Below are positions 1 through 37,254 of a DNA stretch of 37,254 nucleotides, piece after piece (position 1 is the stretch's first letter; each line of letters starts with the position of its first letter). The notes beneath the pieces are model-generated. The model saw nothing but the letters and a program-made list of their open reading frames with translations, searched no databases and had not been told where the DNA came from. A program made the position numbers and the translations under genes. Where the stretch lies: positions 1 to 37,254 of the forward strand of contig JBBSWG010000069.1 in assembly GCA_038046425.1 (NCBI GenBank), written 5' to 3'. The DNA is from Nanobdellota archaeon. GTDB lineage: Archaea; Nanobdellota; Nanobdellia; Woesearchaeales; GW2011-AR9.

Positions 1-1733
1 TCTTTTGCGGTCGTTCCCTTCCCTTTTTCCTTATTCAACTTTTTTTGCTGTTGTTCTAACTTTTTTAATTCTTTTTTGATTTGGCTGGTGTATTTTTTGC
101 AAACGTCGTTATCGACACCGGCAATGGTGATGCTTTCCTCTGTTCTCTTTCCCAGCCCTTCGATGATTACGGCAGCAATACCGTCTGCCAATTCCTGATT
201 GCAGTTAGGTATCAGTTGCAGGGGAAGCGTCAGCGGATAGAACTGGTAAGGTCTCTCCGCATTGAGAGTCGTCTTCTTGCTTACCTGTTTTCCTTCCTTC
301 TCCACCCAGGCCGCGAGTGTTGTAGCGGTCGTGTTGCCTTTGTACACTGCTAACTCCACGGTAAACTGCCCGCCCCAGGGCACTTTATTGTCGCTTCCCA
401 GGTTGACATTGTTGATGGCCAGAGTGGAATCAGCCTGCTGATAGGTTGAGCTTATAGCAAAGGCCCTGGTCACGCGATAATCGTTAGGATCAACATCTAA
501 GCAGGGCGGATTTTCAAACCAAAAGCTGGCCTGATAAAAACCGTCGTTTAAATTAGGTGAATATTTCTGGCTGCGGTCACTGACCACGGTTTCATTGGTC
601 CAGGGCGCATACTGGGCCGCAGAGTTTCCATTGGCATCTTCAATCGCTCCCCGTACGGTAACATTGTCAATCAAGCCGGCGATTCGGGAAACGGTGATCG
701 TAAACGAAAAATCTTCCGGCTTGAACAGAGAATTGTTCATGTCGATGTAGAGGAACCAAATACAGTCGCCGGTATATTCATTATCTTCTCCCGGCGTGGG
801 CGAAGTTTCATACCATTCATCGTCAATGCCGCTCCAGGAGCTGCCTTCCGTCGTGCCGGTATAGGACATGAAATCAATCAGCTCATTATCGGGTGAAAAT
901 AGGCGTACTTCTTCATAGCCATCATTGTTGAGGGCAAAGTCTGGATCGCCGTCACGATAGACGACCAGATAGCCCCCGGGTGGAACAAATAAGTCTTCTC
1001 CATTCAGCACTGCAGAGTCAGCTACAAGAAGTTCGTGTTCATCGTTTAAGTCAGTTATCCGCAAACCTCCGGCGTAGACCTCTTGCGGGCCATAATTCAA
1101 GATTTCAATCCATTCTCCTTCCGATTTAAGAGCATTATCGTTTTCAAAAGGATTGGCGAGAATTTCTGAGATCGCTAGAAAGGAAAGATCCGAAGAGATA
1201 TTAGCAACACTGTTTTCTTTTCCGGGAGTTCCCCCGGCAAACTTACTTTTCAGCCAGTTGCCTTCGTTATCTTTTTCCAGGGATTTGTTATTGCTGGCTG
1301 CGCCCATAGTGTGGTCGTAGCTCAAAAACAAGCTGACCGTCCCATTAGAAAGGTTGATATTGTCACCATCATTTCCTAACCCGTTTCCAATGGAATTGTC
1401 ATCAACACAAATCCGTATCGCCGTAGTAAGGGTGTAGTTATAGAAAGAGGTATTATAGAGAGAGGTATCTTGGTCGGTGATGAGGGCGTAGTTATTTGGA
1501 GGTATTATTAAAGAGCAGTTTTGGTCAAAATTACAGCAGACCAACTCATCCTTATTTTGATTGTCAGTAAGGGTCCAGGACTGGAGATTAATCGAGAGAT
1601 TGCCTCCATTATACAGTTCAATCCATTCATTGCCATCGCCGGGATCGTACATGATCTCGTTGATGTAGACTTGGGCGAGAGCCGCCGGGAGAAAAATGAC
1701 CAGAATAAGCATCCATTTCCTAGTCCACCCCAT
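1..1733 (-). CDS. Secreted/surface protein with two lamin-tail-like (LTD) domains; 3' end runs off the window
   Basis: Not in the ORF track because it is truncated. Manual translation from ATG 1733: MGWTRKWMLILVIFLPAALA (signal peptide) QVYINEIMYDPGDGNEWIELYN...GTPGKEN, then a second repeat LAISEILANP...GEWIEILN...PTPGEDN. The frame stays open to the window edge. Confidence 0.85.
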   Translation of the reverse strand, partial: MGWTRKWMLILVIFLPAALAQVYINEIMYDPGDGNEWIELYNGGNLSINLQSWTLTDNQNKDELVCCNFDQNCSLIIPPNNYALITDQDTSLYNTSFYNYTLTTAIRICVDDNSIGNGLGNDGDNINLSNGTVSLFLSYDHTMGAASNNKSLEKDNEGNWLKSKFAGGTPGKENSVANISSDLSFLAISEILANPFENDNALKSEGEWIEILNYGPQEVYAGGLRITDLNDEHELLVADSAVLNGEDLFVPPGGYLVVYRDGDPDFALNNDGYEEVRLFSPDNELIDFMSYTGTTEGSSWSGIDDEWYETSPTPGEDNEYTGDCIWFLYIDMNNSLFKPEDFSFTITVSRIAGLIDNVTVRGAIEDANGNSAAQYAPWTNETVVSDRSQKYSPNLNDGFYQASFWFENPPCLDVDPNDYRVTRAFAISSTYQQADSTLAINNVNLGSDNKVPWGGQFTVELAVYKGNTTATTLAAWVEKEGKQVSKKTTLNAERPYQFYPLTLPLQLIPNCNQELADGIAAVIIEGLGKRTEESITIAGVDNDVCKKYTSQIKKELKKLEQQQKKLNKEKGKGTTAK

Positions 1734-1831
1734 TTTGCCTCTGGAAAAGCGCTCGCCCATATAAACATTTCCATTCCACCACTCTAAAATACTAAACAAA
1801 GTATATAAATGCCGCTGATTTAGGTCTGGCT

Positions 1832-2305
1832 ATGGGTTGGTTATTTGGTAAAAAGAAGGTACCGGAGGCCAAAGTGCCGTTTCCTGCTGGTAGAATGCTG
1901 GACGAGGGCGCGTTGCGTCTGCCCGGCCGAACGAGAGGAGAGCGGGTGATTGAGCCCGAAGCGATTAAAGCTGCTGCCGGCCTGGAAGAGCCGTTATCGT
2001 TTCCCGAAGCCGAGGAAGGGTTTACCGAAGAACCGCTGCCTGCTGCCAGCAGCGGAAAAATGCCCACCATGCCTTTCTTCAAGGTCAAAAAGCCAGTCTA
2101 CATCAAAGTGGATATCTACCAGCGCCTGCTGGGAGAGATGGACACCATCAAAGCTAAGATCATGGAAATGCAGGAAGTTGACCGCAAACTGGAAACGTCT
2201 GAATACAATGAAGAGAATAACTTCGCCCACCTGCGAAGGACCGTGCGGAGCATCCACGATCATTTATCGATGATTGACCGGATAGTTTTTAAGGCCGGTG
2301 AATAA
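1832..2305 (+). CDS. Hypothetical protein with a C-terminal coiled-coil domain (paralog of 2380-2607)
   Basis: 157-aa ORF with an upstream TATA-like TATATAAA. The C-terminal PVYIKVDIY...IDRIVF aligns by eye with the next gene. Confidence 0.8.
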   Translation: MGWLFGKKKVPEAKVPFPAGRMLDEGALRLPGRTRGERVIEPEAIKAAAGLEEPLSFPEAEEGFTEEPLPAASSGKMPTMPFFKVKKPVYIKVDIYQRLLGEMDTIKAKIMEMQEVDRKLETSEYNEENNFAHLRRTVRSIHDHLSMIDRIVFKAGE

Positions 2306-2379
2306 GGAAATGAGAGAAGTATGCCGCCGAGCAGAAAACAAAACATAAATTTACCATAAAATCAAGAGGTGATGGTTAA

Positions 2380-2607
2380 ATGGAACGCATGCCTGTCTTT
2401 GTAAAAGTGGAAGAGTACAATGATGTCTTAGGCCTGATCAAGGCCATCCGGCGTAAGATGGAAGAAGCCAAGGAAACGCTGGGCAAGATCAACGACTTAA
2501 AAAACGAGGAAGATCATCAGGTCGAGCTCTGGCAGAATGCCCTGATGGAGATTGAAAAGAAAGTGGATTTTATTGACCATTCGTTGAGCGAGCCGGAACC
2601 GCTGTAA
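2380..2607 (+). CDS. Hypothetical coiled-coil protein
   Basis: 75-aa ORF preceded by an SD-like GAGGTGA; PVFVKVEEY...IDHSL. Confidence 0.85.
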   Translation: MERMPVFVKVEEYNDVLGLIKAIRRKMEEAKETLGKINDLKNEEDHQVELWQNALMEIEKKVDFIDHSLSEPEPL

Positions 2608-2674
2608 GAACAGAGTAAGGCGGGCAGAATAGAATAAATAACCGAAAGAATATAACCCCGAGAGTACCAGGAAA

Positions 2675-3118
2675 ATGCCGATACACAAAAAAGAGGTGCG
2701 GAAACCAGTAAAGGTCCATAGTATAGAGAAGGAGCCTGAGTATATGGTACAGGTTTCTGATCCCAAAGTGTTGCGCAAGGACTTGCTGGAAACGTTACGG
2801 GAAATTATCATCTTTATGCAGGGCTATGAAAAGTTCCGCAAGCTGCAGGAAGAGAAAGTAGCTACGTTTGCCGCCCTCAAAAGTGACGTGAAAGAGTTAA
2901 ATGTCCTGATCAACCATCGCCTGCGCAAATACCTGCCTAAGGGAAAGCTCCGGGTGGTGAAAGATAACGTACCGGAGCTGCCAGAAGGGCCGGAAGAGAT
3001 AGAGCCGCCACGGGCTCGTCCTGCTAGTCCGGGAAAGGAAGCGCCGAAGAAGACGGAACTGGATGAGCTGGAAGTGCAGTTGCGGGACATCGAGAATCAG
3101 CTGAGAAGGGTGCAGTAG
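2675..3118 (+). CDS. Hypothetical coiled-coil protein
   Basis: 147-aa ORF, helical and charged, co-oriented with the two preceding genes. Confidence 0.8.
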   Translation: MPIHKKEVRKPVKVHSIEKEPEYMVQVSDPKVLRKDLLETLREIIIFMQGYEKFRKLQEEKVATFAALKSDVKELNVLINHRLRKYLPKGKLRVVKDNVPELPEGPEEIEPPRARPASPGKEAPKKTELDELEVQLRDIENQLRRVQ

Positions 3119-3135
3119 GGATAAATCAGCGTTAA

Positions 3136-3145
3136 TTTTATAAAA
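3136..3145 (+). promoter_or_regulatory. TATA box of tRNA-Leu
   Basis: TTTTATAAAA about 25 nt upstream of the tRNA 5' end. Confidence 0.6.
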
Positions 3146-3169
3146 GAAGTTCTAAAAAGAAGAGAGAAT

Positions 3170-3355
3170 GCGGACGTGCCGGAGTGGCCAATGTGCTTTT
3201 GCACGGCTTGACGGGATAGACTCAAGGCATTAGAGTGGGGAGTGCTTGGATGAGTGCAATGACTAAACTCGCCGTGAGCCATCTATTGGCTCAGTGCCTA
3301 CGCAGGTAATCTTTAAGAACGCTTAGAGATCTGCAATCGAATCCTGCCGTCCGCA
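3170..3355 (+). tRNA. tRNA-Leu(CAA) with three introns (3192-3210 D-loop, 3227-3280 canonical 37/38, 3308-3336 T-loop)
   Basis: Acceptor stem GCGGACG/CGTCCGC. Removing the three segments gives an 84-nt type II cloverleaf: anticodon stem ATAGA/TCTAT, loop CTCAAGA, T arm GCAGG-TTCGAAT-CCTGC. Each junction has a 4-bp central helix (GGCC/GGCT, CTCA/TGAG, GCAG/CTGC) flanked by 3-nt bulges. Confidence 0.92.
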
Positions 3356-3412
3356 TTTTTTACTTTTAAAACTCGTTTCCCGCACTGGAAGATTTTTCCA
3401 CAGAAAAATTTT

Positions 3413-4048
3413 TCACTTTCCCCTTTTCTTAAAGCTAATCGAAACACTAATATCTTTCTCAATCGCTTGCCGCCGAGCCGCTTTCTCTTTCTTCTTCTGC
3501 ACTTCGGTCGCCTGCACATAAAAATCAGTAAAGAGGCGATACTTTCCAAAGGTTATAGCGGGGAGAGTTATCAATAACGTTATTACCGGCAATGAAGCCA
3601 GAGCCCAGACTATAATGACGACGGCGGTCTTCAACCAGGTAAGGACAAACAAGCCGAAATGAGTAAAGACTAATTTTGTTGCTGCCAGCACGTTCATTCC
3701 ATCACGAATTCGTCTCTTTTCGGTAAACTGCAGCACCAGCACCGGAGTGATTAGAATAAGATAAACGGCCAGTATCCGAAGCCAGCCCCAGAGAAAGGTG
3801 AGCAGGAAGGCAGTGAGCCCAGGCACCAGCAAAGCTATACCTAAAAAGAAGCCGGTCTCAAACAATCCCTTAAACGGCCGTATGGCGGGCAATTCTTCAC
3901 TTTTTCCTTTCCTGATTTCGTTGATGATGCGGACAACATAGCCATTTACCACCAACCAGCCCCAGAGGGGAACGAGAAACCACCAATAATTCCAGAGCCG
4001 GGCGAAATTGATAAAAGGATATTTTAAAGCCTGCTTGATCGTAGCCAT
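3413..4048 (-). CDS. Membrane protein, DUF4013-like
   Basis: 211 aa with several hydrophobic segments; N-terminal ALKYPF...GYVVRII pattern typical of archaeal DUF4013-type proteins. Confidence 0.65.
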   Translation of the reverse strand: MATIKQALKYPFINFARLWNYWWFLVPLWGWLVVNGYVVRIINEIRKGKSEELPAIRPFKGLFETGFFLGIALLVPGLTAFLLTFLWGWLRILAVYLILITPVLVLQFTEKRRIRDGMNVLAATKLVFTHFGLFVLTWLKTAVVIIVWALASLPVITLLITLPAITFGKYRLFTDFYVQATEVQKKKEKAARRQAIEKDISVSISFKKRGK

Positions 4049-4104
4049 AACCTACTAGAAATAAGTAAACCTTTTTAAACTTTCTCCTCAGCCGCTCCCA
4101 AAAG

Positions 4105-5433
4105 ATGATAGAACTATGCACCATTGGCGGCTTTTCCCGTACCGAAGGCAATTCGGTTGCCGTTAAGATTGATGATGAGGTCGTGATTCTAGACATGGGC
4201 CTGAGCATGTCGGATTACGTGGCCTATACTGAAGATCGGGAAGATATCTCGCCCAAGACCTATAAAGAGCTTTTGCGCGTCAATGCGGTTCCCAATTACA
4301 GCTTTATTGAAGATTGGAAAAACCAGGTCAAAGCGATCATACCTAGCCATGGGCATCTGGATCACGTGGGGGCGATTCCCTTTGCGGCGAGCATCTTTGC
4401 CCCGGTGCCGGTCATCTCTACTCCTTATACGATCGAAGTCCTGAAGACCATGACCAGAGATGAAGGGGTCAAGATCCAAAATAAATTTATCCCCGTGCCC
4501 TTAAACTCATCCTATAAAATCTCCGAGAAGGTGACGGCTGAATTCATCTATGTTACCCATTCCATTCCCCATACGGCGATTGTCGTTCTCCATACGCCCT
4601 ATGGTCGGATCATGTATGCCAACGATTTTAAGCTGGATGAGCATCCGGTCATCGGACAAAAACCGAATTATGCCCGCCTGAAACAGCTCGGAAAAGAAGG
4701 CATTGACCTGCTGATCATCAACTGTCTTTACGCTCACCTGCAGCAGAAATGCCCTTCAGAATCGGTAGCCAAAGAGATGCTTAAAGATGTGATGTTAGGT
4801 GTGCAAAGCGAGGGTAAAGCAATGATTGTCACGACCTTCAGCTCGCATATTGCCCGCTTGAAGAGCATTATCGAGCTGGGAAAAAGGTTGAACCGGAAGA
4901 TAGTTTTTTTTGGCCGTTCACTGGACAAGTATGTCCGTTCTGCCGAGAGGCTACAGATGGTTGATTATAGCAGCCAAGTGGAAATGGTCCGGCAGCGGGA
5001 TCACGTCGCCAAGATGGTGCACAAGATCGCTAAAGAGGGAAAAGAGAAATACTTGATCGTCTGTACCGGGCACCAGGGCGAGCCCAGGGCAATTTTATCG
5101 CGGCTGGCCCGCAGCGAGTTGGCCTTTCCGTTCACGCCAGGCGATGTCGTTATCTTCAGCTGCAATGTCATTCCGGTGGAAGTGAATATTAAAAACCGGG
5201 AGAAGCTGGAGCAGACGCTCAAAGCTAAAAATGTGCGCATTTTTAGCGGCGTGCACGTCTCGGGGCATGGCGCGAGAGAAGATCACCGCGATTTGCTGGA
5301 ATTGGTCAGGCCAAAGATGATCATCCCTATCCATGCCGAGCCGGCAAAAGGGCGAATGTTGGCCGAGCTGGCCGCCCAGCTGGGTTTTATGAATACGCAG
5401 GTGATGGAAGACGGGAAAAGAATATCGTTATGA
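4105..5433 (+). CDS. rnj: Archaeal ribonuclease J (MBL/beta-CASP family)
   Basis: Motifs LDMG, SHGHLDH, THSIP, DFKLD, TTFSSHIARL, TGHQGEP, HVSGH, PIH. Confidence 0.92.
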   Translation: MIELCTIGGFSRTEGNSVAVKIDDEVVILDMGLSMSDYVAYTEDREDISPKTYKELLRVNAVPNYSFIEDWKNQVKAIIPSHGHLDHVGAIPFAASIFAPVPVISTPYTIEVLKTMTRDEGVKIQNKFIPVPLNSSYKISEKVTAEFIYVTHSIPHTAIVVLHTPYGRIMYANDFKLDEHPVIGQKPNYARLKQLGKEGIDLLIINCLYAHLQQKCPSESVAKEMLKDVMLGVQSEGKAMIVTTFSSHIARLKSIIELGKRLNRKIVFFGRSLDKYVRSAERLQMVDYSSQVEMVRQRDHVAKMVHKIAKEGKEKYLIVCTGHQGEPRAILSRLARSELAFPFTPGDVVIFSCNVIPVEVNIKNREKLEQTLKAKNVRIFSGVHVSGHGAREDHRDLLELVRPKMIIPIHAEPAKGRMLAELAAQLGFMNTQVMEDGKRISL

Positions 5434-5436
5434 TGT

Positions 5437-5697
5437 TTAGAAATGCATCTTCTCTTTTAATTTCATAATTTCAAGATCCCTTCTTATTTTCTCTATCTCT
5501 TGTTCTTTCATATAATTTTTTTTCATCTGATAGATACCATAAATAAAAGCAACAATACTAATAATTAATAATAGCCAATGAAAAAAGAAAGAGTTGTAGA
5601 TATTCTCATTAGAAAAAGAAAAATAAAATGCTAGTATCCCTAATAAAGCCATAAAAAAATCGTATCTAACATATCGAGGAAAATCGTCTAATCCCAT
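5437..5697 (-). CDS. Small AT-rich hypothetical membrane protein
   Basis: 86-aa ORF with two hydrophobic segments and a charged tail, in an AT-rich patch. Confidence 0.65.
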   Translation of the reverse strand: MGLDDFPRYVRYDFFMALLGILAFYFSFSNENIYNSFFFHWLLLIISIVAFIYGIYQMKKNYMKEQEIEKIRRDLEIMKLKEKMHF

Positions 5698-5868
5698 TTA
5701 TAGCCCCATACTTTTTAACAGGTCATAAAACTCACTTTTAAAGAAAGTTATTATGAAAAGAAGCCCTAAAGTAATAACAGTAATTGTTTGGTTTTTAAAT
5801 ACGAAATATGCTGAAAGAATTATAAGAGTTATTACTATCATAATAAAAATAACCTTTTTAGTCCCCAT
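5698..5868 (-). CDS. Small AT-rich hypothetical membrane protein (start MGTKK preferred over 5958)
   Basis: Two hydrophobic segments. A TATA-like TTTAAATA lies about 25 nt upstream of ATG 5868, and the gene abuts the next one. Confidence 0.55.
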   Translation of the reverse strand: MGTKKVIFIMIVITLIILSAYFVFKNQTITVITLGLLFIITFFKSEFYDLLKSMGL

Positions 5869-6108
5869 TATTCTCTCTTTTTCGATTGTATTATTTAAAT
5901 CTTTCTGCATAAAATAGCATCCCTTTGTTTCCCACCTCGAAAAAGGTTTCTCTTTCAAAACTGACGTTAAGTTTACAACTCAATAATTACCCCCCAAAAT
6001 ATTTATAAAGGGGCACTATTACTACGCTCCTTAAGTCCCGCTGGGATTGGTCATTGAGGCAACTCAGATCACCATTTCTGAGCCAGCCATAAAGCAAGGC
6101 ACATTACT

Positions 6109-6414
6109 ATGCCCCGAGGAATGTATAAATCAGGACGATTCCGCCGTGTTTACGTAAAAACACCGGGTGGAAGAACTGCTCTTCATTACCGAGAAAGCAA
6201 GCCTACGCGAGCACATTGTGGACAATGTGGAAGAGCTCTTGCGGGCGTGCCACGGGAACGACCGGTTATCCTCCGTAGAATTCCTAAATCCTCCCGCCGG
6301 CCGGAACGACCTTATGGCGGGGTATTATGTTCAGCCTGTATGCGGTTACTCTTTCAGGCGAAAGCACGAAGCGCCGGGAATGAAGGAGAAATGGGCGGAG
6401 GGAGTGGGACATGA
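6109..6414 (+). CDS. rpl34e: 50S ribosomal protein L34e (eL34)
   Basis: RRVYVKTPGG...CGQCG...RRPERPYGGVLCSAC signature. Confidence 0.95.
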   Translation: MPRGMYKSGRFRRVYVKTPGGRTALHYRESKPTRAHCGQCGRALAGVPRERPVILRRIPKSSRRPERPYGGVLCSACMRLLFQAKARSAGNEGEMGGGSGT

Positions 6415-6665
6415 GCATATTTGAAGTTGGGCGGCTGGTGATGAAGATAGCCGGAAGAGATGCTGGCGGTAAGGGTGTCGTCATTGAGCAGCTCGATAAT
6501 ATTTATGTTCTCGTTGATGGTGGTCTCCGCAGAAAAAAGGTTAATATAAAGCATTTAGAGCCGCTTTCCGTGGTTATTGAGCTTAATGCTGGTGCTGCTC
6601 ATGAGGAGGTGGAGAGGGAATTTAAAAAATTGGGCTTGCCGGTCTGGGAAAGGAAGGCTCAGTAA
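6411..6665 (+). CDS. rpl14e: 50S ribosomal protein L14e (eL14)
   Basis: EVGRLVMKIAGRDAG...VLVDG..RRKKVNIKHLEP (KOW-like); ATGA overlap with rpl34e. Confidence 0.93.
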   Translation: MSIFEVGRLVMKIAGRDAGGKGVVIEQLDNIYVLVDGGLRRKKVNIKHLEPLSVVIELNAGAAHEEVEREFKKLGLPVWERKAQ

Positions 6666-6716
6666 AAACTCAGCGTCGTTGCTCGCCCTCGTGGCCAAGC
6701 CAGCCCCCTGTTTCTG

Positions 6717-7286
6717 ATGAGTGAAATAATACTTTTCCCCATAATCCTTATAAACTTTACCTTTTCTCTGCTAGGAATGGCTTCGGTCCAGGCTGCCCAA
6801 AACTATGCTTCGACGGTCCTAGCGGGAATAGCTATCCTCCTGTTCGGCTTCAGCGCCGGTATCCTCGTCCGAAAATTAGTACAAAAGCTGCTGCAGGAAG
6901 TGGCTTTCAATACCTATCTCGCGAAAGTGGGAGTCCATTATAATCTAGAACGGATGAGCGGTGCGGTGCTGGCCTACGCTATCTATATTCTCACCATTAT
7001 TCTCTTCCTGAAAGCGTTAAACATTCATCGGCTCGCTTTCTATACTATTGTCGGAGTGGTGCTACTCCTCATCGCCCTTTCCTTCGTCGTCTGGCTAAAA
7101 GATGTCCTTCCTAATTTGGCCGGCTGGCATCTACTCCTGAAACGACAAGCGCAGGCCGGAAACAGGATCTCGCTACCGTCGGTAACAGGAAAAATAGTAG
7201 AAATTGGCTACTTTGAAACTAAAATTAAGACCGCCCAAGGAGATATTTTACACGTGCCGAATGTATTGTTCCGGGAAGGGTTTTGA
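6717..7286 (+). CDS. MscS-family small mechanosensitive channel-like protein (true start may be 6777)
   Basis: Transmembrane helices followed by KDVLPNLAG...GNRI...TGKIVEIGYFETKIKTAQGDILHVPN (MscS beta-domain pattern). Confidence 0.8.
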   Translation: MSEIILFPIILINFTFSLLGMASVQAAQNYASTVLAGIAILLFGFSAGILVRKLVQKLLQEVAFNTYLAKVGVHYNLERMSGAVLAYAIYILTIILFLKALNIHRLAFYTIVGVVLLLIALSFVVWLKDVLPNLAGWHLLLKRQAQAGNRISLPSVTGKIVEIGYFETKIKTAQGDILHVPNVLFREGF

Positions 7287-7288
7287 AT

Positions 7289-7463
7289 GGAGAGTTTTGA
7301 ATAGATCGTGCTTTTCTACGTGAAGTACGTCGCTGTTAACCTCGCATCAAAACTCTCCCGTGAGGGGTATAGTGGTTCTGCTAAAACCGCTCCCGTTAAT
7401 CAGTTGCGTTCTTTTACGTCCCCCTATTCCCCATGCTAGAGAATTTTCCGCAGAAAATTCTCT
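7289..7463 (+). repeat. Structured repeat element / candidate ncRNA, copy 1
   Basis: Homologous to the reverse complement of 30745-30950. Stems GGAGAGTTTTGA/TCAAAACTCTCC and AGTGGTT/AACCGCT; terminal palindrome AGAGAATTTTC-CGCA-GAAAATTCTCT. Confidence 0.8.
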
Positions 7464-7474
7464 GAGCAAAATTC

Positions 7475-7714
7475 TCAATTCCGCAGGCTTTCCAGCATGC
7501 TGGCAATGTCCCAGATCTGCGTGCGGCAATAGGACGTCATCTCAAAAGATTCCATCTCTTCTAACTGCAGCAAGGCTTTATCAATCGCTAAATTAGAATT
7601 CTCACGCAGGACAGCAATCACATTCCCGGTCTTCTCTCGAACTCTCTTACTGACATCTGGATCATGTCCTAATTGTTCCAATTGAGCGACAACATCAATA
7701 AGTAGAGCGGTCAT
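7475..7714 (-). CDS. UPF0147-family protein
   Basis: DPDVSKRVRE...LEE...SYCRTQIWDIASMLES pattern. Confidence 0.85.
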   Translation of the reverse strand: MTALLIDVVAQLEQLGHDPDVSKRVREKTGNVIAVLRENSNLAIDKALLQLEEMESFEMTSYCRTQIWDIASMLESLRN

Positions 7715-7729
7715 TTTTAATTTCTTCCC

Positions 7730-8044
7730 TCATCTCTTCAGATCTTTAAGCATTTCTTTCTGCACCGTCTCCATCATCTGATTCAATTTTTCTTCCTGCT
7801 TTTCCACGCTTTGGATACGTAGCTCCGCGACTTCTTTCTTTTCCTGGAGATCCTTAGCCAGGCCTTCCGTAGACGTCGCGAGCATGATCTTCCCGATAAT
7901 CCGATACGCTTTTTCCGTCGTTTTCAGTTCACGGGTGGCGGATTCCAGCTCGACTAATTGATTCTGCAGCTGTTGCTTTTGCGTTAGAAGAGCCTGCAGA
8001 TTTTGTTGGAGAAGCTGTAGTTGTTGTACCTTTGCGGAAGCCAT
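7730..8044 (-). CDS. pfdB: Prefoldin beta subunit
   Basis: Coiled coil - AYRIIGKIML hairpin - coiled coil; conserved rpl37ae-rpo12-pfdB gene order. Confidence 0.9.
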   Translation of the reverse strand: MASAKVQQLQLLQQNLQALLTQKQQLQNQLVELESATRELKTTEKAYRIIGKIMLATSTEGLAKDLQEKKEVAELRIQSVEKQEEKLNQMMETVQKEMLKDLKR

Positions 8045-8068
8045 GGTGATGGTTGACGTGTCGTAATG

Positions 8069-8209
8069 TTATCGTGCTTTAATCTTCACGGTCGTGCGCC
8101 GATCTTTGTACAGAATTTTTCCGCCGCAATAGGGGCAACGTACTCGCATCTTTGTCTGTTCTTTTTCCACTCGTTTTCCACAGGTAAAACAGAGGTAATA
8201 CATAGGCAT
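8069..8209 (-). CDS. rpo12: DNA-directed RNA polymerase subunit Rpo12 (P)
   Basis: Below the ORF-track cutoff. MPMYYLCFTCGKRVEKEQTKMRVRCPYCGGKILYKDRRTTVKIKAR (46 aa, zinc ribbon), directly after rpl37ae. Confidence 0.93.
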   Translation of the reverse strand: MPMYYLCFTCGKRVEKEQTKMRVRCPYCGGKILYKDRRTTVKIKAR

Positions 8210-8257
8210 GGTAAATCACGGGCATTGATTTTAAAGTTGTTGAAGTTAGGATTTTTG

Positions 8258-8452
8258 TTATGTTGGTGTATACGCTTTCCCGGCAAATTTAACGTGACAG
8301 GATCGGCATTGCCAGATGCCTGCTGCTAGCCGCTTTACCGCGAATTTAAGGCAGGAGGAACATTTATGCTTAGCTCGCTGCTGGATTTCAATCTTGGCAA
8401 ACTTGACTTTTGGTTTCGTGCCGTAACGGGCACCAAAGCGTTTGATGGGCAT
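8258..8452 (-). CDS. rpl37ae: 50S ribosomal protein L37ae (eL43)
   Basis: RFGARYG...CSSC...VKRLAAGIWQCRSC..KFAGKAY signature. Confidence 0.95.
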   Translation of the reverse strand: MPIKRFGARYGTKPKVKFAKIEIQQRAKHKCSSCLKFAVKRLAAGIWQCRSCHVKFAGKAYTPT

Positions 8453-8488
8453 GGGGTAAAGTTAATGGAAGCAGGGTGTTGCACAGGA

Positions 8489-8578
8489 AATAAATGGGGC
8501 TGCTCGGATATAAGGGGCCTGGCCCCTTATCAACCCCAGGGCGAACTACGCCAAGGGAATAAATGGGGCTGCCCGGAT
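8489..8578. repeat. 21-bp direct repeat of the tRNA-Pro 3' end enclosing two GC hairpins (att-like scar)
   Basis: AATAAATGGGGCTGCTCGGAT (8489-8509) vs AATAAATGGGGCTGCCCGGAT (8558-8578), 20/21 identical; ATAAGGGGCC-T-GGCCCCTTAT at 8510-8530. Confidence 0.8.
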
Positions 8579-8710
8579 TTTCGTTGCAAGCCTGCAACTT
8601 GCATAGATTGCTTGCCGTTCGAACCGGGATTCAATGGTTTCTTGATTCTTCCCAAACCATTAGTGATAGTTCCCCTGTTGATTCTAACACCCAGGTTACA
8701 CTACAGCCCC
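8564..8710 (-). tRNA. tRNA-Pro(TGG) with three introns (8670-8690 D-loop, 8639-8650 canonical 37/38, 8578-8617 T-loop)
   Basis: Acceptor stem GGGGCTG/CAGCCCC. The spliced product is 74 nt with anticodon stem AATGG/CCATT, loop TTTGGGA and T arm CCCGG-TTCGAAT-CCGGG. Central helices TTTG/CAAG and TTCG/CGAA are clear; the D-loop junction is a relaxed motif and is less exact. Confidence 0.9.
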
Positions 8711-8807
8711 GTGGTCCCTTTATAAATTTTGCTGAAAAGGAAGGGGTTTTAAAAAGGTTTGGGATAAGGGTACCACTTCACTAACCTAAAGCAGGGGGAG
8801 CACCAAT

Positions 8808-8854
8808 ATATAATAAGTGACCCTAATAATTATACCAATGGTCACTTATTATAT
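8808..8854. repeat. Perfect 15-bp inverted repeat with a 17-nt spacer
   Basis: ATATAATAAGTGACC (8808-8822) / GGTCACTTATTATAT (8840-8854). Confidence 0.8.
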
Positions 8855-9004
8855 TCGAAGGACACAACTAATCAGTATAAATATTTGTGTCTTTCGTTAC
8901 CCGAGCGCTACAAACGTGGTTAACATCGCCTTGCGGAGGAGGCTGGTGCTCGCCCCGCTTCTCGGGAAGCGGTAGGAACCAGAGGAAGTATTGTTCAGGC
9001 ATTT

Positions 9005-9682
9005 TTATCCACCCTGCGATAATTTTTGTATCATCTCCTTCAAATCCTCCATCAAATAATCCGGCTTTTCCTTCTCGAGTAAAACATTGTCCTGCGCTCC
9101 CGTCTTCACACAAATTACCTTTACTCCGGCATTACGGGCAAACCGGACATCCAGCATGGTGTCACCAACATAGAAGCATTCTTCTGGAGGCAATCCTAAA
9201 TGAGACATTACTACGAACAGGCCGTGAGGATGAGGACGGGGCTCAATAGCACCTTCCGTGCAGAGTACGACATCGAAATACTCTCGAAGCCCCATTTGTT
9301 CCAAAAAGAAATCAGCTTCCTGGCGTTCGAAAGCCGTCAGCACCGCTAATTTCTTTCCTTTCTGTTTGAGGATTTTTAATCCTTCCACCACCTCTGGAAT
9401 GACCTTAAAATGTGAAATAACAGCCCGAGGAAAGAGTCGCTGAAAAGAAGTATAACATTGTTGTATCTTCTCTTCGATTTTTTCTTCATCAGCTTCAGGA
9501 TAAGAAACTCTAACTGCCGTCTGTACATCTTTAAAAAGGCTATGGCCAAAAACATTAATGACACTCTCACGATCTTTAAATTCCAGACCATTTTCCTGCA
9601 AAGCTTTTTCTATAGCCATAAGAATAGCTTCGCTGGTAGTTACTAAAGTTCCCCCGAGGTCAAAGATAAAAGCTTTAATCAT
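9005..9682 (-). CDS. HAD-superfamily hydrolase (phosphoglycolate phosphatase-like)
   Basis: IFDLGGTL (motif I, second Asp replaced by Gly), AVLT, RPHP, YVGDTMLDV..A..AGV. Confidence 0.88.
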   Translation of the reverse strand: MIKAFIFDLGGTLVTTSEAILMAIEKALQENGLEFKDRESVINVFGHSLFKDVQTAVRVSYPEADEEKIEEKIQQCYTSFQRLFPRAVISHFKVIPEVVEGLKILKQKGKKLAVLTAFERQEADFFLEQMGLREYFDVVLCTEGAIEPRPHPHGLFVVMSHLGLPPEECFYVGDTMLDVRFARNAGVKVICVKTGAQDNVLLEKEKPDYLMEDLKEMIQKLSQGG

Positions 9683-10377
9683 GTTTTCAAAGGAAATCGT
9701 TCCTGTATCTCAATGTTTACTTTCCCCTTCTTCACTGACACATATCCTAAGCACACTGCTCCGGGATTGCTGAGCGGCAAGATTGGCTCTTCTTCTATCG
9801 CTCGGAAAAATTCCCGTAAATGCTCTGGTAAAGTGTGCTCTAAAAATTGAGAGATAGTGATGTGCCCTCCCCACGGCTGCTGTACTTTACCAATCCTTTC
9901 GGCAACTTTGTACTTTTGAAAAGATTCATGCACTGAGTCTGCCAGATGGACAAAGGTTTCTCCCGCCATACCCTGTGCTATCGTTGTATCCTGATTATAC
10001 AGCCACCCTTCGTAGGGGATAGTTACCGCAGGAAAATCTTTAGATACAGAGTGTAAAGCATCTTCCAGCAAAGCCACGCTTTCACGATTGATGCTGTGTT
10101 GCTCTGGAGGATGATATTGCATTCCTACGACGCCTAGAGTAGTATGAACCGCAATCCTTTCGTAGGTCATCGCGGGTACCACCTTGGCAATTTTTCTTGA
10201 CAGATTAGTACAGCGATCGACAATTTCTTCCGGATGCTTGAGAAAAATTAAATATCCATCCCTATTCTCAATCGTCTTGGGGGGTGTAGTTCCTTCTGCT
10301 CGAATAGTCTGGCATGCCGCTTTAAATTTATTATATACTTGTTGCTGCCCTTGTAAAAAAGTTTCTAGGTCAATCAT
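9679..10377 (-). CDS. Probable 2H-phosphoesterase-family protein
   Basis: Two HxT motifs (VHTTLG, GHITIS) about 95 aa apart. Confidence 0.65.
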   Translation of the reverse strand: MIDLETFLQGQQQVYNKFKAACQTIRAEGTTPPKTIENRDGYLIFLKHPEEIVDRCTNLSRKIAKVVPAMTYERIAVHTTLGVVGMQYHPPEQHSINRESVALLEDALHSVSKDFPAVTIPYEGWLYNQDTTIAQGMAGETFVHLADSVHESFQKYKVAERIGKVQQPWGGHITISQFLEHTLPEHLREFFRAIEEEPILPLSNPGAVCLGYVSVKKGKVNIEIQERFPLKT

Positions 10378-11102
10378 TGTAATTGCCCCCCAATCGCTTC
10401 TTCCGCCTCTCTTAACTCTTCCTTCGTATTAATCTCCCTAATTAAAGAATCCCCGACATCGAAAGCATAGAAAGGCACTTGAGTTAAAGCATACCGCATC
10501 AAGCCATGACAGTGCTGATTTTTATCGCCGTTGCGGATAAAGCTTTCCACTCTTTCTTTCATGACCACCACCGCAGCTGGAGATAATTTTGCCATCCCAC
10601 TTCCCCGTCCCTGGGCACCAAGTAAATTGGCATTATCCATTTTGATAATCCTATCACCATCTAACAGGACTTGCTCCATGGAACCATTTAACTGCACCTT
10701 TTTATCTACCAGGATAACATTCTCGTAAGGGCTTTCTTTCAGGCGTTTGATGAGCGGCGCAAACAACACAATATCACAGTTGAGATGAATGTACGGTTCA
10801 CTTCCAATCAAACTTCGTGCTTGCCAGTACGAGTAACTGCTATTAGTGGTAGCATATTCCGGATTTAAGGCAAAGGTGAAATTCATATTTTTATATTTTT
10901 CCTTGGACTCCAAAAACGCTAAAATCTTTTCTTTCTTATATCCTAAGACTATGGCCACGTCCGTGATGCCATTCGCCAGCAGGGCATCTAACTGGTATTC
11001 TAAGATTGGTTTTCCGGCAACAGGAACGAGACACTTGGGAAGATCAATGGTGAGGTCTCCTAATCTGCTGCCAATTCCGGCGGCAAGGATGAAGGCTTTC
11101 AT
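10374..11102 (-). CDS. Nucleotidyltransferase, phosphocholine cytidylyltransferase (LicC)-like
   Basis: ILAAGIGSRL...PKCL...NPEYATTNSSYS...LNCDI...EINTKEEL. Confidence 0.88.
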   Translation of the reverse strand: MKAFILAAGIGSRLGDLTIDLPKCLVPVAGKPILEYQLDALLANGITDVAIVLGYKKEKILAFLESKEKYKNMNFTFALNPEYATTNSSYSYWQARSLIGSEPYIHLNCDIVLFAPLIKRLKESPYENVILVDKKVQLNGSMEQVLLDGDRIIKMDNANLLGAQGRGSGMAKLSPAAVVVMKERVESFIRNGDKNQHCHGLMRYALTQVPFYAFDVGDSLIREINTKEELREAEEAIGGQLQ

Positions 11103-11210
11103 TTCCAATTCTAAGAAAATAAAGCATTTAAATAAGTTGTGATATTGTCGTTTTCAAAAAAAAGAACATAAGTACATAATCTTTAAATAACCTCCACTTA
11201 TGAGTGGAAA

Positions 11211-11627
11211 ATGGTCTATCAAAGTATTAAAGATTTTGGAAAGAAGGCCTTTTTGATAAGTAGGTTAGTCGCAGTTCTTAGTGGGTGTGAAGAAAAACGA
11301 AATATAAATCAAGTTTTTTCGGATATCAATCTCGACGGAAGAAAAGACCTTGTTGAGTATATCTATGAGAGTGGTATTCACATCACACTAAATAAATCTG
11401 ATGGAATTTTCGCAGCACGTCCAACATATATTTTACGTTTGAGAAGTAGACCTGAGGAATTCCGCGTTGATGATTTAGATAGAGATAAAATACCGGACAT
11501 CTCGTACGTAGTAGAAAGTGCATTTGGTTGGGGCAGCATTGGGGGATATGATCTGTATCTTGCAAAAGGAAATAATGATGGAACTTTTCAAAGTCCTGTA
11601 AAAATAAAACATTATAAGACACAATAG
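11211..11627 (+). CDS. AT-rich FG-GAP/VCBS-repeat putative lipoprotein
   Basis: LSGC lipobox-like motif; DINLDGRKDL, DLDRDKIPDI, GNNDGTF; own TATA-like TTTAAATA upstream; opposite strand to the surrounding operon. Confidence 0.75.
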   Translation: MVYQSIKDFGKKAFLISRLVAVLSGCEEKRNINQVFSDINLDGRKDLVEYIYESGIHITLNKSDGIFAARPTYILRLRSRPEEFRVDDLDRDKIPDISYVVESAFGWGSIGGYDLYLAKGNNDGTFQSPVKIKHYKTQ

Positions 11628-11634
11628 GAATTTT

Positions 11635-11742
11635 TCATATACTACGATAAAAAATTTTTTGATGAACAAGGCATTTGGGAAGATTGGTGGTGATTTCACC
11701 GAGACGGCTACCCAGGCCCGCGGTAAGAATCAACGCCTTCAT
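11635..11742 (-). pseudogene. Truncated 5' fragment of a nucleotidyltransferase homologous to 10374-11102
   Basis: MKALILTAGLGSRLGEITTNLPKCLV followed by unrelated residues and a stop; 19/26 aa identical to the N-terminus of 10374-11102; its ATG overlaps the stop codon of the upstream gene. Confidence 0.85.
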
Positions 11743-13031
11743 ACTTCCCTCACTTTGGTGAACCCATACTTGATCCCATTCTGCAGCAAGGTTAAGGTCT
11801 CCGAAGAGGAAAGTTCATGCTGGTTCACCAGGGAAACTGTGTTAAACTCTGTATTCACTTCCACGATCAGAGGAGAATTTTTCTGTTGGCGGTCGGCATT
11901 CAGCGCTTCACCGGTCTTCTGAATCAGCTCATGGAGATCCATGGTGGCAGCGGCGTGTTCCACACTTTTCGACAAGGGTTTCCGCCGTTCTAAACGTTGC
12001 TGAATTATCTTTTCACTGGAGACCACACAGTCAACCACAAAGACCTGGTAGCCATGCTCGGCTGCCTGATAATAAATTTTCTTTCGGGATTCCCACGTGT
12101 TAAAATTTCCGTCGAGAATGACATTGGCACTCTTCCACTGCATCACCATCCGCACCCGTTCCATCATCGCATCGTAAATGGCTTTCCTCTCCTCCGTTGA
12201 ATATAAATTTACCAAACCGAGCTCTTCCCGAAGATTAAAAGTGGAAATCAATGACGTCCGCCCGAATTGGGAGCAATATTCCTGTAAAGCTCTGGCCGTA
12301 TGCGTTTTTCCGGTAGCCGGATTTCCATGCATCAGCACCACAAAGGGAACCTGCGCTCCAAATAAAGTATTGGCTTTTTCTACATCAGTCGGTGATTCGA
12401 GTTCACACCATTTCAGCCCGGTAATATTGACTCCGTACAAAGGGTGGGATTTAGCCACGTCGTTCAGCACGCTATAAAAGCCCACAGTCTTATTTCCTTT
12501 TTTAATTTCCTGTTCGGTCCGCAAAAAGACTTCTCCCGCTAATGGGACAGAAAGTTTTACTGGCCCCACCACTATTCCCTGAGCGATATCATCACTCACC
12601 TCCCGACCATGGTGGATGATCCGATCACCGACCAGGACTACTTTTTGCATGGCGCTGGTAAAATCATACTTCCGATCAAAGCCAAAGGCGTTGCGGTAGG
12701 GGGAAGAAATGATGCGGCGGAGAAGTTCTCCCTCCAACAGCAAATGAGAATTAATAGCCACAAATTCCTCTTGGAGGTACTCCCGGGCTAGCCATAACGA
12801 ATAGGCACTCCCGGTAGTAGTATAATCCTGGTTTTCTACATAGGTAACCCGAGAGCCGAGATAGGTTCGCAGTAATTCCTGCTTAAATCCGACAACGATG
12901 ATAATGTCCTGAATGTTGTTGGCCTGCAGGGCCTCGAGGATATAATCAATAACTTTTTTCCCCTGGACTTCCTGTAGGCAGTAGGGAATTTCTTCCTGCG
13001 CTCCGCCAGCTGCCAGCACCACCGCTTTCAT
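11739..13031 (-). CDS. Fusion of a degenerate nucleotidyltransferase domain and a P-loop kinase (AAA_33-like)
   Basis: N-terminal AVVLAAG...NQDYTTTGSAYSL; C-terminal HGNPATGKT, ILDGNF, QRLERR. Confidence 0.82.
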   Translation of the reverse strand: MKAVVLAAGGAQEEIPYCLQEVQGKKVIDYILEALQANNIQDIIIVVGFKQELLRTYLGSRVTYVENQDYTTTGSAYSLWLAREYLQEEFVAINSHLLLEGELLRRIISSPYRNAFGFDRKYDFTSAMQKVVLVGDRIIHHGREVSDDIAQGIVVGPVKLSVPLAGEVFLRTEQEIKKGNKTVGFYSVLNDVAKSHPLYGVNITGLKWCELESPTDVEKANTLFGAQVPFVVLMHGNPATGKTHTARALQEYCSQFGRTSLISTFNLREELGLVNLYSTEERKAIYDAMMERVRMVMQWKSANVILDGNFNTWESRKKIYYQAAEHGYQVFVVDCVVSSEKIIQQRLERRKPLSKSVEHAAATMDLHELIQKTGEALNADRQQKNSPLIVEVNTEFNTVSLVNQHELSSSETLTLLQNGIKYGFTKVREV

Positions 13032-13116
13032 GGAATAAATCCCTTTAATCTGTTTAAAAGGGTTGTGGAAGGCTATTGAAGAACTTCTCGTTCAGCGATT
13101 CCGCCGCCAGCGGCAA

Positions 13117-14010
13117 TCATACTCTTCTCTTCCACGCCTCTTTCATGAAGCCATAACTCCAGGCGACCGTGCCACAAAACAACAGGGGTGAACTTACCAT
13201 AAATACCGGAAGATGCCGGGGGTTATAGCGCAGCATTCTCCCGCTAATCCGCAGGGTACGGATCAGTGGAGCCAGCATTGCCAGCAGGGGATTCCGGACT
13301 AAACTTTTTCCCGGGATATCAGCCTGTTTCCGGACGTAGGCAGAATGTTCACCAAAGCAACGGTGATGGGCCATAAACAGGTTCCACCGTTCTCTATTAC
13401 AATGAGCCACCTGCAGCGCTGGTTCAAATAACAGTGGATAATTTTTACCTGCGGCATAGCAAAACAAAGTATCTTCCCCGGCAATGATATCCTCTCTGAA
13501 CCCACCCCCATTCTGAAATGCGGCTTTGGTAATCATAAAATTACAGGTAGGCGTAAATTGAACTTCTCGTCGCGGCATGCTGGGTAGGAACTCATTAAAC
13601 GTCAAAAAATAGTCGGGCCAGCTCACGAGCCCAGGATTGCCATTGTGAACACTTCCACCGACAATAGGATGCCCTTTCTTGACCATCTCCACACCTTTTT
13701 CCAGCCAATTTTCTGTGGCAATACAGTCCGAATCAATAAAAGCTAGAATTTCTCCCCGCGCTTCTTTGGCTCCCCGGTTTCTTCCCGCACCAGGATAGGT
13801 TTGCTGGTCTCGATGAATCAACTTGACTTTAGGAAATTTTATCTTGATAATGGTAGGAGTAGCATCCGTGGAACTATCGACTACGATAATTTCAAAGGGG
13901 AACAGAGGAGATTGTCGCTGCAATGAGTTCAAGCACTGTTCAATATGCTTCTCAGCATTGTACGCGGGGATAATCACGCTTACCAGCGGTTTTGATGGCT
14001 TCTTATTCAT
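13117..14010 (-). CDS. Glycosyltransferase family 2
   Basis: VSVIIPAYN, VVDSSTD, AGRNRG, FIDSD, GED. Start 14010 overlaps the upstream stop region (the track gives 14055). Confidence 0.92.
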   Translation of the reverse strand: MNKKPSKPLVSVIIPAYNAEKHIEQCLNSLQRQSPLFPFEIIVVDSSTDATPTIIKIKFPKVKLIHRDQQTYPGAGRNRGAKEARGEILAFIDSDCIATENWLEKGVEMVKKGHPIVGGSVHNGNPGLVSWPDYFLTFNEFLPSMPRREVQFTPTCNFMITKAAFQNGGGFREDIIAGEDTLFCYAAGKNYPLLFEPALQVAHCNRERWNLFMAHHRCFGEHSAYVRKQADIPGKSLVRNPLLAMLAPLIRTLRISGRMLRYNPRHLPVFMVSSPLLFCGTVAWSYGFMKEAWKRRV

Positions 14011-14950
14011 GTTTCCACTTCTCCTGCAGATAACCGATCTGCTGTAGAGCTGCACTCATCCCCAATAAAGTCATAATCACCGGTAAACGCCGATTCTTAT
14101 TCTCTTTGAGCACATTCTTAGCTGACCAGGCCCGCAGCTTGATAAATTCTTTTACCGTCCCTACTTTTTTCTTAAAATGATAATTGGCCCTTCCTCGACG
14201 AAGCTGCCAGCGGACAAATTCCTTCCAGGTAGTCCGGGCTTCATGGTAGGCATAGCCTTCCGGAACATACTTTACAGGTATTTGCGCCCGCTCTAACCGA
14301 TAGGAAAATTCCGCATCTTCTGCCCCATTCTTCATCGTTTCATCAAAATAGCCAACTTTTTCAAACACCGTCCGGCGTAACGCGCAATTTCCCACCGAAA
14401 GATGGTTGGTGAAGTTATGCTCAGAGACTTTCCACACCTTTTCAAAGCCGAGCGATCCACCGCCTGGAAAGCCTAACGCGGCAATACAGTCGCCAAGAAA
14501 AGTTGATGGTGGTACTCTTGTTCCCCCGGTCACGGCCAGCAGTGTTTGATCCTGAAGTAAGGGTCTGACCAATGAGTCGAGCCATTGCTCCTGCACCCAG
14601 CAGTCATCATCAATGAAGACAATCAACTCCCCTTGGGCTGCCCGAAGGCCCTGGTTGCGGTTGAATGGGATTCCCTGCTGCGCCGGAATAGTGAGGTAAC
14701 GGAGGGAAAATGGTAGCGAAGGTGCCGGCCGCTGGATATTGGACTCGTGCAGCAGCAGTATTTCTGCTGGATACTTTTCGATCTGACTCTTCATGCTTTC
14801 CAGCAAACGACTAAGTTTATCAAGACGCAGCTGATCACAGATGATGATGATCGAAAGCAGAGGCTTTTTCTGGCTGGTCTCTGCTCTTACATTTGTTCTT
14901 AAGTTTACTCCTGTGCTTACTCGCTGTGTTCTTGAGTTTACTGGTTTCAT
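14003..14950 (-). CDS. Glycosyltransferase family 2
   Basis: RNQG, FIDDD, GYFDE, AEDAEF, QLRRG. Confidence 0.9.
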   Translation of the reverse strand: MKPVNSRTQRVSTGVNLRTNVRAETSQKKPLLSIIIICDQLRLDKLSRLLESMKSQIEKYPAEILLLHESNIQRPAPSLPFSLRYLTIPAQQGIPFNRNQGLRAAQGELIVFIDDDCWVQEQWLDSLVRPLLQDQTLLAVTGGTRVPPSTFLGDCIAALGFPGGGSLGFEKVWKVSEHNFTNHLSVGNCALRRTVFEKVGYFDETMKNGAEDAEFSYRLERAQIPVKYVPEGYAYHEARTTWKEFVRWQLRRGRANYHFKKKVGTVKEFIKLRAWSAKNVLKENKNRRLPVIMTLLGMSAALQQIGYLQEKWKHE

Positions 14951-16326
14951 CCCCGCCCTACCCCATAATACTCAAAGCCTTCCGCTTGGATCAACAGTGG
15001 GTCATAAATATTTCGGCCATCAAACAGAATTTTACTGTTCATCATCGTGCCGAGTTCAGTAAAATTAACGCTACGAAACTCATCCCATTCGGTCACGAGC
15101 ACAATCAGGTTACTCCCCTGCACGGAATCGGCTATTGAAGACGAGTAATGGATAGCGTTATTGGGAATAGTCTTATGAGGGATAATGTTATTGAACACTC
15201 TTCGTGCTTCTTCCAAGGCGATTGGATCATAAAGCCGTACCTGCAGACCCTGGCTTAGCAGTTCCTGAATTAAAGAAACAGCAGGTGCTTCCCGTAAATC
15301 GCTGGTTTTAGGCTTAAAGCTGGCGCCCCAGACCGTAACAGTATTTCCGTTCACCCGCTTTAGCTTCTGAATAATTTTGGGCAGAAAGAAATTCTTTTGC
15401 CGCTCATTGAAGGCATCGACCTCTTGCAACAATTTAGCACTATAGCCGTGCTCTTCCGCTGCTGAAATAAGTGCTCGCAAATCTTTGGAAAAGCAGCTTC
15501 CCCCGTAGCCAATACCCGCATTCAAAAACTTTGGTCCGATGCGATAATCTAAGCCCATGGCCTGGGCCACCTGCTTAACGTCCGCTTCAACGAGCTGGCA
15601 GATGTTGGCAATCTCATTGATGAAACTTATTTTCGTCGCTAAAAAAGTGTTATTGGCATACTTGACCATCTCCGCCGTTTCCCAGTTCATCTCCAGAAAG
15701 GGGATATACGTTTTAAGGAGACCCTGATAGACCTTTCTCATAACGGCAACTGCTTTCTCTGTTTCTGCCCCAATCACAATCTTGTCAGGATGGTTGAAAT
15801 CATAGACCGCATTGCCCTGTTTCAGAAATTCGGGGTTCGAAACTACCTCGATTTGACCGGAAGGGTTCATTTCCTGAAGAAGCTGCTGGCATTTTCTCGC
15901 CGTACCTGGCGGCACGGTACTCTTGTTGACCAGGATTTTATAGTTTTCAGCCTTGGTCTGGCTTTGGCCCTGAAATCTGCTTTGAGTAACGCGAGCTCCT
16001 TCTTTAGCCACTTCTTTCGCCACCGTATAGACCGCCTCCAGGTCAGCCGCGCCATTGCCCGTGCTGGGCGTGCCCACACAGGTAAATAAGACTTCGCCAA
16101 AATTGATGCCTTCCGCCAGATGGGAAGAAAAGGAAAGACGGCCCTGCTCTCGATTCCGAGCTACCAGCTCTTTCAGCCCGGGCTCGTAGAAAGAAATCGT
16201 TCCCTGCTGCAGAGCATTAATTTTCTCTTGATCAACATCAACGCCAAGAACGGTGTGCCCTAGGTTAGCTAAACTTGCTCCCGTGACCAGCCCAACATAA
16301 CCGGTGCCAAAAATCGTGATCTTCAT
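14947..16326 (-). CDS. ugd: UDP-glucose/GDP-mannose dehydrogenase family protein
   Basis: GTGYVG, CVGTP, KSTVPPGT, NPEFL, KYANNTFLA, GYGGSCF, FKPKTSDLREAP. Confidence 0.93.
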   Translation of the reverse strand: MKITIFGTGYVGLVTGASLANLGHTVLGVDVDQEKINALQQGTISFYEPGLKELVARNREQGRLSFSSHLAEGINFGEVLFTCVGTPSTGNGAADLEAVYTVAKEVAKEGARVTQSRFQGQSQTKAENYKILVNKSTVPPGTARKCQQLLQEMNPSGQIEVVSNPEFLKQGNAVYDFNHPDKIVIGAETEKAVAVMRKVYQGLLKTYIPFLEMNWETAEMVKYANNTFLATKISFINEIANICQLVEADVKQVAQAMGLDYRIGPKFLNAGIGYGGSCFSKDLRALISAAEEHGYSAKLLQEVDAFNERQKNFFLPKIIQKLKRVNGNTVTVWGASFKPKTSDLREAPAVSLIQELLSQGLQVRLYDPIALEEARRVFNNIIPHKTIPNNAIHYSSSIADSVQGSNLIVLVTEWDEFRSVNFTELGTMMNSKILFDGRNIYDPLLIQAEGFEYYGVGRG

Positions 16327-17069
16327 CGTGATGCATACACTTTCTCTGCTTCCTGCAGCGACTCAAAACTCCCGATATCGAACCAGTGCTCAGCAAAAAC
16401 GTAACCATGAACTTCAGACTCTTTGGTCAGGTAGCGGATTAAGTCGCCGGAATTGTCGGCTTTCCCTTTCTCGATTGACTTTTCAATCAGGGATAGGTCG
16501 TTTTTGTGGAAGATGTAGCAGGCGGTCGCCGCTAACGTGCTTTTCGGTTGAGCAGGCTTCTCTTCAAATTGCAATACCTTGCTGCCGTTAAGGGTGCCCA
16601 CGCCAAACCGCTTGCGCACTTTCTCGATATCTTTAAGATCGTGGAAGGCCACGATCGAAGCCTGGTGCCGCTGAAACTGAGCGACGAATTTAGCCAGGGA
16701 AAAGCCAAACAGGTTGTCTCCGGCAATCACCAGCAGGTCATCCTCAATCTCTTCTTCCTGCAACACGAAGTTGATATCCCCCACGGCACCCAGACGGTCA
16801 TCGTTACTGAGCGTGCCATCATCGATAAGCTTTATTTTTTTGGGGAACTTGAAATGATTTGACCAGATACGGAATTGCTCGTAAAAGCGGTGGTTGGTGA
16901 CAATCAGGATTTCATCCACGTCCGGCAGCTCTTTGATCTTGCTCAGGATATGTTCAATGACCGGCTTGGGCCCCACTTTCAGCAGCGGCTTAGGCTGGTC
17001 TTCCGTGAGCGGATACAGCCGGGTAGCATAGCCCGCTGCGAGAATCACCGCTTTCATAGTAAAAAGCAA
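16323..17069 (-). CDS. Sugar-phosphate nucleotidyltransferase (likely start 17057)
   Basis: ILAAGYATRLYPLT...PKPLL, AGDNL, FEEKP, WFDIGS. Confidence 0.92.
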   Translation of the reverse strand: MLFTMKAVILAAGYATRLYPLTEDQPKPLLKVGPKPVIEHILSKIKELPDVDEILIVTNHRFYEQFRIWSNHFKFPKKIKLIDDGTLSNDDRLGAVGDINFVLQEEEIEDDLLVIAGDNLFGFSLAKFVAQFQRHQASIVAFHDLKDIEKVRKRFGVGTLNGSKVLQFEEKPAQPKSTLAATACYIFHKNDLSLIEKSIEKGKADNSGDLIRYLTKESEVHGYVFAEHWFDIGSFESLQEAEKVYASR

Positions 17070-17137
17070 AAGGGAGCCCTTTAAAAGGATTGTGGAAAAG
17101 GGTAATACTTCACTAAAAAGTTAACGTACTAATAAAA

Positions 17138-17551
17138 CTATCGAAACAACCTTCGCAAAAACCCAACTTCTGCGATTCTGCCCGCGTCCACCAGCAGCCG
17201 TTCTTCCCGGATCAGCCAGGATAAACGGCCTGCGCCCAGATAAAGCACCGACGAGAACGAAACGATCACTACGGTTAAAATCACCAGATCCAGCCAATGG
17301 TGTTTTACAAACACCAGGAAATCCCGGCTTTTAGCAAAATTCCGGCCCATGTCGGTGAACATGATACCCACAAAGAGAATGTCAAATGTACGGATAAAGC
17401 GTTGAAATTTCTCGCCAGGATGCATTGTGATCTCCAGCGCAAACAGGGCCAGGCCCAGCAGGACACCACTTACCAACACCATATCCAGACTCTTATCCAG
17501 CCAATGCTGGTGCCGATATCGTTTTGCCTGTTGTTTTATTTTTTGTTTCAT
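17138..17551 (-). CDS. Stand-alone voltage-sensor-like (ion transport S1-S4) membrane protein
   Basis: Helices with FDILFVGIMFTD and FVKHHWLDLV, then an Arg-rich C-terminal segment; no pore or selectivity-filter region. Confidence 0.55.
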   Translation of the reverse strand: MKQKIKQQAKRYRHQHWLDKSLDMVLVSGVLLGLALFALEITMHPGEKFQRFIRTFDILFVGIMFTDMGRNFAKSRDFLVFVKHHWLDLVILTVVIVSFSSVLYLGAGRLSWLIREERLLVDAGRIAEVGFLRRLFR

Positions 17552-17614
17552 TTGGTTGTGGGGATTTTTATTTGTTTCTCTTTTGCTCTCTTCTATCTTA
17601 CCGTATTTTCTATC

Positions 17615-18454
17615 TTACAGTAACGTTGGTGATATATACACTTCAATCAAGCCGGCGAAAAACAAGGTTAACGCGGCGAACGCGGTCAGGTTTAGGCAAT
17701 CCTTCCAGGCTTTCTGTAAGGCGATGCTCTGAAATCCACTTTGCACTAACGCTACTGACAACACCCCTCCCGCTAGCCCTCCGGCAAAGTAGGCAAAGAT
17801 TTCCGGGATGCCATGCACGAAATACCCCGCTAAGCTCAGGGATACTGCTTCCAGTACCCCTACGTGCAACACTTTCTCCCGGATGGCATCGCCGATGGCT
17901 GCGCCCATCACCGAGGCATTCCAGGAAAGGATGAAGATCGCCCCTGCACCATAGACGATGGAAAAAAGCAGGGTAAAGAAAAGAACCTTGATGTTGTTGA
18001 AGAGGATATGGGTAAAAGTAGAAAGATGCTGCATAAAATTACCAGTGACATTCCCAGCAACGGAAGTACGCACTTCCCCGATGGCATTGATCTGGGTGGA
18101 GAATATGTGCGTGACGGTAGCAGCAGGCAGCGTCACAAAAAGCAACACAAATACCGCTACAAATCCCAGGAAAAGGAAGGTAAACATCGTCAGTACACCG
18201 GCATATTTTTGGAATAGGCTTTCTTCTTGCCCTTCCTTTTTACCCTGTCCGCGTTCTTCCCCGGCTTTAATCGCGCTATGTACAAAGGGAATCGAAGCAA
18301 TGCTGGTAAAAGCGACCATCACCAGGCTGACATGGCTTCGGAAGACCCAGTAGCCCAGCATGACTCCAACGAGAGAGTAAACTACGCCAATGAAAAACAT
18401 CTCCCAGGGCTTGCCCTTGACTTTGGTAGGATTGACCAGGATTTCGAGAACCAT
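17615..18454 (-). CDS. SpoIIM/DUF95-family membrane protein
   Basis: ILFNN, WNASVMG, HGIPE, AGLIEVYISP. Confidence 0.85.
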   Translation of the reverse strand: MVLEILVNPTKVKGKPWEMFFIGVVYSLVGVMLGYWVFRSHVSLVMVAFTSIASIPFVHSAIKAGEERGQGKKEGQEESLFQKYAGVLTMFTFLFLGFVAVFVLLFVTLPAATVTHIFSTQINAIGEVRTSVAGNVTGNFMQHLSTFTHILFNNIKVLFFTLLFSIVYGAGAIFILSWNASVMGAAIGDAIREKVLHVGVLEAVSLSLAGYFVHGIPEIFAYFAGGLAGGVLSVALVQSGFQSIALQKAWKDCLNLTAFAALTLFFAGLIEVYISPTLL

Positions 18455-18520
18455 ATTAATAAGAGTGGGACATACAAAAGTATATAAACTTTGCTTTTAC
18501 TCTTTCGTCTACTGCTTAAA

Positions 18521-19642
18521 ATGACTTTTACCATAACGCCCTGGGAAGTGAAAGGAACCATCAACTATGAGCGCCTGATCCAGGAATTTGGCTTGCAGCC
18601 GTTGCGTTATCTTCCGGCCGTATTTCAGAAGAATGTCCTGTTTCGCCGTGGCATCATCTTTGCCCATCGGGATTTCAAGCAGATTGTGGAAGCAATTGAG
18701 CAAAAGAAACCGGTGGTGATGATGACTGGCTTGATGCCTTCCGGCAAATTTCATTTTGGGCATAAGCTGGTAGCGGATCAAATCGTGTTCTATCAATCGC
18801 TGGGAGCGAAAATTTATCTGACGGTAGCGGACATTGAAGCCTACAATTCCCGCCTGCCCAGCATGAAAGAGCTGCGGGAGACGGCAATCAAAGAATATCT
18901 GATCAATTATATCGCTTTGGGGCTGAAGCCAACCAACTGTGATTTTTATTTCCAGTCGCAGCGCTCCAAGGAAGGGAAAGATGAAGGAAGGAAAGCTAAC
19001 GCCTATTATAGTCTAGCGGCCATGCTGGCCCGGCATGTTACCGCCAACGAATTTCAGGCCATCTATGGCGAGATTTCGCCAGGGAAAATGGCTTCGGCCT
19101 TACTGCAAGCTGCTGATATGCTTCATCCACAACTTGCAGAGTTTGAAGGCAAACCAATTCCCGTAGTTGTTCCGGTGGGAGCAGATCAAGATCCTCACTT
19201 ACGACTCGCCCGCGACCTCTCTCAGCGAATCAAAGAATTCAAATTTCTGCAGCTCAGCTCCACCTATCATAAGTTCCTGCCCGGACTGAAAGGGGATAAG
19301 ATGTCGTCCTCTGATCCTACTTCGTTCATTGCCTTAACGGACTCGCCGGAAGAGGCCGCGCTGAAGATTAAAAAATATGCTTTCTCGGGAGGACAACCGA
19401 CAGTGGAAGAGCATCGTCGTCTTGGAGGTGATCCGGAAGTGGATGTAGCCTTCCAGCTGCTCAAGTACGGGTTGGAGCCGGACGATACCCAGTTGCAGAA
19501 GATTTATAATGATTATAGGGCAGGAAAATTGTTGACGGGAGAGCTCAAAGAGTATACCATTAAAAAATTAACGGCTTTCCTTCGGCAGCATCAGGAAAAG
19601 AGGAAGAAGGCGGAGAAGATGATCCAAAAATTCATACTTTAG
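18521..19642 (+). CDS. trpS: Tryptophanyl-tRNA synthetase
   Basis: ITPWEV, HRDF, HFGH, GADQDPH, KMSSS, KYAFSGG. ATG 18521 is preferred to TTG 18491. Confidence 0.96.
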   Translation: MTFTITPWEVKGTINYERLIQEFGLQPLRYLPAVFQKNVLFRRGIIFAHRDFKQIVEAIEQKKPVVMMTGLMPSGKFHFGHKLVADQIVFYQSLGAKIYLTVADIEAYNSRLPSMKELRETAIKEYLINYIALGLKPTNCDFYFQSQRSKEGKDEGRKANAYYSLAAMLARHVTANEFQAIYGEISPGKMASALLQAADMLHPQLAEFEGKPIPVVVPVGADQDPHLRLARDLSQRIKEFKFLQLSSTYHKFLPGLKGDKMSSSDPTSFIALTDSPEEAALKIKKYAFSGGQPTVEEHRRLGGDPEVDVAFQLLKYGLEPDDTQLQKIYNDYRAGKLLTGELKEYTIKKLTAFLRQHQEKRKKAEKMIQKFIL

Positions 19643-19755
19643 CTTTTCAATCAGGAAATCTAAACGTCAATCTTCACCTCACCTTTTTGGAAATAAAAAT
19701 CTTTGTGAACTTTTTTCCCGAAAACTTAAAAAGCGGAACGTTAAGAGTAAACTTC

Positions 19756-19863
19756 ATGCCCATCAAAACCTGTGTTGGCGCAGTGCTGTATGATGATGTA
19801 GGAAAGATCTTTCTGATGACTTCGCCGGCTCACAATGTTTTAACTTTTAGGAGTAATAAATAG
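19756..19863 (+). pseudogene. Truncated 5' copy of the NUDIX gene
   Basis: MPIKTCVGAVLYDDVGKIFLMTSP followed by island-derived residues and TAG. Confidence 0.9.
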
Positions 19864-19944
19864 GAAAGCTTATATATCAGCAGCTCCGATATTAACCTGG
19901 AGGTTTAAAATAGGAAAAAACTATCCCTCTTTATTTTTCAAACA

Positions 19945-20865
19945 ATGAAAAAAAGAAATAATCTTTTAGCAGCTTTAGGCTTAGCTGGAATTCTTGGTGC
20001 CTCTTGGTATTTTAATAAGAATTCTCCAAAAATTGAAAAAGCTGAAGAATCCCCAGCAACTGAAGTCACCTCCAATAAAAACATAGCCAAAAATAATAAA
20101 AAAGCTCGAGAGCAATTTTTAATTGTCTCAAGACCGCATTCTCAGGAAGAAAAAGATGAATTTAGGGATTATATAGCCAATTTAGAAATAGTCCCGCCAA
20201 TACTTTACAAAACTGATGAAAAATGTGATATTAATAAGTTAACAGCAGGTTATACAAAAGAGCATAAGTCCTTTGCTGAGCTAAAGACAAACAACGAGCA
20301 TATTCTATGGAAAGCACTTGACCATCTTATAAATATTGATGTTAATTTGGCTAATTGTTTGCATAAATTAGATAGACAAAGATCAGATTATTTACTAAAA
20401 GAAGCGGCAGGACACTATGAATACAGAGGAAGCTATGGAAGTGCAGGAAGACTATATTATTTTTTAGGTGATAAAAATAAAGCCCGCAAAAATTTCAGAA
20501 AAGACCCCTTAACTTTAGAAGCACTTATTAAATTTACTCCGCCTGAAGAGCTAAATAAATTAAAAGAAGCATATTTAACCCGGGGGGGATATTTAGAAGC
20601 TGGAAAAATTGCCTGGTATCAAGGAGATAGAGAAAAAGGAAGAGAATATATCGCTCAATCTGAAAGATATAAAGAATTAATTGAGAACTGTAGTAATTTT
20701 ATTGATAAAGGAAACGTTAGAAAGGCAATATTTGTTCTGTGGGAATTTAGCCGAATTCCATTTTACAAAGAAGCATTATTAAGCAAGTGCAAAAATGAAA
20801 AATGTAAAAGGGAAATAGAAAATTATATTCCCAATAGTAAAAGCAATGTTATAAAAACATTATAG
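19945..20865 (+). CDS. Membrane-anchored/secreted helical-repeat (TPR-like) protein, paralog A
   Basis: N-terminal basic plus hydrophobic leader; SAGRLYYFLGDKNKAR and EAGKIAWYQGDREKG are TPR-like hairpins. Confidence 0.8.
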   Translation: MKKRNNLLAALGLAGILGASWYFNKNSPKIEKAEESPATEVTSNKNIAKNNKKAREQFLIVSRPHSQEEKDEFRDYIANLEIVPPILYKTDEKCDINKLTAGYTKEHKSFAELKTNNEHILWKALDHLINIDVNLANCLHKLDRQRSDYLLKEAAGHYEYRGSYGSAGRLYYFLGDKNKARKNFRKDPLTLEALIKFTPPEELNKLKEAYLTRGGYLEAGKIAWYQGDREKGREYIAQSERYKELIENCSNFIDKGNVRKAIFVLWEFSRIPFYKEALLSKCKNEKCKREIENYIPNSKSNVIKTL

Positions 20866-21072
20866 ATAACTGTGCAAATCAAGTTTTTGGAGTTGTTTTG
20901 AACCTTTTTATATTGCTCTACCTCCGCCTTTCTTCCGAATAGAGTCATATTTGTCATGAACGCATTTCTGTCCGCAACAAATAATTCTCTTTTTGGATAG
21001 TGCCCGTTATTATAACCTATAGTAGTAATAACTAGGAGAGTTTATATAGAACAACCTCCTATTTTTCAAACA

Positions 21073-21975
21073 ATGAAAAAAAGAAATAATCTTTTAGCAG
21101 CTTTAGGCCTAGCGGGAATTCTTGGTGCCTCTTGGTATTTTAATAAAAATTCTCCAAAAACTGAAAAAACTGAAGGATCACCAGCAGCTAAAACTTTCAA
21201 AATTAGTTCCACAAAAAGAGTTAAAAAAGTGAAAAAAATTGTCATGCTGGGGATAAATAACAAAGGATTTCAAGAGGCAGAAGATGAATACAGATATTAC
21301 ATAGATAATTTGGAGATAGTTCCAGACTTTTTATATAGTAATTATGAAGGATGCAAAATGGATGAATTAAAACAGAAACATGATGATTTAATAAATAAAA
21401 TACAACACAATAATTTTTCATTTGAAGATATAAATAATTTAATATTGGTAAATACTTCTCTTGCAAATTGTCTTCATAATACACCTGATGAAGAGTATAA
21501 AAGAATACTTCTAGAAACAGCAGATTACCTAAGAACATTAAATAGAACGCCCAGCGCAGGAAGGATATACTATTTTTTAGGTGATAATAAAAAAGCAAGA
21601 GAATGTTTTGAAGCAAGTCCACAAACCTTAGAAGAGCTAATAAAATTAACACCAGCTGAAGAACTTCCAGCACTAAGAGATAAATTTGTAGCAGACAAAA
21701 GATACTTAGAAGCTGGAAAAGTGGCCTGGTATGAAGGAGATAAAGAAGAAGCAAGACAGATTATTGAACAATCAGATGAATTTAAACAAGCCTACACTGA
21801 ATGTAAAGAACTAGTAAAAAATAAACTTTATCTGCCAGCCGTAAGAATGCTTTGGAGGCGCCTAAAACTTCCATTTGCAAAAGAAACCGTAATGGGGCTA
21901 TGCAAAAGCAATAGAAAATGTCTTTCTGATGTAAATAATTACAATCAAAATAAAGATGTAATTTCAATATATTAA
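21073..21975 (+). CDS. Membrane-anchored/secreted helical-repeat (TPR-like) protein, paralog B
   Basis: First 29 aa identical to paralog A; SAGRIYYFLGDNKKAR, EAGKVAWYEGDKEEA; shared cysteines. Confidence 0.8.
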   Translation: MKKRNNLLAALGLAGILGASWYFNKNSPKTEKTEGSPAAKTFKISSTKRVKKVKKIVMLGINNKGFQEAEDEYRYYIDNLEIVPDFLYSNYEGCKMDELKQKHDDLINKIQHNNFSFEDINNLILVNTSLANCLHNTPDEEYKRILLETADYLRTLNRTPSAGRIYYFLGDNKKARECFEASPQTLEELIKLTPAEELPALRDKFVADKRYLEAGKVAWYEGDKEEARQIIEQSDEFKQAYTECKELVKNKLYLPAVRMLWRRLKLPFAKETVMGLCKSNRKCLSDVNNYNQNKDVISIY

Positions 21976-21977
21976 AT

Positions 21978-24119
21978 TTAAGAAAAAGAGCTTTTAGTCA
22001 AAGACTTCCCTGTTGGTGCTACTGTTGTAACAGATTTCATTTTTGATATTCCTAATCCTGCACCAGAACATTCAAATTCTGACGCTACTGAACCGCAACG
22101 TGAGTCTTGTGTTTCTCCTGCTGGATTTTGTGTTTCTTCCTGACTAAAAGTGCTTCCATGAGCACAAAAGCTAGCATCACTTCCCCCACTGCTCGCAGAT
22201 TGGCCACTATTTATTTCACAATCTATCATTCCAAACATCTCCAGAAGTTTTTCAGCACATAACGGTGTTTCCCCATAAGACCAGCCTTCATCTCTGGTAT
22301 CTCCTCCCAATCCGCCTGCTGGATCTTTAACTCCCGGAACCGGACCGCCTATATCAGGAGCTTTATCATTTCCGCTGGGTGGAGGAGATCTGCCAAAATA
22401 TTCACAAGCAGCATATTTGCACCAGTCGGCATCTGCTATTACAGATAAAAGATTCGGACCAGTATTCGGAATACACTTGCCAAATAAAGAAACAGCAGCA
22501 CCAGAACAAGCACTGTCTTCACCAGGGAAATCAGCACCACCAACGCCCCTCAAAACATCATTAATTCTTATTTTTCCTTCAGTGCTGGTTCTTTGATCAA
22601 TATGATCTCTCTCATGATTTATTATATCTCTAGGAGTATAGCTATCTTTAGTAATGAATCCAGCACTAAAGGAGGTAAAAGGTGAACCAGAACCTTCTAC
22701 GGGTTGATTATCTGGTGTACTAAGCACTTGGTCACTAATAAAAATAGTATTTGTGTCTATATTAGCACAACCAAGCGCATCATTATGACCACAAACCTTC
22801 CTGGCATCTTTCTGATCAAAGGTTTTATATTTTGCATTATCAGAACGTTTTCCAGTAATGTCGTAAGCCCCATTTCTTTTCAAACTTTTTTGTTCTTCAC
22901 TGTCATCCTTTACTGTTTTTCCACACCCTTTAGAATCGGGAGTTATTTCTGCGCAAGGTTTCTGTTTAGTCGTTTTTCCTTCAAATCCTTCCTTTGATAA
23001 TCCGCCGCATCCAGACTTAGAATTAGGACCAGAAATACCATGCTGAGTTAATCTGCTGCTAAAAACAATTGGTTGTTTATTTTTCGGAAATCTTGATCCG
23101 CATCCCAAGCTATCTGACATAGATGATACATAATCTTCAGCTCCTGAACCGGGAGTTTTAGCTCCCCCGGTTATAGCCGAACAACCAACCTTCATAGCAT
23201 TCCCAATTTCTCTCCATCCCTTACCAGAGGAACCAGCAGCACAAGGAAGAAGAGGCAAAATAAGGTTTGATAAACGCTCTTCTAATCCGTTCATTCCAGA
23301 ACCTGTAGGTGAAGATTTCAATTTTTGAGAACCACTGCCAGATATTTCATTGCCACTTACCAAACCTTGAGCAGCATCTTTTCCTATACCCGCACCAACT
23401 TTACCAGCAACAGTTCCAGAAGACGTCAAAGAACATACTTTTTGAATGTTAAAAACAATATCTTTTCCGGAGATGCCTAAAGGGCTTTTATATTCATTTT
23501 GATTATCTTTGTATACAATATCGCTGCCCATCAGCTCTCCCTCTAATAATTTTCCAGGACTCTGAAAAGAAATTCCTTCAGCACAGATAAATCCAGTATC
23601 CGCCCATTCTGAAAGTGAGCAACCAACCCCATAATTTACTGGTTTCAATGCAAATGTCCAGAAAAGATCATGACTAGCATAACATTCTGGATTTTTTTTA
23701 TTCTTTTCACAAAATAAACCATACATCTCAAATTCACCAGTATAATAATTCCAAGTTACAAAAGGAAAACTCACTTTGGGATAATAAAAATTACATCTTT
23801 CACCAACATCTTCAGCAAGTTGAAGTTCCTTGTAAATTGAAGATTTTCCACTATTTAATATAAAGTCCATAACCAGCCAAGAAGGTTGTAAAATAGCATT
23901 AAAATTATTGCATGTTTGAAATTCGTCTGGTAACAATGGTTTAATGCGCACTTTATCAGCTAGCTGTTTGATAGTACTACCAAGAACTTTGTCTATTTCA
24001 AATAGATTATCACTATCCATGCAAAGAATTTTATCCTCCCACACCCCTAAATGCGTTACCCACTCCTGATTTTTCCCATTCAAAAAATAATTTTTTAAAG
24101 TGTTAACTTCTTTATTCAA
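21978..24119 (-). CDS. Large Gly/Ser/Cys-rich protein with a putative zincin metallopeptidase domain; probably the 3' part of a frameshifted gene starting at 24421
   Basis: 713-aa ORF with about 25 Cys; LGCANIDTNTIFIS...IINHERDHIDQ (HExxH); TTG start, no signal peptide of its own. Confidence 0.7.
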   Translation of the reverse strand: MNKEVNTLKNYFLNGKNQEWVTHLGVWEDKILCMDSDNLFEIDKVLGSTIKQLADKVRIKPLLPDEFQTCNNFNAILQPSWLVMDFILNSGKSSIYKELQLAEDVGERCNFYYPKVSFPFVTWNYYTGEFEMYGLFCEKNKKNPECYASHDLFWTFALKPVNYGVGCSLSEWADTGFICAEGISFQSPGKLLEGELMGSDIVYKDNQNEYKSPLGISGKDIVFNIQKVCSLTSSGTVAGKVGAGIGKDAAQGLVSGNEISGSGSQKLKSSPTGSGMNGLEERLSNLILPLLPCAAGSSGKGWREIGNAMKVGCSAITGGAKTPGSGAEDYVSSMSDSLGCGSRFPKNKQPIVFSSRLTQHGISGPNSKSGCGGLSKEGFEGKTTKQKPCAEITPDSKGCGKTVKDDSEEQKSLKRNGAYDITGKRSDNAKYKTFDQKDARKVCGHNDALGCANIDTNTIFISDQVLSTPDNQPVEGSGSPFTSFSAGFITKDSYTPRDIINHERDHIDQRTSTEGKIRINDVLRGVGGADFPGEDSACSGAAVSLFGKCIPNTGPNLLSVIADADWCKYAACEYFGRSPPPSGNDKAPDIGGPVPGVKDPAGGLGGDTRDEGWSYGETPLCAEKLLEMFGMIDCEINSGQSASSGGSDASFCAHGSTFSQEETQNPAGETQDSRCGSVASEFECSGAGLGISKMKSVTTVAPTGKSLTKSSFS

Positions 24120-24421
24120 ATTAAGTTTGCATTCAAGTATATTTTCCAGGCTTTAACTTTTGTAACATAATCCTTGCGGGGCAAATTAGAATAAACCGGA
24201 CTTACCTTATTAAGCAATTTAAAATCTATTTTCTGGTCGATAGTATATTTACTCAATAAATCTTTAATTTTTTGGACTAAACTCCAGCTAAACAATTTAG
24301 CACCGCTAACACCAGCAACAGAATCCCCGGTGATATTATCTTCTAGCTTAGAACAGCCTAAAACCAGGACTGATAACAAAAATATCACTAGCAGAGCTTT
24401 TAATCTATCACCTCTAATCAT
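24116..24421 (-). CDS. Putative lipoprotein / N-terminal part of the large secreted protein
   Basis: LLVIFLLSVLVLGC leader followed by NITGDSV; 4-nt overlap with the 713-aa ORF. Confidence 0.65.
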   Translation of the reverse strand: MIRGDRLKALLVIFLLSVLVLGCSKLEDNITGDSVAGVSGAKLFSWSLVQKIKDLLSKYTIDQKIDFKLLNKVSPVYSNLPRKDYVTKVKAWKIYLNANLI

Positions 24422-24544
24422 AACTGGTAAAAATAGGCTGGACTATATAAATTCTAGGTTAAATTGGTGTTGCGTGTTTTTTGACAAACTGTTGGTTATT
24501 TTTCTCCAAAAAACTTAAAAAGTCAAACGTTTAGGGTAAACTTC

Positions 24545-24973
24545 ATGCCCATCAAAACCTGTGTTGGCGCAGTGCTGTATGATGATGTAGGAAGGATCTT
24601 TCTGATGACTTCGCCAAAATGGAAAGGCTATCTGGTGCCGGGAGGAAGGATAGAAGAAGGGGAAAGCGAAGAAGAGGCTTTAAGAAGGGAAATCCGTGAG
24701 GAGTTAGGGATAAAAATAACTGATTTATATCGGGCAGGTGAAAGTGTTAAGTTAGCTAGTTCAGACTTTACTGACCCCACGGTAGAATTCCATTTTAAAA
24801 GTTATTTTGCCCGGGTTGAAAGTACCAACATTGAACCAAATCATGAAATTACAGAATATGGCTGGTTCACTCTAGCAGAAGCCCGGCAGCTGCCTCTATT
24901 GGATTCAACGAGAAACCTCGTAGAACAGTTCAGGGAACTTTGGGCGTATAAAAAAAAAGAACCGGAGAAATAA
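24545..24973 (+). CDS. NUDIX hydrolase
   Basis: Nudix box GGRIEEGESEEEALRREIREELG. Confidence 0.95.
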   Translation: MPIKTCVGAVLYDDVGRIFLMTSPKWKGYLVPGGRIEEGESEEEALRREIREELGIKITDLYRAGESVKLASSDFTDPTVEFHFKSYFARVESTNIEPNHEITEYGWFTLAEARQLPLLDSTRNLVEQFRELWAYKKKEPEK

Positions 24974-24988
24974 AAATAAAAACTAACC

Positions 24989-25249
24989 ATGAAAATAGAG
25001 AAGAAAGTCTGGCCGGAGTATTTCCAAAAGATCCTGGAGGGAGTTAAAACCTACGAATTGCGTTTAGCTGACTTTGAATGTGTGCCGGGAGATACCCTTG
25101 TTCTTAAAGAATGGGATCCACAGACTAGGAATTATACCGGCCGGGTTATCGAGAAGAGGGTAACTTACGTTGGCAAGACCAAAAATCTTCCATTCTGGTC
25201 GAAAGAGGAGATTGAACAGCATGGATTTCAAATTATTGCGTTCCAATAG
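24989..25249 (+). CDS. ASCH/PUA-like (DUF3850-type) protein
   Basis: KVWPEYFQKILEGVKTYELR..DF..GDTLVLKEW...YTGR. Confidence 0.85.
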   Translation: MKIEKKVWPEYFQKILEGVKTYELRLADFECVPGDTLVLKEWDPQTRNYTGRVIEKRVTYVGKTKNLPFWSKEEIEQHGFQIIAFQ

Positions 25250-25300
25250 CGAGGCTTCATAGAAACACTTCTTTGGACTGCACCCCTGTTCTCGGTAATT

Positions 25301-25792
25301 TTAGGGGTAAATCAAGTTCTTTCGTATTCCCCCCACCGCCGCTGGTATACTAAAAGCAGCGGCAAACACCAGGCCCAGCAACCAGGCATTATGCGCTTGA
25401 TTCTGCAGGCCTAAATCGCCAATGAAAGTATTAGACCAGAGCACCACCAGCGCTAAATTGGCCAGGGCCAGCAGCGGGATGATAATTCCGGCCAGAAGAT
25501 GATGTTTCCGTTCGAGATGTCCAATGTCCCGAATCAGGAAATGATAGAGAAAGCCGATGGTACCACCAAGAACAATCACGGTGGCATATAACAGAACATC
25601 TGTTAATGCTACCAGAACGGGAATAAGCATCAGCGACACAATAAGGTTAGCAAAAATAATGACCAGCAAGGCGCTCCAGAAAACGATCTTAGAGAAATGC
25701 TTATCATACTGCTCGCTGTGAGCAGAAGCTAGCTTGACTCGGCTTATTTCGGCTAGGTTCCACCCCTTTTCTTTTAAATGAGAGTAGTCCAT
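25301..25792 (-). CDS. Hypothetical membrane protein (4 TM)
   Basis: Start MDYSHL at 25792. The longer track ORF runs through minD and a hairpin element. Confidence 0.75.
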   Translation of the reverse strand: MDYSHLKEKGWNLAEISRVKLASAHSEQYDKHFSKIVFWSALLVIIFANLIVSLMLIPVLVALTDVLLYATVIVLGGTIGFLYHFLIRDIGHLERKHHLLAGIIIPLLALANLALVVLWSNTFIGDLGLQNQAHNAWLLGLVFAAAFSIPAAVGGIRKNLIYP

Positions 25793-25815
25793 GGTGATTT
25801 CGGAAACGCCGTCGT

Positions 25816-25940
25816 GGCGTTTAGCAGCTTCGAACGCATCGCTGTTGAATTTGATGGGGCTGCGTCCCCGTAGGGGGCAACCCCCCGCGACGCCCTCGTT
25901 GTTCGTATCGCTGGCGTTCGACCTGATGCTGCTAAACGCC
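25816..25940. repeat. Intergenic long hairpin element
   Basis: GGCGTTTAGCAGC/GCTGCTAAACGCC (13 bp), inner TCGAACGC/GCGTTCGA (8 bp), apical GGGGG-CAA-CCCCC. Confidence 0.75.
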
Positions 25941-25955
25941 GAGCAGGATAAGTTC

Positions 25956-26663
25956 TTATTCCATACACAACTGCTGGGCCACTTTCTTAAATTCCCGGGC
26001 CGGCTTGCTCCAGCGGTATAAATAATTAACGGGCGCTTGCCGATGCAAGGCCTTCCGCACCTTGTGGTGAAAGGGAATATTGGCAATAATTTTCTGCCCT
26101 AAGATTTCTTCCACTTTTTCTGAACTCAATTCATGCTTCCCCTTATTGCTCATGTTTAACACCACGCCCAGCACCAAGTTATGGTGTGCTTTGGCTAATT
26201 CAATCGTTTTCAGGGCGTCAATCACCGAGCTTAGTGTTGGCGTCACCACCAGCAAAACTTCATCGCTGTTCTTCAAGACTTCACTTACCTCATAGCCCAG
26301 TCCACTGGGCGCATCCACGATCACAAAATCAGCAGCTCCATCCAGATGCTCATATACTTCGCTTAACTTTTGCGGGTCCATCTTCTGGAATTCTGTATAG
26401 GAAGGCGAGGCCGGAATAAACGAAAGGCCACTTTCATGCTCATGAGTGATCTCCGCTAACTCTTTTTCTTTGCGCAGAAAGCGGTTGAGCGTATTCCTAG
26501 GCTGCAGTATGCCCAGATGCAGGCCGATGTTGGGGGTGACTAAATTGGCATCTATTAGGATAGTTTTCTTGTCGAGATTATGAAGAGCTTGGCTCACCGC
26601 GATGGCAGCCGTAGTTTTACCTACCCCTCCTTTTCCTGAGACGAAAGCGATAAAACGGGTCAT
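25956..26663 (-). CDS. minD: MinD/ParA-family ATPase (archaeal MinD-like)
   Basis: SGKGGVGKTT, IDAN..TPN, IVDAPSG, GVVLN. Confidence 0.88.
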   Translation of the reverse strand: MTRFIAFVSGKGGVGKTTAAIAVSQALHNLDKKTILIDANLVTPNIGLHLGILQPRNTLNRFLRKEKELAEITHEHESGLSFIPASPSYTEFQKMDPQKLSEVYEHLDGAADFVIVDAPSGLGYEVSEVLKNSDEVLLVVTPTLSSVIDALKTIELAKAHHNLVLGVVLNMSNKGKHELSSEKVEEILGQKIIANIPFHHKVRKALHRQAPVNYLYRWSKPAREFKKVAQQLCME

Positions 26664-26709
26664 GATGAAGCTATTAATCAGCAGAGGTATTTAATAGTTT
26701 TGCTTACCA

Positions 26710-26800
26710 GGCACAATCCATTTTGGGGGGGAAGGGCACTATCAGCTCGCATCTTGATAGTGCCCTTCCCCCCAAAATCACTCACTTTTTCGATTGTGCC
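26710..26800. repeat. Intergenic nested inverted repeat
   Basis: GGGGGGAAGGGCACTATCA (26726-26744) / TGATAGTGCCCTTCCCCCC (26755-26773), 19 bp perfect; outer GGCACAATC/GATTGTGCC. Confidence 0.8.
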
Positions 26801-26826
26801 GCTTACGAGCAGGTGTCGAGTATACC

Positions 26827-27387
26827 CTAATCCTCTTCTCCTTCTTCTCCCTCTTTAATCCCTAAAATCTTTCTTCGGGCATAATGGAAAAAGCGATGCA
26901 CAAACTTCTCACAATTCGTTAAGTTGTCAATGTCAATCTCCGCTGTGGATTTGTCCAGTTCTACGACCAAAGTAACATGACGACGATACTCTTCCCTTCG
27001 GCTATGCGGCAATTTCAGCACACTCTTCAGGAAATGATAGAAAGTCAGGTAATTCTGTAATTCCGCATCTTCTGGATACAACTCTGCTAATCTCGTAGCC
27101 CGAAGAGCAGGACTCTTAGGCAGGCTAGTCATTAGGCCTTCCTCTTTCGCTTTCAGCAGGAAGGCTTCAATAATGACATCATAGACATTGATCAGGCGGT
27201 TTAAAGCATTCAGAATGACATCGACGGTTCTGGTGTACTTTAAGCTAACGTAAATGATATGCTCTAAGCGCTTCAGCTCTTCATGCGCTGAAAAGAGGTA
27301 TTCCTGGAAGGCTTCGTTCTGGGGAGTTTCGTTCATGGGGCTGGGAGAAGCGGGAAATATGGTGGGCTTTTTATGGCTTTCTGTCAA
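26827..27387 (-). CDS. Hypothetical helical protein (start possibly 27336)
   Basis: Long ORF in a co-oriented block; resembles the upstream neighbour in layout. Confidence 0.75.
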   Translation of the reverse strand: MTESHKKPTIFPASPSPMNETPQNEAFQEYLFSAHEELKRLEHIIYVSLKYTRTVDVILNALNRLINVYDVIIEAFLLKAKEEGLMTSLPKSPALRATRLAELYPEDAELQNYLTFYHFLKSVLKLPHSRREEYRRHVTLVVELDKSTAEIDIDNLTNCEKFVHRFFHYARRKILGIKEGEEGEED

Positions 27388-27432
27388 AAACCACTCTAAA
27401 AGAGTAGCGGGAAGGATAAACGCCCGCTTTGC

Positions 27433-27903
27433 TCACCGTCCTTTCACAATCCTCTCCGCTTGTTCCAGAAATTCCTTAGCCTGCTGCAGGTACCGCTGCA
27501 CCTCCTGAGGCGAAACTGTGCGCAGGTTATAATTTTTATCGCAGATCACGATCCGGCCGCCGCGCTGGAATTCCATGGGACTCTTTTTATGCAGTTCCAG
27601 CGTCAATTTAAGCTCAAACAGCAGCTGGACATAATGGGCCGGCAGGTTATGCCGTCTCATGGGCTTCTGCTGAAACAGGCGGAATTTCTCTTTGAATTCT
27701 TGGGAATACTCTGGAACTAACAGCAACTGCCGCTCATAAGCGAGAATAGTGTCCATGGCTGCTTCCATTGAGCTGAAGATGTTCTGTACCACGCCCAGAA
27801 GAAGCTGGGGCTCATGGACCTGCGGATAGGTGACGGTAAGAAGATGGAAAGCGGTATCATATTGCTGCCGGGCCTGCCGGTACGAGTCCAAGTGGTCGTT
27901 CAT
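27433..27903 (-). CDS. Hypothetical helical protein
   Basis: Start MNDHLDSY at 27903, downstream of a TATA-like TTTTATAA. Confidence 0.75.
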   Translation of the reverse strand: MNDHLDSYRQARQQYDTAFHLLTVTYPQVHEPQLLLGVVQNIFSSMEAAMDTILAYERQLLLVPEYSQEFKEKFRLFQQKPMRRHNLPAHYVQLLFELKLTLELHKKSPMEFQRGGRIVICDKNYNLRTVSPQEVQRYLQQAKEFLEQAERIVKGR

Positions 27904-27999
27904 GCCAGAAGGTGATGGGGGCCAAATTATAAAAAGATTGCTGTGGAGGAGAAGCGGGGTGGCGGAAAAGACAGCGAACGACAATAACGAGTACCACAA

Positions 28000-28365
28000 C
28001 TACCTGCTTTTCAACTTCACAATCGCTTCCGCCAAATCTCCTTCCGTCTCTTCCAGCACCTGCTTGGCCCTTTCCTTATTGACACCGGCCTGCTCCATCA
28101 CGGTCTTGATGTCTTCTTCAGAAATTTCCGCTGAAGAATCTTTTTCCTGCTCTTTTTCTTCTTTTTTTTCTTCTTCTTCAACCTCGCCGGAAATCTGGAA
28201 CGTCTCCTGCCCCATCAGGTTGACTTTCGCTACCGATGGATTGCGGATGATAATATTTTTCTCTTCACCTTTGATAACAACTTCTGTGGCCGGTATATCG
28301 ACTTGCTGGATACCCAGCTGCTTCATCATCTGCTGCATTTTCCTGGGATTAAGGTTGGGGAACAT
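28000..28365 (-). CDS. nac: Nascent polypeptide-associated complex protein (aNAC)
   Basis: NPRKMQQMMKQLGI...ETFQISG; UBA tail EEDIKTVMEQAGV...GDLAEAI. Confidence 0.95.
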   Translation of the reverse strand: MFPNLNPRKMQQMMKQLGIQQVDIPATEVVIKGEEKNIIIRNPSVAKVNLMGQETFQISGEVEEEEKKEEKEQEKDSSAEISEEDIKTVMEQAGVNKERAKQVLEETEGDLAEAIVKLKSR

Positions 28366-28386
28366 GGTGATATAACTATCGTAAGA

Positions 28387-28662
28387 TCATCGACACATAA
28401 TCTTCTCTTCGATTTTTGTGATTCGTTGCTTGATATCAGTTAATTCTTCCTTAATGTGAGCAAACGAGGTGATTACTTGACCTTCAAATTTTCCCTGATG
28501 AAAATTTGATTGAATGAGATAAATAACAATCCCCGAAACCATCATGGCCAGGAAATCGGTGATCGATGGTGAATCGCCAGCTAAAATCCAGACAAAGATG
28601 ACTACTGTTCCGACACCAAATACTACCAGTAATACCTTCAACAACAGGCTCAGAAAATCCAT
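28387..28662 (-). CDS. Small hypothetical membrane protein with a coiled-coil tail
   Basis: Two TM segments around GDSPS, then a heptad tail. Confidence 0.7.
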   Translation of the reverse strand: MDFLSLLLKVLLVVFGVGTVVIFVWILAGDSPSITDFLAMMVSGIVIYLIQSNFHQGKFEGQVITSFAHIKEELTDIKQRITKIEEKIMCR

Positions 28663-28664
28663 CT

Positions 28665-28754
28665 TTACAGTACCCCCAGTACCCGGAGCACTAAATAAGA
28701 GAGTAATAACAAGAGGAAGACCAGCAGAACGATTGTTTCGAGTTCTAGTTTCAT
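28665..28754 (-). CDS. 29-aa single-TM peptide
   Basis: MKLELETIVLLVFLLLLLSYLVLRVLGVL fills the gap between secG (1 nt) and the next gene (2 nt). Confidence 0.55.
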   Translation of the reverse strand: MKLELETIVLLVFLLLLLSYLVLRVLGVL

Positions 28755-28755
28755 G

Positions 28756-28926
28756 TCAGCCAAAAAACTTTCCCCCTACGGTATGCAGCAAAATAACAAT
28801 TAATACCAGCACCACACAGAGCACAATCACCGTGCCCGGCGAGAGCATAATCTTGGAGACCGCTTCATCGGTATAGCGGACTAAGCCGCCCTGTCCGGAG
28901 GGTAAGCGAACTCTGTCGTCGGCCAT
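28756..28926 (-). CDS. secG: Preprotein translocase subunit Sec61beta/SecG
   Basis: Below the ORF-track cutoff. MADDRVRLPSGQGGLVRYTDEAVSKIMLSPGTVIVLCVVLVLIVILLH... (56 aa). Confidence 0.92.
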   Translation of the reverse strand: MADDRVRLPSGQGGLVRYTDEAVSKIMLSPGTVIVLCVVLVLIVILLHTVGGKFFG

Positions 28927-28973
28927 GTTCTCGTTAATTTAAGGGGTCTTTTAAATAGTTTACGGAGAAAAAA

Positions 28974-29386
28974 GGTAGAGTGGCCTAAGCCGCCTTCGGT
29001 CAGACCCAAAGCATTCCTAAGGAATGCCGATGATCTGTGAAAGCATTCTACTAAGCGTTCGTCATGAACTTGCACCGGCCAGCATTCGCCGTTTCATCGT
29101 TCCCTGCTGAGACGTCAAGGGGTTAACTCATCTCTTTCGCAAGAGACTTCGCCATCAATCATCCCATTCAGCAGGACGTGTCGTTGCTGCGCCAGAGGCA
29201 CGGGCTTTCCCCGTCTCCCTGAGGGAGTGGCCATAGTGTACCATTGATTCCATTGCGAAATCGCCGATACGGGTGGGCGGACTTTCCTCACAAATTTTGG
29301 GGCTCGCTGCGCTCACCCCAAAATTTGTTGTTTTTGGGAACGAGCTAACGGCCTTGATTTGCGAAAGCTTTCTGCCACTGCTACCT
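28974..29386 (-). ncRNA. rnpB: RNase P RNA (archaeal)
   Basis: P4 motifs GAGGAAAGTCCGCC and ACCGAAGGCGGCTTA; P1 GGTAGcAGTGGC/GCCACTCTACC; P2 GAAAGC/GCTTTC; GCAGCAACG, GATGAAACGGC, GGTGCAAG and AGAATGCT conserved blocks. Confidence 0.93.
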
Positions 29387-29408
29387 AAACCTATTTTAGA
29401 GTGGCTAC

Positions 29409-29416
29409 TTTATAAA
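29409..29416 (-). promoter_or_regulatory. TATA box of rnpB
   Basis: TTTATAAA about 23 nt upstream of P1. Confidence 0.6.
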
Positions 29417-29448
29417 GTTTTGGGAGGAATTTTGAAAAATTCTCGATG

Positions 29449-29814
29449 GGAGAACTCTTACCTACGGATGAGATCTTCGAGGGCTTTCTTCCTCTCAGAG
29501 TTCTTCATGCTAGCAACCGTTGGACTGCTCCCAGCATCTGGGCTATACCATCTCCTGCTTCACGAATCTTTATCTTCGGGAAACACATCAAGAGTTTTGA
29601 AGATGCTGGGAGCGCTTCATAGGAAGCGGCGGGCGGGCGCCGACGTGAGCGAGCCAGAGGCGAGCTCTGGTAAGTCTGCGGCGAGGCGAGTGCTCCAAGC
29701 GAATCCTTCTTCGTCAAATATTCGCTTTATTCTCTCCTCGTGGAGCACCTAAGTCCCTCTTTTTACAAATGGCCGGGTCTCGCCTCGCCATCTTGGCCTA
29801 GCCCGCCCGCCGCT
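29449..29814. other. Highly structured intergenic region (candidate ncRNA or cluster of hairpin elements)
   Basis: Stems 29449-29458/29497-29506, 29527-29539/29601-29613, 29625-29638/29801-29814, 29680-29690/29779-29789, 29691-29697/29741-29747, 29698-29704/29720-29726. Confidence 0.65.
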
Positions 29815-29918
29815 CCAGGATAGTGAAGTATTACAAATAAACACAATATTTTTAAAGACGCCCCCTAAAGCAGCTGCAGCACGAGAGTATCAACAACACC
29901 AACAAACATACACTAACC

Positions 29919-30371
29919 ATGGCCCGCATGCATTCCCGCGCGAAAGGCAAGAGCGGCAGCAAGAAGCCCCTGAAGCACATTCCTGCCTGGACACCTTACC
30001 AGGGCAAAGAAGTGGAAAAGCTGATCGTTAAGTACGCCAAAGCCGGAAAAACCAGTGCGGAGATCGGTACGCTGCTGCGGGACAATTATGGCATCAATAG
30101 TGTGAAAGCGCTTACCGGGAAGAAGATCGGCACTATCCTTAAAGAAAGCAAAGTGCGCCGGAAATTGCCTGAAGAGGTAACGGCGTTGATCCGAAGAATG
30201 ATCGATATCAAAGCTCATCTGGAAAAGAATAGACATGACGAGACCGCCAAGCGCGGGCTGCTGTTGACCGATTCCAAGCTGCGCCGGCTGGTAAAGTACC
30301 ATAAGCGTCACGCAACATTAGCTGCCGACTGGAGGCTTGATCCGGAGAAGCTGAAGATGTATCTGGAGTGA
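29919..30371 (+). CDS. rps15: 30S ribosomal protein S15 (uS15)
   Basis: MARMHSRAKGKSGS...IGTLLRDNYGI...LPEE...KRGL...SKLRRLVKY. Confidence 0.97.
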   Translation: MARMHSRAKGKSGSKKPLKHIPAWTPYQGKEVEKLIVKYAKAGKTSAEIGTLLRDNYGINSVKALTGKKIGTILKESKVRRKLPEEVTALIRRMIDIKAHLEKNRHDETAKRGLLLTDSKLRRLVKYHKRHATLAADWRLDPEKLKMYLE

Positions 30372-30411
30372 TTTTCTGCCGAAAATCACCAAAACCTTTT
30401 TATCTCCCTGT

Positions 30412-30795
30412 ATGTTCTTCCAGAGAATGGATCATAAGCTTCAGATGACGTTAGTTATTGTTATCTTTCTTAGCTTGACCGTTGTGGCCGGACTATTAGT
30501 CGCCCAAACGGCCGGCTTTACTTTGGGAAATCTATTGCGGCCGAGCCTGACGCCCACCATTACCGGCGCAGCAGTAGCGACCTGTACTGGAGCGAATTGT
30601 CCTGTCCCTCTAGCGGTCTGTGCGGAAAAAATCGGCCGGGCCTGCCGCATCGCCTGCTCTGAACAGGAAGATTGCGATGACCGCATTTCTGCTACCACTG
30701 ATCTCTGTAAGAATCCGGGAACAGAATTCTCGCTGTGTGTGAATAGAGAATTTTCTGCTGAAAATTCTCTGGCAGAGGAACGGGGGGACAAGTAA
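30412..30795 (+). CDS. Membrane-anchored Cys-rich hypothetical protein
   Basis: N-terminal TM, TITGAAV, CSEQEDCDD..ATTDLCKNPGTEFSLCVN. The C-terminus is encoded by the repeat element. Confidence 0.75.
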   Translation: MFFQRMDHKLQMTLVIVIFLSLTVVAGLLVAQTAGFTLGNLLRPSLTPTITGAAVATCTGANCPVPLAVCAEKIGRACRIACSEQEDCDDRISATTDLCKNPGTEFSLCVNREFSAENSLAEERGDK

Positions 30796-30950
30796 AAAAC
30801 CAACACCATTAACTCACAACCAATTAACAGAAGCGGTTTTAACAGAGGCGGGTTTAGCAGAACCACCGTACCCCACGCCAGAGGGTTTTGAAGCGATGTT
30901 GAGGTTGACGCAGTTCATATAGATGAGTACAGACCACTCAAAACCCTCTC
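30745..30950 (-). repeat. Structured repeat element / candidate ncRNA, copy 2
   Basis: AGAGGGTTTTGA/TCAAAACCCTCT stem, GGTGGTTCTGCTAAACCCGCC and AGAGAATTTTC-N4-GAAAATTCTCT; homologous to 7289-7463. Confidence 0.8.
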
Positions 30951-31223
30951 TTACAAGGCCGTGCGGATATTCTCAATGTTGGAAGCTATTTCCCGGCCTT
31001 TCCTGGTTAATTCTAGCAGTTTAAGGCGGCCTTCTTTCTTGAAATTGATTAAATCAGCCTTCTGCATCTCTTGCAGAATCTTCACCACATGGCTATAGGT
31101 GCAGTCAATTTGCTTTGCTAAAACGCTCGCATACACCTGAGCATCGGCATTTTTCAAGCCGACCAGCATCAGGGCCGGCTTCTCCCGGAAAAAGACGTCA
31201 AAAATCGCTTTGTTTTTACCCAA
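30951..31223 (-). CDS. Winged helix-turn-helix protein (MarR-like)
   Basis: YASVLAKQIDCTYSHVVKILQEM...GRLKLLELTRKG. Confidence 0.88.
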   Translation of the reverse strand: MGKNKAIFDVFFREKPALMLVGLKNADAQVYASVLAKQIDCTYSHVVKILQEMQKADLINFKKEGRLKLLELTRKGREIASNIENIRTAL

Positions 31224-31387
31224 GGTTAGACACCCCCTCTCCTAAATCATCTCCACCCCAGTCGTCCCACGCTTGTAACTTATATTTAAACATTTATCTG
31301 TTCGGATAGCTAGATTACACTTGGTATATTTAAAGGTTACGGATTTGGGGGTAAGTTTTCGTTATCGAAGTTGATGCTGAAGCTTTA

Positions 31388-31946
31388 CTACCTCTTCCCG
31401 TTTCCTGTTCTCGAATTCACTCCTTGTTTATACCTCGGCATTACACGCAGCACCTTCTCGGGAACAAGTATTGGTAAAGAGTGTGTTCCTTCCACTATCT
31501 CAATGCTGCATGCGCTTTAATCTCTCGAAACGGAACATCCACGATAGAAAGCCATACGCCAAAGTCTGACTTTTGGTGAGCTTGGTCGGAATAACTCCGA
31601 AATTCTCCTCGCAGGAGGTGGGCTAATCCCGTGCCGACACTTCCCAGATATTCAGTATAGCGTAAAACGCGGTTAAAGACGTGGAAGAGAAGTTTGCTTG
31701 AAGCAGTCTCGGAAAAGCAATAGGAAGCGCCTGTGAATGGCCAAATCCTCGTGGATCAACGACGAGAGTAGGATGCCCTTGCTCCTGCAGGCCTTGCTCT
31801 AGCGATTCCAGTGAACTATGGTTCATTGAAGAGCCGGGATGGAGAATCTTGAAGTTTTGGGTAAGTTCTTTTCGCCAGGTTGTCCAATAGTAAATATCCA
31901 ATCCGTCGTCGGCGACGACTTTTTGGGCAACGGATTTTGATTTCAT
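31388..31946 (-). pseudogene. Alpha/beta-hydrolase pseudogene with internal deletions/frameshifts
   Basis: N-terminal ADDGLDIYY...LHPGSS...VDPRGFGHS; no GxSxG region; C-terminal EIVEGTHSLPILVPEKV found downstream in another frame ending at 31388. Confidence 0.7.
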
Positions 31947-32080
31947 GCCCTTGTTTAATAGGTAAGTCTTTATAAACTTTACTATTAGTAAGAAGTAAAT
32001 TTATTGGGGGCTTGAGATGGGCAGCAATCCCTCTTCGTAAACGGATACCTTTTTGAAGAAGAAGTAGTTCTGGCAAAAGA

Positions 32081-33979
32081 ATGACTGCTTTTCCCTCTTT
32101 CTTCCCCCATGCTACCATCCGCCCCAGCCAGGATCAGCTGCTGCAGGATCTGCAGAGCGCTTTTTCTGAACAGAAAATTCTCTTAGCGCATGCGCCTACT
32201 GGACTGGGAAAAACAGCAGCGGCTTTAACGGTAGCTGTCCAGCATGCTCTGGAGAAAAAAAAGCGCGTTTTCTTCCTCACTAACCGGCATACGCAGCATA
32301 AAATTGCCCTGGACACGCTCCAGCTGATGAAAGAGAAAAGCCGGCAGGAGTTTACCTGCGCGGATTTAATCGGCAAGCGCTGGATGTGCAGCCAGGACGT
32401 GCAAGGTCTTTACGCTCATGAATTCTTTGAATATTGTAAAGCGGTTGTCGAGAAGGGGGAATGTGAATTTTATAATCGAGCCCGCACCAAAAATAAAGGC
32501 CTGCAGGTGGAAGCGAAACAGCTTCTCACGAGAATCGGGCAGGCCGGCATCATTTCTAATGAAGAGATCATGGAGATCAGCAAGGCTGCAAGAATGTGCA
32601 GCTATGAAATTGCCCTGGAAACGGCCAAGAAAGCCTTAGTGATTATCGGTGATTACAGTTACATCTTCAATCCTCATGTCCAGAATACCTTGTTCACCAA
32701 GATAAACCTGGAATTGGAAGAGGTCATCCTGATCGTTGATGAAGGGCATAACCTGCCCGGCAGAGTGATGGACCTGATGAGCAGTTCCTTGACGACGTTC
32801 ATGCTGAAGAATGGCATTCAGGAAGCGCGAAAATTTCAGTACCGGCAACTGCTCGGTCGGCTGCAGGAGATTAACCGGGTACTATTGGAATTTGCTGCCG
32901 TCCTTCCCCCGGAAAGAAAGGAATTGCTGGTGAAGAAAGAGGATGTACTGGAGAAGGTGAGATCATACACTCAAAGCGATTACGACGAGCTCATTAACGA
33001 GCTGAATATTGCCGCGGAAAACATCCGCGAACAGCAGAAGAAAAGTTTTCTGGGCGGGATTGCGGCTTTCCTGGAATCCTGGAAAGGGGACGATGATGGC
33101 TATGTCCGTATCTTCGCTGAGAAACAGGGAAAGATGGATAATTTCTTCGCCTTAACGTACTCCTGTCTCGATCCCCGCCTTATCACCAAGAATATTTTTG
33201 AACGCGTCCATGCCGGGGTGGTGATGAGCGGGACTTTAAAGCCGACGTTCATGTATAAAGACCTGTTAGGTATCGGTGAACGAGCCCAGGAGCGGGAATA
33301 TCCTTCCCCCTTCCCTGCAGAAAATAAGTTAAGCCTGATCATTCCAGAAACGACAACGAAGTATAGCCTTCGTGGTGAAGCGATGTACAAAAACATCGCT
33401 CAGAAATGTTCAGAGTTAGCAGCGCTTATTCCCGGTAATGTGGCCTTCTTTTTTCCCTCTTATAATTTAAGCGCCAGCATTGGCCGGCATATCATCGCTC
33501 CCAAAAAAATCCTGTGGGAGAAAAATAATCTGAGTAAAGAGGAAAAAGAGCGTTTTTTAGTGGAATTTAAATCGTATAATGCCTCTGGTGCCCTCCTGCT
33601 GGGAGTGGTGGGAGCCAACTTTGCCGAAGGGATAGATCTGCCGGGTGATTTCCTGAATGGCGTGGTGATCGTGGGCCTACCATTAGCCCGACCAGATTTA
33701 TACAGCAATGCCCTGATTGCGTTTTACGAGCAGAAATTTGGCCAGGGCCGAGAATATGGTTACATTTATCCGGCCATGATTAAGTGTATTCAAGGTGCAG
33801 GACGATGCATTCGTTCTGAAACGGATAAAGGGGCCGTCATTTTTTTGGATGAACGCTTTGCCTGGGAGCAATATTTTAATTGCTTTCCCCGGGAAGGATT
33901 GAAAGTGAGTAAAAAGTATGAGCAATTGATTCAGGAATTCTTCATCAGCAACCATGATCCACTTCTTTTGAATTGCTGA
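32081..33979 (+). CDS. xpd: XPD/Rad3-family Fe-S DNA helicase
   Basis: APTGLGKT, four Cys (WMC, EYC, GEC, RMC), VDEGHN, SGTL, EGIDLPG, QGAGRCIR, LDERF. Confidence 0.93.
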   Translation: MTAFPSFFPHATIRPSQDQLLQDLQSAFSEQKILLAHAPTGLGKTAAALTVAVQHALEKKKRVFFLTNRHTQHKIALDTLQLMKEKSRQEFTCADLIGKRWMCSQDVQGLYAHEFFEYCKAVVEKGECEFYNRARTKNKGLQVEAKQLLTRIGQAGIISNEEIMEISKAARMCSYEIALETAKKALVIIGDYSYIFNPHVQNTLFTKINLELEEVILIVDEGHNLPGRVMDLMSSSLTTFMLKNGIQEARKFQYRQLLGRLQEINRVLLEFAAVLPPERKELLVKKEDVLEKVRSYTQSDYDELINELNIAAENIREQQKKSFLGGIAAFLESWKGDDDGYVRIFAEKQGKMDNFFALTYSCLDPRLITKNIFERVHAGVVMSGTLKPTFMYKDLLGIGERAQEREYPSPFPAENKLSLIIPETTTKYSLRGEAMYKNIAQKCSELAALIPGNVAFFFPSYNLSASIGRHIIAPKKILWEKNNLSKEEKERFLVEFKSYNASGALLLGVVGANFAEGIDLPGDFLNGVVIVGLPLARPDLYSNALIAFYEQKFGQGREYGYIYPAMIKCIQGAGRCIRSETDKGAVIFLDERFAWEQYFNCFPREGLKVSKKYEQLIQEFFISNHDPLLLNC

Positions 33980-33997
33980 TAGTCTAGATCTTCCCCC

Positions 33998-34339
33998 CTA
34001 ACTCCCCACGCCGATCAGCACAATGCCCAGGATGATGCCAATCAAGCCGATATACTTCCACTTATTCATCTTCTCGCCTAGATATTTTATGGAAAAGATA
34101 GTGGTCCAGATGTAACTCATGCTCACCAGCGGATAGATCACACTTAATTCCTCGAACCGTAGCACCAACACATAGGCTAAAACTGATAAGCCATACAATA
34201 CCAGTCCACCCCACAGATAGCTGCTTCTCCACAGCCGCCAGAAGGAATACTTGTTGGCTCCGATCTTCACCAAGAGGTTGGCGAATGAGCCAATAACCGA
34301 GCCAACCAGGATGATGGGAAAGACAAGTGGGTTAACCAT
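33998..34339 (-). CDS. EamA/SMR-like small transporter
   Basis: 4 TM; ELSVIYPL..SYIW...LGEK; start MVNPLV at 34339. Confidence 0.85.
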   Translation of the reverse strand: MVNPLVFPIILVGSVIGSFANLLVKIGANKYSFWRLWRSSYLWGGLVLYGLSVLAYVLVLRFEELSVIYPLVSMSYIWTTIFSIKYLGEKMNKWKYIGLIGIILGIVLIGVGS

Positions 34340-34781
34340 GCGGCACCTCTTGCTTCTCTTTTCTGTCCTCACCTTTCTCTTCGCCGCGCTCTGCGGGCAC
34401 ATGCCGTGAACCGCCATAGCCTAAAATGCTGACGGCGAGTAAAATGACCAGCACGCCAGACCATTTCCAGGCATTCATGATATCGGTAGGAAAAAGCCGC
34501 GGCGAAATCAGGCTGACCCAGATATAACTGGTCGCAGCGACAGGATAGACTAAACTCAGCTCGCCTTTTCTTAAGGCGAGGATCATCAATGCTGCTCCAA
34601 TACCGTAGGACACAAACCCCAGCAGAAAAGGAAAGTTAAGAAAGGTTATCAGCTGACTAAAATCAATCGTCTTCATGCCCCATTTCCACAAGATCTGCCC
34701 GCCGGAGGTGAAGAGGGTGCAGAAGGCCATCAACAGCACCGCTTTTAGTTGGGTGTGGTTATGGGGATGATGAGATTCCAT
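34332..34781 (-). CDS. EamA/SMR-like small transporter
   Basis: GQILWK, GELSLVYP..ATSYIW; tandem paralog of the neighbouring gene. Confidence 0.85.
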   Translation of the reverse strand: MESHHPHNHTQLKAVLLMAFCTLFTSGGQILWKWGMKTIDFSQLITFLNFPFLLGFVSYGIGAALMILALRKGELSLVYPVAATSYIWVSLISPRLFPTDIMNAWKWSGVLVILLAVSILGYGGSRHVPAERGEEKGEDRKEKQEVPHG

Positions 34782-34804
34782 GATTTGCTCTCGTTAACTG
34801 TTCT

Positions 34805-36385
34805 CTATTCTTTCAACAGAATCTCAATTATTTTCGCATACGCCGGCCTGGCTATCAACACCCCAAAGGTCAGGCCGGCAATGGTAGTGAAAGCGAAACC
34901 CTTTAACAGGCCGGCACCGGCAAACCATAACGGCACCATGCCAGAAGAGGTCGTTAAATAAGCGCCAATGATGATGGCCATGGCATTCTTGATCTTGCGT
35001 TTCCAGTCACCGATCGTCTCGCCCTTCAAGGTTTCATCCGTGATAACAATGAGATGATCAACTCCTGTTCCCGTCATGACGATAATCCCGGCGATCGCCG
35101 CTAAATCCAGATTCCAGCGCACTAACGCGGCAAAACCTAAGAGCAGGACAATTTCAGCGATCAACGTCAAGGCCATGGGCAACACAATCCTGGGATGGCG
35201 ATAGCGCACCAGCACGACGACAATGACCGCTATCAAAGCGATGCCGCCAACCAGGAAAATGTTACTGACGAATTCCCGGCCCAGGGAAGGCGAGATCGTG
35301 TCTAATTTCACAACATTGAGCTTAGTGGGCAGGCTGCCGGTAATAATGATAGTCTGCAACCGTTTCATGTTCTGTAAGGTGTTGGTGACTGCTTCCGCTT
35401 GCGTTGCCCCCGTTCCTGAACCAGAGATCTGGATGCTCGTGGTTGCCCGTCCTTTCAGCTCGGCTCCGATACGCAGCTTATCCACTTCTTTGTCATCCAG
35501 GAACATGTATAAATCCTGGCTCAGGTAGCCCTCACCCCCCTCTCGGATAACGGTAAGCGGTTTAGTCAGTTCAGCTTGACGATCGGCTGCTTCTGGACTC
35601 AAAGTAATGGTAAAGAAGAAACTGCAGGCATAGCCTTCTCCAGCCGGGCCGCAACCCCGCCGGGGATCAATTCCCGCGCAGTCTGCACTTCGACAGACAT
35701 AGGTAATGTCTTTCTTTCCGCCAAAGAAAACGGTTTCGTTACCGATTTTTGCTTCAAACTTACCCTGGCTGGCCAGTAGTTGCTTAACTTCTTCTTCCGT
35801 AACACCCGCAATCTCAATCAGGATGAATTTTTCACCCGAAAGGTCAGCTGCTGCTCTTACGACGACATCACTTAACCCATACACATTTAGCCGCTGCTGC
35901 AGGCTGGCAATAGTGATGTCTAAATCATCATCCGAAATTACCTCAGCGGGCTCTAACAGAACCCTCGTCCCACCTTCAAGATCCAATCCTTTCCGGAGAT
36001 TGGAGAAAGGCGCTTCGGCTAGGCGTAATCCTACGTTAGCGGGCTGTTGAGCGTCCGTATGCAGCGTATAAATACGTTGGTTGGTTTCCAGACGGATGGT
36101 CGTGTTCGGCTTCAGCATCTGGATGATGTTCTCGTAATCAGCAAGGGAACCAATCTTTTCCCCTTCAATGGAGAGGACCCGCTCTTTTTGGATAGGAGTT
36201 AACTTTGGTGAGGGATTAACCACGCCGGCATTAGCCGCCGTAGAATTGCTGAGCACATTACGGATGCTCACCCCTTCACTGCCCTGAATCTGCGGCTGGA
36301 TGGCAATCAAAGCAAAGAGCAGGAAAGCCAGCAGTAACAAGACGCGCCAGTTGGTGAAGATCTCTTTGAGTTTTGTGGTGTTCAT
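34805..36385 (-). CDS. secD: Protein translocase subunit SecD
   Basis: GLDLEGGT, RLNVYGL, GSLP, ISPSLG, GTGVD, LKGFA. Confidence 0.95.
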   Translation of the reverse strand: MNTTKLKEIFTNWRVLLLLAFLLFALIAIQPQIQGSEGVSIRNVLSNSTAANAGVVNPSPKLTPIQKERVLSIEGEKIGSLADYENIIQMLKPNTTIRLETNQRIYTLHTDAQQPANVGLRLAEAPFSNLRKGLDLEGGTRVLLEPAEVISDDDLDITIASLQQRLNVYGLSDVVVRAAADLSGEKFILIEIAGVTEEEVKQLLASQGKFEAKIGNETVFFGGKKDITYVCRSADCAGIDPRRGCGPAGEGYACSFFFTITLSPEAADRQAELTKPLTVIREGGEGYLSQDLYMFLDDKEVDKLRIGAELKGRATTSIQISGSGTGATQAEAVTNTLQNMKRLQTIIITGSLPTKLNVVKLDTISPSLGREFVSNIFLVGGIALIAVIVVVLVRYRHPRIVLPMALTLIAEIVLLLGFAALVRWNLDLAAIAGIIVMTGTGVDHLIVITDETLKGETIGDWKRKIKNAMAIIIGAYLTTSSGMVPLWFAGAGLLKGFAFTTIAGLTFGVLIARPAYAKIIEILLKE

Positions 36386-36461
36386 GGTGGGTCTCGTTTA
36401 TTGATTTCGGTTGGTGGTATTGGTTTTTTGGTATTTGTTTAGCACCATAAGGTCAAAATTC

Positions 36462-37254
36462 CTATTTCTTCCCTTTTCGCTCCAAATAAAGGCGAATAAT
36501 CGCCACATTCTGGATCCAGGTCATGAACATGTCCGCAATGAGACCAATAAACAATATCAGCATGATTTGCTTTACCACTTCATTGTTCACCAGCAGCAGG
36601 GCTACCAGAACTGCCGCTAAAGTGGTCAGGGTCATAGTCAAGCCAGTTTTAATCGAACTGTAGATTTTATCCATGACTAGCCCTTCCCGGCGCAGCACGC
36701 GGTTGGTGAGCAGCAGATCAGTATCAACGGAATAGCCTACTAACATCAGGAACGCGGCAACGCCGGCAGAAGTTAATTTTTCTCCCGTAAGGTTGAATAT
36801 TGCCAGAGTAACTACAATATCGGAAAAGGCCGCGGCAATTACGGCTAAACTAGGCACGGGAATGCGGAAATTGATAAAGACGACGATTCCCATCAGGATA
36901 AAGGCCACGAGTAAAGCCTTTGCGGTCTGCCGGAAGAAGCTCTCTCCCAATGATGAGCCAACGATTTCCACGCTCACTTCCCGAGTGTCAACTTTCTCCT
37001 GCAGCGCGGCGAGCAGAGCTTCAATTTCTTCATTCTGCTGAGCGTCAGAATCTATGGCGATTGCTATTGGGTCGCCCGCTGAGCCAATCGTACGTACTTC
37101 CATCTCGGCTTGAGGAAAACGAGATTGCAGGAATTGTTGAAGTTCCTGGATGCTGCTAGAGGTATCGGTAATGGTGATCGTCGAGCCGCCTTTCAGGGAG
37201 ATGCCTTTATGCACAAAGTCGCCGGTGGTAGCATATTGAATGCCAATCTGCAAC
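36462..37254 (-). CDS. secF: Protein translocase subunit SecF (5' end outside the window)
   Basis: GISLKGG, VGSSLG, GYSVDTDLLLT, DMFMTWIQN; upstream of secD. Confidence 0.95.
   Translation of the reverse strand, partial: LQIGIQYATTGDFVHKGISLKGGSTITITDTSSSIQELQQFLQSRFPQAEMEVRTIGSAGDPIAIAIDSDAQQNEEIEALLAALQEKVDTREVSVEIVGSSLGESFFRQTAKALLVAFILMGIVVFINFRIPVPSLAVIAAAFSDIVVTLAIFNLTGEKLTSAGVAAFLMLVGYSVDTDLLLTNRVLRREGLVMDKIYSSIKTGLTMTLTTLAAVLVALLLVNNEVVKQIMLILFIGLIADMFMTWIQNVAIIRLYLERKGKK

What the first reader, a model, noticed from the sequence alone, without database searches (positions are those of the whole stretch)
7289..7463. Unrecognised structured element present twice, with covariation, directly after stop codons
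Seen: 7289-7463 (+) and 30745-30950 (-) are homologous. The first ~68 nt align without gaps, and stem 1 covaries (GAGAGTTTTGA/TCAAAACTCTC vs GAGGGTTTTGA/TCAAAACCCTC). Stem 2 also covaries (AGTGG/CCGCT vs GGTGG/CCGCC around TTCTGCTAAA). Both end in AGAGAATTTTC-N4-GAAAATTCTCT. G-T pairs favour the strand that is sense to the upstream gene. Each copy starts within 3 nt of that gene's stop codon (mscS-like; wHTH) and sits between convergent genes. The copies have diverged but kept their pairing. I do not recognise the family. Inference: a new 3'-UTR/ncRNA class or a small non-autonomous mobile element under structural selection.
Basis: partly seen in the sequence, partly recalled or inferred. Interest (0 to 1): 0.85.

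Follow-up and report, generated by a model that had tools for sequence, protein, structure and literature searches.

The report
Orphan IS5-derived MITE repeat family
The two look-alike hairpin stretches are members of a large family of small, non-coding jumping-gene remnants (MITEs) that sit flush against gene ends in a tiny archaeal genome; this is a known kind of element, not a new RNA class.

Summary
The two stretches are homologous and fold into conserved stems with some compensatory changes. "Present twice" is wrong. The window's 1.12-Mb archaeal genome carries 75 loci of the family: 28 full or composite, 18 with the 5' hairpin only, 29 with the 3' hairpin only.

The end hairpins P1 and P3 are each a pair of inverted terminal repeats. 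The same termini, (TA)GAGrrnTTTGAATAA and GAGAAnTTTGCAAAAT, bound five complete 1.1-1.2-kb insertion sequences in other genera of the same archaeal family. Two of their ORFs were scanned and score as IS5-family transposases. The terminal motif occurs in 33 of 114 genomes of that family.

The element is therefore a MITE. In this genome it is an orphan: no partner transposase was found, and copies are about 72% alike. Copies face either way relative to neighbouring genes, which argues against an obligate 3'-UTR RNA. Many ends touch or overlap stop codons and sometimes supply them. No Rfam family matches. A later RNA-level role is neither excluded nor shown.

The parts
7275..7477 (+). Copy A, full extent of the MITE including an extra outer terminal-repeat copy at each end
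   Evidence: CM score 181.9 bits for 7288-7463
7275..7288 (+). Extra tandem copy of the left terminal repeat (GAAGGGTTTTGAAT). It encodes the last 3 codons (E-G-F) and the stop TGA (7284-7286) of the MscS-like gene 6717-7286
   Evidence: Close homologues P0002/P0003 end LFR-GKN / LFR-KTFS, so only the last residues differ. The same tandem duplication occurs in the copies on own-genome contigs C21, C19 and C29
7289..7358 (+). P1: left terminal repeat GGAGAGTTTTGA (7289-7300) paired with its inverted copy TCAAAACTCTCC (7347-7358) around a 46-nt loop
   Evidence: 14 of 15 bases identical to the left end GAGAGTTTTGAATAA of the G102 insertion sequence
7360..7436 (+). P2: long-range helix GTGAGGGG (7360-7367) with CCCCATGC (7429-7436). 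It encloses a variable middle with the unit AAACCGCTyCyGTTA (1 copy here) and the T-run TTCTTTTACGT (7409-7419)
7438..7463 (+). P3: right-end palindrome AGAGAATTTTC-CGCA-GAAAATTCTCT, resembling the second end type of the related insertion sequences (GAGAAnTTTGCAAAAT)
7464..7477 (+). Extra half arm GAGCAAAATTCTCA. Its reverse complement TGAGAATTTTGCTC carries the stop TGA (7475-7477 on the - strand) of the converging UPF0147 gene 7475-7714(-)
30745..30950 (-). Copy B, full MITE: P1 30949-30880, P2 30879-30771, P3 30770-30745, two middle units (30855-30840, 30839-30825), T-run 30801-30792
   Evidence: CM score 162.7 bits
30412..30795 (+). Converging gene whose reading frame runs 17 codons into copy B (through P3) before its stop. 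The same-genus orthologue ends right after the conserved ...CVNR
   Evidence: alignment with G001, G002, G005; reading of frames by eye from those outputs
30951..31223 (-). Winged-HTH gene. Its stop TAA (30951-30953) directly precedes copy B and is conserved in the same-genus orthologues

Best explanation
[quoted passage not shown] It is a non-coding derivative of an IS5-family insertion sequence that circulates in this archaeal family.

Shown: its outer ends are that insertion sequence's two terminal inverted repeats. Each end is accompanied by an inward-facing inverted copy, which gives hairpins P1 and P3. A variable middle is closed by a third helix, P2.

Inferred, how it moved: the IS5-type DDE transposase, supplied in trans, bound the terminal repeats, cut the element out and inserted it at TA-containing sites. 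In a genome that is nearly all coding, the tolerated sites are mostly stop codons and promoter edges. Surviving copies therefore sit flush against gene ends, and several supply or replace the stop codon.

Inferred, present state: in this genome the family is an orphan and probably immobile. No partner transposase was found, copies have diverged (median 72% identity), and many are truncated.
For: 1. Family size. 99 nhmmer hits merge into 75 loci: 28 full or composite, 18 5'-only, 29 3'-only. They total 8,256 nt (0.74% of the genome) on 41 of 76 contigs.
2. Termini. The 5' end is (T)AGAGGGTTTTGAAT and the 3' end is GCAAAATTCTCT, an imperfect inverted repeat.
3. Autonomous partners elsewhere. In G102 a 1,199-bp element reads TATA|GAGAGTTTTGAATAACCC...ORF of 354 aa...GGGTTATTCAAAGTTCTC|TATA. 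The ORF hits DUF772 (1.6e-18), DDE_Tnp_1 (5.1e-12) and NCBIfam NF033581 'IS5 family transposase' (203.8 bits, cut-off 140). The G126 ORF scores 195.4 bits.
4. Five complete copies of 1,113-1,199 bp (G102, G126, G104, G107, G114) carry the two end types GAGrrnTTTGAATAA and GAGAAnTTTGCAAAAT. No other internal inverted repeat was seen in the 44 bases printed at each end.
5. Distribution. The motif TAGAGGNNTTTGAATAAC (up to 1 mismatch) is in 33 of 114 genomes of the archaeal family: G115 105 matches, G018 33, G022 12, G053 11, G000 9, same-genus G001 3 and G002 2. The reversed-pattern control gives 0-1 strand counts, at most 2 matches per genome.
6. Recent activity elsewhere. G022 has 11 copies or part-copies of a ~100-nt two-hairpin form, 87-100% identical to the query copy; 8 are 97-100%. 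G115 has 89-nt forms flanked ATA|GAGG...CCTC|TA.
7. Absence at an orthologous site. Same-genus G001 and G002 have unrelated spacers of roughly 80 nt where copy B sits.
8. Orientation relative to genes is mixed.
9. No Rfam family matches.
Against: - No target-site duplication can be shown in this genome. In relatives the flanking TA/TATA is palindromic, so it cannot be told apart from an extension of the inverted repeat. One G022 copy has AAGTA direct repeats.
- The genomes with the most copies or the most recent ones (G115, G022, G053) gave no hit to the IS5-type transposase. All are draft assemblies in which insertion sequences are often unassembled.
- Similarity between the element and the insertion sequences was seen only in the terminal ~15-20 bases. 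The interiors compared by eye were unlike.
- At locus B the element fills the whole gap between two ancestral stop codons with 0-1 nt left over. That is not what a simple insertion into a spacer of roughly 80 nt would leave.
- G.U over A.C asymmetry (about 32 to 3 cells, 10 to 3 columns) and 5 compensatory pairs hint at selection on a single-stranded fold, which a DDE (double-strand) mechanism does not need.
Confidence: 0.82

Rival explanations
1. Exapted gene-end RNA module. Whatever its origin, the element now acts at the RNA level. P1 and P3 would form hairpins right after stop codons that end or stabilise transcripts of the abutting genes. P3, being palindromic, could serve both converging genes, and selection would keep the fold.
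For: - 13 of 19 P1 ends that face a co-oriented ORF, and 23 of 37 P3 ends that face a converging ORF, lie within -20 to +5 nt of its stop.
- 29 of 52 P3 palindromes have a stop of a 60-codon-or-longer frame within 8 nt, usually merged with the arm (tGAgaa, taGagaa).
- 99% of stem cells pair; 5 of 25 pairs show compensatory change against 1.0 expected, with 0 of 500 shuffles as high.
- G.U exceeds A.C on one strand.
- A T-run (TTTTTTACG) is seen in most of the 20 aligned full copies (not tallied). That oligo-T tracts signal archaeal termination is recalled.
- The structures persist although no transposase was found.
Against: - Orientation to the upstream gene is mixed: 11 co-oriented and 15 opposed among full copies.
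- Many copies are truncated or rearranged, as expected for neutral decay.
- Stem conservation is what matched transposase-binding ends would give anyway.
- Sense and antisense fold energies are similar.
- The G.U bias rests mainly on two P2 columns that may be inherited states.
Confidence: 0.12
2. Hairpins first. The hairpin repeats are an independent REP-like family, and the IS5-type insertion sequences merely target their loops, as some bacterial insertion sequences target REPs. The shared 'ends' would then be split hairpin arms.
For: A hairpin with an insertion in its loop would look like arm-IS-arm. The arms flanking the insertion sequences are 18 nt long and match hairpin arms of the small elements.
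Against: - Five insertion sequences, whose transposase matches are 34-69% identical to the G102 ORF, all end exactly in these repeats. No other internal inverted repeat was seen in the 44 bases printed at each end.
- No second hairpin of the small element follows the G102 or G126 copy.
- No Y1/RAYT transposase was found in this genome.
- The one Y1 gene in G022 has no such motif within 1,928 nt.
Confidence: 0.04
3. MITE of an IS630/Tc1-type element. The TA flanks would reflect the TA duplication typical of that family, and the DDE_3 transposases in these genomes would mobilise it.
For: - TA is constant next to both ends in G115, G022 and some G000 copies.
- G022 has an intact DDE_3 gene (130.2 bits).
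- G000 has a 42-bit remnant at contig C14:27435-27557, right beside a short element copy.
Against: - The left end of the G022 DDE_3 element (TATAGACAATTCTG...) matches the small element only weakly.
- G115, with the most copies, has no DDE_3 hit, nor do G117, G041 and G063.
- Insertion sequences with matching ends encode IS5-family, not DDE_3, transposases.
- In G000 the element's outer end faces the remnant, which looks like adjacency or nesting.
Confidence: 0.02

Closest known systems
MITEs derived from IS5-family insertion sequences (transposase of NCBIfam NF033581 type, DUF772 + DDE_Tnp_1)
   Same: Small and non-coding, 91-279 nt in this genome. Inverted termini match those of intact insertion sequences of 1.1-1.2 kb. 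Dispersed and multi-copy, intergenic, lineage-restricted, and outnumbering the autonomous copies.
   Different: Each terminus is doubled into a hairpin (P1, P3). A third long-range helix and a variable tandem 15-nt unit lie in between. No duplication of the target can be demonstrated. No partner is present in this genome. E. coli IS5 duplicates YTAR (PMC5009759, passages read); here only TA/TATA flanks are seen.
REP / BIME / REPIN-RAYT systems of bacteria
   Same: Extragenic palindromes, often just after stop codons and between convergent genes, occurring singly and in mosaic combinations. They are proposed to affect transcript ends (abstracts listed).
   Different: No Y1 (RAYT) transposase in this genome (0 hits). 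Arms are A+T-rich rather than G+C-rich. The arms are the ends of a DDE insertion sequence.
Modular and structured bacterial repeats: BOX elements of Streptococcus pneumoniae and Correia/NEMIS elements of Neisseria (recalled, not read here)
   Same: Modular build (end module, variable number of middle units, end module). Foldable transcripts. Located at gene borders, where they can alter neighbouring gene ends.
   Different: Different domain of life and unrelated sequence. For the present family an autonomous partner can be named.
Archaeal MITEs already catalogued: Sulfolobus SM1-SM4 (recalled); census of MITEs in 8,220 archaeal genomes (PMC11602168, passages read)
   Same: The census reports MITEs in 1,015 of 8,220 archaeal genomes, with DPANN genomes among the densest. 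The density here is 75 loci per 1.12 Mb.

Membership tests
MITE (non-autonomous derivative of an IS5-family insertion sequence) | Short and without coding capacity of its own | tested here: met
   Full and composite copies are 91-279 nt. No protein family was found for overlapping frames. The ORF 30412-30795, which overlaps copy B, is a neighbouring gene running into it.
MITE (non-autonomous derivative of an IS5-family insertion sequence) | Terminal inverted repeats | tested here: met
   AGAGrrTTTTG at the 5' end and CAAAAyyCTCT at the 3' end across the 20-22 aligned full copies.
MITE (non-autonomous derivative of an IS5-family insertion sequence) | Termini shared with an autonomous element that encodes a transposase | tested here: met
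   Five complete elements in G102, G126, G104, G107 and G114 have these termini. The ORFs of G102 and G126 pass the NF033581 cut-off. None was found in the window's own genome (tblastn, no hit).
MITE (non-autonomous derivative of an IS5-family insertion sequence) | Target-site duplication | tested here: inconclusive
   G000 copies show no consistent direct repeats; one copy (contig C54) has TATA on both sides. In G022, G115 and G102 the TA/TATA flanks are palindromic. One G022 copy has AAGTA on both sides.
MITE (non-autonomous derivative of an IS5-family insertion sequence) | Many dispersed copies, and presence/absence between related genomes | tested here: met
   75 loci on 41 contigs. Locus B is unoccupied in same-genus G001 and G002, although the spacers are not alignable. 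No empty allele of locus A appeared in the contigs of 4 DNA runs.
Rfam RNA families (any) | Score at or above a family's gathering threshold | tested here: not met
   Whole window: only archaeal RNase P at 28974-29318. E-value scans of both copies gave only sub-threshold hairpin look-alikes: mir-3047 22.6 bits against 53, whalefall-1 16.7 against 37, MIR838 13.1 against 190.
REP/REPIN with RAYT | A Y1 (IS200-like) transposase gene in the genome, typically flanked by the repeats | tested here: not met
   PF01797: 0 matches in G000 at E up to 0.1. The single hit in G022 has no repeat motif within 1,928 nt.
IS200/IS605-derived palindrome elements (PATE) or TnpB guide-RNA remnants | TnpA or TnpB gene present, and a conserved short target directly 5' of the left hairpin | tested here: not met
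   No PF01797 hit. Only 3 sub-threshold zinc-ribbon hits for PF07282 (best 17.7 bits against 26.3). The 5' flanks of 22 copies share no tetra- or pentanucleotide.
Obligate 3'-UTR or terminator element of the upstream gene | Constant orientation with respect to the gene it follows | tested here: not met
   Full copies: upstream ORF co-oriented in 11 and opposed in 15. Downstream ORF opposed in 16 and co-oriented in 11 (own crude ORF calls).

The most novel reading that the evidence does not exclude
In a streamlined 1.1-Mb archaeal genome that has lost the transposase, the orphan MITE hairpins have been taken over as gene-end modules. The repeat TAGAGGGTTTTGAATAA carries a stop codon in each of the three frames within 17 nt (read from the sequences). 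P3 merges with the stop codons of abutting genes. The P1-P2-P3 fold would be kept by selection as a two-way transcript-end or stability element. That would be an archaeal counterpart of bacterial REP function, born from an IS5-type MITE.
Probability: 0.13. Interest if true: 0.55.

Novelty: new member of a known kind. Interest (0 to 1): 0.3.

Why it matters
The finding removes a candidate 'new structured RNA class'. Conserved, covarying hairpins directly after stop codons can be nothing more than the doubled ends of a MITE.

It also gives annotators of small archaeal genomes from groundwater metagenomes a concrete repeat family, with its IS5-type parent and its terminal motif. The family breaks assemblies: public unitigs stop at the element. 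It also changes the last codons or stop codons of neighbouring genes, three of them in this window alone.

If the hairpins were later shown to shape transcript ends, this would be a tractable case of mobile-element exaptation in a reduced archaeal genome.

Tried and rejected
- Rfam at gathering and E-value thresholds: nothing.
- BLAST of copy A against 40 relatives: no match. This was misleading. A covariance model and then a terminal-motif scan did find the family in relatives.
- Exact-pattern scans of genome contigs (58 stretches) and metagenome contigs (57 stretches): all chance matches by nhmmer (best E 0.006). The one exception was L104, which is the same organism, 99.8% identical over 1,119 nt to own-genome contig C20.
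- IS200/IS605 and TnpB link: rejected.
- IS630 link: considered because of the TA flanks and a DDE_3 remnant beside a copy, then rejected.
- Inverted-repeat search around a DDE_3 gene of G043 gave nothing usable.
- A 7-member and a 5-member paralogous ORF family of the own genome have no Pfam domain, and no link to the element was seen.
- Expression: no RNA holder was listed for window:6700-7720, so nothing can be said about transcription.
- Contigs of 4 DNA runs were laid on 6000-8500. They break at 7323 and 7404 and chain across the element. No contig joins across it as an empty site.
- The protein atlas call on the XPD-like helicase gave no useful taxonomy.
- Supplements of the MITE census (PMC11602168) could not be seen, so prior listing of this family is unchecked.
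- No structure or complex prediction was needed.

Full report
**What is at the coordinates.** The stretch 7289-7463 (+) and the stretch 30745-30950 (-) are homologous. Both start directly after a stop codon. Copy A follows an MscS-like gene, 6717-7286 (Pfam MS_channel_2nd, 1.9e-07). Copy B follows a 90-aa winged-HTH gene, 30951-31223(-). Each faces a converging gene: UPF0147 at 7475-7714(-) for copy A and the ORF 30412-30795(+) for copy B. The window also holds an archaeal RNase P RNA. It is contig C69 of a 1.12-Mb, 76-contig genome rated 95.75% complete.

**Not two copies but a family.**
- BLAST of copy A against the own genome gave 43 matches.
- Three rounds of nhmmer gave 53, 77 and 99 hits.
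- After removing overlaps (82 hits) and joining colinear pieces, there are 75 loci on 41 of 76 contigs. 28 are full or composite, 18 have only the 5' module and 29 only the 3' module. Together they cover 8,256 nt, 0.74% of the genome.
- Twenty full copies are 60-93% identical pairwise, median 72%.

**Anatomy.** Alignment and folding of the full copies give three adjoining helices.
- P1: (T)AGAGGGTTTTGA ... TCAAAACCCTCT around a conserved ~46-nt loop.
- P2: a long-range helix, GCGTGGGG ... CCCCACGC. It closes a variable middle that holds one to three tandem units AAACCGCTTCTGTTA and usually a T-run followed by ACG.
- P3: AGAGAATTTTGC-N3/4-GCAAAATTCTCT.

Variants:
- a longer P3 with a nested hairpin;
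- short forms without the middle;
- P1-only forms;
- two copies, plus one truncated, with a second ~100-nt hairpin repeat inserted in the P1 loop.

**Pairing statistics.** On the 20-copy alignment, 99.0% of 499 stem cells pair. Five of 25 pairs (7 cells) changed on both sides, against 1.0 in shuffles, and 0 of 500 shuffles reached this. Sliding the partner drops pairing to 43-67%. Most stem columns never vary.

G.U cells (about 32) far outnumber A.C cells (3). However, 27 of them lie in P2 and 21 in two columns. By column the split is 10 against 3. Sense and antisense fold energies are similar.

**Context.** I made crude ORF calls myself: 1,245 ORFs covering 87% of the genome. Among full copies the upstream ORF is co-oriented in 11 and opposed in 15. 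The element is therefore not tied to one gene's 3' end.

Where an end faces a gene's 3' end it usually touches it:
- 13 of 19 P1 ends and 23 of 37 P3 ends lie within -20 to +5 nt of the stop.
- Of 52 P3-type palindromes, 29 have a stop of a frame of 60 codons or more within 8 nt. It is typically fused to the arm as tGAgaa or taGagaa.
- Where P1 faces a divergent gene it mostly stops about 37 nt before the start codon. An A+T-rich box lies about 10 nt outside the element.

In the window itself:
- Copy A really spans 7275-7477. An extra tandem copy of the left repeat (7275-7288) encodes the last three residues and the TGA of the MscS-like gene. That protein is otherwise full length compared with its closest homologues of 183 and 170 aa.
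- An extra half arm (7464-7477) carries the TGA of the UPF0147 gene.
- At copy B, the converging ORF runs 17 codons into the element. Its same-genus orthologue stops right after the conserved ...CVNR.

**Relatives.**
- BLAST with copy A found nothing in 40 related genomes.
- Exact-pattern scans of two public collections found only chance matches, plus one contig of the same organism.
- A covariance model found weak hits in 4 of 60 same-family genomes. Six were in G022. These turned out to be near-identical ~100-nt two-hairpin elements, TATA|GAGGACTTTGAATAACCCC...TCAAACCCTTC|TATA. G022 has 11 copies or part-copies, 87-100% identical to the query copy, 8 of them 97-100%.
- The shared terminal motif TAGAGGNNTTTGAATAAC, with up to one mismatch, occurs in 33 of 114 genomes of the family. 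There are up to 105 matches in G115. It is also in both same-genus genomes. The reversed control pattern gives 0-1 strand counts, at most 2 matches per genome.

**The parent element.** In G102 two inverted motif copies lie 1.2 kb apart and enclose a 354-aa ORF. Its hits:
- DUF772, 1.6e-18;
- DDE_Tnp_1, 5.1e-12;
- NCBIfam NF033581 'IS5 family transposase', 203.8 bits against a cut-off of 140.

Homologues occur in 10 of 114 genomes. Five complete elements of 1,113-1,199 bp end in GAGrrnTTTGAATAA and/or GAGAAnTTTGCAAAAT. No further internal inverted repeat was seen in the 44 bases printed at each end. Copy A's left arm GAGAGTTTTGAATAG matches the G102 left end in 14 of 15 bases. The P3 arm GAGAATTTTGC resembles the second end type.

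The family is thus a MITE of an IS5-family insertion sequence. The own genome has no tblastn hit to that transposase. Given the divergence and the truncations, its copies are probably old orphans.

**Weak points.**
- No target duplication can be proved, because the TA/TATA flanks are palindromic. One G022 copy has AAGTA on both sides.
- G115, G022 and G053, which are rich in copies, gave no hit to the IS5-type transposase. They are drafts, and insertion sequences are often unassembled.
- G022 does carry a DDE_3 gene and a Y1 gene. The DDE_3 left end matches poorly and the Y1 locus has no motif.
- At locus B the element fills the gap between two ancestral stops exactly, whereas the same-genus genomes have unrelated spacers of roughly 80 nt. 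Either the ancestral spacer was tiny or spare DNA was deleted later.

**Why gene ends?** This part is inference.
- E. coli IS5 duplicates YTAR (PMC5009759, passages read). Every such tetramer contains TAA or TAG.
- Here TA is constant beside both ends in the recent copies.
- In an 87%-coding genome, a TA inside a stop codon is one of the few harmless targets. An end that starts with G restores TAG, or TGA after a T.
- The left repeat TAGAGGGTTTTGAATAA also holds TAG, TGA and TAA in the three frames within 17 nt (read from the sequences). Any frame that enters it therefore ends at once.

**RNA function.** No RNA run holds the stretch. Contigs of four DNA runs keep the element at locus A. An exapted role as a transcript-end hairpin remains possible. 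The evidence is the flush position, the compensatory pairs and the G.U bias, but none of it has been tested.

**Comparison and verdict.** MITEs are well known, including in archaea. A census found them in 1,015 of 8,220 archaeal genomes, with DPANN genomes among the densest (PMC11602168, passages read).

Noticed in passing
window 28974-29318 (-): Archaeal RNase P RNA (RF00373, 109.9 bits against a gathering score of 84). This is what shows that the window is archaeal.
   Followed up: no
window 20001-24000: Low-G+C stretch (0.31-0.39, against about 0.47 elsewhere). It holds two paralogous ORFs, 19945-20865 and 21073-21975. Possibly a foreign island.
   Followed up: no
G000:C53:22396-22674 (L016:1499-1777), G000:C36:4125-4372, G000:C10:8154-8280: A second, unrelated repeat of about 100 nt with two hairpins (CGGAACTTTTGC...GCAAAAAGTTCCGGGCCTGCA...TGCAGG). 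It is inserted at the same place in the P1 loop of two MITE copies, and a third copy is truncated there. This is either nesting of one small repeat in another or a subfamily.
   Followed up: partly
G000:C14:27312-27640 (in L036/L231): Remnant of the last ~70 residues of an IS630-type (DDE_3) transposase (...LPPYSPELNPIEQVW...; 41.9 bits). It lies directly beside a short MITE copy that follows the stop of a zinc-ribbon gene.
   Followed up: partly
G000 contigs C17, C18, C40, C41, C55, C56, C6 (e.g. L031:887-1438, L032:866-1423): A 7-member family of small paralogous ORFs (83-185 aa) and a 5-member family of large ones (up to 743 aa). The members scanned have no Pfam domain.
   Followed up: partly
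G022:C25:63-428 (L229) and G022:C86:34089-34517 (L230): The genome with near-identical MITE copies also holds an IS200-like Y1 transposase gene and an apparently intact IS630-type gene with an A9 run early in the gene. Neither shares the MITE ends.
   Followed up: partly
window 7260-7511, public runs X3, X4, X6, X8: Unitigs of independent DNA runs break at 7323 and 7404. Summed depth over the element is 2-6 times that of the flanks, as expected for a dispersed repeat. The family is a cause of contig breaks in this genome; several contigs end at copies.
   Followed up: yes

Follow-up and report, generated by a model that had tools for sequence, protein, structure and literature searches.

In the window, which is the whole stretch of 37,254 nt that we analysed from a tiny Nanobdellota archaeon of groundwater, the beginning of a NUDIX hydrolase gene is present twice, once next to trpS and once at the head of the intact gene, with AT-rich DNA in between. 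We asked how this DNA came to lie there and how the NUDIX gene stayed whole.

The 5' end of the NUDIX gene is duplicated around AT-rich DNA

We found that positions 19711-19826 and 24500-24615 form a direct repeat that aligns ungapped over 116 nt, with 107 identical positions (92%) and a start-to-start distance of 4789 nt. The pair has an E value of 5.6e-41 when the genome is compared with itself by BLAST, and the 1.12-Mb assembly contains no third copy. Each copy spans 45 nt of the NUDIX upstream region and 71 nt of coding sequence, that is, the first 24 codons. The upstream part of the left copy holds a TATA-like AAAACTTAAAAAG and, judged by archaeal promoter architecture, the 45 nt are probably the NUDIX promoter. 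The left copy (plus strand) is a remnant, in which the ATG at 19756 opens a 35-aa stub ORF (19756..19863, plus strand) of 24 NUDIX codons, 11 unrelated codons and a stop at 19863. The right copy (plus strand) supplies the putative promoter and the start of the intact gene, a 142-aa ORF starting with the ATG at 24545 (24545..24973, plus strand; GC3 0.38), whose product matches the NUDIX domain PF00293 (E 1.4e-21; 77.3 bits vs a cut-off of 21.1) and contains GGRIEEGESEEEALRREIREELG, which we take to be Nudix-box-like. The NUDIX gene stays whole because its promoter and 5' end occur on both sides of the insert. An earlier note, made from the sequence alone, had described 106-nt repeats 4789 nt apart, a left copy giving a 35-aa stub and an island at the 5' end of a gene that it restores; we recover all of this, and the core at 19721-19826 has exactly the 5 upstream mismatches and 1 coding mismatch that it reported.

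When we compared the two copies, we found that the mismatches are concentrated upstream (8 in 45 nt vs 1 in 71 coding nt). Three lie in 19711-19720 and five at 19734-36, 19743 and 19746, while the sole coding mismatch, at 19805, changes AAG to AGG (K to R) and separates exact runs of 58 nt (19747-19804) and 21 nt (19806-19826). This split has P 0.003 under uniform decay and P 0.0055 when the intact copy is allowed constraint. There are 0 synonymous differences in the 24 codons vs approximately 22% divergence over 36 nt upstream.

The DNA between the copies (19827..24499, 4673 nt) is unique in the genome. Its GC content is 0.25-0.47 per 300 nt (approximately 0.33) vs 0.45-0.53 in the flanks and 0.47 in the genome, and its GC3 is 0.18-0.31 vs 0.54-0.58 in the flanking core genes. 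To the left is trpS, encoding tryptophanyl-tRNA synthetase (18491..19642, plus strand; PF00579, E 8.9e-40; GC3 0.54), with 81-89% aa identity to its counterparts in the congeners G002 and G001. To the right is an ASCH/DUF3850 gene (24989..25249, plus strand; PF12961, E 2.4e-16), whose orthologue in G001 sits at another place (a match on contig C14). No NUDIX orthologue turned up when we searched 40 relatives (34% at best) and metagenome contigs (39% for the best full-length match), and both the orthologue and the trpS-NUDIX adjacency are absent from the two congeners. Neither a genome with the trpS-NUDIX site empty nor a donor was found in our searches. There is no tRNA gene within the window, and the repeat itself is not a tRNA gene.

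The insert encodes helical-repeat proteins and a predicted surface protein

Four ORFs fill the interior. In searches of Pfam, NCBIfam, PADLOC and PHROGs, none of them is a recombinase, transposase or other mobility gene, and none has a family match except for sub-threshold TPR_8 hits. Two ORFs on the plus strand encode helical-repeat (TPR-like) proteins: protein a (19945..20865, 306 aa, with an N-terminal hydrophobic segment) and protein b (21073..21975, 300 aa), which is 43% identical to protein a. The first 133 nt at protein b (21060-21192) are 93% identical to 19932-20064 at protein a. TPR_8 scores 19.5 bits on protein a and 24.7 on protein b, under the cut-off of 25.7. The AF2 model of protein a has a mean pLDDT of 80 and is all-alpha over residues 70-298; structure searches with the helical-repeat model return TPR and helical-repeat matches that are weak only, and Foldseek has no match at E <= 0.001.

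The other two ORFs, on the minus strand, are parts of one large gene that is broken by a frameshift near 24119-24145. The 713-aa ORF (21978..24119) is the body of a large Cys-rich protein and, as aligned to an 864-aa homologue on contig C54 of G001, the 101-aa ORF (24116..24421) is its signal/anchor-bearing N-terminal part: the 101-aa ORF aligns with residues 43-74 of the homologue, and homologue residue 83 corresponds to residue 1 of the 713-aa ORF. Contigs of four sequencing runs show zero sequence difference in the frameshift region. The 864-aa protein, at another locus and 41% identical to the 713-aa ORF, is the closest relative, with none closer among 5.8 billion clusters. The large protein has no Pfam or NCBIfam match, and its Atlas scores are < 0.8. 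An H-E-x-x-H motif (residues 502-506) and many Cys are invariant across 11 paralogues, and in the model this motif lies on a helix (496-508) that follows strands at 430-462, within a zincin-like domain at approximately 400-530. VIA-align superposes residues 400-531 on deuterolysin (1eb6; Z 7.3, rmsd 3.8, 109 aligned) and jannalysin (4jix; Z 7.2), and on many zincins at Z 5.2-7.3, although such middling Z values are common. We read the product as a putative membrane-anchored, Cys-rich surface protein with a zincin-like domain.

The interior had been described earlier as AT-rich, without a recombinase and encoding only exported-looking proteins. The first two points hold. The third holds for both proteins of approximately 300 aa and for the 101-aa ORF, all with a hydrophobic segment at the N-terminus, but not for the 713-aa ORF: the frameshift has cut it off from the 101-aa ORF that begins the gene, and it lacks a signal. 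The earlier note had missed this frameshift, as well as the multi-copy cassette family and the recurrence of the footprint at other loci, both described below. Our observations support 19827-24499 as a real insertion of foreign-composition DNA without a recombinase.

Several sibling cassettes have their own flanking repeats

The insert belongs to a family of cassettes in which one or two helical-repeat genes are convergent with the gene for the large Cys-rich zincin-like protein. Among 41 genomes searched, the large protein is present in 4: this genome (G000; 6 matches on 5 contigs), both congeners (11 matches in G001) and G040 (a weak, stop-ridden match). Its gene is always paired with a helical-repeat gene paralogue. 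The best explanation is that the cassette family is confined to this archaeal genus and that 19827-24499 is a horizontally acquired copy.

When we examined 12 cassette copies in G000 and G001, we found that 6 have their own flanking direct repeats, of 42-169 nt and 84-100% identity. The repeat sequence differs at each locus and derives each time from the start, stop or spacer of a neighbour: the 3' ends of GatD, of a nucleotidyltransferase-domain gene and of an 89-aa gene, the first 13 iPGM codons, and a ThrRS/ProDH spacer. By eye and by BLAST, the repeats of the six cassettes have no common att core or shared motif. We compared filled and empty sites between G000 and G001 at six loci, one of them with other cargo, and at 3 of the 6 the sister genome has one copy of the target, which can be aligned with each of the two repeats. 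These one-copy empty sites are seen for sibling cassettes on G000 C51 (vs G001 C28), G000 C76 (vs G001 C5) and G001 C55 (vs G000 C56). Probable orthologous cassettes lie at different loci in G000 and G001, with 66% aa identity in the large protein and 54% in the helical-repeat protein.

Orphaned 3' ends of the large-protein gene lie between tandem helical-repeat genes, and their differences from the live gene are at third positions in 63 of 88 cases. Recombination between diverged copies thus operates in cassette loci, in line with the recombination route that we favor below.

Origin of the insertion

We favor, with a probability of roughly 0.55, the reading that the trpS/NUDIX segment is a cassette with the footprint of insertion with long target duplication, brought in by recombination with DNA of a cassette-bearing relative. 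The incoming DNA would come from a related strain in which the cassette was already in place upstream of NUDIX, and its NUDIX 5' region would recombine with the homologous resident one. Either a circularised fragment entered by a single crossover (Campbell type) or, equally possible, homology-facilitated illegitimate recombination took place, in which one end was homologous and the joint at 19826/19827 illegitimate. After insertion, the trpS-side copy would be left as the dead 35-aa stub, and the far-side copy would head the intact NUDIX gene. Because the cassette has no mobility enzyme, the insertion must have depended on recombination functions of the host, and because the differences between the two copies resemble those between diverged alleles, recombination with a relative's NUDIX 5' region is the most likely route. 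Integration by homologous recombination, one of the routes that the earlier note had proposed, agrees with mismatches that look allelic in their distribution. However, the allele reading rests at this locus on 9 mismatches, and simple allelic divergence would predict a smaller contrast between coding and upstream parts; this contrast would also suit a recombination core that is identical in both copies, or gene conversion at a later stage. The recombination model does not explain the first arrival of the cassette at a new locus. The insertion, the duplication, the missing recombinase, the family context and the empty sites of sibling cassettes are direct observations, whereas we infer what the donor was, which pathway acted and how stable the insertion is today.

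The main competitor, to which we give less credence, is a long target duplication made in situ: the cassette would have entered a break with its two strands cut or resected 116 nt apart, or arrived via replication template switching, fill-in would have copied the resident NUDIX 5' region to both sides, and later mutation and/or gene conversion would have lowered identity to 92%. This does account for a first arrival at a new locus, and it suits repeats that vary in length and are unrelated from locus to locus. Two sharp-edged, near-perfect repeats in G001 (42 nt at 100% and 53 nt at 98%) look like fresh in situ duplications, and the same long-repeat footprint surrounds other cargo in this genome, such as small toxin-antitoxin-like genes on C58, C68 and C51. 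It is also the reading given for restriction-modification units in the parts of PMC2853133 available to us. In contrast, stub decay should be even, and the mismatches are far from uniform; moreover, the GC3 of approximately 0.2 suggests a young insertion, yet the promoter part has already diverged by about a fifth. In the C76 cassette, the repeat mismatches are synonymous in 3 of 3 cases and look allelic, too. In the three cassette-level repeats in 3' coding ends, pooled, 17 of 32 mismatches are at third positions (P 0.19 vs 0.44 expected), an excess that is indistinguishable from in situ duplication plus remnant decay.

It is unlikely that the insert is a satellite element, integrated site-specifically by an Xer-like recombinase supplied in trans, with the 58-nt run as crossover core and the rest of the repeat as attP/attB arms. 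An identical core beside diverged arms would be expected from such an event, the genome has three PF00589 Xer-like tyrosine recombinase genes (on C11, C12 and C43), and there is a precedent in the integrase-less H47 island, which, in the available portions of PMC3191183 and PMC5426353, has imperfect direct repeats and excises in E. coli. However, the repeats of the six sibling cassettes are all unrelated, differ in length and have no motif in common by eye, terminal inverted repeats are absent, no tRNA target was found, and none of the three recombinase genes is near a cassette. A DDE transposon or insertion sequence was considered separately and rejected: there are no inverted repeats at the ends of the insert and no transposase, and the duplication is 116 nt and variable among copies.

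All four junction arms are found without any difference in Logan contigs from two studies, four runs in all. A contig of run X8 covers 19318-19961 with no difference; it starts in trpS, crosses the left repeat completely and ends inside the island. No joint of an empty site or of a circle, as might be expected if the island were still excisable, turned up in the contigs of the four runs, which at k=31 are too short to span the 58-nt core. Island and flank contig depths, where Logan depth is a single figure per contig and not a copy number, are 14.4 / 12.5-15.6 / 13.0 in X1, 11.3 / 8.9-12.8 / 9.9 in X6 and 8.7 / 6.8-9.9 / 7.2 in X7, and island depth is similar to flank depth in 4 of 4 runs; the shared 58-nt unitig in X1 has a depth of 23.7 vs 13-15.6 (approximately 1.7x). 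An assembly artefact, in which a free 4.8-kb circle or another organism's DNA, sharing the NUDIX 5' sequence, was threaded into the chromosome contig via the 58-nt stretch, is therefore highly improbable: short-k assemblers can be misled by such an exact stretch, the contigs of X1, X6 and X7 break exactly there, and a k=31 graph is too short for the core, so that integration and an empty site with a free circle look alike in it, but these depths and the X8 contig argue against it, and the architecture and sister-genome empty sites recur at five other loci in two assemblies.

Comparison with known systems

Archaeal integrative elements that bear an integrase use tRNA or gene-end att sites. Like them, the cassette is flanked by gene-end direct repeats and its target gene is restored; unlike them, it lacks an integrase gene, be it whole or partitioned, as well as a tRNA target and an att core common to its siblings. 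We rejected an integrase-mediated integrative element since there is no recombinase in or at the element, the three PF00589 genes being on other contigs.

Orphan Rhs/CdiA C-termini are said to arise by sequential displacement of effector-immunity modules. The orphan 3' ends between tandem partner genes, with their coding-type substitutions, resemble the displacement described in the portion of PMC5361080 at hand. As in the Vibrio cholerae T6SS arrays treated there, incoming DNA would be anchored by one homologous stretch, and the displaced end of the resident gene persists as a remnant beside the new module. In contrast to effector-immunity modules, the partner gene runs convergently instead of co-directionally and the cassette proteins are not known to have toxin or immunity activity. 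In contrast to the arrays, the anchor at the NUDIX locus is of housekeeping type and does not belong to a conserved part of the cargo family.

The H47 island of Escherichia coli, in the same portions of PMC3191183 and PMC5426353, is likewise small and recombinase-less with extensive imperfect direct repeats. Since neither H47 nor the cassette has its own recombinase, mobility must come from host functions. Experiments showed that H47 excises and integrates and that its crossovers fall in stretches of identity (PMC3191183, PMC5426353). Its attachment sites are common to strains, whereas each cassette copy with repeats has its own and the cassette is known from sequence.

Insertion with long target duplication is a known route, mechanistically unexplained, for moving genes that bring no mobility enzyme. 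It was reportedly described for bacterial restriction-modification gene units by Nobusato et al. 2000 (Gene 259:99). The screen in PMC2853133, as given in the parts available, asked for direct repeats > 30 bp that are unique in the genome and are not tRNA genes, an insert < 20 kb, no mobility gene and a one-copy empty site. Its cases differ from ours in several ways: that screen kept no archaeal case and our host is an archaeon; restriction-modification genes were its criterion and our cargo is a surface-protein cassette, so that a DNA break made by the cargo cannot be invoked; and our repeat is a promoter plus 5' end, at a locus whose empty site was not found. The likeness is otherwise close. 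The restriction-modification units have long, variable target duplications, often across a start or stop codon, and no mobility gene (PMC2853133). Our insert is also a few kb long, with unusual GC, no integrase or transposase and site-variable repeats > 30 bp, and its sibling cassettes have a one-copy empty site in a related genome. In units and cassettes alike, the neighboring gene is intact because the repeats span its start or stop.

Duplicated NUDIX gene end and the AT-rich island

In the window, which is the whole of contig C69 (37,254 nt), we found that an ungapped direct repeat of 116 nt (107 identical) at 19711-19826 and 24500-24615, with its copies spaced 4789 nt, flanks the island as the earlier note had claimed, and that these are the only two copies in the whole assembly (genome G000; 76 contigs including this one, 1.12 Mb, 46.6% GC). 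The left copy heads the predicted 35-aa stub (ATG 19756; 24 NUDIX codons plus 11 unrelated, stop 19863) and the right copy heads the intact gene (ATG 24545), which encodes a 142-aa NUDIX protein (PF00293, E 1.4e-21). A TATA-like AAAACTTAAAAAG lies about 29 nt 5′ of the ATG and is the same in both copies; given general archaeal promoter architecture, the 45 nt upstream of the ATG that contain it are a putative promoter. The mismatches are uneven: eight lie in the first 36 nt, followed by 58 identical nt (19747-19804), a mismatch at 19805 (K to R) and a final 21 nt without mismatch. An archaeal RNase P RNA at 28974-29318 marks the organism as an archaeon, and the runs with this DNA are labelled groundwater metagenomes.

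Logan contigs from four runs in two studies (X1 and X6; X7 and X8) reproduced all four arms of the repeat region with zero differences. The contigs of X1, X6 and X7 break inside the 58-nt identical stretch because k=31 graphs must break there, and in X8 a single contig runs from 19318 to 19961, spanning the entire left repeat. The contig depths of island and flank (one figure per contig, not copy numbers) are alike in all four runs, and in X1 the shared 58-nt unitig has a depth of 23.7 as compared to 13-15.6 for its neighbours. Such near-equal depths in four samples would not be expected from a circle present in many free copies or from a sizeable population lacking the island. No joint leaping or doubling back over 4789 nt was seen in the contigs of these runs, although k=31 contigs that break in the 58-nt core do not discriminate integration from an empty site plus circle.

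The interior (19827-24499) is AT-rich, as had been noticed from the sequence, with about 33% GC compared to 45-53% around it. The island has GC3 values of 0.18-0.31 versus 0.54-0.58 in the trpS, SpoIIM-like and MinD-like genes, and the NUDIX gene lies between (0.38). Four ORFs fill the interior: two on the plus strand encode 300-aa proteins that are 43% identical to each other (19945-20865 and 21073-21975), and on the minus strand a 713-aa ORF (21978-24119), the body of a large protein, overlaps a 101-aa ORF (24116-24421) by 4 nt. The 101-aa ORF aligns to residues 43-74 of an 864-aa protein of the congener G001 and the 713-aa ORF aligns from residue 83 on; because of this consecutive alignment, we read the two as a single gene split by a frameshift near 24119-24145, an area in which the contigs of four runs are identical to the assembly. 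The four ORFs have no recombinase or transposase match in Pfam, NCBIfam, PADLOC or PHROGs, in agreement with the earlier note, and their sole match to these curated families is TPR_8, under its cut-off. The 5′ 133 nt of the two 300-aa genes (19932-20064 versus 21060-21192; 13 nt upstream plus 40 codons) are 93% identical, against about 40% identity for the rest of the proteins. Gene conversion could account for this shared end, as could a nested insertion at the 5′ end of a gene, the latter with the same geometry as the NUDIX stub.

Proteins encoded by the cassette

The large protein is a member of a very small family. A profile built from 11 members retrieved 21 proteins among 1.84 billion representatives, and in a word-based search of 5.8 billion clusters the G001 protein was the only match besides the large protein itself. 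A search of 41 genomes found it in G000, in both congeners (G001 and G002) and as one weak, stop-ridden match elsewhere; in a search for a vector, genome contigs gave eight loci, all from one archaeal MAG, and viral contigs gave no relative. In full-length members, an N-terminal membrane anchor is present, and the HExxH and numerous cysteines are invariant. AlphaFold models the 713-aa part poorly as a whole (mean pLDDT 52), with confident stretches at residues 1-180 and about 400-525. The second of these carries the HExxH (502-506) and gives structural alignments to numerous zincin peptidases at middling Z values (deuterolysin 1eb6: Z 7.3, rmsd 3.8, 109 residues; jannalysin 4jix: Z 7.2), and we call this predicted domain zincin-like and assign it no named family.

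The 300-aa proteins model confidently as all-alpha repeats (pLDDT 80) with a weak TPR/helical-repeat resemblance, and a Foldseek search of the model against the PDB returned nothing at E <= 0.001. ESM Atlas features for the cargo were all below 0.8. A complex prediction for helical-repeat protein b (62-300) and the large protein's last 144 residues scored 0.00, with the partner poorly folded.

Sibling cassettes and their flanking repeats

We compared 12 copies of the cassette, four in G000 (contigs C69, the window, and C76, C51 and C14) and eight in G001. One or more helical-repeat genes adjoin the large gene in all 12; in 11 the two converge and their 3′ ends abut, and in G001 C54 they diverge. 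Half of the copies (6/12) have direct repeats of their own. The C69 repeat (116 nt, 92%) covers the putative NUDIX promoter region and first 24 codons; that of C51 (49 nt, 90%) covers the last codons of GatD, and that of C76 (48 nt, 94%) the last 16 codons, including the stop, of a nucleotidyltransferase-domain gene. In G001, the C54 repeat (42 nt, 100%) covers the first 13 codons of iPGM plus 2 nt upstream, the C55 repeat (169 nt, 84%) the 3′ end of an 89-aa gene, and the C5 repeat (53 nt, 98%) the spacer of the ThrRS and proline-dehydrogenase genes. The six repeats have no sequence in common, and no shared motif or inverted repeat was seen at the cassette ends inspected. No flanking repeats were found at E <= 0.05 at G000 C14 or at G001 C3, C15, C41, C24 and C12, two of which are cut by contig ends, and a search of the non-coding cassette ends for repeats of former sites gave no match in G000, G001 or G002.

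G002 C132 was rejected as an independent case: this contig of 3.2 kb differs little in sequence from G001 C54 6.9-5.4 kb. The shared stretch comprises the 3′ end of the large-protein gene, iPGM and the genes after it; G002 has a contamination rating of 6%, and the two assemblies may share a population. The G001 C55 cassette sits between the 89-aa gene and what looks by eye like a tRNA gene, whose 3′ end (T-arm, acceptor) lies to the left of the remnant repeat (about 6550-6607).

Other long direct repeats derived from gene ends in G000 enclose unrelated small cargo, named here from translations: toxin-antitoxin-like pairs, a PIN-like pair and others. A 340-nt repeat (96%) on C58 (1888-2227 and 3152-3491) surrounds small toxin-antitoxin-like genes, and other small cargo lies within repeats on C68 (15627-15763 and 17314-17454; 141 nt, 93%), in a second island on C51 (17697-17749 and 23005-23057; 53 nt, 85%) and on C71 (4654-4690 and 5751-5787; 37 nt). 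On a quick look, the long-duplication footprint seems to extend beyond surface-protein cassettes.

Empty sites in sister genomes

The genes flanking the G001 cassettes on C55, C3 and C5 are neighbours without a cassette in G000 (C56, C2 and C26, respectively), and the G000 counterpart of the G001 C54 site is an iPGM gene with no upstream cassette. At the site of the C51 cassette, the next gene in G001 (C28) follows GatD after 24 nt; at that of the C76 cassette, G001 instead has a GNAT acetyltransferase gene plus an ORF of 118 aa. For C51, C76 and G001 C55, the lone target copy of the sister genome aligns to both repeat copies. The C51 and G001 C55 cassettes are mutual best matches (large protein 66%, helical-repeat protein 54%) at different loci.

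The NUDIX gene has no orthologue in 40 relatives (best 34%; 28-31% in the congeners), and a scan of metagenome contigs with its protein gave 24 loci, none orthologous (full-length best 39%, short segments up to 64%). The trpS neighbours differ in G002, and the G001 contig ends within trpS. Beyond about 25300 of the window, both congeners have 158-aa and 87-aa genes past the membrane-protein gene, not ASCH and NUDIX; an orthologue of the ASCH gene is on another contig in G001. By this comparison of gene order, the whole stretch from trpS to about 25300, beyond the AT-rich block alone, reads as a variable spot.

Recombination inside cassettes

Remnants of large-gene 3′ ends lie between tandem helical-repeat genes in G000 C76 and in G001 C3, C15, C41 and C5, with 148-168 nt common to remnant and live gene at 77-86% identity, save in C76, where 156 nt are shared at 100%. 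In the G001 C3, C15 and C41 pairs, 63 of the 88 differences are at third codon positions, so both remnant and live copies evolved as coding sequence. The unit added is a short new C-terminal tail together with the abutting helical-repeat gene, displacing the old tail and its neighbour.

This perfect 156-nt repeat of C76 (6361-6516 and 7759-7914) encloses the second helical-repeat gene and a new 32-codon large-gene tail; its left copy is inside a 94-aa ORF that is a remnant of a large-gene 3′ end. The arrangement has the look of a tail-plus-partner module inserted very recently.

Origin of the insertion

The NUDIX event belongs to a known kind, insertion with long target duplication, whose mechanism is unexplained. 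At this locus, we consider it most likely that the resident gene end would have recombined with a homologous end imported alongside the cassette, which fits better than in-place duplication. A dead stub should decay evenly, yet eight of the nine repeat mismatches are clustered in the 45-nt upstream part (P 0.003 under uniform decay, 0.0055 if the intact copy is constrained), which favours an imported allele and counts against a duplication made at insertion that later decayed. In the C76 repeat, the three mismatches are synonymous without exception. That rival competes nonetheless. For the three cassettes with 3′-coding-end repeats, 17 of the 32 pooled mismatches are at third positions and duplication plus decay is not rejected (P 0.19). 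Two of the G001 repeats, nearly perfect and with sharp edges, have the appearance of fresh duplications, and import by homology has no account of the first arrival at a new site. We therefore hold both as parts of one picture, in which a cassette would enter a new locus by duplicating insertion, and recombination would account for the spread and turnover of cassettes.

The allelic recombination proposed for the NUDIX locus could take two routes with an identical product: single crossover of a circular fragment (Campbell type), or entry of a linear fragment that is homologous at one end and joins illegitimately at the other, known as homology-facilitated illegitimate recombination (PMC3240628, PMC5361080). 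The earlier note was thus partly right: its observation stands and recombination is kept, and the circle becomes one route of two. Its trans-acting recombinase is possible, as G000 has three Xer-like tyrosine recombinase genes (C11 6028-6858, C12 6050-6841 and C43 6338-7201; 263-287 aa) and an E. coli integrase-less island with imperfect repeats that excises offers a precedent (PMC3191183 and PMC5426353); the six repeats, unrelated and all of different length, are evidence against a single site-specific enzyme. The C43 gene adjoins Hef/XPF-like genes, as read from translations. A transposon is excluded, as both terminal inverted repeats and a transposase are lacking.

Because the cargo is not a nuclease and similar repeats surround other cargo in G000, the economical reading is that a host-run pathway may make the footprint. 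A dozen copies of a non-nuclease cassette, half of them flanked by such duplications, with several empty sites in the sister genome and further cargo, argue for such a pathway, and this set forms a natural collection of events, young and old, against which staggered break, template switch and imported allele can be tested.

Other features of the window

A short multi-copy element lies at 25814-25963, between the membrane-protein and MinD-like genes, and has dozens of matches (70-90%) spread over many contigs of G002 and some of G001; in X1 its summed contig depth is 85 versus about 14, with many loose ends at 25859/25893. Because of this element, the 261-aa ORF at 25301-26086 probably overruns the true gene, whose counterparts in the congeners have about 168-171 aa. 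Directly upstream of the MinD-like gene, at 26722-26777, is an imperfect palindrome of 56 nt (82% self-complementary), and low-GC patches occur at 5501-6000 (0.27) and 11001-11500 (0.36).

Possible role and relation to known systems

The displacement of tails with their partners inside the cassettes suggests that the large-protein tail and the helical-repeat protein may work together. We give roughly a one in four chance that the cassettes are an archaeal counterpart of polymorphic effector/partner loci, with module displacement and host-run hopping between gene boundaries. The short variable C-terminal tail of a zincin-bearing surface protein may co-travel with the convergent helical-repeat gene, new tail-plus-partner modules may oust old ones by recombination and leave orphan tails, and whole cassettes may hop by a recombinase-independent host pathway, with long target duplications that may leave the genes on both sides functional in a compact genome of 1.1 Mb. 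If this is true, the NUDIX repeats would be the first sequence-level clue that such duplications can come from recombination of resident and imported gene ends and not from staggered-cut fill-in. Episymbiotic archaea of this kind are thought to depend on cell-cell contact, and the genus-specific, fast-evolving pair of predicted zincin-like and helical-repeat surface proteins are candidates for a part in it.

To our knowledge, insertion with long target duplication has been in print since 2000, nearly always for bacterial restriction-modification genes and with no mechanism. We found no published archaeal description of the footprint in searches for long target duplication and for Woesearchaeota genomic islands or direct repeats. 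The present case contributes the duplication of a putative promoter and 5′ end at the NUDIX locus, a multi-copy family of non-nuclease cargo in which half of the copies bear such scars, empty sites at several loci of a sister species, and a mismatch pattern that points to allelic recombination.

For restriction-modification units, PMC2853133 describes insertion with long target duplication in which repeats of more than 30 bp and variable length often cover a neighbour's start or stop and thereby leave that gene intact, with no mobility gene in the insert and an empty site in a relative. The screen in that paper kept no archaeal case, and its authors suspected that DNA breakage by the cargo itself contributes. 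The C69 event has the same long-target-duplication footprint; unlike restriction-modification units, the archaeal cassette carries cargo that is not a nuclease. In its turnover of tail and partner, the cassette is reminiscent of two cases described in PMC5361080: effector-immunity modules that displace one another sequentially, and Rhs and CdiA loci with their orphan C-termini.
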